Origin: an uncultured Gemmatimonadales bacterium
GTDB lineage: Bacteria; Gemmatimonadota; Gemmatimonadetes; Longimicrobiales; Gaopeijiaceae
Length of the DNA stretch: 64,000 bases
Direction of reading: 5' to 3'
Assembly (NCBI GenBank): GCA_963809895.1
Contig: CAWELD010000003.1
Span: forward strand, 736,001 to 800,000
Position 1 is the first letter of the stretch; the number at the start of each line of letters is the position of its first letter. The notes under the pieces are model-generated. The model did no database searches. It was given only the letters and a program-made list of their open reading frames with translations, and was not told the DNA's origin. The position numbers and the translations under genes are program-made. This document shows positions 1 to 64,000 of this stretch, piece after piece.

Positions 1-448
1 AGGCCTGGACTCCGGAGCGGCGGCGGTGGCGCTGGGTGGGTCGATCTTCTCGGCCGGGGCGTACGTCACCGTTCGCCGCCTGCGCGCTGAGGCCACCATG
101 GTCATCGTCTTCTACTTCGCGCTGCTGAGCACGCTCATGGCCGCTCCCTTCCTGGCCTTCGGCGCGGTGATGCCCCGGGGATGGGACTGGGCGCTGCTCA
201 CGGCCATCGGTGTCACCACCCATCTCGGGCAGGTCTTCCTGACCCGCGGCCTCAAGCTCGAGGCGGCGGGGCGCGCCATGACCGCGGGCTACCTCCAGAT
301 CGTGTTCGCCGCCGTGTGGGGCGCGCTCCTCTTCGGCGACGTTCCCGATGTGTGGTCCTTCGCCGGCGCGGTCGTCATCGTCGCATCGACCCTCGTCCTG
401 GCGCGTCTGCCCTCTCCCGGCGCTCCCGCGCCACCCAGGCTCCCCTGA
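1..448 (+). CDS. DMT/EamA family transporter, 5'-truncated by the window edge
   Basis: Five hydrophobic helices with EamA-like C-terminal pattern (GYLQIVFAAVWGALLFGDVP); frame is open to the window start. Confidence 0.8.
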   Translation, partial: GLDSGAAAVALGGSIFSAGAYVTVRRLRAEATMVIVFYFALLSTLMAAPFLAFGAVMPRGWDWALLTAIGVTTHLGQVFLTRGLKLEAAGRAMTAGYLQIVFAAVWGALLFGDVPDVWSFAGAVVIVASTLVLARLPSPGAPAPPRLP

Positions 449-530
449 GGCGAGCCCTGCAGCCATCCGTAGAAACCCGTACGCACGATTTGTCACTAAA
501 CGGCGTTTGGCCTCGTAGGGCCTTTGGCAC

Positions 531-565
531 TTGAACAGGGATCGCCGGTAGTTTACACTGTTAAC
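531..565 (+). promoter_or_regulatory. sigma70 promoter with overlapping palindromic TetR operator; probably leaderless
   Basis: TTGAAC (531-536), 17-bp spacer, TACACT (554-559), 6 nt before ATG 566; imperfect palindrome GTTTACACTGTTAAC (551-565). Confidence 0.65.
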
Positions 566-1222
566 ATGTCAGAGCAGCAGAGGGATCGGATCCTGACCCA
601 CGCGTGCGAGCTCTTCTTGCGCGATGGGTTGGAGGGCTTCTCGATGCGGAAGCTGGCTCGCGCCGTGGGTGTCACGGCGCCGGCCCTCTACCGTCATTAC
701 GAGAGCAAGGAGCACGTGCTCCAGGATGTGGTCGGTGAAGCCTACCGACGCATGGCTCAATACCTGTACCGCGCCTTGCAGGGTCGCACGCCGTTGGAAC
801 GGCTGCTGATGGCCTCCGAGGGCTATCTGGATTTCGGGCTGGAGCATCCGCGGCTCTACGACGCGCTGTTCGCGTCGCCCGAGCTGGTGGGACTGGGAGA
901 TCTGCCCGAAGACGTGGAGGCGCAGGGGTGCGCGGTGGGTCAGTTCTGGAACGACCGCATCCGCGAATGCATGGACGCCGGCATCATCCGACGGACGGAC
1001 CCGGGTGGGGTCGGGCTCACCATGTGGGCCCACGCCCACGGGCTGGTTTCGCTGCACGCCCGGGGCTTGCTGAGCTTTCCGGAGCACATGAGCGATGGGG
1101 AGTTTCGCCGGGTCTACCGAAGCTCGACGCTACGGGCGCTCGAGGGCATGGCGGCGGTCTCGCTCGAGGAGCTGGAGTCGGCCTTGCCCGAAGACGATCC
1201 CGATGCCGGTGCCGCGGCCTGA
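566..1222 (+). CDS. TetR/AcrR family transcriptional regulator
   Basis: N-terminal HTH FSMRKLARAVGVTAPALYRHY; WHG-type C-terminus (WAHAHGLVSL). Confidence 0.92.
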   Translation: MSEQQRDRILTHACELFLRDGLEGFSMRKLARAVGVTAPALYRHYESKEHVLQDVVGEAYRRMAQYLYRALQGRTPLERLLMASEGYLDFGLEHPRLYDALFASPELVGLGDLPEDVEAQGCAVGQFWNDRIRECMDAGIIRRTDPGGVGLTMWAHAHGLVSLHARGLLSFPEHMSDGEFRRVYRSSTLRALEGMAAVSLEELESALPEDDPDAGAAA

Positions 1223-1266
1223 CACGGACGCGGACCGCACGACGACAACGACGCACCGAAGAGGCG

Positions 1267-2739
1267 ATGGTGAAGAATAGATGGGTGGTGAGCCTGACGG
1301 CCGCGCTCCTGCTGGCCGCGTCAGCAGCCGGGGCCCGGGCGCAGGAGACGTCCCAGCTCACGGGTCGCACGCTGACGCTGCCCGAGGTGGTCCAGGCCGC
1401 GCTGGACCGCAGCCCGGAGCTGCAGGGGGTCCGGTACTCGCTGGAAGAAGCCCGGGAGCGGGTGAGCGAGGCGTGGGGCAGCGTGTACCCGTCGGTGGAC
1501 CTGTCCAGCACCTTCACGCGCAACGTGTCGCCGTCGGTGAGCTTCCTGCCGGCGAACATCCTCGATCCCGAGGCGAACCCGAACGATCTGGTTCCGGTTC
1601 GCTTCGGAGCCGACAACACCTGGCAGCTCTCCATCGGTGTCGACCAGCCGGTCTTCAACGCCGCCGTCTTCATCGGGGTGGGCGCCGCCGGCCGCTACCA
1701 GGCATTGCAGGAAGAGGGGATGCGCGGTCAGGCGCAGGCGGTGGTCACCCGGGTCCGGGAATCCTACTACAGCCTCCTGTTGGCGCAGGAGCAGGCGCGC
1801 CTCACCGACAACTCGGTCCGACGCGTGCGCGAGAGCCTGGACGAGACCCGGGCCCTCAACCGCGCCGGGCTGTCGTCGGACTACGACGTCCTCAGGCTCG
1901 AGGTGGAGCTGGCGAACCTGGAACCCAACCTGCGCCGGGCGCAGAACGCGGTGCGGCAGGCACGCCGCCAACTGGGCGTGGACCTCGACCTTCCCGCCGA
2001 AGAGGCGGAGACGCTCGAAGTGGCCGGAGCCCTGGCCTCCATGGACCTGGACGATGTCGGCGCCAATTCCGCCGACAACCAGCAGATCCTGGCCTTCGGC
2101 GGCGCGCCGGCCGAGCCGGCGGGTCAGGAGGATCGGCTGGTCACCGACGCCCTGGCGTCGCGCTCGGACCTGCGCCAGCTGGTGCTCACCGAGAGCCTCA
2201 GGCAGACCGAGCTGCGCCTCGAACAGGTGGAGTATCTGCCCAAGATCTCGGTCTTCGGCACCTACGCCATCAATTCGCAGCAGAACGGGAACCCGGAGTT
2301 CTTCGGAGCGCCGCGGGCCTACACCCGCAATGTCGGCGTCCGCTTCACGCTGCCCCTGTTCCAGGGCTTTCAGCGCGATGCGCGCATCGATCAGAAGCGG
2401 GCCGTGCTGAACCAGGCGCGGGCACAGACCGAGCGCGCTCGACTACAGGCGCGGAGCCAGGTCCGCTCACTGGTGGACGGTGCCGACGAGGCCCTGGCCC
2501 GGGCGCGGGCGCAGGATCTCGCGGTGGAGCAGGCCCAGCGCGGGTTCGAGATCGCCAGGGCGCAGTACCGGGAAGGTCTGAGCAGTCAGCTGGAGCTCAC
2601 CGATGCAGAGGTGGCGCTGCGCCAGAGCGAGTTCAACTACGCCCAGGCGGTCTACGACTACCTGGTGGCGCGTGCGCGCCTGGACGAGGCCGTGGGCGAG
2701 GTGCCGCTCACGGCGCGGGGCGCGGGCGAGAGTCCGTGA
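1267..2739 (+). CDS. TolC family outer membrane efflux protein
   Basis: Signal peptide, two OEP repeats, C-terminal YREGLSSQLELTDAE; lies upstream of MFP and RND genes. Confidence 0.9.
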   Translation: MVKNRWVVSLTAALLLAASAAGARAQETSQLTGRTLTLPEVVQAALDRSPELQGVRYSLEEARERVSEAWGSVYPSVDLSSTFTRNVSPSVSFLPANILDPEANPNDLVPVRFGADNTWQLSIGVDQPVFNAAVFIGVGAAGRYQALQEEGMRGQAQAVVTRVRESYYSLLLAQEQARLTDNSVRRVRESLDETRALNRAGLSSDYDVLRLEVELANLEPNLRRAQNAVRQARRQLGVDLDLPAEEAETLEVAGALASMDLDDVGANSADNQQILAFGGAPAEPAGQEDRLVTDALASRSDLRQLVLTESLRQTELRLEQVEYLPKISVFGTYAINSQQNGNPEFFGAPRAYTRNVGVRFTLPLFQGFQRDARIDQKRAVLNQARAQTERARLQARSQVRSLVDGADEALARARAQDLAVEQAQRGFEIARAQYREGLSSQLELTDAEVALRQSEFNYAQAVYDYLVARARLDEAVGEVPLTARGAGESP

Positions 2740-2776
2740 CGAACGTGGGACACGTACAGCCGATCAAGAGGCAACG

Positions 2777-3853
2777 ATGACGATAGATATGCGGGGGATG
2801 CGGGTGCTGGTGGCGGGAACCGCGCTGGCGGTGGCCGCGTGTGGGGGGGCCCAGGCCGACGGCGCGGAGGCTGCGGGTGAGGAGGGCTTCGTCCGCGTGA
2901 TCAACGTGGAGACGGCCGTGGTGACCCCTCGGGCCTTCACCGAAGAGATCCGTCTCACGGGAACGGTGCAGGCGAACCGTGACGTCACGGTGTCGGCCCA
3001 GGAGGCCGGCACCATCGTGGAGCTGGTGGTGGAGAAGGGAACGGCGGTCCGCGCCGGCCAACCCATCGCTCGCATCGACGACCGGCTGCTGGCCACCCAG
3101 GTCGAAGAGGCGCGTGCCCAGGAGGCGCTGGCCCGGGAGACGTGGACCCGCCGCAAGCGGCTGTGGGAGGAGGACCACGTGGGTTCCGAGCTGGCGTACC
3201 TGGAAGCGAAATACGCCGCCGAGCAGACGGCGGCCCGCCTCGCCACCCTGGAGGAGCGCCTCGACCGGACCGTCATCCGGGCTCCCATCGAGGGTGTGCT
3301 GGACGACCGCCTGGTGGAGGTGGGCACGCTGGTGAGCCCGGGCACTCCCGTGGCGCGCATCATCGATCTGGACCCGGTGAAGGTGTCCGGCGGCATGCCC
3401 GAGCGATATGCCGCCGACGTCTCCCGGGGTGCCCCGGCCACGGTGACCTTCGACGTCCTGGACGGGGAGCGCTACGAGGCCACGGTCAACTTCGTGGGTG
3501 CCGCGGTGGACCGTCGCAACCGCACCTTTCCGGTCGAAGTCACGATCCCCAACGCGGGGCGCGTGATCAAGCCGGAGATGGTGGCCAATATCGCCGTGGT
3601 CCGCCGTACGCTGGACGAGGCGGTGGTCGTACCACAGGACGCGGTGGTGCGCGTCGAGGACGGCTACGTCGTGTTCGTGGTGGAGGGGCAGGGGGAGGAC
3701 CTGACGGCTCGTTCGCGGGACGTGGTGCTGGGGCCGTCACAGAGCAACGAGGTCGTGATCAGCGAAGGCCTCTCCGCCGGCGAGCGCCTGGTGGTGGTGG
3801 GCCAGCAGCAGGTGGCCGACGGGGACCGGGTCCGCGTGGTCGGGGAGCGATGA
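2777..3853 (+). CDS. RND efflux periplasmic adaptor (MFP), lipoprotein
   Basis: Lipobox LAVAAC; lipoyl/hairpin motifs (TVIRAPIEG); C-terminal GLSAGERLVVVGQ. Confidence 0.9.
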   Translation: MTIDMRGMRVLVAGTALAVAACGGAQADGAEAAGEEGFVRVINVETAVVTPRAFTEEIRLTGTVQANRDVTVSAQEAGTIVELVVEKGTAVRAGQPIARIDDRLLATQVEEARAQEALARETWTRRKRLWEEDHVGSELAYLEAKYAAEQTAARLATLEERLDRTVIRAPIEGVLDDRLVEVGTLVSPGTPVARIIDLDPVKVSGGMPERYAADVSRGAPATVTFDVLDGERYEATVNFVGAAVDRRNRTFPVEVTIPNAGRVIKPEMVANIAVVRRTLDEAVVVPQDAVVRVEDGYVVFVVEGQGEDLTARSRDVVLGPSQSNEVVISEGLSAGERLVVVGQQQVADGDRVRVVGER

Positions 3854-3854
3854 C

Positions 3855-6800
3855 ATGAGCACCGAGAATCGGACGCCACCCCCCTCCCGGGGGCGCCCGC
3901 CGCAGGAGGACCGGAGCTTCCTGGAGCGGTTCAAGGAATTCGGCCCCACCTCCTTCGCGGTGGATCACCGGACCAGCATGGTGGTCCTGCTCCTGATCAT
4001 CACCGTCATGGGCTTCTTCTCCTACCGGACGACCCCCAAGGAGTCGTTCCCGGAGGTGGAAGTGCCCATGATCGCCGTGAACACCACGTATCCGGGCGTG
4101 TCTCCGGCGGACATGGAATCGCTGGTGACCCGTCCGCTGGAGGACGAGCTCAGCACCATCTCCGAGATCAAGGACCTCACCTCGAGCTCCGTGGAGGGCT
4201 TCTCCAGCATCGTGGCCGAGTTCGAGACCACGGTAAATCTGGAGGACGCGCTCCAGCGCGTGCGTGAGAAGGTGGACCTGGCCAAGCCCGACTTGCCGGA
4301 CGAGGCCGACGACCCGGCCATCGTGGAGTTCAACTTCTCCGAGGTTCCCATCATGCAGGTGAACCTCTCGGGCGAATACGGCCTGGTGCGGCTGAAGGAG
4401 ATCGCCGAGGACATCCAGGACCGCCTCGAGACCATCCCGGAGATCCTGCGCGTGGACGTACGCGGCGGATTGGAGCGCGAGGTCAAGGTGGACGTGGACC
4501 TGCGCAAGCTGAAGTACTACGGGCTGGCGCTGGGCGACGTCATCGAGGCCATCAGCCGCGAGAACGTGAACACCCCGGGTGGGGCCATCGACGTGGGCCG
4601 CTCCAAGTACCTGGTGCGGATCGACGGCGAGTTCCAGGACCCGTCGGTGATCGCCGACCTGGTCATCAACGCCGACAATGAACGGCCGATCTACGTCCGT
4701 GACGTGGCGGATGTGGATTTCGGCTTCGCGGAACGGGAGAGCTACGCCCGGCTGGACGAGAATCCCGTGGTGACGCTGGACATCATCAAGCGGTCCGGCG
4801 AGAACATCATCGCCACCTCCGACGCGGTGAAGGAGGCGCTGGACGAGCTTCAGCCCCTCTTCCCGCCCACCACGGTGGTGAAGATCACGTCGGATCAGTC
4901 CACCGACATCGACATGATGGTGAGCTCGCTGGAGAACAACATCGTCTCCGGACTGCTGCTCATCATCCTGATCCTGCTCTTCTTCCTGGGGCTGGCCAAC
5001 TCCGTGTTCGTGGCCATCTCCATCCCGTCGTCCATGCTCCTGAGCTTCATCGTGCTCAAGCTCCTGGGCGTGAGCATGAACATGGTGGTGCTCTTCAGCC
5101 TCATCCTGGCGTTGGGGATGCTGGTGGACAACGCCATCGTCATCGTGGAGAACATCTACCGGTACATGGAGGAAGGATGGGATCGCGCGGTGGCTGCCAA
5201 GAAAGCCACCGGCGAGGTCGCGATGCCGGTCATCGCCTCCACCCTCACCACGCTCGCGGCGTTCGCGCCCCTCCTCTTCTGGCCGGGGATGGTGGGCGAG
5301 TTCATGAGCTATCTGCCCGAGACGCTCATCGTGACGCTGACCAGCTCCCTGTTCGTGGCCATCGTCATCATTCCGGTGCTGTGCGCCATGTTCATGAAGC
5401 TGGAGTCGGAGCCGCGCGCCTCCATGGCGCCGGCCATGCGCTGGACGCTGCTGGGAGCGGCGGGGCTCGTGCTTCTCGGTGTCGCGGCCAGGAACGTCCT
5501 GACCGCTGCGCTGCTGGTGGGGACGGCGGTCGGCGTGTGGGCGTTTTATCACTTCCTGATTCGGTCGTTGGCCCGCCGATTCCAGGAGCGCACGGTCCCA
5601 TCGGTCCTGCGCGTCTACGAGGGTCAGTTGCGCTGGGCGCTGGACCATCGGCTGCTGATCCTCGGCGGGTCGGGGCTCGCCCTGGTGCTGACCGTTCTGC
5701 TGTTCGGTCGCTTCAACAACGGCATGGAGTTCTTCCCGGAGAGCATCCCTCCCAAGCAGGTCTTCGTCGACGTGGAGACGCCGGTGGGGACCAAGGCGGA
5801 GGCGACGGACGCCATCGTCAAGCGCATGGAAGAGGAGCTGAAGGGTGTGCCGGGCCGGGGAGACTGGAAGTCCACGGTGGCCGTGACCGGTGGTGGCGGA
5901 GGCGGTGGGGTCGCAGCCCTGGCCGGGCAGGGTGGCCCCTCGGGGCCCGACATGGGCCGCGTGACGGTGAGCTTCGTCGACTATCAGGACCGTCAGGCCG
6001 ATGCCTTCGAGACCCTGGCCTGGATGCAGGCGCACATCGGCCAGGACGTGGCCGGTGCCGAGATCACGGTGGAGAAGCTGCAGGAAGGCGTGCAGTCCGG
6101 TCCGCCGGTCAACGTGGAGATCATCGGCGACGATCCCGCCGAGCTGAAGGTGCTGAGCGACCGGGTCCTGGCGATCCTCCGGGGCGATCCCGTGTCGAGG
6201 AAACTCGTGGGCCTGGAGAGCGACCTGGATGCGGCTCGTCCCGAGCTGTCGGTGACGGTCGATCGCGAGAAGGCGGGGCTCTACGACCTGTCCACGGCAG
6301 ACGTGGGACGCGCGATCCGCGGCGCGATCCAGGGGGTCGAGGCGGCCAAGTACCGCACGGGTGAGGACGAGTACGACATCGTCGTGCGACTGGCGCCGAA
6401 GTACCGACAGGAGCTGGATCAGCTCGGGGACCTGACGGTGGTGGCCGAGGGTGGCATCCAGATCCCGCTGAGCTCGGTGGCCAGCTGGAGCGTGGGTGAG
6501 GGCTACGGCAGCATCCGGCGCAAGGATCAGCAGCGCATGGCCACCATCTCGTCCGACGTCGCCGCCGGCCTCAACAGCAACGCCGTGCTGGCGGATGTGC
6601 AGGACGTCCTGGGCGGGTTCGAGCGCAACGAGCTGCCTCCGGGCTACAGCGTGCGCTACACGGGTCAGCAGGAGGACCAGGACGAGGCGCAGGAGTTCCT
6701 GGGCGGCGCCTTCATCACCGCGCTTCTGCTCATCGCCTTCATCCTGGTGAGCCAGTTCAACTCGGTGGTGAAGCCGGTCATCATCATGACCTCGGTGCTC

Positions 6801-7418
6801 ATGTCCACCACGGGCGTGCTCCTGGGCCTCATGCTCTTCCACATGCCCTTCGGCATCATCATGACCGGCGTGGGCATCATCTCGCTGGCGGGCATCGTGG
6901 TGAACAACGCCATCGTGCTCATCGACTACATCGACATCCTGCGCGAGCGCGACGGGATCGATCGGCGCGAGGCCCTGGTGCAGGGAGGCATGACGCGCTT
7001 CCGGCCCGTGGTGCTGACGGCGAGCACCACGGCGTTGGGGCTGGTGCCTCTGGCCGTGGGCCTGAACTTCGACTTCTTCGGACTCTACCGTGCCTTGCAG
7101 CCCGACTTCTACTGGGGCGGCGAGCAAGCCGCGTGGTGGGGACCCATGGCGGTGGCGGTCATCGCGGGGATCATCTTCGCGACGTTCCTGACCCTGGTCC
7201 TGGTGCCGGTGATGTACTCCCTGGTGGATGACGTCGCGCACTTCTTCCGCAGGCATTTCACGTCGTCTCCCGACGAGGTGGGCCCCGACGAGCCCGCCGA
7301 GGGGCCGCCCCCCCCGCAGTCGACCAGCCAACGCCCGTCCCGGCCCGAGCGGGAGCCCGCCGAGGTGTTCCGCTCGCTGGAGGATCTGGGGACGGCGGGG
7401 CTGGAGCCGCAGTCCTGA
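3855..7418 (+). CDS. RND efflux permease, AcrB/AcrD/AcrF family
   Basis: 1187 aa; GMLVDNAIVIVENI, GIVVNNAIVLID and RFRPVVLT motifs. Confidence 0.95.
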   Translation: MSTENRTPPPSRGRPPQEDRSFLERFKEFGPTSFAVDHRTSMVVLLLIITVMGFFSYRTTPKESFPEVEVPMIAVNTTYPGVSPADMESLVTRPLEDELSTISEIKDLTSSSVEGFSSIVAEFETTVNLEDALQRVREKVDLAKPDLPDEADDPAIVEFNFSEVPIMQVNLSGEYGLVRLKEIAEDIQDRLETIPEILRVDVRGGLEREVKVDVDLRKLKYYGLALGDVIEAISRENVNTPGGAIDVGRSKYLVRIDGEFQDPSVIADLVINADNERPIYVRDVADVDFGFAERESYARLDENPVVTLDIIKRSGENIIATSDAVKEALDELQPLFPPTTVVKITSDQSTDIDMMVSSLENNIVSGLLLIILILLFFLGLANSVFVAISIPSSMLLSFIVLKLLGVSMNMVVLFSLILALGMLVDNAIVIVENIYRYMEEGWDRAVAAKKATGEVAMPVIASTLTTLAAFAPLLFWPGMVGEFMSYLPETLIVTLTSSLFVAIVIIPVLCAMFMKLESEPRASMAPAMRWTLLGAAGLVLLGVAARNVLTAALLVGTAVGVWAFYHFLIRSLARRFQERTVPSVLRVYEGQLRWALDHRLLILGGSGLALVLTVLLFGRFNNGMEFFPESIPPKQVFVDVETPVGTKAEATDAIVKRMEEELKGVPGRGDWKSTVAVTGGGGGGGVAALAGQGGPSGPDMGRVTVSFVDYQDRQADAFETLAWMQAHIGQDVAGAEITVEKLQEGVQSGPPVNVEIIGDDPAELKVLSDRVLAILRGDPVSRKLVGLESDLDAARPELSVTVDREKAGLYDLSTADVGRAIRGAIQGVEAAKYRTGEDEYDIVVRLAPKYRQELDQLGDLTVVAEGGIQIPLSSVASWSVGEGYGSIRRKDQQRMATISSDVAAGLNSNAVLADVQDVLGGFERNELPPGYSVRYTGQQEDQDEAQEFLGGAFITALLLIAFILVSQFNSVVKPVIIMTSVLMSTTGVLLGLMLFHMPFGIIMTGVGIISLAGIVVNNAIVLIDYIDILRERDGIDRREALVQGGMTRFRPVVLTASTTALGLVPLAVGLNFDFFGLYRALQPDFYWGGEQAAWWGPMAVAVIAGIIFATFLTLVLVPVMYSLVDDVAHFFRRHFTSSPDEVGPDEPAEGPPPPQSTSQRPSRPEREPAEVFRSLEDLGTAGLEPQS

Positions 7419-7557
7419 ACCATCCCCGGGGCCGGCCTCGACGGCTCCGGGGGAGGGGAATCCCAACGGCCGACGGGCTTCGCGTGTCCATCGCCACAAA
7501 GGACCCAACCTCTCGTTCATCGGGCGCCGGCAGGACCGGACCGCCATTCGAGATTCG

Positions 7558-8892
7558 ATGATCCCCATCTTCAACCCCACGAGCACGCGGGCGTGTCGGC
7601 TCCTCGCCGCACTCCCGCTGGCCGTGTCGACCCTGTTGTTCATGCTCCCTCTGCGGGCGGCGGGCCAGGAGGCGCCGGCGGACTCCACGGGGACGCCGTC
7701 CGGCGAGCTTCGCGTCTTCCTGGACTGCGCGACGCACGGGTGCGACCGCGACCGCTTTCGCCGGGAGATCACCTTCGTGGACTGGGTACGGGATCCCCAG
7801 GACGCGCAGCTCCACGTCATCATGACCGGCCAGCAGGCCGGCGGCGGCTTCCGCTACTCGCTGGACTTCATCGGGCGGGGTCCCCTCGAGGGTCTCACGG
7901 ACAGTTATGGATACAGCAGCAGCGCCACCGACGTGGAGGAGGAGACCTCGGCGGGCCTCACCCGCGTGCTCCGGCTCGGCCTGGTGCGCTTCGTGGCTCT
8001 GAGCGGGCTGGACGCCGGAGTACGGGTCGAGGGCGTGAGTGGGGAGTCCGCACCGGGCCAAGCGCCCGTGCAGCGCCCTCCCGAAGAGGACCCCTGGGAC
8101 TACTGGGTGTTCTCCACGCGCCTCGGTGCCGAGCTCGACCGTGAGGACCAGGTGCGCTCCGACGAATTCTCGCTCAACCTATCGGCGAACCGCACCACCG
8201 AGGAGTGGAAGGTGGACTTCGGATTCTACGGCAGCAGCCAGACGCGGGAGTACGACCTCAACGACTCCACCACCTACGTCAACAAGACCGACGACTGGTC
8301 GGGGTCGACGCTGGTCGTACGGAGCTTGAGCGACCACTGGTCCATGGGTGGAAGCTCCCGGGTGGGCACGTCCACCCGCTACAACCGGCGGCTGAGCGTG
8401 GAGTTCACGCCCGCCGTCGAGTGGAACTACTTTCCCTGGCAGGATGCCAGCCGGCGGCGCCTCGTGGTCCTCTACGGCAACGGTGTGGAGTGGGTGGAGT
8501 ACGACGAGCGCACCATCTTCGACAAGAAGCGGGAAACCCTGTGGCGGCATCACGTGGACGTCGAGTACCGGGCCCAGGAGCCCTGGGGGAACGCACGCGT
8601 GGGGGTGGAGGGCAACCAGATCCTCTCGGATCCCGGCAAGTACTCGTTCGAGTTCGACGGCGACCTCGAGTACCGCCTCACCCGCGGACTCAGCCTGAGC
8701 ATCGGCGGCAGCTACGAGATCATCAGGGACCAGATCTACCTGTCGGCGGCGGGCCTGTCGGACGAGGACAAGCTCACGCAGCGCCGCCAGCTCCAGACCG
8801 GCTCTCGACTGTCCATCGACCTGGGCGTCAGCTATCGCTTCGGCTCCATCTTCAACAGCATCGTCAACTCCCGCTTCCCCTCGGTGCGCTGA
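7558..8892 (+). CDS. Hypothetical outer membrane beta-barrel protein
   Basis: Signal peptide, small N-terminal domain (FLDCATHGCD), alternating beta-strand pattern, C-terminal VSYRFGSIFNSIVNSRF. Confidence 0.6.
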   Translation: MIPIFNPTSTRACRLLAALPLAVSTLLFMLPLRAAGQEAPADSTGTPSGELRVFLDCATHGCDRDRFRREITFVDWVRDPQDAQLHVIMTGQQAGGGFRYSLDFIGRGPLEGLTDSYGYSSSATDVEEETSAGLTRVLRLGLVRFVALSGLDAGVRVEGVSGESAPGQAPVQRPPEEDPWDYWVFSTRLGAELDREDQVRSDEFSLNLSANRTTEEWKVDFGFYGSSQTREYDLNDSTTYVNKTDDWSGSTLVVRSLSDHWSMGGSSRVGTSTRYNRRLSVEFTPAVEWNYFPWQDASRRRLVVLYGNGVEWVEYDERTIFDKKRETLWRHHVDVEYRAQEPWGNARVGVEGNQILSDPGKYSFEFDGDLEYRLTRGLSLSIGGSYEIIRDQIYLSAAGLSDEDKLTQRRQLQTGSRLSIDLGVSYRFGSIFNSIVNSRFPSVR

Positions 8893-8937
8893 GTCGGGTG
8901 GCGCGGCCGGTCCGCCCGACCGTAGAGTCGTGACATC

Positions 8938-9092
8938 ATGGGTGTATCCGCGTCGTATCGTTCCCCTGGAGCGAGGAGACGCCGGGCATGGTGAGGCCCG
9001 TGCGCGGCCGCGCCGTGCCGGGAGACGTGCTGGAGGACCCGGAGGCGCTGGAGGTCTGGATGAGCGAAGCCCTGAACGTGGCGGAGCGGGCG
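8938..9092 (+). pseudogene. Possible degraded TfoX/Sxy N-terminal-domain gene remnant
   Basis: ATG 8938 gives MGVSASYR; another frame gives VPGDVLEDPEALEVWMSEALNVAERA; these resemble the two ends of TfoX_N proteins with the middle missing. Confidence 0.4.
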
Positions 9093-9623
9093 ATGAGCGC
9101 CCGGATGTGGCGTGGGGCCGTGGTAGCCGCCCTCGTGGCCGCCGGCGGCTGTGCATCGGGATCGTCGGGATGGTCCGAGCTGGGTGGGCCGCAGGCCACG
9201 GAAATGGCCATCCAGGAGCAGGCGATCCGGTACGTGATCTCCTACTACGAGCCCAGCTCCAGTGCGGTGCCACCCCAGGCGTACTGCGTGGCGGTCGCCA
9301 GCCGCTCTTCCAACTCCGTGTCGCGACGCAACCTCGACGACACCGAGATCTGGATTCCCAATCGGCGCATGGTGGCACGTCTCGGCGACATCGAGCCCGG
9401 TGTGGTGCCGGCGTCGGAGTGCGGCAGGAACGACGACGTCGAGGTGATCTACGGTGAGGAAGCCGTGCCGGCGGTGCTCATCTCGGTGTCGCGCCCCAGA
9501 TTCGCCAGCGCGGACCAGGCCACGATCTCGGTGGGCACCAGGGAGAGCGCCGTCTACAGCTTCCGATACAGCTGCGACGTGGTCCGCAGCGGCTTCGGGT
9601 GGTCGGTCCGCCGGTGCATCTGA
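9093..9623 (+). CDS. Hypothetical lipoprotein
   Basis: Lipobox-like AAGGC; four further Cys; GC-typical codon usage. Confidence 0.55.
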   Translation: MSARMWRGAVVAALVAAGGCASGSSGWSELGGPQATEMAIQEQAIRYVISYYEPSSSAVPPQAYCVAVASRSSNSVSRRNLDDTEIWIPNRRMVARLGDIEPGVVPASECGRNDDVEVIYGEEAVPAVLISVSRPRFASADQATISVGTRESAVYSFRYSCDVVRSGFGWSVRRCI

Positions 9624-9687
9624 CCGCACCACGTGACCCGCGAAACGCCGTCGTGCCGTGGGCTCCCCATGGCCAGGAGCTGGAGCC

Positions 9688-10200
9688 GTGACCGATCGCG
9701 GTCGCCCGAAAGCTCGGCCGGAGCCTGCGGAGGTGGTGGGCCGCGCCGTGCAGGGGCTCACGGTCCGTAGGTTGGCGCACGCCTTCGCATGGCTGGCCGT
9801 GCTTGCCCTCATGGGCATCGGCGAGCTGCTGGTCCTGGGCCGACCCGATCCGTGGGCCGTCGGTGTGGCGGCGGGGGCGCCGGTCACCGTGCTGGCCCTC
9901 CTTTTCCTGGGCCAGAGGGGGGTCCGCCGGGCCTTCGGCCGAGCTGAGACTCCCGCCTGGCGGATGGCCGGCTGGGCGTGGCTCGTTCCGTGGGCGTACG
10001 GGGGCTACCTGCTCGTGGGGCCGGGACTCATGCACCTGGCGCGCCGATCCCAGGCGTCCGGCGCCGGCCCTCTCGTCCTGGCCGTGGCGTACGCCCTTCT
10101 CGGGCTGCGGGTGCTGGTGGACGCGGGACGGGTGGCGGAAGTGGGTAGGCTGGCCGCGACCATGTCCGACCTGTCACCCGCGACGGAGGAGCGGGGGTGA
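9688..10200 (+). CDS. Hypothetical membrane protein (about 4 TM)
   Basis: GTG start after GGAG; hydrophobic segments; GTGA overlap with the next gene. Confidence 0.55.
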   Translation: MTDRGRPKARPEPAEVVGRAVQGLTVRRLAHAFAWLAVLALMGIGELLVLGRPDPWAVGVAAGAPVTVLALLFLGQRGVRRAFGRAETPAWRMAGWAWLVPWAYGGYLLVGPGLMHLARRSQASGAGPLVLAVAYALLGLRVLVDAGRVAEVGRLAATMSDLSPATEERG

Positions 10201-10418
10201 GATCGATCCGGACCCTGATGTGGGCGCTGGCCTTGGGCGTGGTGGCGGTTCTCGCCGTGCGGCCGCTGGACGCGCTGGGCGAGGTGCTGCTCCTGCCCCC
10301 TTCGTACCGCCCGGGCGTGCGTATCTTCCTGGGGTGCCTCTGGGCTCTCGGCGTGGCGACGGTGTGGAGCTACCGGCCGTCGAGCGTGGCGACGGAGCCA
10401 CCCGACGAGGATCGCTGA
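10197..10418 (+). CDS. Small 2-TM hypothetical protein
   Basis: Two hydrophobic helices; translationally coupled to the upstream gene. Confidence 0.5.
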   Translation: MRSIRTLMWALALGVVAVLAVRPLDALGEVLLLPPSYRPGVRIFLGCLWALGVATVWSYRPSSVATEPPDEDR

Positions 10419-10421
10419 GAC

Positions 10422-11426
10422 TCAGGCCTCTTCGTGCGCCGACGCCATCAGCGCGTCCCGGCAGCGACGCACCACCTCGCCGGCGGGGAGGATCTCCCGG
10501 ATCGCCTCGACGGACCGGCCGGCCTGCCAGATCTCCCGTGATCCCGATCCCTCGGCCCGGAGTCCCCTCCGGAGCCGCCACAGGCTCCTGAGGCTGTAGA
10601 GGGAGCGGACCAGGTGCTTGGTGCGGCGGTGCTTCAGCAGCCAGCGTGACAGGAAGCCGGCCCGGGTGCCCATGGCCCGCACGTAGGGCGTGTTCAGCAC
10701 GGCGACCGGCACGCCGGTGATCCGTTCCGACCACACCACGTCGTGGGCACGGGCCTCGACGATGGCCTGCTTGTACGCGTCGCTGGCGCCGCACTCCCGG
10801 GTGGCGATGAAGCGCGTGCCCATCTGGACCCCCGCGTATCCGGCCCCCACGGCGCGGGCGAATCCCTGGGCGTCACCCACGCCCCCGGCGCACACCACGG
10901 GCAGCTCGAGATCTTCCACGGCATCGAGGAGCGCCAGCGGCTCCAGGGGACCCGGATGGCCCCCCGCTCGTCGGTTGACGGCGATGAGCCCGTCGACACC
11001 GGCGTCGCGGCCCTTCAACGCCCATTTGCGCTCGGTGACGTCGTGATAGACCAGGCCGCCGACCGCGTGCACGCGCTCGACGACCCAGTCCGGCTTGCCC
11101 AGCGACGTCACCACGAAGCGGATGCCTTCCTCCAGGGCGATGTCCAGCCAGCCCTCCATGCGCTTGCGGTACGTCCTGGAAGAGGCCTCGATCAGGCAGT
11201 TCATGCCGATGGGCCTGGAGGTGAGCGACCGGATCCGCCGGATTCCGTCCCTGAAGTCCAGGCCCAGCACGTAGGTGAGCGTCAGGGGCTGCACGATCCC
11301 GATACCGCCGGCCTCGGACACGGCCGCCACCAGCTCCGGGTTCGAGCACGGGTACATGGCGCCGCACACGAGGGGCACCTCGATGCCGGCATCGCGGGTC
11401 AGGGGCGTATGCAGTGGGCTGGCCAT
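10422..11426 (-). CDS. Nitronate monooxygenase / 2-nitropropane dioxygenase family flavoprotein
   Basis: ELVAAVSEAGGIG, AGGH, PVVCAGGV and GVQMGTRFIATREC motifs. Confidence 0.9.
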   Translation of the reverse strand: MASPLHTPLTRDAGIEVPLVCGAMYPCSNPELVAAVSEAGGIGIVQPLTLTYVLGLDFRDGIRRIRSLTSRPIGMNCLIEASSRTYRKRMEGWLDIALEEGIRFVVTSLGKPDWVVERVHAVGGLVYHDVTERKWALKGRDAGVDGLIAVNRRAGGHPGPLEPLALLDAVEDLELPVVCAGGVGDAQGFARAVGAGYAGVQMGTRFIATRECGASDAYKQAIVEARAHDVVWSERITGVPVAVLNTPYVRAMGTRAGFLSRWLLKHRRTKHLVRSLYSLRSLWRLRRGLRAEGSGSREIWQAGRSVEAIREILPAGEVVRRCRDALMASAHEEA

Positions 11427-11536
11427 GGAGACCGAAGGTGGAACGGCGGGCCGTTCCGTGCCAGATTGCCCGATCGATCGCCCTTCCGACGGAGCTTTCG
11501 GGAGCGGTGGCTCGTGACCCTTCCAGGAGGATGCGG

Positions 11537-12016
11537 ATGAGCGTGCGTGTGTTGGCACTGGCGCTGGTCGCGCTCTGTGGGGTTCCGGCCCCTGGTGCGG
11601 CGCAGTCGGGTGAAGAAGAGGCGGTGATGGCCGTGGTGACCACCCTGTTCGACGGCATGCGCGAGAAGGATCGCGACAAGCTGGCGAGCGTCTGGCACCA
11701 GGAGGCGCGCTTGCAGTCCGCGGGTCGGGACCGTGACGGGAACCGGGTCGTGGCGACGACCCCGGTGGAGTCGTTCATGCAGAGCATGGTCTCCATGGCG
11801 CCGCAGGTCGACGAGGTGACCTTCGACGAGCAGGTCTTCATCGACGGTGACCTGGCCATGGTATGGGCGCCCTACAACGTCTTCGTCGACGGGGAATTTC
11901 GGCACTGCGGCGTCGACGCGTTCCAGATGGTGCGGACGGACGACGGCTGGAAGATCCTCCAGCTCGCCGACACCAGAACGCAGGAGGGATGTGATCCCTC
12001 CCGAAAGGGCGGATGA
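11537..12016 (+). CDS. Exported NTF2/SnoaL-like protein
   Basis: AGGAGG RBS, signal peptide, DGDLAMVWAPY..HCGVDAFQMVRTDDGWKI. Confidence 0.8.
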   Translation: MSVRVLALALVALCGVPAPGAAQSGEEEAVMAVVTTLFDGMREKDRDKLASVWHQEARLQSAGRDRDGNRVVATTPVESFMQSMVSMAPQVDEVTFDEQVFIDGDLAMVWAPYNVFVDGEFRHCGVDAFQMVRTDDGWKILQLADTRTQEGCDPSRKGG

Positions 12017-12103
12017 AGAAGGCCGGCGACCGCCGGCAACCACGTACCTTCGTCATCGCCCGGCCAGCCTGGTCGGGCGATGACGTTTTCGGCGGGTGAC
12101 ACC

Positions 12104-13555
12104 ATGGACGCTGGCGCGCAGCAAGGCGTGAGGATCGGCACCGGGGACTTCGCGCCCCGACGGGCCGAGCTCGCCGAGCTCGTCCGTCTGGCGGTGCCGG
12201 TGGCCGCGGTGCAGGTGGGGATGACCTTCCAGGGCGTGGTCGACTCCATCATGGTAGGCCACGTGTCACCGGTGGACCTGGCGGCCGTGGCGCTGGGCAA
12301 CGTCTACTTCTTCGCCGCCGTGGTCTTCGGCATGGGCGTGCTGTTCTCGCTGGACCCGGTCATCGCCCAGGCCCTGGGGGCCGGCGACCAGGAGGCGGTG
12401 GCCCGGGGATTCCAACGCGGACTGGTGCTGGCGGGGGCCCTCAGTCTCGGGGCCATGGCGTTCGTCCTGCCGGCGCGACCGGTGCTGGCGTTTCTGCGCC
12501 AGCCGCCCGAGGTCGTGCCGGTGGCCGCCGGGTACGCGCTGGCCACGGCGCCGGGCGTGCTGCCCTTCTACCTGTTCGTGGTACAGCGACAGACGCTTCA
12601 GGCCATGGGCCACATGCGCCCCGTGGTGTGGTCCATGGTGGTGGCGAACCTGGCCAACGTCGCCTTCAACTGGGTCTTCATCTACGGGCACCTGGGGGTG
12701 CCGGCCATGGGCGCCGTCGGCTCGGGCTGGGCCTCCACGCTCTCTCGCGCCGTCATGGCGCTGGTGCTGCTCGTGCTGGCGTGGCGCGACCTGGTGCCGC
12801 ACATGTCGCCGTTCCGCCGCGCGGTCCTGGCGCGAGCTCCCATGTGGCGCATGATCCGCCTGGGAGCGCCCACGGGGATCCAGCTCCAGCTCGAGTTCGG
12901 TGCCTTCGCCGGAGCGGGGCTCCTCATGGGCCTGCTGGGCACGGTGGCGGTGGCGGGCCATCAGGTCGCGCTGAACCTGGCCTCGTTGGCGTTCATGGTC
13001 CCTCTGGGCGTGGCCCAGGCCGCCGCGGTCCTGGTGGGACGCGCGGTGGGTGAAGCGGATCCCCCGGCGGCGCGTCGGGCCGCGGGTGCCGGCCTATTGG
13101 TGGGAGGAGGCTTCATGGTCTGCACCGCGGCCCTCTTCCTGCTCCTGCCCGGTCCGTTGGTCCGGATCTACTCCGCCGACCCGCCGGTGGTGCTTCTCGC
13201 GGCCAGTCTGCTGCCCATCGCGGGCGTCTTCCAGGTTTTCGACGGCCTGCAGGTGGTGGCGTCGTCGGTGCTGCGGGGCGTGGGCGACACCCGTACGCCC
13301 ATGCTGGTGAACCTCCTGGGGTTCTGGGCGGTGGGGCTGCCGGTGGGGCTCGTCCTCGGCTTTCCCGTGGGCGCTGGCGCGCGGGGTGTGTGGTGGGGAT
13401 TGGCGCTGGGCCTGGGGATGGTGGCGTTGCTGCTCCTGCGGCGGGTCCGGACCCGATTCGGTCGCGAGCTGCGCCGGGTCCTCATCGACGAGGCCGATCA
13501 CCGGCCCTCCCCTGAGCCTCCGGCGCGGGGCGACGAGGTGCCGGCGGGCTCGTGA
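12104..13555 (+). CDS. MATE family efflux transporter (NorM-like)
   Basis: 12-TM pattern; VDSIMVGH, DLAAVALG, FQVFDGLQVV..LRGVGDTRTPM. Confidence 0.92.
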   Translation: MDAGAQQGVRIGTGDFAPRRAELAELVRLAVPVAAVQVGMTFQGVVDSIMVGHVSPVDLAAVALGNVYFFAAVVFGMGVLFSLDPVIAQALGAGDQEAVARGFQRGLVLAGALSLGAMAFVLPARPVLAFLRQPPEVVPVAAGYALATAPGVLPFYLFVVQRQTLQAMGHMRPVVWSMVVANLANVAFNWVFIYGHLGVPAMGAVGSGWASTLSRAVMALVLLVLAWRDLVPHMSPFRRAVLARAPMWRMIRLGAPTGIQLQLEFGAFAGAGLLMGLLGTVAVAGHQVALNLASLAFMVPLGVAQAAAVLVGRAVGEADPPAARRAAGAGLLVGGGFMVCTAALFLLLPGPLVRIYSADPPVVLLAASLLPIAGVFQVFDGLQVVASSVLRGVGDTRTPMLVNLLGFWAVGLPVGLVLGFPVGAGARGVWWGLALGLGMVALLLLRRVRTRFGRELRRVLIDEADHRPSPEPPARGDEVPAGS

Positions 13556-13645
13556 ACTTCCTGGGGGGCTTCGGGTAACCGCGCTCGTCACACACCGGGA
13601 CCATACCCGGACATCACATTCGTCAGGAGCGCGAGCCTCCGACCG

Positions 13646-14260
13646 ATGCCTCGGCTGCCACTGTTTCCGTTGCCGGCCGTCCTCTTTCCGGGCGCGCCCA
13701 TGCCGCTGCACATCTTCGAGCCGCGGTATCGGCGCATGGTGAGCCGTTGCCTGGAGGGCGATGGTCGCTTCGGCCTCCTGCATCACGATTGTGACGAGCA
13801 GGGTCCGTTCCTGTCCGAAGAAGGGCGGGTGGGCTGTGTCGCGGAGATCGAGAAGCACCAGCCGCTCCCCGACGGCCGTTCCCTGATCCTGGTGCGAGGC
13901 GTCGCGCGGTTCCAGATCACGAGCGAGTTGGAGAGTGAGGAGCCGTTCTACGAAGCGTCGGTGTCGGGGTACACGGACACCACGCGCCCGCATCCGGACG
14001 CGATCCAGAAGGTGAGAGCGCGCACCTTGGAGCTCTTCCACGCGGTGCTCGAGAGCTTTCCGGAACCTCCCGACGAGGTTCCCGCCTTCGACCTCAATCG
14101 AGAACTTTCCTTCCAGCTCGCGCCCACCATCCAGATCGACCGGCGCTGGCAGCAGTCCCTCCTCGAGCTTCAGGACGAGGTGTACCGGCTCGAGCGACTG
14201 GATGCCGTCTTCCAGGCGGCCATCGATCGCAACATCCACGGTGAAGAAGGCGTCGCGTGA
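13646..14260 (+). CDS. LON peptidase substrate-binding (N-terminal) domain protein
   Basis: LPLFPLPAVLFPGAPMPLHIFEPRYRRMV motif; no ATPase domain. Confidence 0.9.
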   Translation: MPRLPLFPLPAVLFPGAPMPLHIFEPRYRRMVSRCLEGDGRFGLLHHDCDEQGPFLSEEGRVGCVAEIEKHQPLPDGRSLILVRGVARFQITSELESEEPFYEASVSGYTDTTRPHPDAIQKVRARTLELFHAVLESFPEPPDEVPAFDLNRELSFQLAPTIQIDRRWQQSLLELQDEVYRLERLDAVFQAAIDRNIHGEEGVA

Positions 14261-14634
14261 GCCAGGACGACCGTCCGGACCTTCCAGAACTTCCCGATCG
14301 CCCGACGCCATGGGTGGAGACCCGCCCCGGCGGGTTCTTCTTCCTCAACGCCGTCATCGTGGCGCCCATCCTCATGGTGGTCTACGCCGTCGCCCTGAGG
14401 TGGCTTCTGCGCAGCGTGGCGGGGCTGGACGGGCCCAGCCGGATTCTCGATCCCATTCCACTGGTCGCGGCCTACGTGGCACCGGTGATGGGGTGGCTGG
14501 CTCTGCCGGCAGCGGCCCTGGTGATCTGGAACCTGCGCATGGTGGACCGGCGCTGGGCACGCGTCGCCCTCTGGGTCTTCCTCATCGCACACCTGGGCAT
14601 GTTGACCTACACGGTGGGCCGTCTGGTCTCGTGA
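14257..14634 (+). CDS. Hypothetical membrane protein (3 TM)
   Basis: GTGA overlaps at both ends; hydrophobic helices. Confidence 0.65.
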   Translation: MSQDDRPDLPELPDRPTPWVETRPGGFFFLNAVIVAPILMVVYAVALRWLLRSVAGLDGPSRILDPIPLVAAYVAPVMGWLALPAAALVIWNLRMVDRRWARVALWVFLIAHLGMLTYTVGRLVS

Positions 14635-15329
14635 CAGGGTCTGCGCCGGGGCCGGCCGAGCTCCGCCACATCCGCGTCCCACGCAGTGCTCGCTACGCCA
14701 TGCTGGGTGAGGAGGGCGCTACCCCCGGGGATCTCTGGTTCGTCCTGCACGGCTACCGCCAGCTGGCCGCGCGATTCCTCGCCCGGTTCCGTTTCCTGAG
14801 GCGCCCGGGGCTGAGGATCGTCGCCCCCGAAGGACTGAGTCGCTTCTATCTCGACGACGCGCCGGGGCGTCACGGTCCCGAGTCCCGCGTGGGCGCCACC
14901 TGGATGACACGGGAAGACCGCGACACCGAGATCCGCGACTACGTGGAGTACCTCGACCTCCTCCACCACCATGTCCTGGCAGAGGTGGGACCCGCCGCCC
15001 GGGTCGGGATCCTGGGATTCTCCCAGGGGGCCCACACGGCGGCGCGCTGGGCGGTGCTGGGCCGGGTTCGACCGCATCGGCTGGTGCTGTGGGGTGCGTA
15101 CCTCCCCGAGGACCTGCCCTCGGAGCGGGCCGCCGAACGACTGGGGGGCACACGGCTGGTGCTCGTGCAGGGCCGGGACGACGAGCACCGTGAACCGGAG
15201 TTGGAAGCTCGACACCGGGCCCGGCTCGGGGAGCTGGGACTCGATGCGGACACGGTCTGGCACGACGGCGGCCACGCGCTGGAACCCGGCGTCCTGCGCC
15301 GGGTCATGGCCTTCGACGCGAAGGCGTAG
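14631..15329 (+). CDS. Phospholipase/carboxylesterase (alpha/beta hydrolase)
   Basis: LHGY, nucleophile GFSQG, C-terminal GGH. Confidence 0.85.
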   Translation: MTGSAPGPAELRHIRVPRSARYAMLGEEGATPGDLWFVLHGYRQLAARFLARFRFLRRPGLRIVAPEGLSRFYLDDAPGRHGPESRVGATWMTREDRDTEIRDYVEYLDLLHHHVLAEVGPAARVGILGFSQGAHTAARWAVLGRVRPHRLVLWGAYLPEDLPSERAAERLGGTRLVLVQGRDDEHREPELEARHRARLGELGLDADTVWHDGGHALEPGVLRRVMAFDAKA

Positions 15330-15339
15330 CCAGCCTCTC

Positions 15340-16278
15340 CTACGCGAACTCCCCGACCAATCCGATCTCGGGCACGAGCTCGTGGCCGGTCTCCCGCAGC
15401 ACCGTCTCCTGCGCCAGCCGCATGAGCCAGCGCACGTCCTCGGCGGTGGCGCCGCCGGTGTTGACGATGATGTTGGCGTGACGGTGGAAGATCTGGGCGC
15501 CGCCGTGGACGCGGCCCTTGAGCCCACATTCGTCGATGAGGCGTCCGGCGCCGATCCCCTCGATCTTGCGAAAGACGGACCCGGCGCACGGGTAGAGCCA
15601 GAGATCGGGATGGCGGTCGTCGCGCCAGCGCAGGTTGTCGCGCATCACGTCCTGGAGCGTGTCGCGGGGCGTCGGCTCCAGCCGGAAGTCGGCGGACAGG
15701 ACGATGTCGGCGCGGTCGTGCAGCACCGAGTAGTCGTAGCCGAACCGGAAGTAGTCCGGGCCCACCCGGCGTCGCTCCCCCTCGGCGGTGAAGATCTCGA
15801 CGCCGTCGAGCACCTCCTCGATGAAGCAGGTGCGGCTGCGATCCGGTGACAGGAAGTGGAGGTTCTGCCACAGCGCTCCGCCCACCGTGGAGGGAATCCC
15901 CACGTAGTGGTGCAGGCCTCCCAGCCCGCGCGTCACGGTGGCGTCGATGAGCTCGTGATAGGTCTCCACCCCGGCGCCGGCGCGCACGGTGCGATCGTCG
16001 ACGAACTCGATCCCCCCCACGCGACAGTGGATGACCAGGCCCCGAAAGCCCCGATCCGCCACCAGGATGTTGGCTCCCTTGCCCAGCAGGAAATGGGGGA
16101 TCCCCGTCTCGCGCGCGACCTGGACGGCCTGCACGAGCTCCTCGGCGGTGCGGGCCTCGACCAGGAGGTCGGCGGGCCCTCCGATCCGGAAGGTGGTGAG
16201 CGGCGCCAGCGGCACGTTGCGGCGGACGCGCTCGGGCCCCAGGCGCCGGAGTACGTCGTCCAGGGGGAGTACGCTCAT
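15340..16278 (-). CDS. murB: UDP-N-acetylenolpyruvoylglucosamine reductase
   Basis: LAPLTTFRIGGPA, LGKGANILV, GIPSTVGGA, CAGSVFRK, HANIIVN. Confidence 0.92.
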   Translation of the reverse strand: MSVLPLDDVLRRLGPERVRRNVPLAPLTTFRIGGPADLLVEARTAEELVQAVQVARETGIPHFLLGKGANILVADRGFRGLVIHCRVGGIEFVDDRTVRAGAGVETYHELIDATVTRGLGGLHHYVGIPSTVGGALWQNLHFLSPDRSRTCFIEEVLDGVEIFTAEGERRRVGPDYFRFGYDYSVLHDRADIVLSADFRLEPTPRDTLQDVMRDNLRWRDDRHPDLWLYPCAGSVFRKIEGIGAGRLIDECGLKGRVHGGAQIFHRHANIIVNTGGATAEDVRWLMRLAQETVLRETGHELVPEIGLVGEFA

Positions 16279-16449
16279 GGGGTGCGGAGCTCGGAGGTCG
16301 CAAGGGTGTGAGCGAGGACCCGCGCCACGCCGAGCCACGTGGCGGACGCGGAACGGCCCCGGTGCCGTCGGGGCGGGCGGAAGATAGCGGCCCCGGCGCC
16401 GGGCGGATACCTTGGCGGGCCGAAGTCCCCCGTGACCCCAACTTCGACC

Positions 16450-18300
16450 ATGAAGCCACTTGCGACCTTCGTCGTCCTCGCCCTGTCCGCCGCCGGAGTC
16501 GCCACACCGGTCCTGGCCCAGGCGCCCATCCGCTACCGGCTCTCGTTCCCCGACCGCGACCACCACGAGGTCCGGGTAGAGGCCCATTTCGACAGCCTGC
16601 AGCCCGGTCCCCTGGAGCTGCGCATGAGCCGGAGCTCGCCGGGTCGATACGCGCTGCACGAGTTCGCCAAGAACGTCTACGACGTGCGCGCCGTGGGTGT
16701 GGACGGACACGAGCTGCCCACGACGCGGCCCAACCCCTATCAGTGGAACGTGGCCGGGCACGGGGGGAGCGTCACGGTGACGTACACGCTCTACGCCGAC
16801 CGTGGGGGCGGCACCTACAGCCAGGTGGACCGCACCCACGCGCACCTGAACATCCCGGCCACCTTCATGTACGCTCGCGGGCTGTTCGAGCGCCCCGTGC
16901 AGGTGACCTTCGACCTGCCGCCCGACGCCGGGTGGGAGGTGGCCACGCAACTCGTTCCCACCGGCGACGGCCACACCTTCAGCGCGCCCGACGTCTACTA
17001 CTTCATGGATTCGCCCATCGAAGTGGCCGACCTGTCGTGGCGGCAGTGGAGCGTGTCCCGCGACGGCCGCGACATGACCATGCGCGTGGCCATGCACCAC
17101 CTGGGCACCGACGCGGAACTGGACCGCTACGCCGAGGCCGCACAGGCCATCGCCGATGAAGAGGCCGCTGTCTTCGGCACGTGGCCGGCGTTCGACTTCG
17201 GCACCTACACCTTCCTGGCGTGCTACGTCCCATGGGCATCCGGAGACGGGATGGAGCACCGCAACTCCACCATGCTCACCAGCACCGGCTCGTTGGCCCG
17301 CTCCATGACGGGGCTGCTGGGAACCGTGGCCCACGAGTTCTTCCATTCGTGGAACATGGAGCGCATCCGTTCCGCCGAGCTGGAGCCCTTCGACTACGAA
17401 GCCGCGGACATGAGCCAGGAGCTCTGGTTCGGCGAGGGCTTCACCAGCTACTACGACGACGTGGCGCTGGTGCGGGCGGGGATCATCGACGAGGCGGAGT
17501 TCGTCGGCCGCATGGGGAGCGCGGCCTCGACCACGGTGAACGCGCCGGGCCGCCGCTTTTTCAGCCCGGTGGAGATGAGCATGCAGGCGCCCTTCGTGGA
17601 TGCCGCCACCTCCATCGACCCCACCAATCAGGCCAACACCTTCCTGTCCTACTACACATGGGGCTCGGCGGTAGGGCTCGGTCTGGACATGACCCTGCGC
17701 ACCCGCTTCGAGGGGGTGACACTGGACGATCTCATGCGCGAGATGTGGCGGCGGCACGGCGAGCCCCAGCGTCCCTACACGGTACGCGACATCGAGTCGG
17801 CGCTGGCGGCCGTCACCGGCGATGCGGCGTTCGCGCAGGACTTCTTCGACCGCTACGTGTGGGGGCGCGACGTGCCCGATTTCAGAACCCTGTTCGCCGG
17901 CATGGGCGTGCGCTTCGGCCCCGTGGAGCCCGAGGCTCCCTACCTCACCGGAGCCTTCGTCAGCGTGGACGAAGACGGGGGACTGGTGCGGTCCAACACC
18001 CTCGCCGGCGACCCGTTCTACCAGGCGGGCATCGACCGCGGGGATCGCATCCTCTCGCTGGACGGCACCCGCCTGGACTCCAACGAGGCGTATCAGGACG
18101 CGCTGGCCGATCTGGCGCCCGGCGATCGGGTCGAAGTCCAGGTCGAGGGGCGCACGGGACGTCGCACCGCGGAGGTGGCGGTGGGCGCGTCGCCGCGCCT
18201 GGGGGCCGTGCTGGATCCCGGTGCCGACGCAGCGGCGGCGCGCCGGCGTGAGGCGTGGGTGGCGTCGCGGGCCGGCGAGCTCACGGGAGGCCGCCCATGA
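16450..18300 (+). CDS. Exported M61 family metallopeptidase with C-terminal PDZ domain
   Basis: Signal peptide; GMEHRNS and HEFFHSWN zinc motifs; WFGEGFTSYY; AGIDRGDRILSLDG PDZ. Confidence 0.9.
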   Translation: MKPLATFVVLALSAAGVATPVLAQAPIRYRLSFPDRDHHEVRVEAHFDSLQPGPLELRMSRSSPGRYALHEFAKNVYDVRAVGVDGHELPTTRPNPYQWNVAGHGGSVTVTYTLYADRGGGTYSQVDRTHAHLNIPATFMYARGLFERPVQVTFDLPPDAGWEVATQLVPTGDGHTFSAPDVYYFMDSPIEVADLSWRQWSVSRDGRDMTMRVAMHHLGTDAELDRYAEAAQAIADEEAAVFGTWPAFDFGTYTFLACYVPWASGDGMEHRNSTMLTSTGSLARSMTGLLGTVAHEFFHSWNMERIRSAELEPFDYEAADMSQELWFGEGFTSYYDDVALVRAGIIDEAEFVGRMGSAASTTVNAPGRRFFSPVEMSMQAPFVDAATSIDPTNQANTFLSYYTWGSAVGLGLDMTLRTRFEGVTLDDLMREMWRRHGEPQRPYTVRDIESALAAVTGDAAFAQDFFDRYVWGRDVPDFRTLFAGMGVRFGPVEPEAPYLTGAFVSVDEDGGLVRSNTLAGDPFYQAGIDRGDRILSLDGTRLDSNEAYQDALADLAPGDRVEVQVEGRTGRRTAEVAVGASPRLGAVLDPGADAAAARRREAWVASRAGELTGGRP

Positions 18301-18758
18301 GCCGATTCGGCGAGGAGCTGGCGCGCATCATGGTCCGCGATCTGGACCGCCTGGCCGCGGAGGTCGAGGCCTACCCGACCGACGAGGCGCTGTGGCGGAT
18401 CGGGGGCGCGGCGCCCAACCGCGGCGGCACGTTGGCCCTCCATCTGGCGGGCAATCTCCGGCATTTCGTGGGTGCGGTGCTGGGCGGGAACGGCTACGTG
18501 CGGGACCGGGAGCGGGAGTTCGCCGCCCGGGACCTGTCACGACGCGCCCTGCTCGAGGAAATCGCGGCGGCCCGCGACGACGTGCAGAGCGTGCTGCCCT
18601 CAGTCTCGGATGCCGCACTCGACGCGCCCTGGCCCGGTCGCACGCCCCTCCAGGAGGGCGCCAGCACCCGGGAGATGCTGGTCCACCTCTCGGGTCATCT
18701 GGCGTATCACCTGGGGCAGATCAACTACCACCGTCGCTTGCTGGCGGCCGCGGACTGA
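18297..18758 (+). CDS. DinB/YfiT superfamily protein
   Basis: LALHLAGNL..YVRDREREF..HLAYHLGQINY His triad. Confidence 0.85.
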   Translation: MSRFGEELARIMVRDLDRLAAEVEAYPTDEALWRIGGAAPNRGGTLALHLAGNLRHFVGAVLGGNGYVRDREREFAARDLSRRALLEEIAAARDDVQSVLPSVSDAALDAPWPGRTPLQEGASTREMLVHLSGHLAYHLGQINYHRRLLAAAD

Positions 18759-18798
18759 GCTACCGAGACGCGGCGACGGGCCGTCGTCGCTTCGCGGC

Positions 18799-20373
18799 TC
18801 AGCGCCCGCGGCGGAGCACCCGGCCGGGCCGCAGGTCCAGGTAGCGACCGTCCTCCACCGCCACCACGCCGTTGACCACCACCCAGTCGATGCCCACCGG
18901 ATACTGGTGGGGGTCCTGGAAGGTGGCGAGGTCCGCCACGGTGGCCGGGTCGAAGACCACCAGATCGGCGTAGGCGCCGGCGCGGATACGGCCCCGCTGG
19001 GTCAGGCCCAGACGGTCGGCGGGCTGCGTCGTCATCTTGTGTACGGCCTCTTCCAGGGTGAGCAACCCCTTCTCGCGCACGTAGAGGCGCAGCACCCGGG
19101 GGAACGTGCCGTACCAGCGTGGGTGGGGATGTCCTTCGCCGGGCTGGGTGAGCCTCCCGTCCGACGCCACCATGGTCATGGGATGCTCGAGGATGCGCTC
19201 CACGTCGCCCTCGTCCAGGGCGTGGTAGATGGCCGAGGCTCCGCCCCGGCGGATGGCTTCCACCACCAGGCCCGCCCCCGTGGCCGGCGTCGGGTCGAGG
19301 CCTTCGCGCTCGGCCCAGTCCCGCAGCGTCTGCCCCTCCAGCGAGCGGTCCCACTCCACGAGGGCCAGCTGCACCCGGGACAGATCGTTGCCCCCACGGT
19401 CGTTGACGATGTTGTACTCGATCCCCGCCAGGATCGAGTCGGCCAGCGCCGGATCGTCCATGCGCCGCAGGAACGCGCTGTCGCCGTTCGCCATGGCCCA
19501 GGCCGGGACGAGGATACCGATGCCGGTGTACGTTGCGGTGTAGGGGTACTGATCGATGGAGACGTCGGTGCCCGCCGCCCGGGCAGAGTCCACCATGGCC
19601 AGCGTGGTCACAGAAGCACCCCACATGGGCTGTCCCACGACCTTGTGATGGGTGAGGACCACGGGGATTCCCGCGCGGCGCCCGATCTCCAGCGCCTCGG
19701 CGACACCCTCGAGGAGGCCCAATCCCTCTTCCCGCAGGTGCGAGGTGTAGATCCCTCCGGAATCGGCGGCGACCCCGGCCAGCGCCACCACCTCGTCCAC
19801 GTCGGAAAAGGCGCCGGGCAGGTACTTGAGACCGGTGCTGAGCCCGAAAGCGCCTTCGCCCATGGCGCGGGCCACCATGGCCTCCATCCGCTCCAGCTCG
19901 GCCGGCGTGGGTGCCCGGTCCTCCAGCCCCATGACTTCGCGGCGGATGGTGTTGTGGCCGGTGAGGAAGGCCACGTTCATGCCCACCCCCAGCGACTCGG
20001 CCTGCGCCAGGTAGTCGCCCAGAGGCCAGGGCCCTCCGCCGTCGGGGCCGCCCAGGGCCGTGGTGACGCCCTGACGTACATGGCTCTCGGCGCCGGGCAG
20101 GCGGAGGAGCGGATCCAGATGGGTGTGGAGGTCGATGAAGCCCGGCGCGACGACCATTCCGGCTGCATCCACCACCCTCGCGCCGGCGGTGTCCAGCGCT
20201 TCGCCCACCGCTACGATACGGTCTCCGCGCACGGCGACGTCGGCGAGGCGACCCGGCGCGCCGGAGCCGTCCACCACGGTCCCGCCGCGGATCACCAGGT
20301 CATACGGCTCCGGGGCGGCGCATCCCGCCAGAAGGGCGAACGCGAGCGCGAGCGGCAGGGCGGGACGGGTCAT
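18799..20373 (-). CDS. N-acyl-D-amino-acid deacylase family amidohydrolase, lipoprotein
   Basis: Lipobox LLAGC; APGFIDLHTH; HPRWYGTFPRVL; ADLVVFDP. Confidence 0.9.
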   Translation of the reverse strand: MTRPALPLALAFALLAGCAAPEPYDLVIRGGTVVDGSGAPGRLADVAVRGDRIVAVGEALDTAGARVVDAAGMVVAPGFIDLHTHLDPLLRLPGAESHVRQGVTTALGGPDGGGPWPLGDYLAQAESLGVGMNVAFLTGHNTIRREVMGLEDRAPTPAELERMEAMVARAMGEGAFGLSTGLKYLPGAFSDVDEVVALAGVAADSGGIYTSHLREEGLGLLEGVAEALEIGRRAGIPVVLTHHKVVGQPMWGASVTTLAMVDSARAAGTDVSIDQYPYTATYTGIGILVPAWAMANGDSAFLRRMDDPALADSILAGIEYNIVNDRGGNDLSRVQLALVEWDRSLEGQTLRDWAEREGLDPTPATGAGLVVEAIRRGGASAIYHALDEGDVERILEHPMTMVASDGRLTQPGEGHPHPRWYGTFPRVLRLYVREKGLLTLEEAVHKMTTQPADRLGLTQRGRIRAGAYADLVVFDPATVADLATFQDPHQYPVGIDWVVVNGVVAVEDGRYLDLRPGRVLRRGR

Positions 20374-20451
20374 CTGGCCTCCGGGGGCAGGTGGGATCCG
20401 GAGGCCAGGGTAGGGGAGGACCGGCCCGTGGACCAGTCCCCTGCAGGCTGG

Positions 20452-20975
20452 TCAGCCGGGCACGCGCCGGTATTCGCCGTCGAAAGCCACGGCCCAACTG
20501 TCGCCGCCGTCGGTGGACTGTTCCCAGAGCTGGCGCACGCGGTCGCCGCTCTCGTCGAGCTGCGTCCAGGTGATGCGTTGGAGGGTTTCGAGCCGTCCGA
20601 TCCCACGGTGGTGCCCTCGAGGCGCATGTGTCCCTCGGAGAAGGTGCCCTCGATGAGGAGCAGCGTGCCGCCGTTGTCCACCCAGGTCTGGTGCCACACG
20701 CCGCGGCCCGGGTCCCAGGTGTTGAAGCTCTCGCCGTGGTAGCCGCCGGCACCGTCGTAGTGCTCGTGCAGCACGCAGCCGCCCATCTCGCTGGTGATGT
20801 CGTTGTGGCCGGCCTTCTGGCCGTCGGGACGGAAGACGTCCCAGCTCCCGAGCCAGAAGTCGAACTGCCGGTAGGCGGGGTCCTGACAGGGAGGTTGGGT
20901 GTTCTGGGCCTGGAGCGGGGCCACGGCGACGGCCCAGGTCGTCAGGGTGGCGGCCACGAGGAGGGGTCGGATCAT
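20452..20975 (-). CDS. Exported hypothetical beta-rich protein (DUF1579-like), frameshifted near 20587
   Basis: Signal peptide, QFDFWLGSWDV..WHQTWVDN; continues in another frame as TLQRITWT..VRQLWEQSTDGGDSW; one extra A in the AAA run would join them. Confidence 0.7.
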
Positions 20976-21087
20976 GAAGCGTCCTCTCGAAGAGGGGAAA
21001 GGTTGCGGTCCATGCCCACGTACGGCGGGCCAGGCGCAGGATTGCGACGTGCGTGGCTGGAGACGGGGTTGGAGGAGGACCGCGAAG

Positions 21088-21216
21088 TGTTCGGAAATGG
21101 GACGCCCGGTCCCGCCTCCGCCCATCATGGAGATCGTAACCGACTTCATTTGTATGCGGTAACCATAGGTATAATAGCGACTTATGGCGATCTGACACTT
21201 CTGGCACGCCCCTTCC
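21088..21216 (+). promoter_or_regulatory. Putative sigma54 promoter with upstream enhancer-like sites and an AT-rich bend region
   Basis: TGGCACG-CCCC-TTCC at 21202-21216 (-12 element is one base off TTGC); TGTTCG-N4-TGGGAC at 21088-21103; AT-rich 21145-21190; NtrC-type gene in the same cluster. Confidence 0.45.
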
Positions 21217-21377
21217 GTACTGTTCGAGGGTGCGGGCGCCGTGGGGTCCCCATCGGTTCGTGCGGACAGGGGGTGGTGATGTGGCCGGCCTTCGGGCCGG
21301 AGCCGGCGGGGGTCCCCGGGGTCCCGCAACACGACGGAAGTGGCACACGAACGATAGACGGCAAGGAGGTGCGGTCC

Positions 21378-22964
21378 GTGCGGACACGCGCTGCGACTCG
21401 AGACACGACCGCCCGCCAGACGGCGATTCTGGTCCGGGCGCTCATGGGTGCGTTGGTGCTGCTGGCGCTGGCGGCCACCACCCTCGTGGCCCAGCAGGTG
21501 CGGGAGCTCTCGCTGGAAGAGGCCATCCGCCTGGCGAAGCACAACAACCCGGCATTCCTGAGCACCGCCAACGACCAGGAGCCGGCGGACTGGGCGGTAC
21601 GGGCGGCCTACGGGAACCTGATTCCCACGGCGACGGCCAGCGGGAGCATGGGCTACACCGAGGCCGGCGTCCAGCGCTACGGAACGGTGGATCTGGGCAC
21701 CCAGAGCACAGACTGGTACAGCTCGTCGTACCGCCTGGGCCTCTCCTGGACCATGAACGGCAGCACGCTCTTCGGCGTCTCCACGGCGCGGGCGGCTTCC
21801 AAGGCGACCGCTGCCGGGATCGACAACGCCGAGTTCAACCTGGAGTCCCAGGTCACGCTGCAATACATGACGGCCCTGCGCGCCAGGGACGCGGTCGATG
21901 TGGCGCGGGACACCTACGAGCGGGCCCAGCAGAACCGTGACATCGTGGACACCCGCGTTCAGACCGGGGCCGCCGCGGGCACCGAGGGGCGCCAGGCCGA
22001 GGTGGACCAGGGCCGCGCCGAGGTGGCGCTCCTCCAGGCCGAGCGCCTCTACCGGGCCGAGCTCCTGCGACTGCAGGAGCAGATGGGCACCGCCATGGAC
22101 GACAGCCTGGCGCTGGTGAGCGAGTTCCAGATCTTCGAGCCGACCTGGACCCGGGACGAGCTCCTGGACGATGCCATGAGGCGACATCCGTCCCTTGAGG
22201 CCATGCGGGCCCAGGAGGCTTCGGCCACGGCGCGCGTGCGCCAGGCGCGCAGCTCCTACTTTCCCAGTGTCACGGTCAGCACGGGCCTCGCCGGCTTCAC
22301 GCAGCAGGCGCTGAACAAGGGATTCGTCGTGCAGCAGGCCAGGAACGCCCGCGAGAACCAGGTCTCCAGCTGCAAGTTCTACAGCGCCCTGGCGACGGGC
22401 CTGAGCGTTCCACTGGAGGGCACGGGGCTGGAGGACTATCCCAAGGACTGCAGCCAGTTCGCCTACACGCCCGCCGACAGCATCGCGGCACTGGCCAGCA
22501 ACAGCGCATTCCCCATGGATTTCACCAAGAATCCCATCAGCGTGTCGCTCTCGGTGAGCATCCCCATCTTCCAGGGCTTCAGCCGTCAGCAGCAGGTGGA
22601 GCAGGCGGCGGCGGCTCGCAAGGACGCGGACAACAACCTGCGGGCCGAAGAGTTGCGGCTCCGCACCGCCGTGACGCAGGCGCTGGACAACCTCCAGTCG
22701 GCCTACAGGCAGGTGCAGATCGAGACGCGCAACCAGGATCTGGCCGAGCAGCAGCTCGTGCAGGCGCGCCAGCGCTACGCGGTGGGCAACACCTCGATCC
22801 TGGAGCTCATGGACGCACAGACCTCGCTGTCCACCGCGCAGAGGGACTACCTGAACGCGGTGTACGGCTTCCATCAATCCCTGGTACAGCTGGAGGCGGC
22901 CACCGGTCGGTCCCTCCGTCCCGGGAGGGGTGACGACGACGATGCGGATGGGGCGGAGGGCTGA
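21378..22964 (+). CDS. TolC family outer membrane protein
   Basis: AAGGAGG RBS with GTG start; LSLEEAIRLAKHNNP; RYAVGNTSILELMDAQ. Confidence 0.88.
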   Translation: MRTRAATRDTTARQTAILVRALMGALVLLALAATTLVAQQVRELSLEEAIRLAKHNNPAFLSTANDQEPADWAVRAAYGNLIPTATASGSMGYTEAGVQRYGTVDLGTQSTDWYSSSYRLGLSWTMNGSTLFGVSTARAASKATAAGIDNAEFNLESQVTLQYMTALRARDAVDVARDTYERAQQNRDIVDTRVQTGAAAGTEGRQAEVDQGRAEVALLQAERLYRAELLRLQEQMGTAMDDSLALVSEFQIFEPTWTRDELLDDAMRRHPSLEAMRAQEASATARVRQARSSYFPSVTVSTGLAGFTQQALNKGFVVQQARNARENQVSSCKFYSALATGLSVPLEGTGLEDYPKDCSQFAYTPADSIAALASNSAFPMDFTKNPISVSLSVSIPIFQGFSRQQQVEQAAAARKDADNNLRAEELRLRTAVTQALDNLQSAYRQVQIETRNQDLAEQQLVQARQRYAVGNTSILELMDAQTSLSTAQRDYLNAVYGFHQSLVQLEAATGRSLRPGRGDDDDADGAEG

Positions 22965-23059
22965 CCGGCCGCGCCGGCGCCCGCCAATGACCTGGACGAC
23001 GACCCGGAGGCCGGGGGAGCCCAGCGCCCCCCTGACTCCCCGAACCTCGAGGTAGATAC

Positions 23060-24318
23060 GTGGACATCATCCGCGATACGAAGCCGAAAAAGCGCAAGCG
23101 AGCCGTCATCATCACCGCGGTGGTGCTGGGCCTGGTGGCCATCACCTTCGCGTGCGGCAGCTTCCCAGCGCCGCGCCCACCGTGGACCGCGCCGTGGCCT
23201 GGATGGACACGGTGCAACGGGGGACCATGACCCGCATGGTGCGGGGTCCCGGCACCCTGGTTCCCGAGCAGGCGCGGCTCATCACCGCCGTCACCAACGG
23301 CCGGGTGGAGCGCATCGTGCTCCTGCCGGGCGCCGAGGTGGAGGCCGGGGACGTCATCCTGGAGATGTCGAACCCCGACGTGAACATGCAGTATCTGGAT
23401 GCCCAGACGCAGCTTTCGCAGGCCCAGGCCAACCTGCTGCAGACACAGGCGAACAACCAGACGTCGCAGCTCCAGCAGGAGGGCGCGGTGAGCCAGCTCC
23501 AGCTGCAGCTCGCCACCGCTCGCCGGGAATACCAGACCAACCAGCGTCTCTACGACACCAACCCCGATCTGGTGGCCAAGTCCGAGCTGGATCGAACCAA
23601 GGAGGCGGTCACGGACCTCGAGACCCGCCTGGATCTGGAGAAGCGGCGGCTGGAGGTCATGAAGACCACGGCCCAGGAACAGGTCGAAGCGCAGCAGCTC
23701 CAGGTGGACCGCCTGAAGGAGCAGGTGCAATTCAACCAGGACCGGTTGGCGTCGCTGGTGGTGCGCGCGCCCAACGCGGGGCTGCTGTCTCCGCTGGAGA
23801 TTCCACTCCAGGAAGGACAGTACGTGACCTCGGGTGGGCAGCTCGCCCGCATCGTGGTGCCGGGTCGCCTCAAGGCCGAGATCCGCATCCCCCAGACGCA
23901 GGCCCAGGAGATCGTGGTGGGCCAGCGGGCGCTCATCGACACCCGCACCGACACCATCGAAGGTCGTGTCTCGCGCATCGATCCGGCGGTGCGTCAGGGC
24001 TCGGTGACCATCGACGTGTCGCTGCCCGACAATCTGCCGGCCAGCGCCCGCCCGGACCTGAGCGTGGACGGCAACGTCGTCATCGAGCGGCTGGACGACG
24101 TCCTGTACGTGGGCCGGCCGAGCTTCGGGCAGGCCAATCAGCAGATCAGCCTCTTCCGGGTCACCGACGACGGTGACTACGCCGAGCGCGTGCGCGTGCT
24201 CATCGGGCAGACCTCGGTGAACGACATCGAGGTGCGGGAGGGCCTGCAGGAAGGCGACATCGTCATCCTGTCCGACATGTCGCAGTGGGACGGTTACGAC
24301 CGGGTGAAACTGCGTTGA
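23060..24318 (+). CDS. MacA/HlyD-like periplasmic adaptor, frameshifted near 23151
   Basis: GTG 23060 gives MDIIRDTKPKKRKRAVIITAVVLGLVAITF (TM anchor); the MFP body is in the next frame; one missing G restores it. Confidence 0.85.
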
Positions 24319-24408
24319 CCCACACCCCCTGCCGGGTACGGACCCGGCGCACACCGCACGCTGTCGGCCTGGCCGGCGGCCACACCGCCTGAACGGGAGA
24401 GGAAGACG

Positions 24409-25164
24409 ATGGAGAACGGAGGCCAGTCACTCATCCACCTCGAAGAGCTTTCGAAGGTCTTCTACACGGAAGAGGTGGAGACGCACGCGCTGTCGGGGAT
24501 CAACCTGGACATCGCCAGCGGGGAGTTCGTGTCCATCGCGGGCCCGTCGGGGTGCGGCAAGACGACCATGCTGTCGATTCTGGGGCTGCTGGACAGCCCG
24601 ACGGGTGGCAAGTACCTGCTCGACGGGGAGCCGGTGGAGAATCTGAGCGCGGGCCAGCGGGCCAAGATCCGCAACCAGGCCATCGGGTTCATCTTCCAGG
24701 CGTTCAACCTGATCGGTGACCTGACGGTGTACGAGAACGTGGAGCTGCCGCTGACGTATCGGGGCATGCCGGGCTCGGAGCGGAAGGAGCGGGTGCAGGC
24801 GGCGCTGGAGCGGGTGGGGATGGCGCACCGGATGGGGCACTACCCGAGCCAGCTGTCGGGTGGTCAGCAGCAGCGGGTGGCGGTGGCGCGGGCCATCGTG
24901 GGCAAGCCGCTGATCCTGCTGGCCGACGAGCCGACGGGTAACCTGGACTCGAAGAACGGCAACGCGGTGATGGATCTGCTGCGGGAGCTGCACGACGAGG
25001 GCGCGACCATCTGCATGGTGACGCACGATCCGCGCTACGCGCACGTGGCGGAGCGCCAGGTGCACCTGTTCGACGGTCAGGTGGTGAGCGAGGACGACGC
25101 CAAGCGCGCGCACGAGCTCGAAGAGGCCGGCTTCGACATGCACTCGGAGGCCGAGCAGGCCTGA
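24409..25164 (+). CDS. ABC transporter ATP-binding protein (MacB/LolD-type)
   Basis: Walker A GPSGCGKT, LSGGQQQRVAVARA, ADEPTGNLD. Confidence 0.95.
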   Translation: MENGGQSLIHLEELSKVFYTEEVETHALSGINLDIASGEFVSIAGPSGCGKTTMLSILGLLDSPTGGKYLLDGEPVENLSAGQRAKIRNQAIGFIFQAFNLIGDLTVYENVELPLTYRGMPGSERKERVQAALERVGMAHRMGHYPSQLSGGQQQRVAVARAIVGKPLILLADEPTGNLDSKNGNAVMDLLRELHDEGATICMVTHDPRYAHVAERQVHLFDGQVVSEDDAKRAHELEEAGFDMHSEAEQA

Positions 25165-25187
25165 GACCCGGGGCATGGCGCAGGGCG

Positions 25188-25219
25188 ACGGGCCCGGTGG
25201 ACTGATCCGCCGGGCCCGT
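25188..25219 (+). terminator. GC-rich hairpin downstream of the ABC ATPase
   Basis: ACGGGCCCGGTGGA-ctga-TCCGCCGGGCCCGT; weak U tract. Confidence 0.45.
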
Positions 25220-25337
25220 TCCCGTGCCTACTCGATGTCCAACGTCCTCGGTGCCGGGAGCGGCGCAACTTCCCGGCATCCTCTTCCGTAGGGTGAGCGT
25301 CCCCGACAGCGATCCCTCCCCACCGGATTCCCCTTCC

Positions 25338-27794
25338 ATGGACCGACTTTTCGCCGACGTCCGCTACGCGCTGCGTGCCCTGCGCAAGCGTCCCCTGTTC
25401 GCCGTGGTCGCGGCCGGCTCGCTGGCCATCGGCATCGGCGCCAACACGGCACTGTTCACGGCGGTCAACACGCTCCTCTTCTCGAAGCCCAGCGGGATCC
25501 CGGCGGCCGACCGGGTCGTGGAGTTGGGTCGCGCACGAGACGGGTCCGGCTTCGACACCTTCACCTATCCGGACTTCCAGGACGTGCGTGAGGGAGCGTC
25601 CGCGCTCCAGGCCGCGGCGGCGTACCAGCTGGAGACGGTGGCGGTGTCCAGCGGCGAGGAGGGGGTCCGCACCAACGCGATCTACGTGAGCCCCGCGTAC
25701 TTCGACGTGCTGGGGCTGGCACCGGCCCGGGGTCGCTTCTTCACCGCCGACGAGGACCAGGGCCCGGACGAGCACGCCGTTGCGGTGATCTCCTGGGACT
25801 TCTGGCAGAGCCGCCTGGCCGGCGATCCCGGGGTGGTGGGGAGCACGGTGCGGCTCAATCGCCATCCGTACACGGTCGTGGGCGTGACTCCGCAGGGCTT
25901 CAAGGGACATCAGTTCGCCTTTCGCCCCGACGTCATGCTCCCGCTCATGCAGTATCCGAGCATGCACGAGGGTCAGAATCTGTTCGACGCCCGCAACTCG
26001 TCCTGGATCATGGTGCTCGGGCGCCTGGGCCCCGACGCCACGGTGGACGAGCTCAACCAGCAGCTCGACGCGGTGAGCACCCGCCTGCAGGGGGCGTATC
26101 CCGACACGAACGCGCGCCGGTCCTTCCGGGCGATTCCGTTCGGACCGGTACCGGGCCCGGCGCGCGCCATCGTGCGGACCTTCCTGGGCGTGCTCATGGC
26201 CTTCGTGACCCTCATCCTGCTGGTGACCTGCGCGAACGTGGCCGGGATGTTCCTGGCCCGGGCGACGGCCCGGTCGCGCGAGGTGGCCGTGCGCCTGGCG
26301 CTGGGGGCCGGGCGTGGCGCGCTCCTTCGCCAGCTCACGGTAGAGGCCCTGTTGGTCTTCCTGGTCGGGGGTGCCGTGGGCTACGCCGTGGCTGCCTGGG
26401 CCACGGGGCTGCTGCGACCCGGGCTGTTGCCGGTGCCGATCCCCCTGGACTTCGAGATCTCGCCCGATGCTCGTGTCCTGTTCTTTTCGCTGGCTGCGAC
26501 GCTCGTCACCGGGTTGGTCTTCGGCCTGCTGCCGGCGCTGCAAGCCACCCGGGTGTCGATCGTGTCGGCGCTGCGGGACGGCGGGACCCGTGGGGCGGCC
26601 GCGGCAGGCTCGAGTCGGCTGCGTCGCATCTTCGTGGCCGGTCAGGTGGGGCTGTCGCTGGTGCTTCTGGTTGCGGCAGGGCTGTTCCTGCGCTCGCTCC
26701 AGCGCGCCGGCCAGGTGGAGACGGGGTTCGATCCTTCGGGGGCCTACATGACCGGGGTCGACCTCGCCATGGAGGGCTACGACGACGAGACGGGGCCGAC
26801 CTTCCAGCGCCGGTTGGTCGAGTCCCTGGCGGCACGCCCGGAGGTCGAGGCCGCGGCGTTGGCCACGGACCTTCCCCTGGACATGGGCCGCAGGAGCACC
26901 GTCGCCGTACCCGAGGGCTGGTCGTCGGCCTCGGGGGATCCGGGTCTCGGGGTGGATTTCAACCAGGTGTCGGCCGCCTACTTCGACGCGCTGCGCATCC
27001 CCGTTCTGCAGGGACGAGCCTTCAACGAAGCCGACGCCGCCGGCTCGGAGCGGGTGGCGGTGGTGAGCCGCGCCTTCGCGGAGCGGGCCTGGCCCGGCGA
27101 GCAGGCCGTGGGTCGCACGCTGGACTTCGGCAGCTTCGATGCGGACCGGGCCGAACAGCTGCGGGTGGTGGGCGTGGTGGAGGACGTGAAGAACGGTATG
27201 ATCACCGACCAGCCCGAGCCGTTCGTCTACACCGCCCTGGCCCAGGACTATCAGGCCGCGACCCAGGTGGTGGTCCGGTTCAGGCCGGGTGCATCCGGGG
27301 CCGGCGGCCTCCTGCGCCAGTGGGTCCTCGAGTTGGACGGTGGGCTGTCGTTGACGGCCGTGGTGTCGCTGGAGCGGTACACGGCCATCGGGGTGCTGCC
27401 GCAGCGTCTGGCCGCCGGCATCACCAGCGCGCTGGGACTGCTGGCGCTCCTGCTGGCCGGCCTGGGCGTGTACGGGGTGGTGGCGTTCTCGGTGGCGCAG
27501 CGCACCCGGGAGATCGGCGTGCGCATGGCGTTGGGCGCCGGACAGGGCAGGGTGGTGCGACAGGTCCTGCGCGCCGGGCTGTGGCTCGCGCTTCCGGGCC
27601 TGGCCGTGGGTGCGCTGCTGGCGTTGGGCGCCTCGCAGGTGCTCCGGAGCATGCTGCTCGGACTCAGTCCCTTCGACCCGGTGGCCCTGGGCGGCGTGGC
27701 CGCCTTGCTGATCGGCGTGGTGGGGCTGGCCACCTGGCTGCCCGCCCGACGCGCGGCCTCGGTGGCGCCGGCGGAGGCCCTGCGGAGCGAATAG
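25338..27794 (+). CDS. Duplicated MacB/FtsX-type ABC permease (ADOP-like)
   Basis: DVRYALRALRKRP, LAIGIGANTALF, REVAVRLALGA, QRTREIGVRMALGA, PARRAASV. Confidence 0.92.
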   Translation: MDRLFADVRYALRALRKRPLFAVVAAGSLAIGIGANTALFTAVNTLLFSKPSGIPAADRVVELGRARDGSGFDTFTYPDFQDVREGASALQAAAAYQLETVAVSSGEEGVRTNAIYVSPAYFDVLGLAPARGRFFTADEDQGPDEHAVAVISWDFWQSRLAGDPGVVGSTVRLNRHPYTVVGVTPQGFKGHQFAFRPDVMLPLMQYPSMHEGQNLFDARNSSWIMVLGRLGPDATVDELNQQLDAVSTRLQGAYPDTNARRSFRAIPFGPVPGPARAIVRTFLGVLMAFVTLILLVTCANVAGMFLARATARSREVAVRLALGAGRGALLRQLTVEALLVFLVGGAVGYAVAAWATGLLRPGLLPVPIPLDFEISPDARVLFFSLAATLVTGLVFGLLPALQATRVSIVSALRDGGTRGAAAAGSSRLRRIFVAGQVGLSLVLLVAAGLFLRSLQRAGQVETGFDPSGAYMTGVDLAMEGYDDETGPTFQRRLVESLAARPEVEAAALATDLPLDMGRRSTVAVPEGWSSASGDPGLGVDFNQVSAAYFDALRIPVLQGRAFNEADAAGSERVAVVSRAFAERAWPGEQAVGRTLDFGSFDADRAEQLRVVGVVEDVKNGMITDQPEPFVYTALAQDYQAATQVVVRFRPGASGAGGLLRQWVLELDGGLSLTAVVSLERYTAIGVLPQRLAAGITSALGLLALLLAGLGVYGVVAFSVAQRTREIGVRMALGAGQGRVVRQVLRAGLWLALPGLAVGALLALGASQVLRSMLLGLSPFDPVALGGVAALLIGVVGLATWLPARRAASVAPAEALRSE

Positions 27795-27979
27795 CCAGGA
27801 GGCCCGCTGCTGACCGCGAGGGGTCGAGCCCGTACCTTTAGCGAAACGGAAACGACGACCGGCCCACCGCGTGGTGGAACGCCGGCCCGGGAAACCGTGG
27901 GGCCGGACGGGACGTCCAAGTCAGAGAGAGGCGCCACTCCGGCGCCCCTACACCAGGATCGGAGAAGGACGCGAACCGG

Positions 27980-28645
27980 ATGATCAAGCTTCGCAACGTG
28001 GAGAAGTCCTACAAGACGGGCGCCGGTGAGACTTTCGTGCTGCGCCGGATCGACGCGGACATCCGTGAGGGTGAGTTCGTCACCATCATGGGACCGTCCG
28101 GTGCGGGCAAGAGCACGCTGCTGTCCATCCTGGGCATGCTGGACGCCGACTGGCGCGGGGAGTACTTCCTGCTGGACCACGCGGTGCACTCCATGAAGCC
28201 GAGACACCGCATCGAGCTCAACAAGGAGTACATCGGGTTCGTCTTCCAGCAGTATCATCTGCTGGACGACCTCACCGTCTACGAGAATCTGGAGATCCCG
28301 CTCTCGTACCGGAACGTGAAGCGGAAGGACCGACAGGCCATCGTGGCGGACACCCTGGACCGCTTCCAGATCGTGGGCAAGAAGGACCTGTATCCGACCC
28401 AGCTCTCCGGGGGCCAGCAGCAACTCGTGGCCGTGGCCCGCGCCATCATCGCCGAGCCTCGCATGATCCTCGCGGACGAGCCCACGGGCAGCCTGCACAC
28501 GAGCCAGGGCCGCATGATCATGGACCTCCTCAAGCAGCTCAACCGCGAAGGGACCACCATCATCCAGGTCACGCACAACGAGGAATACGCCAAGTACGGG
28601 AACCGCATCATCCAGCTCCGCGACGGCTGGATCGTCGACGAGTGA
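27980..28645 (+). CDS. Second ABC ATP-binding protein (MacB/LolD-type)
   Basis: [32 protein letters not shown]. Confidence 0.93.
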
Positions 28646-28658
28646 GGGTGGCCATACG

Positions 28659-30032
<1,374 letters not shown>

Positions 30033-30053
30033 CCGCCTCTCCCAGGGAGTCCG

Positions 30054-31475
30054 ATGGACCGTCCGATCCGCCCCCCCCAGGAGCCGTCTTCGGCCGGGCG
30101 TTCCGGGCCCGGGCGGGGTGTGGTGCGGTTGTCGCACGACCGACGCATCGTCTTGCTCGCGCTGGCTGCCGGCCTTCCGGGTGTGCTCCTCACGCTCACG
30201 CTGCTCTTCGTGGGGGACTACTCAGGTCGGCTGCGTTGGACGCTCGCGCCCGCCCTGGTGGTCGTCTGGCTCATGGCGGCGTTCGCGCTGCGCGATCGGG
30301 TCGTACGGCCCCTGCAGACGCTGGCCAACATGCTGGCCGCGCTTCGAGAGGGGGACTTCTCCATCCGGGCGCGGGTCCCGGTCGAGGATGCCGACGACCC
30401 GCTTTCGCTCACCTATCACGAGGTGAACGCGCTGGAGGAGATCCTCCGGGAGCAGCGTCTGGGCGCCGTGGAGGCCACCGAGCTCCTGCGCAAGGTCCTC
30501 GAAGAGGTGGACGTGGCGATCTTCGCCTTCGACGAGGACGAGGAGCTGAGGCTGCTGAACCGCGCAGGAGAGCGCCTGCTCGGCCAGCCGTCCGAGCGCG
30601 TCATCGGTCGCGGCGCGGACGAGCTCCGTCTGCACGAGGGACTGCACGGTGTCGCGCCCCGCACGCTGGAGCTGTCCCATCCCGGTGGCACGGGCCGCTG
30701 GGAGCTGCGCCGGAGCGTGGTGCGCCAGGAAGGGGTCCCCCTGCGCCTGCTGGTGTTGTCCGACCTGAGCCGGGCCCTGCGGGAAGAGGAGCGCCAGGCG
30801 TGGAAGCGCATCGTCCGTGTGCTGTCCCACGAGATCAACAACTCGCTGGCGCCCATCAAGTCCATCACCGGCAGCCTGCAGAGCCTGCTGCACCGCGACC
30901 GGCGGCCCGACGACCTGGACGAGGACATGGATCGGGGGCTCCAGGTCATCCAGGGCCGAGCCGAGTCGCTGGGCCGCTTCATGGCCGCCTATGCCCGGCT
31001 GGCGCGCCTGCCGGAGCCGGAGCTCGTGGAGGTCGAGGTGGAGCCCCTGATCCGGCGGGTCGCGGCGTTGGAGCAGCGCTTGCCCGTCGAGGTCGAGGGA
31101 GGACCTCGGGTGAAGATGTACCTGGACCCCGATCAGCTCGAGCAGCTGCTCATCAACCTGATCCGCAACGCCGTGGACGCCATGCTGGGCGACGACGGCG
31201 TGGACCAGGACGACGTCCGGGGCCACGTGCGTGTCCGTTGGAGGGTGCAGGACGACCGCCTCGAGCTGGAGGTGGACGACGAGGGGCCCGGTGTCCCCGA
31301 GACCGGGAACCTGTTCGTTCCCTTCTACACCACCAAACCGGGCGGATCGGGAATCGGTCTGGTGCTGTCGCGCCAGATCGCCGAAGGCCACGGCGGCACC
31401 CTCGAGCTGGAAAGTCGTCCCGGCGAGCGTGGGGCCAGGGCCCGCATCCGCATCCCACTCGACCTCAAGCCCTGA
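30054..31475 (+). CDS. Sensor histidine kinase (NtrY-like; TM, HAMP, PAS)
   Basis: H-box LSHEINNSL, N-box NLIRNA, PFYTTKPGGSGIGL. Confidence 0.92.
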   Translation: MDRPIRPPQEPSSAGRSGPGRGVVRLSHDRRIVLLALAAGLPGVLLTLTLLFVGDYSGRLRWTLAPALVVVWLMAAFALRDRVVRPLQTLANMLAALREGDFSIRARVPVEDADDPLSLTYHEVNALEEILREQRLGAVEATELLRKVLEEVDVAIFAFDEDEELRLLNRAGERLLGQPSERVIGRGADELRLHEGLHGVAPRTLELSHPGGTGRWELRRSVVRQEGVPLRLLVLSDLSRALREEERQAWKRIVRVLSHEINNSLAPIKSITGSLQSLLHRDRRPDDLDEDMDRGLQVIQGRAESLGRFMAAYARLARLPEPELVEVEVEPLIRRVAALEQRLPVEVEGGPRVKMYLDPDQLEQLLINLIRNAVDAMLGDDGVDQDDVRGHVRVRWRVQDDRLELEVDDEGPGVPETGNLFVPFYTTKPGGSGIGLVLSRQIAEGHGGTLELESRPGERGARARIRIPLDLKP

Positions 31476-31586
31476 GGAAGGGTCAGGACGAGGACCCAGC
31501 GTCCCGGAGCGTCGAAGCGCACCGGCCCTGATCGGAAATGGCCGGCGCCAGGAGGCACAACAACGCCGGCGCCACGACCACGGATC

Positions 31587-32204
31587 TCACGACATCTCCA
31601 CCAGGCGGCGGAGCGCCGCCTCGGTCTCGTCCGCCGTGGCCGACAAGGAAAGCAAACCGACGATCCGGCCCTCGCCGTCGACCAGGAACACGCGCGCCGT
31701 GTGGTCCACCACGTAGTCGTCGCCCGTGTCCCGCCTCTGGAAGCCGACACCCCACGCCGTCGCCTGCCCACGCAGGGCCTCCTCCGAGCCCCGGAGTCCC
31801 ACGATGGAGGGATCGAAGGCCTCCAGATACCGGGCCAGGGCCGCTGCGCTGTCCCGGGCGGGATCCACCGTGACGAAGAGGACCTGAAGGCGATCCGCCT
31901 TCTCCCCCATGGCCTGCAGGCTACGGCTGAGGCGCGCCAGGGTCAGAGGACACACGTCGGGACAGTGCGTATAGCCGAAGAAGACAGCCGCGGCGCGGCC
32001 CCGGAAGTCCGACAGGTGGACCGAATCACCTCGCGTGTCCGTCAGAGCCAGCCAGGGGGCGGGATAGGGTTGGGCCAGGAAGGGACCCTGACTCTCCGCC
32101 CCACGCTCCGGTGGCGGGACCGCGGTGAGCCGGATGAAGACGAGGGCGCCCAGGATGCCGATGGTGGCGCCCAGCGCCACGTTGAGCCAGCGTCGGGGAG
32201 TCAT
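31587..32204 (-). CDS. SCO1/SenC family copper chaperone
   Basis: N-terminal TM, FGYTHCPDVCP, VTVDPARD, VDHT. Confidence 0.92.
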   Translation of the reverse strand: MTPRRWLNVALGATIGILGALVFIRLTAVPPPERGAESQGPFLAQPYPAPWLALTDTRGDSVHLSDFRGRAAAVFFGYTHCPDVCPLTLARLSRSLQAMGEKADRLQVLFVTVDPARDSAAALARYLEAFDPSIVGLRGSEEALRGQATAWGVGFQRRDTGDDYVVDHTARVFLVDGEGRIVGLLSLSATADETEAALRRLVEMS

Positions 32205-32251
32205 GATCTGAAGTTCTCCGGTGGCCGGTGGCACGCAACCCCGCGCCGCGC

Positions 32252-32277
32252 GCAACCCTCCATGTCCTGGTCGTGTC
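32252..32277 (+). promoter_or_regulatory. Putative ECF sigma autoregulatory promoter
   Basis: GCAACC-N15-GTGTC about 50 nt upstream of the ECF sigma gene. Confidence 0.4.
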
Positions 32278-32326
32278 CCACAGGACGGAAAGGGAGCCGC
32301 GCAGGCGATCACGTTGGAGCCCTTGA

Positions 32327-32872
32327 TTGGACGAACGACAACTGGTCGAGAAGGCCCGCGGCGGTGACGAAGCCGCCTTCCGGTGCCTGTACGACGCGAA
32401 CGTGGACCGGATCTACCGGCTCGCCTACCGCATGTGCGGGGAGGACGACATGGCCCGGGACTTCACGCAGGAGGCCTTCTTTCGGGCCTACCGGCGCCTG
32501 GACCAGTTCCGGGGTGACGCCGCGTTCTCGACGTGGCTCCACTCCATTGCGGTTTCGGTGACCCTGAACGGGCTCCGGAAGGTTGATCGCCATCGCAAGC
32601 GTGAACGGACCCTCGAGGACGCGGCACCCCTGGCGGCCCGGCCACGCAGGCGGGCGGATCCCGACCTCAAGAAGCGCTTGTCGGCGGCGGTCGACGAGCT
32701 TCCCGAGATCTATCGGACGGTATTCGTGATGCACGACGTGGAAGGCTACAACCACGCAGAGATCGCCTCGGCCCTGGACGTGGCCGAGGGAACGTCGAAG
32801 GCGCGTCTCAGCCGTGCGCGTGCTCGGTTGCGGGACGCCCTCGAAGACTTCGCACCGGAGGTGGCGGGATGA
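32327..32872 (+). CDS. ECF RNA polymerase sigma factor
   Basis: Region 2 ARDFTQEAFFRAYRRLDQFRGDAAFSTWL; region 4 EIASALDVAEGTSKARLSRAR. Confidence 0.93.
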   Translation: MDERQLVEKARGGDEAAFRCLYDANVDRIYRLAYRMCGEDDMARDFTQEAFFRAYRRLDQFRGDAAFSTWLHSIAVSVTLNGLRKVDRHRKRERTLEDAAPLAARPRRRADPDLKKRLSAAVDELPEIYRTVFVMHDVEGYNHAEIASALDVAEGTSKARLSRARARLRDALEDFAPEVAG

Positions 32873-33570
32873 GCGAGCTCGACGCGCGAGACGAGGCGCT
32901 GGCCCGGCTGGCCCGGGAGGCGCACAACCCCCCGCCTCCCACCCCTCGCGAGGAGATGTGGGCGGCGTTGCAGGCGCGCATTCGCGCCGAAGCCGAAGGG
33001 GACGGCCCCGCCCGTGACGGCATACGGTCGTTGCAGGAAGCCCGCCGGCGTCGCGGCTGGAGCGGCATGCGCTGGGCGGGATTGGCGGTGGCCGCTTCCG
33101 CCACTCTCCTGCTGGGCGTGGGGATCGGCCGGATGACGGCGCCCACGCCGGCGGGCACCGACGTGCCGATGCTCGCCTCGACTTCGGCGTCCAACGACGG
33201 CGCGCCGTCGGCGGCCGCCCGGACCGTGGCCGCCCAGCACCTGGCCGCCACCGAGACGCTCCTGAGCTTCGTGCAGGCCGACGCCAGCGCGGGGCGGTTC
33301 GACGAGCAGGTGGGCTCCTGGGGCCGGGGCTTGTTGGTGGAGACCCGGCTCTTGTTGGACTCGGAGGTAGGTCGGGATCCCGCGCTGAGGGAGCTCCTGG
33401 AGGACATGGAGGTCATCCTGGCGCAGGTGGCGATTCTCGCCGATACGAAGGCCCCGGCACGTGGGCGTGAAGAGCTCAAGCTCATCGCCCGGGGCGTCCA
33501 GGAACAGCAGATGATGACCCGCATCCAGACGGCGCTGCCCGCCATGGACGCCGGTCTGTCCGGAACCTGA
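32869..33570 (+). CDS. Putative single-TM anti-sigma factor
   Basis: ATGA overlap with the sigma gene; cytoplasmic N-terminus, one TM, periplasmic helical domain. Confidence 0.7.
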   Translation: MSELDARDEALARLAREAHNPPPPTPREEMWAALQARIRAEAEGDGPARDGIRSLQEARRRRGWSGMRWAGLAVAASATLLLGVGIGRMTAPTPAGTDVPMLASTSASNDGAPSAAARTVAAQHLAATETLLSFVQADASAGRFDEQVGSWGRGLLVETRLLLDSEVGRDPALRELLEDMEVILAQVAILADTKAPARGREELKLIARGVQEQQMMTRIQTALPAMDAGLSGT

Positions 33571-33578
33571 GGAGGACG

Positions 33579-35189
33579 ATGATGCGTGAGACGAAGAAGA
33601 CCCGGTGGCCGGCGTTGGTTCTGGGCACCTGCGCCCTCGCCGGCATCCTGGCCTGCGTGCCCGGTGGTCTGGCGGCACAGGACCTGGGGCGCATGGAGCG
33701 CGAGCGGGCGCTGGAGGAGCTGCAGCGGGTCGTGGCCCGCACCTCGGATCTCTCCCGGGCCGTGGCCGCCGGCGCTTCGCTCCGGGCCCAGGAGATGGAA
33801 TTGCGTGCCCGCGAGATGGCCATGGCCGACCACGTCGGACACGTGCGGGCGGTGGCAGACCACATGCGTCGGGTGGAGGAAGCGCTCGCCCAGCAGGGGC
33901 TGGGATCGTCGGGGTCCGGGTTCCGCACCCGCGCTCCGGCGCCCTGGCTGAGCCAGGATCCGGCCGACTCCCTCTACCGGGCCGCGCGCGATGCGCTGAA
34001 CGCCCGTCGCTACGCCGAGGCGGTGCGCAATTTCGGGCAGCTCCGCGAGCGTTACCCACGCTCGGGCTACGTGGCCGACGCCTACTACTTCCAGGCCCTG
34101 GCCCTCTATCGGCAGGGTGGCAGCCGGGGATTGGAGCAGGCACGGGAACTCCTCGAGCAGCAGCTCAGGGATCATCCCGATGCGAGCACCAGTGAAGACG
34201 CGCGGGCCCTGGCCGTGCGCATCCAGAGCCGCCTGGCCCGGGAGGGCGACGCCGCCGCGGCCGCGTCCGTGGCCCGGTCGGCGTCGGCGGACTGTGAAGA
34301 CGAGGACCAGAGCGTCCGTGCCACGGCCCTGAGTGCTCTGCTGCAGATGGACTCCGAGCAGGCCATGCCCATCCTGCGCGAGGTCCTCAAGGACCGCGGA
34401 GAGTGCAGTGCGGCCCTGAGAAAGCAGGCCGTCTTCCTGATCTCGCAGAAGATGACGGACGACGACGTCGACATCCTGGTGGATCTGGCCGTGGGCAACC
34501 CGGACCCGGATCCGGAGGTCAGAGAGGCCGCGGTCTTCTGGCTCTCGCAGTCCAGTAGCGAGAAGGCGCTGGACGCCCTCCTGTCGATCCTCGAGTCCGG
34601 CACGGCCGACGCCACGGTCCAGAAGAAGGCCGTGTTCGCCATCGCGCAGCACAGCAGTCCGCGGGCCGCAGAGGCCCTGCGCACCTACGCTCGCAACGCC
34701 TCCGCGCCCACCGACCTGCGCTCCGATGCCATCTTCTGGCTGGGACAGCGGCGTGGCGCCGAGGGCGATTCCTTCCTCCGGGATCTGTACGGCTCGCTGC
34801 AGGATCCGGATCTCAAGGATCGGGTGCTGTTCTCCGTTGCCCAGAATCCGTCCGAGGCGAATCGGGGCTGGCTGCTGGCCCGGGCCCGGGACGCCAACGA
34901 GCCCATCCAGGTCCGCAAGAAGGCGCTCTTCTGGGCCGGTCAGGCGGGGCTGGGGCCCCAGGAGGCTCTGGAGATCTACCGGAGCGCGCAGGATACCGAG
35001 ATGAAGGAGCAGGCGCTCCTCGTCCTCACCCAGGTCAAGGACGATCGGGGGGCGGCGGTGGACGCGCTCATGGAGATCGCGCGCACCGAGCAGGACCCGG
35101 AGCTGAAGAAGCGCGCCGTGTTCTGGCTCGGCCAGAGCAAGGATCCCAGAGTGGCCGACTTCCTTCTCCAACTGATCCGGGGAGGCTGA
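33579..35189 (+). CDS. Exported TPR plus HEAT-repeat protein
   Basis: Signal peptide; TPR (LYRAARDALNARRY..ERYPRSGYVADAYYF); repeated [VL]RxxA[VL]FW[LA]xQ units. Confidence 0.85.
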   Translation: MMRETKKTRWPALVLGTCALAGILACVPGGLAAQDLGRMERERALEELQRVVARTSDLSRAVAAGASLRAQEMELRAREMAMADHVGHVRAVADHMRRVEEALAQQGLGSSGSGFRTRAPAPWLSQDPADSLYRAARDALNARRYAEAVRNFGQLRERYPRSGYVADAYYFQALALYRQGGSRGLEQARELLEQQLRDHPDASTSEDARALAVRIQSRLAREGDAAAAASVARSASADCEDEDQSVRATALSALLQMDSEQAMPILREVLKDRGECSAALRKQAVFLISQKMTDDDVDILVDLAVGNPDPDPEVREAAVFWLSQSSSEKALDALLSILESGTADATVQKKAVFAIAQHSSPRAAEALRTYARNASAPTDLRSDAIFWLGQRRGAEGDSFLRDLYGSLQDPDLKDRVLFSVAQNPSEANRGWLLARARDANEPIQVRKKALFWAGQAGLGPQEALEIYRSAQDTEMKEQALLVLTQVKDDRGAAVDALMEIARTEQDPELKKRAVFWLGQSKDPRVADFLLQLIRGG

Positions 35190-35191
35190 AC

Positions 35192-35980
35192 ATGCGGCGG
35201 ACGGTGAGGCGAGGGATGGTACTGGTGGCGGCGGCCGCGTTGGGGATTCCCGGAGGCGTCGCGGGCCAGGATCTGGCACGGAGGATCCGAGACGCGACCG
35301 GGGAGCGCATCGCGTTCTCCTTCGCGGTGCGGGACGATGTCCAGGTGTGCGACCACGGGATCAGGAGCCGGGACGGCAACAGCCGCTGGAGCTGGTCTGG
35401 AGACCGTGACAACGTGTGCGACGACGGGCCCCTGCGGGTGGAGCTTCGCAGGGAAGGGGGCCGGATCACCGACCTGGATCTGGAGCGGGCCGGGGCCGGT
35501 CCGGCGTCAGGCACCGACCTGGGCGAGGTGGACCCTCGCGAGGCTGCGGATTTCCTCCTGGGTCTGGCGCGGAGCGATGCGGCCACCCGGGCGGCCCGCG
35601 ACGGCCTCATGGCCTCGACGCTGGCGAAGGACGTCGACGTGGCACCGGATCTTCTGGCGCTGGCCCGGGACCGTGACCTGGATGCGGACGTGCGCAAGAA
35701 CGCGCTCTTCTGGGTGGCCCAGGTGGCGTCCAGCCGGATCGGGCCGGAGCTGGCGGGAATCGCGGCGGCCGAGGCCGAGGACCAGGAGGTGCGCGATGCC
35801 GCGGTGTTCGCCCTGTCCCAGCGCGACAGCGACGAGTCGGTCCCGGCCCTCATGGATCTGGCCCGTAGCGCGCCCCACGCGAAGACCCGCAAGTCCGCGC
35901 TGTTCTGGCTCGCCCAGTCGGACGACCCGCGCGTGCCCGACTTCTTCGCGGAGCTCATCCTGGGGGATGCGGGCGGCTGA
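35192..35980 (+). CDS. Exported HEAT-repeat protein
   Basis: Signal peptide; VRKNALFWVAQ, VRDAAVFALSQ, TRKSALFWLAQ. Confidence 0.85.
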   Translation: MRRTVRRGMVLVAAAALGIPGGVAGQDLARRIRDATGERIAFSFAVRDDVQVCDHGIRSRDGNSRWSWSGDRDNVCDDGPLRVELRREGGRITDLDLERAGAGPASGTDLGEVDPREAADFLLGLARSDAATRAARDGLMASTLAKDVDVAPDLLALARDRDLDADVRKNALFWVAQVASSRIGPELAGIAAAEAEDQEVRDAAVFALSQRDSDESVPALMDLARSAPHAKTRKSALFWLAQSDDPRVPDFFAELILGDAGG

Positions 35981-36135
35981 TCACGCCGCGCCCGACCTGT
36001 TGAACGGCGGCTCTCCGGTCCCAGCTCCGGGGAGCCGCCTTCGGCGTTTCGCAGGCTCCGAGCACGGTAGCGGCCCCTGGCCGGGACGTTTACAATGGTC
36101 CTTGTGACCACCTCCCTCCTCACCCGGCCCCTTCC

Positions 36136-37050
36136 ATGAGCGCCGTGGCCCCCCGTCCCACCGTCGTCCTCCTGGTCGACGGTGACCACCAGCGTGCCCG
36201 AGCCCTGGCCCGGGAGCTGGAGGAGGGGCTCGGCGACCGTGGTCCAGCGCTCCGGCTCGAGCACGCGTCGGAGCTCCAGACCGCCCTGGAGCGTCTCTCT
36301 CGGGGCGGGGTGGACGTGGTCCTCCTCGATATCTTGCTGCCCGACAGCCAGGGGTTGGTTACCTTTGAACAGGCGTACGCCTTCGCGCCGGACGTGCCGT
36401 TCGTCGTGTTCACGGACGTCGACGACGAGACGACCGCCGTGGCGGCCGTGCAGGCCGGTGCGCAGGACTACCTGGTTCGGTCGGAGATCGATGCCCGGGG
36501 TCTGCTACGCTCCATCCGCTATTCGATCGAGCGCCATCGGCTTCTCATGGCGCTCAAGAGCCTCTCTCTCATCGACGATCTGACGGGACTCTACAACCGT
36601 AGGGGGTTCATGGAGCTGGGAACGCAGTTCCTGAAGCTGTTGCGGAGATCCGGGCGGGGCGCCACGCTGCTCTACCTCGATCTGGACCGCTTCAAGCGCA
36701 TCAACGACGCTCACGGGCACCACGTGGGCGACCGCGCGCTCATTCACGTTGCCGAGATTCTGCGCGCCGCGTTCCGGCGCTCGGACCTGATCGCGCGCGT
36801 GGGTGGCGACGAATTCGCCGTGCTGGCGCCGGCGACTTCCAGCGAGCCGGCGGAGATGCTGGACCGCCGGGTCCGCGAGGGCCTGGCTTCATTCAACAAC
36901 TCGGCGGTCGACGCCTACCGACTCGATGCCAGCCTGGGATTGGCGCGCGCCGAGCCCGGTGAGAGATTCCGCCTCGAAGATGTCCTGGCCGCTGCGGATG
37001 CTGCCATGTACGAAGAGAAGCGAACCAAACGCAAGGTGGTGGCTCGGTGA
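36136..37050 (+). CDS. Response regulator diguanylate cyclase (REC-GGDEF)
   Basis: REC with VVLLDILLPD; DDLTGLYNRR, DLDRFKRIND, RRSD I-site, intact GGDEF. Confidence 0.93.
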   Translation: MSAVAPRPTVVLLVDGDHQRARALARELEEGLGDRGPALRLEHASELQTALERLSRGGVDVVLLDILLPDSQGLVTFEQAYAFAPDVPFVVFTDVDDETTAVAAVQAGAQDYLVRSEIDARGLLRSIRYSIERHRLLMALKSLSLIDDLTGLYNRRGFMELGTQFLKLLRRSGRGATLLYLDLDRFKRINDAHGHHVGDRALIHVAEILRAAFRRSDLIARVGGDEFAVLAPATSSEPAEMLDRRVREGLASFNNSAVDAYRLDASLGLARAEPGERFRLEDVLAAADAAMYEEKRTKRKVVAR

Positions 37051-39179
37051 CGCAGGACGTGACCCAGTCCGGAACGGAGCGGCGTCCGCGGGCGGTCCAC
37101 TGGTTGGTCCGCATCGTCGAGCGCGCCGGCATGGACGGTGGGGCCCGGATCGATCTCCGGCCGGGCACGCCCATCCTCGAGGCGTGGAAGACCGTCACGC
37201 GGGCCTATCAGGTCTCGGAGGCGGACCTCGCCGAGCTGGTGGCCAAGTACTATCGCCTCGAGGTGGCCGACCTGACAGCGGCGCAGACCGGGGCCGCCAA
37301 CCTCATCTCCGAGGCCATGGCCCGGAAGCACCACATCCTTCCGGTGCGGGAGGACGAGCGTCATCTGGTGGTGGCGACGTGCGATCCCACCGACGTGGAG
37401 ACCGAACGCGCCGTGGGTTTCTCCACCGGCAAGAGCGTGGTCTTCCAGGTCGCCTCGCCCTCGGCCATCGGCGATACCATCGACGGCATGTTCGCGCCGG
37501 GTCGCGCCGGCGCCGTGGAGGCCATCCTCGGCTCCCTGGACATGGATGTCGAGGATCTGGACCTGGTGCGTGCGGTAGAGGAGCGCGGGCCGGAGAGCGT
37601 CTCCGAGGACGATGCCGGGGCGACCCCGGTGATCCGTCTGACCAATCTCATCATCACCGAGGCGGTCAATCAGGGAGCCAGCGACATCCACATCGAGCCG
37701 GGGCGCTCCACGGGCACCGTGCGCTACCGGGTGGACGGCGTGCTCCGTAAGCACATGGATCTTCCGATGCCCGCCATGAACCGGGTGGTGTCGCGCATCA
37801 AGATCCTCTCCCGCCTCGACATCGCGGACCGGATTCGGCCCCAGGACGGGAAGGTGCGCGTCAAAGTACGCGACGCGTACTACGACCTCCGGGTGTCGAC
37901 CATCCCGGCGGCGGGCTCCGAGAAGTGCGTGATCCGTATTCTGGACTCCAACACGTCGGTCACGCTCGAGGACCTGGATCTGCCCGAGTTGGAGCTCCAG
38001 CGGATGCGGGAGCTCCTGACGCACCGGTCGGGCGTGGTGGTGGTCACCGGACCCACCGGATCCGGAAAGACCACGACCTTGTACGGAGCGCTACGGGAGA
38101 TCGCGGACGGGAAGGTCAACATCATGACCGTCGAGGATCCCGTGGAGTACGATCTGCCCTCCATCACCCAGACCCAGGTGGAGCCGAAGCAGGGCGTGAC
38201 CTTCGGGTCGGCGTTGCGGGCGATCCTGCGCCAGGACCCCGACGTCATCCTGGTGGGTGAGATCCGGGACAAGGAGACAGCCGAGGTGGCGGCGCAGGCG
38301 GCCATGACGGGCCACCTGGTTCTGGCCACCGTCCACGCCAACGACGCGGTCAGCGCCGTGGGCCGGTTGGCGGACATCGGGCTGGCGTTTCCCCTCATCG
38401 CGCAGACCCTGCGTGGCGCGTTCGCGCAGCGGCTTCTGCGCAAGGTCTGCACGGCGTGCGCCGAGCCCGTGCGGGGTGCTCTGACCCCCGACGAGCAGCG
38501 CCTCATGGACCGCCACGGCGCCGAGCCCATGGTGCGCGCCGTGGGGTGCGCGGAGTGTGGCTTCACCGGCTACCGGGGCCGGCTGCCCGTGGTCGAGGTC
38601 CTGCACGTCGGGCCTCGTTTTCAGACGGCCATCGAGCAGCACAAGGGGTGGGCGACACTCACCCGGGTGGCGATGGAGGCGGGCATGCGTCCCATGCACG
38701 ACGTCGCCCTGGAGTGGGTGCGACTGGGTCGCACCACGCTGGTCGAGGTCGAGCGCATCCTGGGGCAGGTGGTGGACGAGGAGCCCGAAGAGAAGGATTC
38801 CGGGCCGCCCCGAATCCTGGTCATGGAAGACGACGCCGATGCGCGACTCCTGCTCCGCACTGTCCTCACCAAGGAAGGCTACGACGTCGTCGACGCCAAG
38901 AACGGGCAGGAGGGCATGGAGATCCTGCGCGAGGATCCCGATTTCGCCTTGGTGATCCTCGACCTGGTCATGCCCGGCATGTCCGGTCGGGAAGTGCTGG
39001 CCGAGATCCGCTCCATGGTGGACACCATGGCCCTTCCCGTGCTGGTGCGTACCGGTGCGGGGTCGGAAGAGGACGAGGCCGAGCTCCTCGACGCCGGTGC
39101 CGACGAATACGTGACCAAGGCCACCGACCCCACGCGCTTCCTGGCCCGGGTCCGGGCCGTCCTGCGTCGCGCGGTGTAG
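37047..39179 (+). CDS. PilB/GspE-family secretion ATPase fused to a C-terminal receiver domain
   Basis: ASDIHIEP, GPTGSGKTT, TVEDPVEY, LRQDPDVILVGEIRD, CTAC/CAEC zinc motif; REC ILVMEDD..ILDLVMPGMSG..YVTK. Confidence 0.92.
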   Translation: MTQDVTQSGTERRPRAVHWLVRIVERAGMDGGARIDLRPGTPILEAWKTVTRAYQVSEADLAELVAKYYRLEVADLTAAQTGAANLISEAMARKHHILPVREDERHLVVATCDPTDVETERAVGFSTGKSVVFQVASPSAIGDTIDGMFAPGRAGAVEAILGSLDMDVEDLDLVRAVEERGPESVSEDDAGATPVIRLTNLIITEAVNQGASDIHIEPGRSTGTVRYRVDGVLRKHMDLPMPAMNRVVSRIKILSRLDIADRIRPQDGKVRVKVRDAYYDLRVSTIPAAGSEKCVIRILDSNTSVTLEDLDLPELELQRMRELLTHRSGVVVVTGPTGSGKTTTLYGALREIADGKVNIMTVEDPVEYDLPSITQTQVEPKQGVTFGSALRAILRQDPDVILVGEIRDKETAEVAAQAAMTGHLVLATVHANDAVSAVGRLADIGLAFPLIAQTLRGAFAQRLLRKVCTACAEPVRGALTPDEQRLMDRHGAEPMVRAVGCAECGFTGYRGRLPVVEVLHVGPRFQTAIEQHKGWATLTRVAMEAGMRPMHDVALEWVRLGRTTLVEVERILGQVVDEEPEEKDSGPPRILVMEDDADARLLLRTVLTKEGYDVVDAKNGQEGMEILREDPDFALVILDLVMPGMSGREVLAEIRSMVDTMALPVLVRTGAGSEEDEAELLDAGADEYVTKATDPTRFLARVRAVLRRAV

Positions 39180-39205
39180 GTACCCCCCGTCGTAAGCCAC
39201 GTCGG

Positions 39206-39331
39206 CGTAACAGCTCCGTAACGAACAGGGCTCATGTAACGCATGGGCCCTGTTGGTCGTTACACGCTCGACTAGTTTCTTCGCGGTTCGACAGGACGAA
39301 ACGCGGAGAACTCGTTACGGAGACGGTTATG
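39206..39331 (+). ncRNA. Candidate cis-regulatory structured leader upstream of the porin
   Basis: 13-bp stem 39224-39236/39242-39254; second stem 39277-39290/39297-39310; perfect 11-bp complement 39214-39224/39312-39322 covering the SD. Confidence 0.45.
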
Positions 39332-40390
39332 ACTCGATGGGGCCTGGCCGCTGTGGCGGCCCTCACCATGTGTTCGGCGAAGCTGAGTGCCCAGGATCTC
39401 ACGGTCATGGGGCGCGCAGCGACCTTCACCTTCGGCGGGCGCCTGCACCTGCAGTACTCCTACAGCTCGCCCGACGGGGCCGAGCCGGCAGACGTCTTCG
39501 TTCGACGGGCTCGCTTCATCACCGAGATCAAGGTGAGCGACTTCCTGGATGCCCGGGTCCAGCCCGATTTCGCGGGAGGCAAGGTCGCGCTGCAGGACGC
39601 CTGGGTCCGCTTCACCGTGAGCCCGGCATTCCGACTGTCCGCGGGGCAGTTCCAGCGTGCGCACGAGATCTTCGAGCGCACGAGCTCCACCGAGCTGTCG
39701 GTCATCGAGCGCGACGGCCGGGTCTCCGGGGTCGACGACTGCGCGGGCACGGGCGGGGTGTGCAGCCTCGGCCGCCTCGTGCACAAGCTGGACTACGCCG
39801 GCCGTGACGTGGGCCTGCGGCTCGAGGGCAAGCTGGGAGGCCGTCTCAGCTACAACGCCACCCTGACGAACGGGACGGGGGTCAACGTGCCGGACGAGAA
39901 CGACGCCAAGTCCGCCTCGGCTCGCGTTACGTACGCCGTGGGCGACGGCGTCGCGCTGTCCGGATACTACGGGGTCCACGACTACGAGCGCACCCGGCCC
40001 GACGACTCCATCGAAACCGACTTCGGCCACGCCGGCGGCGTCGACCTGGAGGTGGGGGACTTCATGGAGGGCTTCCACTTCATGGCCGGCGTGGTCCAGG
40101 GCGACAACTGGAAGGCGGGACCGAGCGCCACCTTCCGTGCCGCCCAGGCCATAGCCACCTGGTACCGGCCCGTGGCGTCGTCGCGCTTCGCGGCCTGGGA
40201 GCCGGTGCTGCGGGTCGGGTGGGCCGATCCCGACACCGACGGCGTGGACGACGAGGCGCTCCTCGTCACACCCGGACTCATGGTCTACGTCCTGGGGCGC
40301 AATCGCGTGGGCGCCAATGTCGACGTCTACAGCCCGGCGGTGGGCGACACCTCCTGGTCCCTCAAGGTCCAGACGTACCTCTACTTCTGA
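39329..40390 (+). CDS. OprO/OprP-like (phosphate-selective) porin
   Basis: Signal peptide; FVRRARF, QPDFAGG..LQDAWV, AGQFQ, GRDVG, NGTG..DENDAK; C-terminal F. Confidence 0.75.
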   Translation: MTRWGLAAVAALTMCSAKLSAQDLTVMGRAATFTFGGRLHLQYSYSSPDGAEPADVFVRRARFITEIKVSDFLDARVQPDFAGGKVALQDAWVRFTVSPAFRLSAGQFQRAHEIFERTSSTELSVIERDGRVSGVDDCAGTGGVCSLGRLVHKLDYAGRDVGLRLEGKLGGRLSYNATLTNGTGVNVPDENDAKSASARVTYAVGDGVALSGYYGVHDYERTRPDDSIETDFGHAGGVDLEVGDFMEGFHFMAGVVQGDNWKAGPSATFRAAQAIATWYRPVASSRFAAWEPVLRVGWADPDTDGVDDEALLVTPGLMVYVLGRNRVGANVDVYSPAVGDTSWSLKVQTYLYF

Positions 40391-40409
40391 GCGGGATCGG
40401 ACATCGTCC

Positions 40410-40447
40410 AGGGGCCCCGGGTCGGCGCCGATCGCCCCGGGGCCCTT
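40410..40447 (+). terminator. Hairpin after the porin
   Basis: GGGCCCCGGG...CCCGGGGCCC inverted repeat. Confidence 0.5.
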
Positions 40448-40453
40448 CCCGAA

Positions 40454-40482
40454 TTGACACCCCGGGGCCGCTGCCTCAGCTT
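40454..40482 (+). promoter_or_regulatory. Putative sigma70 promoter of secDF
   Basis: TTGACA (40454-40459), 17-bp spacer, CAGCTT. Confidence 0.5.
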
Positions 40483-40595
40483 AAGGGGCTGTTGTCACGG
40501 GGTCGCGCGGAGCGGCCCGCAAGGCGCCGCAGACGCGACTGCCGCGGGCGGTCGGTCCGGGCGCTTTTGCCATCCAAGGAGCACGTGTTCCGACC

Positions 40596-42251
40596 ATGTT
40601 CAAATCGCTACGAGGACGGCTGATCACGATTCTGATCGTGTCGGTCGTGGCTGGTTGGCAACTCTACGCCAAGGGCCTGAAGCGAGGACTCGACCTCCAG
40701 GGCGGGATGCACCTGGTGCTGGAGGTGAACGACTCGCTGGGGACCATGACGGCGGCGGCGCGGGCCGATGCCATCGATCGGGTCGAGCGGGTGGTACGCA
40801 CCCGCATCGACGAGCTGGGCGTGGAGGAGCCGCTCATCCAGAAGTCGGGATCGGAGCGGCTCATCGTCGAGCTGGCCGGGATCCGGGATCAGGAACAGGC
40901 GCGCAAGGTGGTGCAGCAGGCCGCCTTCCTCGAGTTCCGGCTCGTGCGCACGGGCAACGAGATGGATCAGGCCCTCCCCCGCATCGACCGGGCCATCGTC
41001 GCGGCGCTGGGGCCCGACTCGATCCGCGCCCTGGGACGCGCGGTGGAGGCTCCCCAGACCGATGAGCTGGAGAACCTCCTCTTCGGTGGCGACAGCGCCC
41101 AGGCCGGAGACAGCGCCCAGGGTGCCGACACCACCGGGGCGGGAGCTCAGGGCGGCGCCGACTCGGTGGCGGCCCAGGATACGGCGGCCACCGAGACCAA
41201 CCTGCGGCCCTTCACCTCTCTCCTGTCCGTGGGCGATGGTGACGGCAGCTACCTGGTGGCCGCGGAGGATCAGCCCGTGGCGGACCTCTTCCTGTCCCTG
41301 CCCGAGGTGCAGCGGGCCATTCCCCGGGGCATCAACCTGGCCTGGGGGTCGGAGGTCGTCGGCAGAGGGGCGCGCAACTACAAGCGCCTCTACGTGCTCG
41401 ATTCCGAGCCCATCATGACGGGTGAGTACCTGGAAGACGCGGTGGCCGCCAGAGACCAGCAGTTCAACCAGGCCCAGGTCCGCTTTCGCCTGAACCGGGC
41501 CGGCGGCCGCATCTTCTCGCGCTTCACCGGGCAGCACGTCGGCGACTACATGGCCATCGTGCTCGACGGCGAGGTCATGAGCTCGGCGGTGATCCGCGAC
41601 CGCATCGGGAGCCAGGGGCAGATCGAGCTGCCCGGAGCGCCCATGGAGGAGGCCGCGGATCTGGCGCTGGTGCTCCGAGCCGGCGCCCTGCCGGCGCCGC
41701 TGAAGATCATGGAGGAGCGGACCGTCGGGCCCTCGCTGGGCGCCGATTCCATCGCCCAGGGTGAGCTGGCCGGGATGATCGGTCTCGCCCTGGTCGTGAT
41801 CATCATGGTGGGCTACTACCACGTGGCGGGCCTGCTCGCCATCGGCGCCCTGCTGGTCTACGTGATCCTGGTGTTGGGTGGCCTGGCGGGTGTGGGGGCG
41901 ACCCTGACCCTGCCCGGCATCGCGGGGTTGATCCTCTCGGTGGGCATGGCGGTGGACGCCAACGTCCTGATCTTCGAGCGGATCCGCGAGGAGCTGGCGG
42001 CGGGGCGCGCCACGCGCACGGCCGTGGACGAAGGCTTCGGCAATGCCCTGTCGGCCATCGTCGACGCCAACCTCACGACCCTCATCACCGCCCTGATCCT
42101 GTTCCAGTTCGGCACGGGACCGGTGCGGGGCTTCGCCGTGACGCTCTCCATCGGTATCGTGGCGTCCTTCGTTTCAGCCATCTACGTGACCCGGACCTTC
42201 TTCCTGCTCTATCTGGCAGGCAAGAAGGCCTCGGATCCCATCAGCGTCTGA
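40596..42251 (+). CDS. secD: Protein translocase subunit SecD
   Basis: GLDLQGG, RIDELGVEEP, VGPSLG, GMAVDANVLIFERIREE. Confidence 0.97.
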   Translation: MFKSLRGRLITILIVSVVAGWQLYAKGLKRGLDLQGGMHLVLEVNDSLGTMTAAARADAIDRVERVVRTRIDELGVEEPLIQKSGSERLIVELAGIRDQEQARKVVQQAAFLEFRLVRTGNEMDQALPRIDRAIVAALGPDSIRALGRAVEAPQTDELENLLFGGDSAQAGDSAQGADTTGAGAQGGADSVAAQDTAATETNLRPFTSLLSVGDGDGSYLVAAEDQPVADLFLSLPEVQRAIPRGINLAWGSEVVGRGARNYKRLYVLDSEPIMTGEYLEDAVAARDQQFNQAQVRFRLNRAGGRIFSRFTGQHVGDYMAIVLDGEVMSSAVIRDRIGSQGQIELPGAPMEEAADLALVLRAGALPAPLKIMEERTVGPSLGADSIAQGELAGMIGLALVVIIMVGYYHVAGLLAIGALLVYVILVLGGLAGVGATLTLPGIAGLILSVGMAVDANVLIFERIREELAAGRATRTAVDEGFGNALSAIVDANLTTLITALILFQFGTGPVRGFAVTLSIGIVASFVSAIYVTRTFFLLYLAGKKASDPISV

Positions 42252-42258
42252 GCCGGCC

Positions 42259-43212
42259 ATGCGACTTTTCGCGCACGCGAACTACAAGTTCATCGAGAAG
42301 CGGAAGACGGCCTACGTCCTCTCCGCGACGGCCATCCTGTTGGGGATCGGGGCCATGATCTTCAACGTGGTGACCGCCGGCTCCTGGCTGAACTACGGGG
42401 TGGACTTCACCGGCGGCTCGCTGGTGCAGGTGCACTTCCAGCAGGAGGTGACCGTGGGCCAGGTCCGTGACGCCCTGGGCGGGGTGGAAGGGCCCGAGGT
42501 CACGCGCTTCGCCGGCGTGAACGAATACGTCATCCGCGCGCCCCTCGAAGAGGGCGTCAACGTGGACGCCGTGCGTGCCGAGATCGAGGGCGAGCTCGGT
42601 CAGGCCTTCGGTCCCGGAACCTTCGAGATCTCCCGGACCGAGCTGGTGGGTCCCAAGATCGGGAGTGAGCTGCAGCAGAAGGCCGGCCTGGCCATCCTGT
42701 TCAGCTTCCTTCTCACGCTGATCTACCTGGCCATCCGCTTCGAGATGAGGTTCGGGATGGCCGCGGTGGTGGCCACCGTCCACGACATCCTCATCACCCT
42801 GGGCTTTCTGGCGGCATTCCGCGTGGAGATCGCCCTGCCCACGGTGGCCGCGATCCTCACCATCGTCGGCTATTCCCTGAACGACACCATCGTGGTCTTC
42901 GACCGCATCCGTGAGAACATGGGCAAGAAGGGAGCGCGCAAGGCGGATCAGGTGGAGCTCATCGACCGGTCCATCAACGAGACGCTGCCCCGTACGGTGC
43001 TCACCTCCGGGACCACCCTGGTGGTGCTGATCGCGCTGCTTCTGGTGGGCCCGGCGGTGATCCGGGACTTCTCCATGGTTCTGATCCTGGGAATCGTCAT
43101 CGGGACCTACTCGTCCATCTTCGTGGCCTCTCCCGCGTTGGTGGAGATCCAGAATCGCATGGGCGAATCCAAGCGGCGGGAGCGGAAGCGGTCTCGGGTC
43201 ACCACGGCCTGA
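42259..43212 (+). CDS. secF: Protein translocase subunit SecF
   Basis: GVDFTGG, GYSLNDTIVVFDRIREN, GTYSSIFVASP. Confidence 0.97.
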   Translation: MRLFAHANYKFIEKRKTAYVLSATAILLGIGAMIFNVVTAGSWLNYGVDFTGGSLVQVHFQQEVTVGQVRDALGGVEGPEVTRFAGVNEYVIRAPLEEGVNVDAVRAEIEGELGQAFGPGTFEISRTELVGPKIGSELQQKAGLAILFSFLLTLIYLAIRFEMRFGMAAVVATVHDILITLGFLAAFRVEIALPTVAAILTIVGYSLNDTIVVFDRIRENMGKKGARKADQVELIDRSINETLPRTVLTSGTTLVVLIALLLVGPAVIRDFSMVLILGIVIGTYSSIFVASPALVEIQNRMGESKRRERKRSRVTTA

Positions 43213-43239
43213 CGGCGAGACACCTGCCAGTGAGCTTTT

Positions 43240-43270
43240 CGGGGTCCGGCGTGGAGCGCGCCGGACCCCG
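43240..43270. terminator. Hairpin after secF
   Basis: CGGGGTCCGGCG...CGCCGGACCCCG 12-bp stem. Confidence 0.5.
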
Positions 43271-43306
43271 TCTCATGTGATCGCACCATCCGACAGACGT
43301 CCAGCC

Positions 43307-44074
43307 ATGGCCTTCGACAGTCACTGCCACCTCACCGACGAAGCCTTCGCCTCGGACCAGGTCGACGTGGTGGAGCGGGCGCGCCGCGCCGGCGTCGACC
43401 GGATGGTGGCCATCGCCTCGGACGCCGAGGACGCCGCGCGCGCCCTGGCCCTGGCGCGGAGCATGGAGGGCGTCTGGTGCACGGCGGGCATCCATCCCCA
43501 CGAGGCGGCTGGCGCGACGCCCGAGGCGTTGGGCCGCGTGCGCGCGCTGCTGGGTGAGCCCGAGGTGGTCGCCGTGGGCGAGTGCGGGCTGGACTTCTAC
43601 TACGACAACGCGCCCAGAGAGGCCCAGCTGCGCGCCTTCGAAGCACAGATCGAGCTGGCCGAGGAGACGGGACTCCCGTTGGTGGTCCACACCCGCGAGG
43701 CGGACGAAGACACCATGGCCCTGCTGCGCGCGCTGCCCGGCGGGGTGCGGGGCGTGCTGCACTGCTTCACCGGCGGAGACGCGCTGCTGGAGACGGCCCT
43801 GGCCTCGGACTGGTATGTGTCTTTCTCGGGCCTTGTTACATTCAAGCGCTTCGACGCCGAGCACCGTGTCCGGGCCGTTCCGGACGATCGCCTGCTGGTG
43901 GAGACCGACGCGCCGTACCTGGCGCCGGTTCCGCACCGCGGGCGGCGGAACGAGCCGGCCCTGGTCGTGGAGACCATCCGAACGGTGGCTGGCATGCGCG
44001 GCGTCGACTACGAGGTGCTGGCGAGCCTGACGGCGCGGAACGCCGAGAGGTTCTACGGCCTGGCGGACGTGTGA
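43307..44074 (+). CDS. tatD: TatD family hydrolase
   Basis: DSHCHL, GIHPH, VGECGLDFYY, VHTREA, LHCF, ETDAPY. Confidence 0.93.
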   Translation: MAFDSHCHLTDEAFASDQVDVVERARRAGVDRMVAIASDAEDAARALALARSMEGVWCTAGIHPHEAAGATPEALGRVRALLGEPEVVAVGECGLDFYYDNAPREAQLRAFEAQIELAEETGLPLVVHTREADEDTMALLRALPGGVRGVLHCFTGGDALLETALASDWYVSFSGLVTFKRFDAEHRVRAVPDDRLLVETDAPYLAPVPHRGRRNEPALVVETIRTVAGMRGVDYEVLASLTARNAERFYGLADV

Positions 44075-44154
44075 TCCGCCCGGAAAGCAGCGGCGCTCGA
44101 ATACAGCGAGACTCTTGCGCCACCACACTTGACGTCTGACGGGAGGGAGTGGCC

Positions 44155-44830
44155 ATGCGCACATTCTTCGAGTTGTTCGCTCGCTCGCCCTTCGCTCCGC
44201 TGGTCAAGCACGGGGAGAAGGTCAACGAGGTTCTGCACGAGCTTACGCCCTCTGTTCGCCGCATTCACCGGCGGCGACGTGGAGGGCGTTGAGGAGTGCC
44301 ATGAGCGTATCTCGCACCTCGAGCACCAGGCCGACGACATCAAGCAGGAGATTCGAGCCAATCTCCCGCGCTCCCTCTTCCTTCCGGTGGATCGTGGCGA
44401 CCTGCTGAAGTTCCTCAAGGAGCAGGATTCCATCGCCGACGCCGTCGAGGATGTGGCGGTCCTCATGAGCATGCGCGCCACGCCCACGCCGGAGGGGATG
44501 CAGGCTCGTGTCGATGCCCTGGTGGATCAGATCCTGGTCGCGGGCCAGACCTGGTTCGAGATCGTTCAGCTCCTGCCGGGGCTTCAGGAGTCCTCCTTCA
44601 CGGGACCGGAGGTGAAGAAGGTCCTCGACCTCATCGATCGCGTGCACTCCGAGGAGTGGGAGGCCGACCTGCGCCAGGCGGCCCTGGGCAAGGCCACCGT
44701 CAGGTACGAGGAGGAGCTGGGCGCCGTGGGAGTCCTGTTCTGGATGAGGATCGGATCGAAGCTGGGCGAGGTGGCGAACCGCGCCGAGAACGCCGGTGAT
44801 CTCCTGCGCCTGATGCTCGCGCGAAGCTGA
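44155..44830 (+). CDS. DUF47/PhoU-like phosphate transport regulator, frameshifted near 44244
   Basis: ATG 44155 gives MRTFFELFARSPFAPLVKH; continues in the next frame with LEHQADDIKQEIRANLPRSLFLPVDRGD; directly upstream of pit. Confidence 0.85.
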
Positions 44831-44861
44831 CCCTTCTCCTCGACACCTCCGAGCCTGCCTC

Positions 44862-46121
44862 ATGGAGATCCTGGTCGTCCTCGCCATCGGTACAGGCTTC
44901 TACATGGCCTGGAACATCGGTGCCAACGACGTGGCGAACGCCATGGGCACGTCGGTGGGGTCCGGGGCCCTCACCCTCAAGCGCGCGATCCTCGTGGCCG
45001 GCGTCTTCGAATTCGGGGGCGCCGTTCTGGTCGGGGGGCACGTCACGGAGACCATCCGCAAGGGGATTCTGGATCCGTTGGCGTACGCTCCCACCGGCGC
45101 CTTCGGGGCCGATGGCCCGCTGCTGCTGGCGCTGGGGATGGCGTGCGCGCTCCTGGCCGCCGCCCTCTGGCTCCAGGCCTCCACCGCGTTCGGTCTGCCG
45201 GTGTCGACGACCCACTCCATCGTCGGTGCCGTGGTGGGCTTCGGGCTGGTCTCGGTGGGTGCGGGCGGTGTCGACTGGGGCAAGCTCGGGCAGATCGTGG
45301 CCAGCTGGGTGGTATCGCCGGTGCTCGGCGGTGTGCTGGGATTCCTCACCTTCATCGTCGTGCGAAGATTGGTGCTTCACCGCGACGACCCCATCGATGC
45401 CACCGTGAAGATCGCGCCCTACATCGTGGGCGTGGTGGCCTCGATCCTGGCGCTCACCTTCGTCTACAAGGCGCTCAAGAACGTGCTGCCGGATCCCCAT
45501 CCCACCGTGGTGGGGCTCACCGTGCTCGGTGTGGGCGGCGCGAGCATTCTGGTGGCGCGGGCGGTGATCCGGCCCGACGCCGTCGCCCGCACCGGGAATC
45601 CCTTCACCTACGTGGAGTCCGTCTTCGGCAGCCTGCAGATCGTGACCGCGGCATTCGTCGCCTTCGCCCACGGCGCCAATGACGTGGCCAACGCCGTGGG
45701 CCCGCTGGCGGCGGTGGTGGGCATCGCGTCCGTGGGCTTCCGCGAGATTCCCAGCGCGATCCCGGTGCCGGTCTGGATGCTGGCCGCCGGCGGACTGGGC
45801 ATCGTCGTCGGGCTCGCCACCTGGGGCTACCGCGTCATCGCCACCATCGGCCAACACATCACGGAGCTCACGCCCACCCGCGGATTCTCAGCCGAGTTCG
45901 GCGCCGCGTGCACCGTGCTGGTGGCGAGCCGTCTGGGCCTGCCCGTGAGCACCACGCACGTGCTGGTGGGCGCCGTCATCGGTGTCGGGTTCGCCCATGG
46001 ACTCGGCGCGCTCAACCTCCGCACGCTCCGCAATATCGTCGGGTCGTGGCTGGCCACGGTGCCGGCGGCGGCGGCCGTGAGCGCCGGATTGTTCGTGGCG
46101 TTGCGCGCCTTCGTGCTCTGA
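44862..46121 (+). CDS. pit: Inorganic phosphate transporter, PiT family
   Basis: GANDVANA twice, PVSTTH twice. Confidence 0.95.
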   Translation: MEILVVLAIGTGFYMAWNIGANDVANAMGTSVGSGALTLKRAILVAGVFEFGGAVLVGGHVTETIRKGILDPLAYAPTGAFGADGPLLLALGMACALLAAALWLQASTAFGLPVSTTHSIVGAVVGFGLVSVGAGGVDWGKLGQIVASWVVSPVLGGVLGFLTFIVVRRLVLHRDDPIDATVKIAPYIVGVVASILALTFVYKALKNVLPDPHPTVVGLTVLGVGGASILVARAVIRPDAVARTGNPFTYVESVFGSLQIVTAAFVAFAHGANDVANAVGPLAAVVGIASVGFREIPSAIPVPVWMLAAGGLGIVVGLATWGYRVIATIGQHITELTPTRGFSAEFGAACTVLVASRLGLPVSTTHVLVGAVIGVGFAHGLGALNLRTLRNIVGSWLATVPAAAAVSAGLFVALRAFVL

Positions 46122-46133
46122 CCCCTACGGACC

Positions 46134-47886
46134 ATGCCCCGCAGGATCCGCATCCTCCCCGACATCGTCGCCAACCAGATCGCCGCCGGCGAGGTGGTGG
46201 AACGCCCGGCTTCGGTGGTGAAGGAGCTCGTGGAGAACGCGATGGACGCCCGGGCGACGCAGGTGGACGTCCACGTGGAGAGAGGTGGAAAGCGCAGGAT
46301 CCGCGTTTCCGACGACGGCATCGGCATGAGCAGGGAGGACGCGCTCCTGGCCCTGGATCGGCACGCGACCTCGAAGATCACCGAGGCCGAGGATCTGCGC
46401 AGCGTACGGAGCTTCGGCTTTCGAGGCGAAGCGCTCCCTTCCATCGCGGCGGTGTCGCGACTGGTCCTGGAGACCCGCGAACACGAAGACGACGTGGGCA
46501 CCGTGGTGCGGACGAACGCGGGCCGCATCCTGGGCGTCGACGACGTCGCGAGACGGCGGGGCACCACGGTGGAGGTGCAGGGGCTGTTCTTCAACGCGCC
46601 GGCCCGGGCCAAGTTCCTCCGCTCGGTCAGCACCGAGGCGCGGGCCGTCTCGGAGGTGCTCACCACCCTGGCGCTGGCCCACCCGGGCGTGGCGCTCACG
46701 CTCAGGTCCGACGACCGCACGCTCCTCGAGCTTCCGGCGTCGGGCGACGTGGCCGACAGGGTTGCCCGCATCTGGGGTGACGAGCCCGCGTCGACCTTGC
46801 TTCCGGTGTCGTTCGAGCTGTCGGGCACGGAGGTGCGTGGGCTCGCGCAGCGCCCCGATGCGGCGGCCCCGGGAACGCGGCGAGCACAGCTGTTCGTCAA
46901 CGGACGGCCCTTCCGGGATCCCGCACTGCTCCGTGCCGCCGAGCGCGGGTACCGCACGACGATTCCCGCGGGCGCCCGGCCCTGGCTGTTCATCTACGTC
47001 ACGGTGCCGGAAGGTTACGTGGACGTGAACGTGCACCCGGCCAAGGCCGAAGTGCGCTTCCGGGACCGGGGAGCCGTGGAGGAGGCCGTGGAGGCCGCCG
47101 TGCGCGCCGCCCTGGCCGGCTACGGAAGCGCGGCCACCCTCGACACCCAGCTTGCGCCGCCGAAGCTCGCGGCCCGGGAGCCCCACCTGGCCGTGCGGGA
47201 GCCTCGGGCCGAGGGTCCCTCTCCGGATCAGATGGCGTTCTTCCTGTCGGGACCCTCGTCGGCGGAGACCGGCGGTGAGGATACGGAGCCGGCGCCCATG
47301 CCGGTGGAGCGCCCGCGCCTCTATCAGCTCCACAGGACCTGGATCCTGGCCGAGGCCCGGGACGGGCTGGTGATCATCGATCAGCACTCGGCGCACGAGC
47401 GCGTGCTCTTCGAACGGCTCATGCGGGCCTACGCCGAGGGCGGCGAGAACGCACAGCGCCTCCTCTTTCCCCTCACCCTTCGGCTCACTCCCGAGGAGCT
47501 GGCGGAAGTCACCGAGGTCCGGGGACTCCTGGAAAGGGCGGGCTTCGAGGTGGAGATCTTCGGAAGCGACACGGTCATCGTGCACGCGGTCCCCAATCCC
47601 CACCCCTGGTTCGATGCCGAGCGCTGCCTGCGCGAGATGGTGGCCGAGCTCACCAAGGGTGCGTCGGACCTCATGCGCTCGGCCCGGAACCAGCACGAAC
47701 GCATTGCCATGACCTTTGCCTGCAAGGGCGCCATCAAGGCGGGACAGGCGCTGAGCGACGGAGGAGATGCAGGAGCTCTTCGACGCGCTCTTCGCCACCG
47801 AGCTTCCCTGGCACGACGTGCACGGCCGCCCCACGGTGGTGCGCCTGTCCAAGGCGGAGCTGGAGCGGAAGTTCCGCCGTGGCTGA
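46134..47886 (+). CDS. mutL: DNA mismatch repair endonuclease MutL, frameshifted near 47760
   Basis: NQIAAGEVVERPASVVKELVEN, GFRGEAL, DVNVHPAK, DQHSAHER; the tail EMQELFDALF..HGRPT is in the next frame, stop at 47884-47886. Confidence 0.93.
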
Positions 47887-48874
47887 CGAGCAGCCGGCAC
47901 CGGCCTCGGCTCCCCGGCCCCGCGCGCTGGCTCTCACGGGCCCCACCACCTCGGGCAAGACCGAACTCTCCATCCTGCTGGCGCGTCGGCTGCAGGCGGA
48001 GATCGTCTCCATGGACTCCCGCCAGGTCTATCGGGGCATGGACATCGGCACCGACAAGGTGCCCGCCGACGAGCGCGCCGGGATTCCCCACTTCGGCCTC
48101 GATCTGGTGGATCCGGACGAGCCGTACTCCGCCGGGCGCTTCGCCCGCGACGTTCGACGCTGGATTCCCGACATCGAGGGACGTGGGCACGTGCCGCTGC
48201 TCGTGGGAGGGACCGGGTTCTTCCTGCGGGCCGTTCTGGAGCCCATCTTCCGTGAGCCCCCCATGGACGTCGAGCGCAGACGTCGGTTGCGGGCCGTCCT
48301 GGACGGGATGGATCGGGGGGTGCTGGAGCATTGGGCACGGCGACTGGATCCCCGCCGGGCGGCGGTGGCGGCCCAGGGCGGGCCGCAGCGCCTTTCCCGT
48401 ACCCTCGAGGTGGCGCTCCTCACCGGACGTCCCCTCACGTGGTGGCACCGGGAGGCCCCGGCGGACGGGCCGGCGATTCCCTGTCTGGTGGTGGTGCAGG
48501 AGCTTCCCCGGGAGGAGCTCGACCGCCGCATCGACGCGCGTGTCTCCCGCATGGTGGACCGTGGCCTGGTCGACGAGGTACGCTCCCTGGCGGAGGCCGG
48601 CTACGGGCCCGACGATCCGGGCATGACCGGTACGGGATATCGAGAGGTGCACGCCTACCTGAGGGGGGAGATGACGCTGGACCAGGCCCTGGACGAGATG
48701 CGCCAGCAGACGCGGCGGTACGCCCGTCGCCAGCTCACGTGGTTCCGGAACCAGCTTCCGCCTGACGCCCTGCGGCTCGACGCTCGGCTTCCGGCAGAGG
48801 AGCGGGCCCGGAGGATCACCGACGCCTGGCGCCGGGCACGACACGACAGCGGAGGAGGGGAGGGGAGTCCATGA
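47879..48874 (+). CDS. miaA: tRNA dimethylallyltransferase
   Basis: GPTTSGKT, DSRQVYRGMDIGT, VGGTG, TRRYARRQLTWFR. Confidence 0.96.
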   Translation: MADEQPAPASAPRPRALALTGPTTSGKTELSILLARRLQAEIVSMDSRQVYRGMDIGTDKVPADERAGIPHFGLDLVDPDEPYSAGRFARDVRRWIPDIEGRGHVPLLVGGTGFFLRAVLEPIFREPPMDVERRRRLRAVLDGMDRGVLEHWARRLDPRRAAVAAQGGPQRLSRTLEVALLTGRPLTWWHREAPADGPAIPCLVVVQELPREELDRRIDARVSRMVDRGLVDEVRSLAEAGYGPDDPGMTGTGYREVHAYLRGEMTLDQALDEMRQQTRRYARRQLTWFRNQLPPDALRLDARLPAEERARRITDAWRRARHDSGGGEGSP

Positions 48875-50004
48875 AGATCGGCATCACCTGCTATCCCACG
48901 TACGGTGGCTCGGGCGCCGTGGCCACGGAGCTCGGAATCAACCTGGCTGAGCGGGGCCATGAGGTCCATTTCGTCTCGTACGCCCAACCCTTCCGCCTCG
49001 ATCGCTTCCGGGAGCGGGTGTTCTTCCACGAGGTGGAGATGGAGCAGTACCCCCTCTTCGAGCACCCACCGTATTCGCTGGCGCTCGCCGTGGCCATCCA
49101 CGCTACGGCGCAGAAGGAGGAGCTGGACCTGGTTCACGTCCACTACGCCATCCCCCACGCCACTTCGGCGTGGATCGCCCGGGAGATGCTCGAGGAGCGG
49201 AGTCTCCCGGTGGTGACGACGCTGCACGGGACCGACATCACGCTGCTGGGCGTCCATCCGTCCTTCCATGCCATCACGCGCTTCTCCATCGAGCGCTCTC
49301 AGGGGCTGACGGCCGTGTCGCAGTTTCTCGCCCACGAGACGGAGCGGGATTTCGGGATCGCCCCCGGACGCATCGAGGTGATCCCGAATTTCATCGATCC
49401 CCGGATCTACCACCCGGGCAAGGAGCCCTGCCACCGGGCCACGCTGGCGCCGGAGGGCGACAAGATCCTCATGCACGTCTCCAATTTCCGCAGCGTGAAG
49501 CGGGTGCCCGACTGCGTCGACGTCCTGGCGCGCGTTCGCGAGGAGATGCCGGCCCGGTTGGTGCTGGTGGGAGACGGACCCGAGCGCCCGCGGGTAATGG
49601 AGCGGGCCGACGAGCTGGGCGTGCTGGACCACGTGCTCTTTCTCGGAAAACACGCGTCCGTGGACGAGCTCCTGGCGTGCGCCGACCTGTTCCTGCTGCC
49701 CTCGGAGTCGGAATCGTTCGGCCTGGCCGCGCTGGAGGCCATGGCCTGTGGAGCTCCGGTGGTGGCCTCCCGGGTGGGCGGGCTCTCCGAGGTCGTGCCC
49801 GACGGCGAGGCGGGCTTCCTGTTGCCCCTCGGTGACGTGCAGGGGATGGCCGAAGCCGCGCTTTCGCTCCTCCGCGACGACGCTCGCTGGAAGCGCTTCA
49901 GCGAACGGGGCCGCGCCTGGGCCGTGGAACAGTTCGCCGCGGACAAGGTCGTGCCCCTCTACGAGGCGTATTACCAGCGGGTGCTGGCAGAGGGCGGCCG
50001 GTGA
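48871..50004 (+). CDS. bshA: N-acetyl-alpha-D-glucosaminyl L-malate synthase
   Basis: MKIGITCYPTYGGSG, HVHYAIPHA, TTLHGTDIT, HVSNFR..KR, ESFGL. Confidence 0.92.
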   Translation: MKIGITCYPTYGGSGAVATELGINLAERGHEVHFVSYAQPFRLDRFRERVFFHEVEMEQYPLFEHPPYSLALAVAIHATAQKEELDLVHVHYAIPHATSAWIAREMLEERSLPVVTTLHGTDITLLGVHPSFHAITRFSIERSQGLTAVSQFLAHETERDFGIAPGRIEVIPNFIDPRIYHPGKEPCHRATLAPEGDKILMHVSNFRSVKRVPDCVDVLARVREEMPARLVLVGDGPERPRVMERADELGVLDHVLFLGKHASVDELLACADLFLLPSESESFGLAALEAMACGAPVVASRVGGLSEVVPDGEAGFLLPLGDVQGMAEAALSLLRDDARWKRFSERGRAWAVEQFAADKVVPLYEAYYQRVLAEGGR

Positions 50005-50789
50005 CCTGGTGGGACGCGCTGATCCTGGGGTTCGTCCAGGGCGCGACCGAGTTCCTGCCCGTCTCGAGCTCGGGGCACCTGGTGGTGGCGCAGGAGCTCC
50101 TGCACGTCTCCGTGCAGGGTGTGCTCTTCGAGGTCACCGTGCACGTGGCGACGCTGATCTCCATCGCCGTGGTGTACCGCGCGCGGATCTTCCGGCTGGC
50201 CGCCGGCGCGCTGCGGGGGGAGGGGAGCGCCTGGCGGGACGTGGGGCTCCTGGTGCTGGCGACCCTTCCGGCCGCCATCCTGGGCGTGGCCTTCGAGGCG
50301 CCGCTGGAGGCCCTTTTCGACAACCCCTGGATCCCCGGAGTGGGCTTTCTCCTGACGGGCGGCCTGCTGTGGTCCTCCCGGGCGGCGCTGCGCCGGGATC
50401 CGCAACGAACGCCGGGCGCCCGCGATGCGCTCCTGATCGGGCTGGCTCAGGCACTGGCGCTGGTGCCGGGGGTGTCGCGCTCGGGTTCCACCGTCGTCAT
50501 GGCGTTGTGGCTGGGCATCGAGGCCCGCGAGGCGGCGGCCTTCTCGTTCCTCATGGCGCTGCCGGCCATCACCGGTGCCGCCGTCCTGCAGATTCCCGCG
50601 CTCCTGTCCGGACCGCCGCCGATTCCCGCCTGGATCCTGCTCCTGGGAGGGCTGGCGGCGGCGGTGACCGGCGTGTTCGCCATCCGTGCTTTTCTCCTCC
50701 TGCTGCGCAAGCGCAGCTTCCATCAGTTCGCGCTGTATGTCTGGATCCTGGGCGTGGGCTACCTTCTATGGCTGGCCCTGACGCTCTGA
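50001..50789 (+). CDS. uppP: Undecaprenyl-diphosphate phosphatase
   Basis: QGATEFLPVSSSGH, PGVSRSGST. Confidence 0.95.
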   Translation: MTWWDALILGFVQGATEFLPVSSSGHLVVAQELLHVSVQGVLFEVTVHVATLISIAVVYRARIFRLAAGALRGEGSAWRDVGLLVLATLPAAILGVAFEAPLEALFDNPWIPGVGFLLTGGLLWSSRAALRRDPQRTPGARDALLIGLAQALALVPGVSRSGSTVVMALWLGIEAREAAAFSFLMALPAITGAAVLQIPALLSGPPPIPAWILLLGGLAAAVTGVFAIRAFLLLLRKRSFHQFALYVWILGVGYLLWLALTL

Positions 50790-50823
50790 TTCCCGTCCAC
50801 GCCGCATCTCTCCCGAGGCCCTC

Positions 50824-51686
<863 letters not shown>

Positions 51687-51690
<4 letters not shown>

Positions 51691-52466
51691 CGGAGCTGCG
51701 GGGCCACTGGGAGGGGGAGCCGGTCCGGGTGTGGGAGGAGGTCTGGGGGATTCCGCGCCTGGAGGCGTGGGGTCGGCTGGCCTCGACCAACGATCGGGCC
51801 CGGGAGCTGGTCCGGGAGGGCGCCCCGAGCTGGACCGTCGTCGTCGCCGAGGCTCAGACCGCCGGGCGGGGTCGCGCGGGTCGGAGCTGGATCTCGCCGC
51901 CGGAGGTGGGTCTGTTCGTGTCGTTCCTCGTCCGTCCCAGGGGCGCGGGCCAGGCGACCCTGACCCCGTTGCTCGTGGGGATGGCGTTGGCGCGAGCCGT
52001 GGAGGAGGTCGCGGGCGTGGAGGTCCAGGTGAAATGGCCCAACGATGCGCTCATCGAGGGCCGCAAGGTGGCGGGCATCCTCTGTGAGCGCGTGGGTGAC
52101 CGCCTGGTGGTGGGAGTGGGCGTGAACGTGCGTCGCTGGCCCGGCGGTGTGCCCCCCGAGCTCTCCGGCAGCGCCACGACCCTCGAAGACGCGGCCGGAG
52201 AATCCGTGTCACGCTCGGCGCTGGCGGGGGCCCTGCTGCGCGAGGCCAGGAGGCTGCTCGACGCTCCGGTCCTGCGGCTGGAAGGTGCCCTCGCCGACGA
52301 GCTCGCGGCCCGTGACGTACTCCGCGGGCGCCGCCTGGCCGTGGGATCGATGCGAGGCGAGGGCGCCGGGATCGCTCCCGACGGGCGGCTGCGCGTGCGC
52401 ACCGTAGACGGTACCATCAAGCCCGTGCTCGCCGGGCACGTGGAGATGGAGCGCGTCGGAGCCTGA
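51687..52466 (+). CDS. birA: Biotin--acetyl-CoA-carboxylase ligase (no HTH)
   Basis: STN, QTAGRGRAGRSW, KWPND, KVAGIL. Confidence 0.92.
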
Positions 52467-52506
52467 GCTTCGGCGCTGGGACCGACGCCCCGAACCGGGA
52501 GGCAGG

Positions 52507-53280
52507 ATGCAGCTCGTGCTGGACGTAGGGAACACCGAGACCGTGGTGGGCGTCATGGCGGGTGGCACCGAGCCGGAAGCGCATTGGCGGCTGTCCACGC
52601 AGGTGCCGCGCACCGGTGACGAGTATGCCCATCTGCTCCGGGGACTCCTCCGCGAGGGGGGCTTCGAGCCCGGGGGCTTCCAGCGCGCCGTGGTGGGCTC
52701 GGTGGTGCCCGCCGCCACCGATGTGCTCCGCCAGGTGCTCGGGCGGCTGGTGGGTGGGCCCGTGGTGATCGTCGGACCGGATTCGCCGCTCCCCATCGAG
52801 TTGGACGTGGAGGAGCCTCGCACCGTGGGGGCGGACCGCATCGTCAACACGTTGGCTGCCCGGGAGCTGTTCGGCCGGGATACCATCGCCGTGGACCTCG
52901 GCACCGCCACGACCTTCGACTGCATCTCCGCCGAGGGGGTCTTCCTGGGGGGCGTGATCGCTCCGGGGGTGTCGGCGGGTCTCGAGTGGCTCGGCCGGCG
53001 CACCGCCAAGCTTCCCCGGGTGGAGTTCGCCGAGCCGGAACGGGTCATCGGGCGTCGCACGGAGGCGTGCATCCGGAGCGGGATCTTCTACTCCGTGGTG
53101 GACGGCGTGGACGGTGTGGTGCGGCGGATCCGGCGCGAGTGGGGACGGCCCGACGTGCTGGTCGTGGCCACCGGAGGCTACGCGGGCGTGGTGGGCCCGG
53201 CGGCCGAGACGGTGGAACGGGTCGAGCCCTTCCTGACGCTGTACGGCCTGGCCCTGGCCGGCGATCTGCTGAGCGGTTAG
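52507..53280 (+). CDS. coaX: Type III pantothenate kinase
   Basis: LDVGNT, VGADR, VDLGTATTFD, GGVIAPG, ATGG. Confidence 0.95.
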   Translation: MQLVLDVGNTETVVGVMAGGTEPEAHWRLSTQVPRTGDEYAHLLRGLLREGGFEPGGFQRAVVGSVVPAATDVLRQVLGRLVGGPVVIVGPDSPLPIELDVEEPRTVGADRIVNTLAARELFGRDTIAVDLGTATTFDCISAEGVFLGGVIAPGVSAGLEWLGRRTAKLPRVEFAEPERVIGRRTEACIRSGIFYSVVDGVDGVVRRIRREWGRPDVLVVATGGYAGVVGPAAETVERVEPFLTLYGLALAGDLLSG

Positions 53281-54290
53281 GAAGCGCTCGTCCGCCCTCG
53301 GTCCGTCGGCAGGGACCGCAGCCGGCGGCCGTACCAGGCGATCCAGCCGTTGCTCCAGCCCAGGAACCGCGACCAGGCGACGATGCGGCGCACGTCGTCG
53401 CGTCCGATCTTGGTCTCCTCCCGGAAGACGCGGGGGTTCGCGCGGCTGATGGCCAGCGTGCGCTCCGCGAACAGGTAGGGCAGCAGGCAGAAGAGACGGA
53501 TGTCGTGCCGGCGCCGGGGGATGACCGCCAGATAGCGGCGGGCGGCATCGAGATGGCGCTGGGCCTTGTCCACGAGGGCCGCGAGCACGGCGGCTTCGGC
53601 GCCCGGGTCGCGCGCGCCACCCTCGAGGATCTGGCGAGGCTCGGGCGCCTCGGCCGGCACGAAGCTCCTGGGGATGAAGATCCAGCCGCGCTCCCAGTCG
53701 GCGTGCAGCCCGCGGACCACGTTCACCGTCTGGAGGGCGAGGCCGAACTCCCGCCCCAACGCCATCATCTCGTCCTGGCGCCTGGCCACCGCGGGCACGT
53801 CGTGGGCGAAGAGGTCGGTCAGGAGCCACCCTACCCGTCCGGCCACCTCGTGCATGTAGTCGTCCAACGCCGCCTCGTCCGGGATGTCGGGCCCGCGCTG
53901 CGCCCAACGGGCCATTCCCCGGGTCGAGTCGGCCGTATGGCGCGCGATCACGTCCCGACCCGCCGGCCGGAGCCCACGCAGCGCCTCGAGCACCCGGTCA
54001 GCGTGGCGGGCCACCAGCGCGTCCGGGGTGTCGTCGGTCACGGCCCGAAGCGCCGGGGCCAGCCCGGTGATCGCTTCTTCGCCTTCCAGCACCCGGGCCC
54101 ATCGCTCCAGGAGGTCGATCTTGCGCTCGGCCGGCATGGACTCGTTGTCCTCGAGGTAGTCCGAGACGCGCAGCACCAGATAGGCGGTCTCGATCTCGGT
54201 CCGGAGGGGCTCGGACAGGAGGTCGATCCCGAGGGCGAAGGTGCGGCTCGCCGCGTGCAGGAGCTCGTTGAGAGACGGTGTCGTGGCCAT
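53277..54290 (-). CDS. Squalene/phytoene synthase family protein
   Basis: SRTFA, DYLED, YMHEVAGRVG, FGLALQTVNVVR. Confidence 0.85.
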   Translation of the reverse strand: MATTPSLNELLHAASRTFALGIDLLSEPLRTEIETAYLVLRVSDYLEDNESMPAERKIDLLERWARVLEGEEAITGLAPALRAVTDDTPDALVARHADRVLEALRGLRPAGRDVIARHTADSTRGMARWAQRGPDIPDEAALDDYMHEVAGRVGWLLTDLFAHDVPAVARRQDEMMALGREFGLALQTVNVVRGLHADWERGWIFIPRSFVPAEAPEPRQILEGGARDPGAEAAVLAALVDKAQRHLDAARRYLAVIPRRRHDIRLFCLLPYLFAERTLAISRANPRVFREETKIGRDDVRRIVAWSRFLGWSNGWIAWYGRRLRSLPTDRGRTSAS

Positions 54291-54337
54291 GACCGCATAA
54301 GGTAAGAGGCAGCCGCGGGGCAGGGGACCCCGGGGCG

Positions 54338-54365
54338 TTGACACACACCCGCATTGCCTTATCAT
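54338..54365 (+). promoter_or_regulatory. sigma70 promoter of groESL
   Basis: TTGACA (54338-54343), 16-bp spacer, TATCAT, just upstream of CIRCE. Confidence 0.6.
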
Positions 54366-54377
54366 TCTCCTGTGTTG

Positions 54378-54404
54378 TTAGCACTCGAAGGCCGTGAGTG
54401 CTAA
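54378..54404. promoter_or_regulatory. CIRCE element (HrcA operator)
   Basis: Perfect TTAGCACTC-N9-GAGTGCTAA upstream of groES. Confidence 0.97.
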
Positions 54405-54472
54405 CCGGACGAATCGAAGTGACATCCCTTCCAGAATCCCAATCCAACCACATTCACGAGGAGGCAGGTGCC

Positions 54473-54778
54473 ATGGCTACTTCTGCCGCCACCAAGATCC
54501 AGCCCCTGGCGGATCGAGTCGTCGTCAAGGCGCTCGACGAGGCCGAGCAGATGCGCGGTGGGCTGTACATTCCCGACACCGCCAAGGAGAAGCCCCAGCA
54601 GGGTGAGATCGTGGCCGTCGGCCCGGGCAAGATGTCCGACGAGGGCAACCGCATCGCCCCGGAAGTTCAGGTGGGCAACAAGGTGCTGTACGGGAAGTAC
54701 AGCGGGACCGAGGTGACCGTCGACGGTGAGGAGTTCCTCATCCTCCGCGAGTCCGACGTCCTGGCGGTGATCAAGTAA
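54473..54778 (+). CDS. groES: Co-chaperonin GroES
   Basis: [28 protein letters not shown]. Confidence 0.98.
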
Positions 54779-54845
54779 CCGCCTCCAAGGACCGACGCGT
54801 ACCGCCAAGACCGAAGATCAGCGTAGATCAGAAAGGAGAAAGACG

Positions 54846-56486
54846 ATGGCTGCCAAGGAGCTCGATTTCGATATCGAGGCCCGCACGCGGCTCAAGGCCG
54901 GTGTGGACAAGCTGGCGAGGGCCGTGAAGGTGACGCTCGGGCCCAAGGGCCGGAACGTCGTGCTGGACCGGAAGTTCGGATCCCCCACCGTGACCAAGGA
55001 CGGCGTGTCCGTGGCCAAGGAGGTGGAGCTCGAGGATCCCGTGGAGAACATGGGTGCACAGATGGTCAAGGAGGTCGCCACCAAGACCTCCGACCTGGCC
55101 GGTGACGGGACCACCACCGCCACCGTGCTGGCCCAGGCGATCTTCGCCGAGGGTCTGAAGAACGTCACCGCCGGCGCGAATCCCATGGGGATCAAGCGGG
55201 GCATCGACAAGGCCGTCGAGCAGGTGGTCGAGGAGCTCAAGAAGATCTCCCAGGACACCAAGGGCAAGAAGGAAATCGCCCAGGTCGGGGCCATCTCCGC
55301 CAACAACGATCCGGAGATCGGCGAGCTCATCGCCGACGCCATGGAGAAGGTGGGCAAGGACGGCGTCATCACGGTCGAGGAGGCCCGCGGCCTGGAGACC
55401 ACCCTCGAGACCGTCGAGGGCATGCAGTTCGACCGCGGATATCTGTCGCCGTACTTCGTGACGGACCCGGAGCGCATGGAGGCCGTGCTCGAGGATCCCA
55501 TGATCCTCATCCACGACAAGAAGATCTCCTCCATGAAGGACCTGCTGCCGATCCTCGAGAAGGTCGCGCAGATGGGCAAGCCGCTCCTGATCATCGCCGA
55601 GGACGTGGAGGGCGAGGCCCTGGCCACGCTGGTGGTGAACAAGCTGCGCGGCACGCTCAAGGTGTGCGCCGTGAAGGCCCCGGGCTTCGGCGACCGCCGC
55701 AAGGCCATGCTCCAGGACATCGCCATCCTCACCGGCGGACAGGTCATCTCGGAAGAGGTGGGCTTCAAGCTCGAGAACGCCGTGGTGAGCGATCTGGGCT
55801 CGGCGAAGCGCGTCGTCATCGACAAGGACAACACCACCCTCGTCGACGGCGCCGGTGAGGCCGACAAGATCAAGGGCCGCATCGAAGAGATCCGGGTCTC
55901 CATCGACAAGAGCACCTCGGACTACGACCGGGAGAAGCTCCAGGAGCGCCTGGCCAAGCTTTCCGGTGGCGTGGCCGTCATCAACGTCGGCGCCGCGACC
56001 GAGACCGAGATGAAGGAGAAGAAGGCTCGCGTCGAGGACGCGCTCCACGCGACGCGCGCGGCCGTGGAAGAGGGTATCGTGCCCGGTGGCGGCGTGGCGC
56101 TGCTGCGGGCGCAGGCCGCGCTCGGCGCCTTCAAGCTCGACCGCGCCGACGAGCAGGTGGGCGTCGACATCCTGCGCCGTGCGCTGGAGGCGCCCATCCG
56201 TCAGATCTCCACGAACGCCGGAGCCGAGGGTTCCATCGTGGTGGAGAAGGTGCGTGAGTCGAAGGACGCGAACTTCGGCTACAACGCCCTCACGGATGAG
56301 TACGAGGATCTGGTCGAGGCCGGCGTCATCGATCCCACCAAGGTCGTGCGCACCGCGCTCCAGAACGCCTCGTCCATCGCCGGACTGCTCCTCACCACCG
56401 AGGCGGTGGTGGTGGAGAGGCCGGAAGAGGAGAAGGGTGGCGGCGCCCCCGGCGGCATGCCGGGCGGCATGGGCGGCATGTACTGA
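54846..56486 (+). CDS. groEL: Chaperonin GroEL
   Basis: [22 protein letters not shown]-terminal GGM repeats. Confidence 0.99.
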
Positions 56487-56510
56487 GCCCAGCCACCGAG
56501 AGGTGAAGGG

Positions 56511-56544
56511 AAGGGGTCCGGCCGGGCGGCCGGGCCCCTTTCTC
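56511..56544 (+). terminator. Intrinsic terminator after groEL
   Basis: AAGGGGTCCGGCC...GGCCGGGCCCCTT followed by TCTC, between convergent genes. Confidence 0.7.
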
Positions 56545-56575
56545 GTTGGCGCACAGGGGGTGCTGGAGAGCCTGC

Positions 56576-58423
56576 CTACCGCCCCTCGAAGGCGTCGCCC
56601 GCGAGCCCGCCCACCACCGGGAGCACCACACGCGTGCCGTCGAGGTCGACGGTGATGCGGGTGCCTGGATCGGGGCGCAGCGTGAAGTCGCGGTCGCTGG
56701 AGAAGATCATGAGCGCGAGGCGCTTGCCCGCCGGTACCACCTGGTCGTCGGGCTGGAGCTCGAAGGTGACGTCGTAGAACCGCCCCGGCACCAGCGGCTC
56801 GCCGTGCTCCAACGACGCGTGGTTCTGCGGATCCGCCCATCCCCGTGTGATGAGGCTCTCGTAGGGATCAGGCGCCCGCGGACTGCCCTCGGTCCAGGGG
56901 AGTATCACCAGCCAGACCGTGAGGTTGGCCGCGGGCCGGTCCGCGGCGAGGCGCACGGTGACGCGAGGCGTGCCGCTGATGCGCACCGGGGACTCCAGGA
57001 CCGGCGTGGCGTACAGCAGGCGGTGCTCGGTCCACTCGGCCCCGGCCAGCGCCGCTCCGGAGAAGGAGAAGTTGTCCACCAGCGTCTCCTGTCCCTGGCC
57101 CTGCGCCGCTTCCAACGCCAGGCCCCCGGTCCGCACGCCTCCGGACGTGGGATGCAGGGTCACCTCCACGGCGTCCGCCGCGGGATAGTCCGCGTACGGC
57201 GTGGGCTGCTCGCGATCGCCGCCGTCGGGCACGATCCAGGCGTGGGGGCCGTTCTCGATACCGTTGTCCACGCCGTAGAGCCAGCGCGTGAACCAGCGGT
57301 TCATGAGCTCCAGGGGCGGCGGGCCGCCGTGCCCTCCCCGGTGCAGATAGAGCGCGGCGGGCACGCCCCGCTCCCGTAGCGCCTCGTAGACCCGGATGCT
57401 GTGCTCCGGCATCACGTTCCAGTCGTTGAGGCCGTGGGCCAGGAAGGTGGCGGCCCGGATGCCGTCCAGCCGCTGCATGAAGTCGCGGCCCTTCCAGAAG
57501 GCGTTGTAGTCGCCGGTCTGGCGGTCCTCGCCGGGGACCAGCTCGCCGTCGCGGATCACGCGGTCACAGTAGGCCCGGCGCTCGGGGCTTCCGCTGTCGA
57601 TGAACGAGTACAGCACGTCGGTGTCCTCGCCCAGATAGCCGCCGGGGCTCCGCACCAGGCCGTTGGAGCGGTAGTACCGATAGTACGAGGTGTTGGGCGA
57701 CACCGGGATGATGGCCTCCAGGCCCTCGACGCCGGTGGTGGCCGCGGCCACCGGGATGGTGCCGTTGTAGGAGGTGCCCGTCATACCCACCTTGCCGGTG
57801 CTCCAGTCCGCCACCACCGGCTCTCCACCCACGGGTGCGGTGAAGCCGCGTGCACGCCCGTTGAGCCAGTCGATCACCGCCTTGGGGGCCAGCGCCTCGG
57901 GATCGCCGCCGATGGTGGGGCAGCCCTGCGAGGCGCCCGTCCCCGGGGCCTCCGAGTGGACCACCGCGAAGCCCCGGGGCACCCAGGTTCCCACGAATTC
58001 GTTGGAGATCCAGTGACGGTCGCCCCGGTAACGGATCGCCGGCATGGGCGTGCGCTCCGGCGGGGGATCCCCCAGCTCCTGCCGCACGTTCCAGAAGTAC
58101 TCGGGGGCCGTGGAGCCGGTCCCGGAGAAGTACGGGCTCGACTCGTAGATGATGGGTACCTTCAGCCCCCCGCTCGCGGTCTGCGCCGGCCGGGTCACGT
58201 CCACGTGCACGCGGTCGGGGTTGCCGTCCCCGTCGGTATCGAACGAGGTCTCCACCCAGAGCTCCTGCCGGATCCACGTACTGGAGTCAGCGAAGGCGGG
58301 CACGACCTGCGCCTGTCCGTCCTGAAACACCGGCCCGACGGTCTGGGCCTTCAGACCGGGGGTGGTGCCGAGCACGAGGGCGGCGGCCAACCCGGCCGCC
58401 CGGGACAGGAAGCGATCACTCAT
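56576..58423 (-). CDS. Exported Xaa-Pro dipeptidyl-peptidase (S15/PepX family)
   Basis: Signal peptide; SSPY, nucleophile GTSYNG, HGLNDWNV, GGH. Confidence 0.88.
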   Translation of the reverse strand: MSDRFLSRAAGLAAALVLGTTPGLKAQTVGPVFQDGQAQVVPAFADSSTWIRQELWVETSFDTDGDGNPDRVHVDVTRPAQTASGGLKVPIIYESSPYFSGTGSTAPEYFWNVRQELGDPPPERTPMPAIRYRGDRHWISNEFVGTWVPRGFAVVHSEAPGTGASQGCPTIGGDPEALAPKAVIDWLNGRARGFTAPVGGEPVVADWSTGKVGMTGTSYNGTIPVAAATTGVEGLEAIIPVSPNTSYYRYYRSNGLVRSPGGYLGEDTDVLYSFIDSGSPERRAYCDRVIRDGELVPGEDRQTGDYNAFWKGRDFMQRLDGIRAATFLAHGLNDWNVMPEHSIRVYEALRERGVPAALYLHRGGHGGPPPLELMNRWFTRWLYGVDNGIENGPHAWIVPDGGDREQPTPYADYPAADAVEVTLHPTSGGVRTGGLALEAAQGQGQETLVDNFSFSGAALAGAEWTEHRLLYATPVLESPVRISGTPRVTVRLAADRPAANLTVWLVILPWTEGSPRAPDPYESLITRGWADPQNHASLEHGEPLVPGRFYDVTFELQPDDQVVPAGKRLALMIFSSDRDFTLRPDPGTRITVDLDGTRVVLPVVGGLAGDAFEGR

Positions 58424-58584
58424 GGTCCACATGGATGGATTCCTCGCGATTGAATCGGGCTGAGGGTCCGGGAGAGATACCGGGCCGTGCTCGCCATCGT
58501 CAAGCCGACGCCGCCCACCGGTTGGGTACGGCCGCGCATCGTGTATCTTCCACGGGTGGCTCACTTCCACCCGGCGGAGACGAC

Positions 58585-59613
58585 ATGCGACGACCGACGC
58601 TCCTGCTTCGATCCTCCCTGGTGCTCGCCCTCCTGCTCGTGCTACCGGCCGCGGCCGCCCCGCAGCAAGCGGACGCGGGTGCGACGGTGCGCGCGGTGCT
58701 CTTCTATTCGCCCCTGTGCCCGCACTGCCACGATGTGATGACCAACGACATCCCGCCCCTGCTGGCGCGGTACGGAGATCGTCTCGAGATCGTGGAGGTG
58801 GACGTCACCCGAGTGGACGGCGCCGAGGCGTATCGCGCGGCCATGCAGGTCCTGCGGATCCCCGCCGACCGGGAAGGCGTGCCGACCCTGGTCATCGGCG
58901 ACACCTATCTGGTCGGCGCGGACGAGATTCCGGCCCGGTTGCCGGGCCTGATCGAGGCGGGGCTGGCCGGTGGAGGCGTGCCGCTCCCGGACATCCCCGG
59001 CATCGCAGAGGCGGCCCGTCCGTTCGCGGTGCCGCTGGGGGGCGTCGGAGACATCCCGACGGGGGACGCCGTGCTGGGCTATGCGACGCTGATCCTGGTG
59101 CTCGGCGGGCTGGTCTACGGGATCCGCACGCTGCTGCGGTCCGGCGCCCCGCGAGGCACGCCGTCAGTGGCGATTCCGGTGCTGGCGTTGGTGGGATTGG
59201 TCATCGCGGGCTACCTGAGCTGGGTGAAGCTGGGCGACACGGCGGCGGTCTGCGGGCCCTTCGGCGATTGCGGCCGCGTCCAGTCCAGCCCGTACTCGGA
59301 GGTCCTGGGGGTGCCGGTGGCGTTCCTGGGCGTGCTGCACTATCTGGCCGTGGGCTTCCTGGCCACGGCGTTGCGCAAGGACGGACGGCCTCCGCGCTGG
59401 TACCGGGAAGCCCTCGTCGGTCTGGCGCTGCTCGGGGCGTTCTTCTCGTTCTACCTCACCGGTCTCGAGCTCTTCACCATCTTCGCCGTGTGCACCTGGT
59501 GCCTGGGTTCGGCCCTGGTGGCCACGGCCATCCTGGTGCTGGTGGCGCGGCCCGGCGAAGCCACGGAGCCGCGCACACGGGCGGAGCGGCGCAGGGCGGC
59601 GCGTAAGGGATAG
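58585..59613 (+). CDS. Thioredoxin-like domain fused to vitamin K epoxide reductase (VKOR)
   Basis: Signal peptide, CPHC and GVPT cis-Pro loop; VKOR loop C-x5-C..SPYS..GVPVA; CTWC. Confidence 0.88.
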   Translation: MRRPTLLLRSSLVLALLLVLPAAAAPQQADAGATVRAVLFYSPLCPHCHDVMTNDIPPLLARYGDRLEIVEVDVTRVDGAEAYRAAMQVLRIPADREGVPTLVIGDTYLVGADEIPARLPGLIEAGLAGGGVPLPDIPGIAEAARPFAVPLGGVGDIPTGDAVLGYATLILVLGGLVYGIRTLLRSGAPRGTPSVAIPVLALVGLVIAGYLSWVKLGDTAAVCGPFGDCGRVQSSPYSEVLGVPVAFLGVLHYLAVGFLATALRKDGRPPRWYREALVGLALLGAFFSFYLTGLELFTIFAVCTWCLGSALVATAILVLVARPGEATEPRTRAERRRAARKG

Positions 59614-59751
59614 ACGCCGCAGGTGGCGCGGGCGGGTCTCGTGGCGCGCGGGCCCGTGGTAGCCTTTATCCAGAATCGGGGCGTGGGTAACTTCCTCGAC
59701 GGACCGGTCCACAGGTAGGTGGGGCGGCATCCCTCGAGGGAAGGACAGACC

Positions 59752-61694
<1,943 letters not shown>

Positions 61695-61966
61695 CGAGGC
61701 CGCCTCCGGCGGGGCGATGGGCGGCGGGAGGCTGGCAGGGCCCGGCCCGGTGGGCCGGCTCGGCCGCGCGGGCCCGGCGGCGCGATCGGGGGTGTGGGGA
61801 AGCACATGGCGAGTGCGAACCGTCCACAGGTGGGATCTGGTGAGACGCTTGGACGATTCGGCCCGGTGGGGGAGCCCAGTCGGGGAAGGCGCGAAGACGG
61901 GTCCGTCGCGAGAGCCCGTTCGACGCACCTGGTGAGCTCAAAGGGGCCAAACGCCCCCTTCGGCCC

Positions 61967-62106
61967 GCCCGAGGGGCTCCTTCGCACCCCGCCGTTGCGC
62001 GGGGGGCGCCCGATCGCACCATGCCGTCACGCGGGGTGCGCCTGATCGCACTATCCACTCACGCGCCGGGCGCCCGATCGCACGGTGCAGTCACGCGGGG
62101 GGCGCT
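61967..62106. repeat. Imperfect 32-bp tandem repeat (three good copies plus degenerate flanks)
   Basis: 61999 GCGGGGGGCGCCCGATCGCACCATGCCGTCAC; 62031 GCGGGGTGCGCCTGATCGCACTATCCACTCAC; 62063 GCGCCGGGCGCCCGATCGCACGGTGCAGTCAC; partial copy at 62095; degenerate copy at 61967. Confidence 0.85.
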
Positions 62107-62189
62107 CGCCCGACCCGACCCGCCATCACCACGCCCCATCGCGCCCCATCGACAGGAGGCTTCCCGCCTTGCGGCGGGCGCCGAGACGG

Positions 62190-62218
62190 TTGACGACGGC
62201 GCCTGTGCGCGCCATCTT
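62190..62218 (+). promoter_or_regulatory. Putative promoter of infC-rpmI-rplT
   Basis: TTGACG, 17-bp spacer, CATCTT. Confidence 0.45.
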
Positions 62219-62349
62219 TTCCGATCCCGGCGCCTGCGCGCCCGGAGGTCGACAGAAAACGTGAAGTGAGCCGCCCGGCGTGCGGCTCCACCCCACGGCC
62301 CGCCCCGAGCGGCGCCACCGGGTCCTGAACGCCACCGGAGACGCTCTCT

Positions 62350-62412
62350 TCTACGAAGGCGACTCCGGTGCCGCCATCGGGCCCGGATCGACTCCGGGCC
62401 CGTCGTCGTTTC
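62350..62412 (+). ncRNA. Candidate L20-leader-like structure upstream of infC
   Basis: GAAGGCGAC..GCCGCCATC, then perfect 10-bp hairpin CGGGCCCGGA/TCCGGGCCCG (62378-62402) and TCGTCGTTT. Confidence 0.4.
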
Positions 62413-62448
62413 CGGGGTTCGAGACCATCCCCTGCGGAGGTAGGAGTC

Positions 62449-62967
62449 ATCAGCGAGAAAAGGGTCCGGGTGAACGACCAGATCCGGATCAGCCCCATTC
62501 GTCTCATCGACGACGAGGGCGGCCAGGTCGGAATCGTTTCGCTGGAAGACGCTCGCGAGCGGGCTGCTGAGACCGGCCTCGATCTGGTGGAGGTGGCTCC
62601 AGACGCTCGCCCGCCCGTGGTCAAGCTCATGGACTACGGAAAGTTCAAGTACGAGGCGGCCCGAGCGGCGCGGGAGGCCAGGAAGAAACAGCACACGATC
62701 CAGGTCAAGGAAGTGAAGTTCCGGCCGGGGATCGAGGACCACGACTACGAGTTCAAGCTCAGGCACGCCAAGCGGTTCCTGGAAGAAGGCAACAAGGTCA
62801 AGCTGACCATGATGTTCCGGGGCCGGCAGGTGACGCATCCGGAGCTGGGTCTGGAGGTCTTGCAGCGGGCGACCGCGGATCTCGTGGATCTGGCAAAGGT
62901 CGAGAGCAACGCCAGCTTCGAGGGGCGCACGATGTCCATGGTGCTGGTGCCTTTGAAGTCCAGGTGA
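62449..62967 (+). CDS. infC: Translation initiation factor IF-3, non-canonical ATC start
   Basis: GGAGGTAGGAG then [32 protein letters not shown]. Confidence 0.95.
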
Positions 62968-62998
62968 GCGGCGAGGCCGGTCACACGGGAGATACGAC

Positions 62999-63199
62999 AT
63001 GCCGAAGATGAAGACGAACCGGGGTGCGGCGAAGCGCTTCAAGCGCACGGCCAAAGGGAAGCTGAAGCGCTTCAAGGCCAATCACAGCCACATCCTCACC
63101 AAGAAGTCCAAGAAGCGTAAGCGGCGCCTGCGGTCCGCCGAGCTCGTGGACAAGGCGGACAAGAAGCGCATGGACCGCCTCATGCCTTACGGACAGTAA
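62999..63199 (+). CDS. rpmI: 50S ribosomal protein L35
   Basis: [22 protein letters not shown]. Confidence 0.98.
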
Positions 63200-63211
63200 A
63201 GGAGGGGACCC

Positions 63212-63577
63212 ATGCCTCGTTCAACGGCATCCGGCGCCCGCAACAAGCGCAAGAAGAAGATCTTCAAGGCCGCCAAGGGCTACTTCGGCGGTCGCAAGAA
63301 CCTGTACCGTGTCGCCAAGGACGCGGTGGAGAAGGGATGGGAGCACGCCTATCGGGACCGCAAGAAGAAGAAGCGGAACTTCCGGCGTCTCTGGATCACG
63401 CGCATCAACGCGGCCGCGCGCGAGCACGATCTGTCGTATTCCCGATTTATCAACGGCCTGGGCCTGGCCGGCGTCGAGTTGGACCGGAAGGCCCTGGCCG
63501 ATCTGGCCGTGCGGAGCCCCGAGGCCTTCGCCGCGCTGGTGGATCGGGCCAAGGAGAGCCTGGCCAAGGCCTCCTGA
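63212..63577 (+). CDS. rplT: 50S ribosomal protein L20
   Basis: [31 protein letters not shown]. Confidence 0.98.
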
Positions 63578-63600
63578 GCCGCCCGCATTCCGGCGGTAGC

Positions 63601-63642
63601 GCGAAGGGCCCCGCGGGCGACCACCCCGCGGGGCCCTTTCGC
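63601..63642 (+). terminator. Terminator hairpin after rplT
   Basis: GCGAAGGGCCCCGCGGG...CCCGCGGGGCCCTTTCGC. Confidence 0.7.
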
Positions 63643-63758
63643 ATGTGCGCCAGGGAACCCCGAAGCACCCCGCGGTGCCGCACCCTACCCGATTCCTCCC
63701 GGGCGCGTGTAGCTTTTGGCCCTCGGGGACCTGTCAATGTGAGGGATGAAGGACTCAG

Positions 63759-64000
63759 ATGAGCGACGAAAGCACGCTGGTGGAGGAGTTGCGGGGGCTG
63801 GAGAAGGGGGCGCTGGAGGCCCTCTCCGAGGCGTCCGATACGGAGGCGGTGGAGGCGGTCCGCATCGAGTATCTGGGCCGCAAGGACGGGCGTATCTCGT
63901 CGGTCCTGCGCAAGCTGGGATCCCTGGACCCCGAAGCCCGACCCACGGTGGGTGCGGAGGCCAACCGGGTGAAGGGTGCGCTGACCACCGCGCTCGAGGA
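63759..64000 (+). CDS. pheS: Phenylalanine--tRNA ligase alpha subunit, 3'-truncated
   Basis: VRIEYLGRKDG..LGSLDPEARPTVGAEAN N-terminal coiled coil; position after rplT; absent from the ORF track. Confidence 0.9.
   Translation, partial: MSDESTLVEELRGLEKGALEALSEASDTEAVEAVRIEYLGRKDGRISSVLRKLGSLDPEARPTVGAEANRVKGALTTALE

What the first reader, a model, noticed from the sequence alone, without database searches (positions are those of the whole stretch)
39206..39331. Candidate undescribed RNA switch controlling a porin ribosome-binding site
Seen: CTCCGTAACGA (39214-39224) is the perfect complement of TCGTTACGGAG (39312-39322), which contains the SD GGAG; weaker pairing extends over the ATG at 39329. 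The same strand can instead pair with TCGTTAC (39257-39263), extending the 13-bp hairpin AACAGGGCTCATG/CATGGGCCCTGTT and freeing the SD. A third stem (TTCTTCGCG/CGCGGAGAA plus TTCG/CGAA) completes a three-way junction, and most stem deviations are G-U wobbles. I do not recognise it as a known riboswitch. Inferred: a translational on/off element. Its place behind a diguanylate cyclase operon and before a phosphate-type porin suggests a nucleotide or phosphate signal, which is speculative.
Basis: partly seen in the sequence, partly recalled or inferred. Interest (0 to 1): 0.75.

Follow-up and report, generated by a model that had tools for sequence, protein, structure and literature searches.

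The report
Phosphate-starvation promoter with ribosome-site lock
The stretch before this bacterium's phosphate pore gene looks like an ordinary phosphate-starvation promoter, not a small-molecule riboswitch; in this one species it also folds so that long RNAs arriving from the upstream genes would hide the ribosome site, while RNA started at the promoter would not.

Summary
The pairings are real and the fold is far beyond chance (z -7.05), but it is a four-way junction. The proposed alternative pairing leaves the SD paired. The 'anti-SD' strand is a Pho-box-like DNA site, GTAAC-N6-GTAAC (39207-39222). A matrix trained on pstS leaders of other genomes ranks it 2nd in this genome, above the genome's own pstS box. 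The 11-bp repeat occurs in 30 of 63 orthologous porin leaders (shuffles 0.2). The RNA fold is not conserved: orthologue median z about -0.1, 0 of 149 family genomes match its model, and the closest orthologue breaks three helices. A candidate -10 (TAGTTT, 39273) puts the start near 39285, downstream of the anti-SD. Opening the ribosome site costs about 4 kcal/mol in that short RNA and 13-16 in read-through RNA. Best reading: a PhoB-type promoter plus a species-specific fold-back lock on read-through RNA, like T4 gene e; no ligand is needed. Start site, PhoB binding and the lock are inferred, not shown. The scan's earlier notes held nothing on this leader.

The parts
37047..39179 (+). Upstream gene: GspE/PilB-type ATPase (MshEN + T2SSE) with C-terminal receiver domain; possible source of read-through RNA; no terminator-like site found after it
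   Evidence: terminator scan found 0 sites in 38800-39500
39204..39225 (-). Pho-box-like site: two 11-bp units, half-sites GTAAC at 39207 and 39218 (GTTAC-N6-GTTAC on the - strand); a degenerate third unit GCCAC at 39196
   Evidence: rank 2 in G000 with a matrix from pstS leaders of other genomes
39214..39224 (+). 5' strand of helix P1 in long RNA (anti-SD); the same bases form one Pho-box unit in DNA
39225..39253 (+). Helix P2, 13-bp hairpin with a third half-site GTAAC (39236-39240) at its tip; species-specific
   Evidence: 6 of 12 aligned pairs broken in G005
39254..39274 (+).
39273..39278 (+). Candidate -10 element TAGTTT (TATCTT at the matching place in G005); implies a start near 39285; weak -35 CTGTTG at 39250-39255 (inferred)
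   Evidence: only TAnnnT within 80 nt after the box; offset 50 versus 48-51 (or +/-11) in relatives
39277..39310 (+). Helix P4 (9 + 3 bp); its 5' strand overlaps the predicted start, so it can form only in long RNA
   Evidence: 6 of 9 pairs broken in G005
39312..39331 (+). Ribosome-binding region: half-site GTTAC 39314-39318 fused to SD GGAG 39319-39322, ATG 39329; 3' strand of P1
39329..40390 (+). OprO/OprP-family outer-membrane porin, 353 aa
   Evidence: PF07396 above cut-off, 52 of 52 aligned members; beta-barrel model pLDDT 94.8; TM(query) 0.69-0.72 to OprP/OprO

Best explanation
The intergenic region is first a PhoB-type (phosphate-starvation) promoter for an OprO/OprP-family porin. It carries an upstream reversed Pho box (39207-39222), a promoter-proximal half-site (39259) and a -10 at 39273, so transcription should start near 39285. 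That short RNA lacks the anti-SD strand and has an accessible ribosome site. In this species the same DNA also encodes a four-way fold. The half-site GTNAC is pseudo-palindromic, so the reversed Pho box pairs with the half-site fused to the SD, and three extra helices bring the two together. RNA polymerase running through from the unterminated GGDEF/GspE genes would therefore make an RNA whose porin ribosome site is locked. The on/off decision is made by where transcription starts (PhoB~P on DNA), not by a ligand on the RNA. Shown computationally: motif, spacing, rank, fold and opening energies. Inferred: PhoB binding, activation, the start site, read-through, and that the lock is used. Confidence in the promoter part alone is about 0.85; the figure given is for promoter plus functional lock.
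For: Densest GTTAC/GTAAC cluster in the genome: the only 150-bp stretch with 5. The same repeat precedes this genome's pstS, next to phoR/phoB-like genes and phoU. A matrix from 29 sites in 20 pstS leaders of other genomes ranks the box 2nd in G000; 1st precedes a PAP2 phosphatase, 3rd is pstS. GTNAC-N6-GTNAC occurs in 30 of 63 orthologue leaders, 23 of 41 after clustering at 75% identity; shuffles mean 0.2, max 2; coding control 0 of 64; spacing peaks at 11, 22 and 33. The closest orthologue G005 (60% aa) keeps the half-sites and their spacing but not helices P2-P4. A -10-like hexamer lies at matching offsets in 10 of 13 leaders with this box; shuffles mean 1.2, max 6 of 2000 (rule set). Opening SD-to-ATG costs 13.0-16.4 kcal/mol with 5' ends at 39100-39200 and 2.5-5.6 with 5' ends at 39270-39300. 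The long-minus-short gap is 12.9 here versus median 0.7 and max 6.2 in 63 orthologues. The fold survives holding the half-sites fixed (z -5.5), so it is more than a by-product of them. No terminator-like site follows the upstream gene. Precedent: T4 gene e (PMC3014915, passages).
Against: No start-site, binding or read-through data. The lock is seen in one species only, with no covariation. G005 and about a dozen relatives with the same gene order manage without it. The proximal half-site is 9 bp, not the usual 10, from the -10 and has no partner 11 bp away; the strong box is in reverse orientation. In several relatives a half-site overlaps the likely -10, so PhoB could repress rather than activate. 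The best PhoB-like protein scores below the TIGR02154 cut-off (243 versus 296 bits). The matrix was seeded with GTTAC, a word first noticed in the porin leaders. The sigma-70 scan found no consensus promoter. The minus strand and DNA parameters also give strong folds (z -5.9 to -8.5), so the signal is not strictly RNA- or strand-specific.
Confidence: 0.55

Rival explanations
1. Ordinary Pho promoter; the fold has no role in controlling translation. It arose in this lineage from self-complementary half-sites plus local inverted-repeat perfection (template switching, recalled mechanism), or P2 serves only as a weak terminator or 3'-end stabiliser of the upstream mRNA, so long RNAs never reach the SD.
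For: The fold is absent from all orthologues examined. P1's conserved core is the Pho half-site, and half-sites within 40 nt of the start occur in 17 of 63 orthologues without any such fold. P2 is a G+C-rich hairpin 45 nt after the stop, followed by a weak U-rich run. Both strands fold well.
Against: Four adjoining helices close almost without linkers exactly on the SD and ATG. z stays -5.5 with half-sites fixed, and 3 of 400 such shuffles lock the site as hard. The + strand folds 14 kcal/mol better than the - strand. P2 fails the terminator scan.
Confidence: 0.3
2. One reading: a ligand- or protein-triggered RNA switch in a long leader (phosphate, PPi, c-di-GMP, ppGpp, an sRNA or a protein) that toggles between SD-locked and SD-free folds.
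For: Two alternative pairings exist. During transcription the extended hairpin is the most stable form until 39316 and flips only when 39317-39322 is made, so a kinetic window exists. In G005, 9 of 11 P1 positions can still pair, one through a change on both sides.
Against: The alternative leaves the SD paired; the gap to an SD-free state is 16.5 kcal/mol. Junction linkers are 0-2 nt with no conserved unpaired bases. No Rfam match, no homologue in 149 family genomes or 65 orthologue loci. P1 is not predicted to form in G005 (p <= 0.003). Blocking the 5' strand still leaves 8.1 kcal/mol of occlusion.
Confidence: 0.07
3. The structure is a relic of a small inverted-repeat mobile element, or acts as DNA (cruciform), overlaid on the promoter.
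For: The ends are imperfect inverted repeats. A MITE-like family is active in this genus, one copy sits at the same site in G005, and the strongest-folding sampled leader in G000 is such a copy. The DNA fold has z -8.5.
Against: Single copy in the genome, no likeness to that MITE family, no target-site duplication seen, and the region is colinear with G005's promoter with the same spacing, so it is not an insertion.
Confidence: 0.08

Closest known systems
PhoB/Pho-box promoters of the Pho regulon (E. coli phoE, phoB, phoA; porins and pst genes as core members)
   Same: Tandem 11-bp units before a phosphate-type porin and pstS (PMC4447250 and PMC12351708, passages seen); extra half-sites near or past the -10, as for the E. 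coli phoB auto-repression site on the antisense strand (PMC6194859, passages).
   Different: The half-site here is GTTAC/GTCAC/GTGAC rather than E. coli TGTCA(T); the strongest box is reversed and about 50 bp before the -10; binding untested.
Phage T4 gene e (also soc, 49, I-TevI) start-site-dependent translational silencing
   Same: Long upstream-initiated RNAs fold over the SD/AUG; an internal promoter inside the 5' strand gives a short, translatable RNA (PMC3014915, passages: about 100-fold reduction for gene e).
   Different: Here the host gene is a bacterial porin, the internal promoter is a transcription-factor site, the anti-SD is itself the binding-site repeat, and the fold is a four-way junction. 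Not conserved among relatives, unlike gene e leaders in close T4 phages.
IS10/IS50 fold-back inhibition of read-through transcripts (recalled; one search found no paper holding all five search terms)
   Same: Protects a gene from translation off RNA that starts outside its own promoter.
   Different: No transposase or mobile element here.
Translational riboswitches (c-di-GMP-I/II, yybP-ykoY four-way junction and the other Rfam families)
   Same: An SD-sequestering helix in a multi-helix junction before a transport gene.
   Different: No Rfam match, no conserved aptamer, no balanced alternative state.

Membership tests
Riboswitch (any Rfam family) | Match to a curated covariance model | tested here: not met
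   E up to 10: two chance hits, both outside the element
Riboswitch (new class) | Structure conserved with covariation across relatives | tested here: not met
   median z -0.125 over 64 leaders including the window's; model hits 0 of 149 genomes and no full-length hit in 65 other loci; G005 breaks P2, P3, P4. Caveat: no relative between 60% and 97% identity was available
Riboswitch (new class) | Two near-balanced, mutually exclusive folds, one freeing the SD | tested here: not met
   SD-free fold +16.5 kcal/mol; named alternative keeps GGAG paired
Riboswitch (new class) | Ligand binding changes the structure | not testable with these tools
   needs probing
RNA thermometer | SD helix melts in the physiological range | tested here: not met
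   SD unpaired probability <= 0.05 up to 60 C
Pho-regulon (PhoB-type) promoter | Tandem half-sites at 11-bp spacing | tested here: met
   39207/39218; family spacing peaks 11, 22, 33
Pho-regulon (PhoB-type) promoter | Same motif before pstS and other phosphate genes; cognate regulator present | tested here: met
   PhoB-like regulator and sensor kinase directly before pstS, best family TIGR02154 but below its cut-off
Pho-regulon (PhoB-type) promoter | Half-site 10 (+11n) bp before a -10 element | tested here: inconclusive
   9 bp here, 10 bp in G005, lone half-site; reversed box at offset 50 as in relatives
Pho-regulon (PhoB-type) promoter | PhoB~P binding and induction by phosphate starvation | not testable with these tools
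   no raw-read RNA run available
Start-site-dependent RBS occlusion (T4 gene e type) | RBS locked in long RNA, open in short RNA | tested here: met
   computed only: 13.0-16.4 versus 2.5-5.6 kcal/mol
Start-site-dependent RBS occlusion (T4 gene e type) | Both long and short transcripts exist in vivo | tested here: inconclusive
   only assembled contigs of one RNA run, which cannot show ends
MITE / REP-type repeat | Multiple copies, terminal repeats with target duplication | tested here: not met
   single copy; colinear with G005
Intrinsic terminator | Hairpin followed by a U-rich run | tested here: not met
   0 sites in 38800-39500; hairpins without a U run are not covered by that scan
OprO/OprP porin (downstream gene) | PF07396 domain and porin barrel fold | tested here: met
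   phosphate selectivity itself not tested

The most novel reading that the evidence does not exclude
A transcription-factor binding site doing double duty: the Pho box is read as DNA by PhoB and, in read-through RNA, as the anti-SD strand that pairs with a matching half-site fused to the SD. Pseudo-palindromic operator repeats would thus be ready raw material for evolving translational insulators, so that a porin embedded behind an unterminated operon is made only from its PhoB-driven transcript. The fixed four-way junction in this species would be a recently perfected case.
Probability: 0.35. Interest if true: 0.55.

Novelty: new variant of a known kind. Interest (0 to 1): 0.3.

Why it matters
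It removes a false riboswitch candidate and explains why such candidates arise: palindrome-like operator half-sites generate convincing 'alternative pairings'. It also yields a usable Pho-box model for Gemmatimonadota (consensus TCCGTTACAGT repeated); the full-text search for Gemmatimonad + pho box + PhoB returned 0 papers. If the lock works, it is a compact natural example of a DNA operator reused as an RNA anti-SD, testable with a two-promoter reporter.

Tried and rejected
Rfam at E <= 10 and at gathering score on 7 other loci: nothing. DNA search of 300 family genomes with the leader and flanks: listed matches fall almost all in the coding flanks; three short ones (21-38 nt, E 0.002-0.004) touch the intergenic part and were treated as chance; 9 matches were not listed. 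RNA run X8 has a contig starting at 39288, close to the predicted start, and none listed over 39130-39287, but a DNA contig (X6) also starts at 39269, it is one study, and contigs cannot show ends: no evidence. A strain contig (X1) has 0 of 10 substitutions inside 39184-39343; P = 0.15, not significant. The idea that this species lost a terminator kept in G005 was dropped: G005's hairpin-plus-T6 is the end of a MITE-like insertion. An antisense promoter from the reversed box: by reading the sequence, no -10 at the usual distances on the - strand. Small upstream ORFs (ATG-TAA at 39234; 10 codons at 39243) lie inside P2 and are not kept in G005. Thermometer: rejected. Single-sequence porin model was poor (pLDDT 35); the alignment-based one was used. 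Sequence searches of the PDB found no hit. Genome and metagenome pattern scans gave only distant (30-53%) or near-identical porins, so covariation among close relatives could not be tested. Earlier-findings look-ups by words and by sequence returned nothing.

Full report
Setting. The window is G000:C3:736001-800000; named relatives of the porin are Gemmatimonadota. The finding lies in the 149-bp gap between a GspE/PilB-type ATPase with a receiver domain (37047-39179), itself behind a REC-GGDEF gene, and a 353-aa protein of Pfam Porin_O_P (39329-40390). All 52 aligned members hit that family. An alignment-based model is a confident beta-barrel (pLDDT 94.8) whose highest query-normalised TM-scores among the listed matches are with OprO and OprP (0.69-0.72), although general porins score nearly as well. 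pstS or a phoB-like gene lies within the fetched locus in 26 of 64 orthologue loci.

Observation. The listed complementarities are all present. 39200-39345 folds to -75.7 kcal/mol, z -7.05; 2 of 562 sampled leaders of this genome (of 1256 crudely called) reach z <= -6. Rfam has no match and the element is single-copy. Pairing 39218-39224 with 39257-39263 costs 8.1 kcal/mol and leaves CTCC 39214-39217 paired to GGAG and the ATG paired. A state with 39317-39331 open is 16.5 kcal/mol above the minimum.

What is conserved is a DNA repeat. I took the porin loci returned: 68 loci. These are the best hits only; 205 of 313 family genomes have the gene. I dropped two without a usable start, one with 45 nt of leader, one near-identical copy and the window itself, leaving 63 (starts picked by script, some may be off). 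GTNAC-N6-GTNAC occurs in 30 of 63, and 23 of 41 after clustering at 75% protein identity. Shuffles give 0.2 on average (max 2 of 200), a coding control gives 0, and half-site spacings peak at 11 (40 pairs), 22 (14) and 33 (11). The window has five such half-sites (39207, 39218, 39236, 39259, 39314), the only 150-bp stretch of the genome with five GTTAC/GTAAC. The same repeat precedes this genome's pstS, which follows a PhoB-like regulator and a sensor kinase and precedes phoU, and many pstS genes of relatives. A 22-bp matrix built from 29 sites in 20 of 28 pstS leaders of other genomes ranks the window's box (minus strand, 39225-39204) second in G000, after a site before a PAP2 phosphatase and ahead of the pstS box. 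The matrix was seeded on GTTAC, so it is not fully independent. Two tandem 11-bp units are the definition of the PhoB site, and porins and pst genes are core members of the regulon (PMC4447250, passages; PMC12351708, passages). Because GTNAC is palindromic except for its middle base, any GTAAC can pair with any GTTAC, which explains the 'alternative' pairing.

The fold is not conserved. Over the same span the median z of 64 leaders (the window's included) is -0.125; the next lowest after the window (-6.65) is -4.15, in a leader that looks like upstream coding sequence. A covariance model of the element, built from this one sequence and so of limited reach, finds 0 of 149 family genomes and no full-length match in 65 other porin loci. 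The closest orthologue, G005 (60% aa, same gene order), keeps the half-sites, their spacing and CGTTACGGAG, but breaks 6 of 12 pairs in P2, 3 of 6 in P3 and 6 of 9 in P4. P1 can still pair at 9 of 11 positions, one through a change on both sides, yet is not predicted to form (p <= 0.003). Half-sites within 40 nt of the start codon occur in 17 of 63 orthologues and in this genome's pstS leader; weak extra PhoB sites that repress are known (PMC6194859, passages). No relative between 60% and about 97% identity was found, so covariation in a narrow clade is untested.

Where transcription probably starts. The only TAnnnT within 80 nt after the box is TAGTTT at 39273-39278, 50 bp after the box and 9 bp after the half-site at 39259; G005 has TATCTT at 51 and 10 bp. 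A -10-like hexamer at 38-40, 48-51 or 59-61 bp is found in 10 of 13 leaders with this box, window included; shuffles give 1.2, max 6. That rule was set after seeing the data. The implied start is near 39285, downstream of the anti-SD and inside the 5' strand of P4. The consensus promoter scan found nothing. This step is inference.

Why the fold still needs an explanation. Holding the five half-sites, the SD and the start region fixed and shuffling the rest, the fold remains at z -5.5, and 3 of 400 shuffles lock the ribosome site as hard. Opening SD-to-ATG costs 13.0-16.4 kcal/mol for 5' ends at 39100-39200, 7.6-13.3 for 39215-39250, and 2.5-5.6 for 39270-39300. The gap between long and short leaders is 12.9 kcal/mol here, against a median of 0.7 and a maximum of 6.2 in 63 orthologues. 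No terminator-like site separates the genes. The simplest functional reading is the T4 gene e arrangement: long RNAs fold over the ribosome site, and RNAs from a promoter inside the 5' strand do not (PMC3014915, passages). Against it: relatives with the same gene order lack the lock, both strands and DNA parameters fold well, and no transcript data exist (one search holds contigs only).

Mechanism, ranked. (a) PhoB-type promoter plus a lock on read-through RNA, 0.55. (b) The same promoter with a fold that does not control translation, 0.30. (c) Mobile-element relic or DNA structure, 0.08. (d) Ligand- or protein-triggered RNA switch, 0.07. Whether PhoB activates, represses or does both here is not settled; activation is assumed from the known regulon.

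Novelty. Pho-box control of a phosphate porin is textbook, and start-site-dependent occlusion is known from T4. I found no paper holding Gemmatimonad, pho box and PhoB together, and the listings (titles and abstract openings only) showed none describing a Pho box that doubles as an anti-SD; the library lacks most subscription journals, and I read no supplements. The combination is a modest variant seen in one species. One count touches an unpublished genome: the porin lies directly before pstS in 9 of the 29 other pstS loci, one of them G056 (8 of 28 without it). The two earlier scan notes returned concern the upstream ATPase only.

Noticed in passing
L008 (G005), - strand about 2863-2692; G000 copies e.g. 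C3:476779-476916, C3:958783-959091: MITE-like element with about 25-bp terminal inverted repeats and a duplicated CTAG, inserted just after the GspE stop in G005; 29 matches in G005 and 33 in G000 (pieces, not copy numbers; full copies about 305 bp). Its end mimics a terminator.
   Followed up: partly
G000 C3:2269245-2272996 (L110, L140, L154): phoB-like, phoR-like, pstS, pst permeases and phoU cluster; the pstS leader has four half-sites at 11-bp spacing, TATGCT as -10 candidate and a further half-site before the SD.
   Followed up: yes
G000 C3:2309495-2310115 (L153): Top-scoring Pho-box-like site, between a PAP2 phosphatase and a divergent 231-aa ORF without Pfam match; candidate Pho-regulon members.
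   Followed up: partly
G000 C10:1145824 (L152): GTTAC-N6-GTTAC before a 395-aa ORF (rank 14 with the matrix); not identified.
   Followed up: no
window 36136-39179: REC-GGDEF gene overlapping a GspE/PilB ATPase that carries MshEN and a C-terminal receiver domain; the ATPase precedes the porin in about 14 of the loci examined.
   Followed up: partly
window 44129-46121: DUF47 (PhoU_div) plus PHO4/PiT phosphate transporter 4 kb downstream, without an exact GTNAC-N6-GTNAC box in front by the scan.
   Followed up: partly
L032 (G020), L099 and L087: L032 has a different long stem running from its predicted start to the start codon; L087 and L099 lie in tandem porin pairs, each leader with Pho-box-like repeats.
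   Followed up: no
window 38456-40390: The porin reading frame is open for 709 codons, far into the upstream gene in another frame; probably a high-G+C artefact.
   Followed up: no
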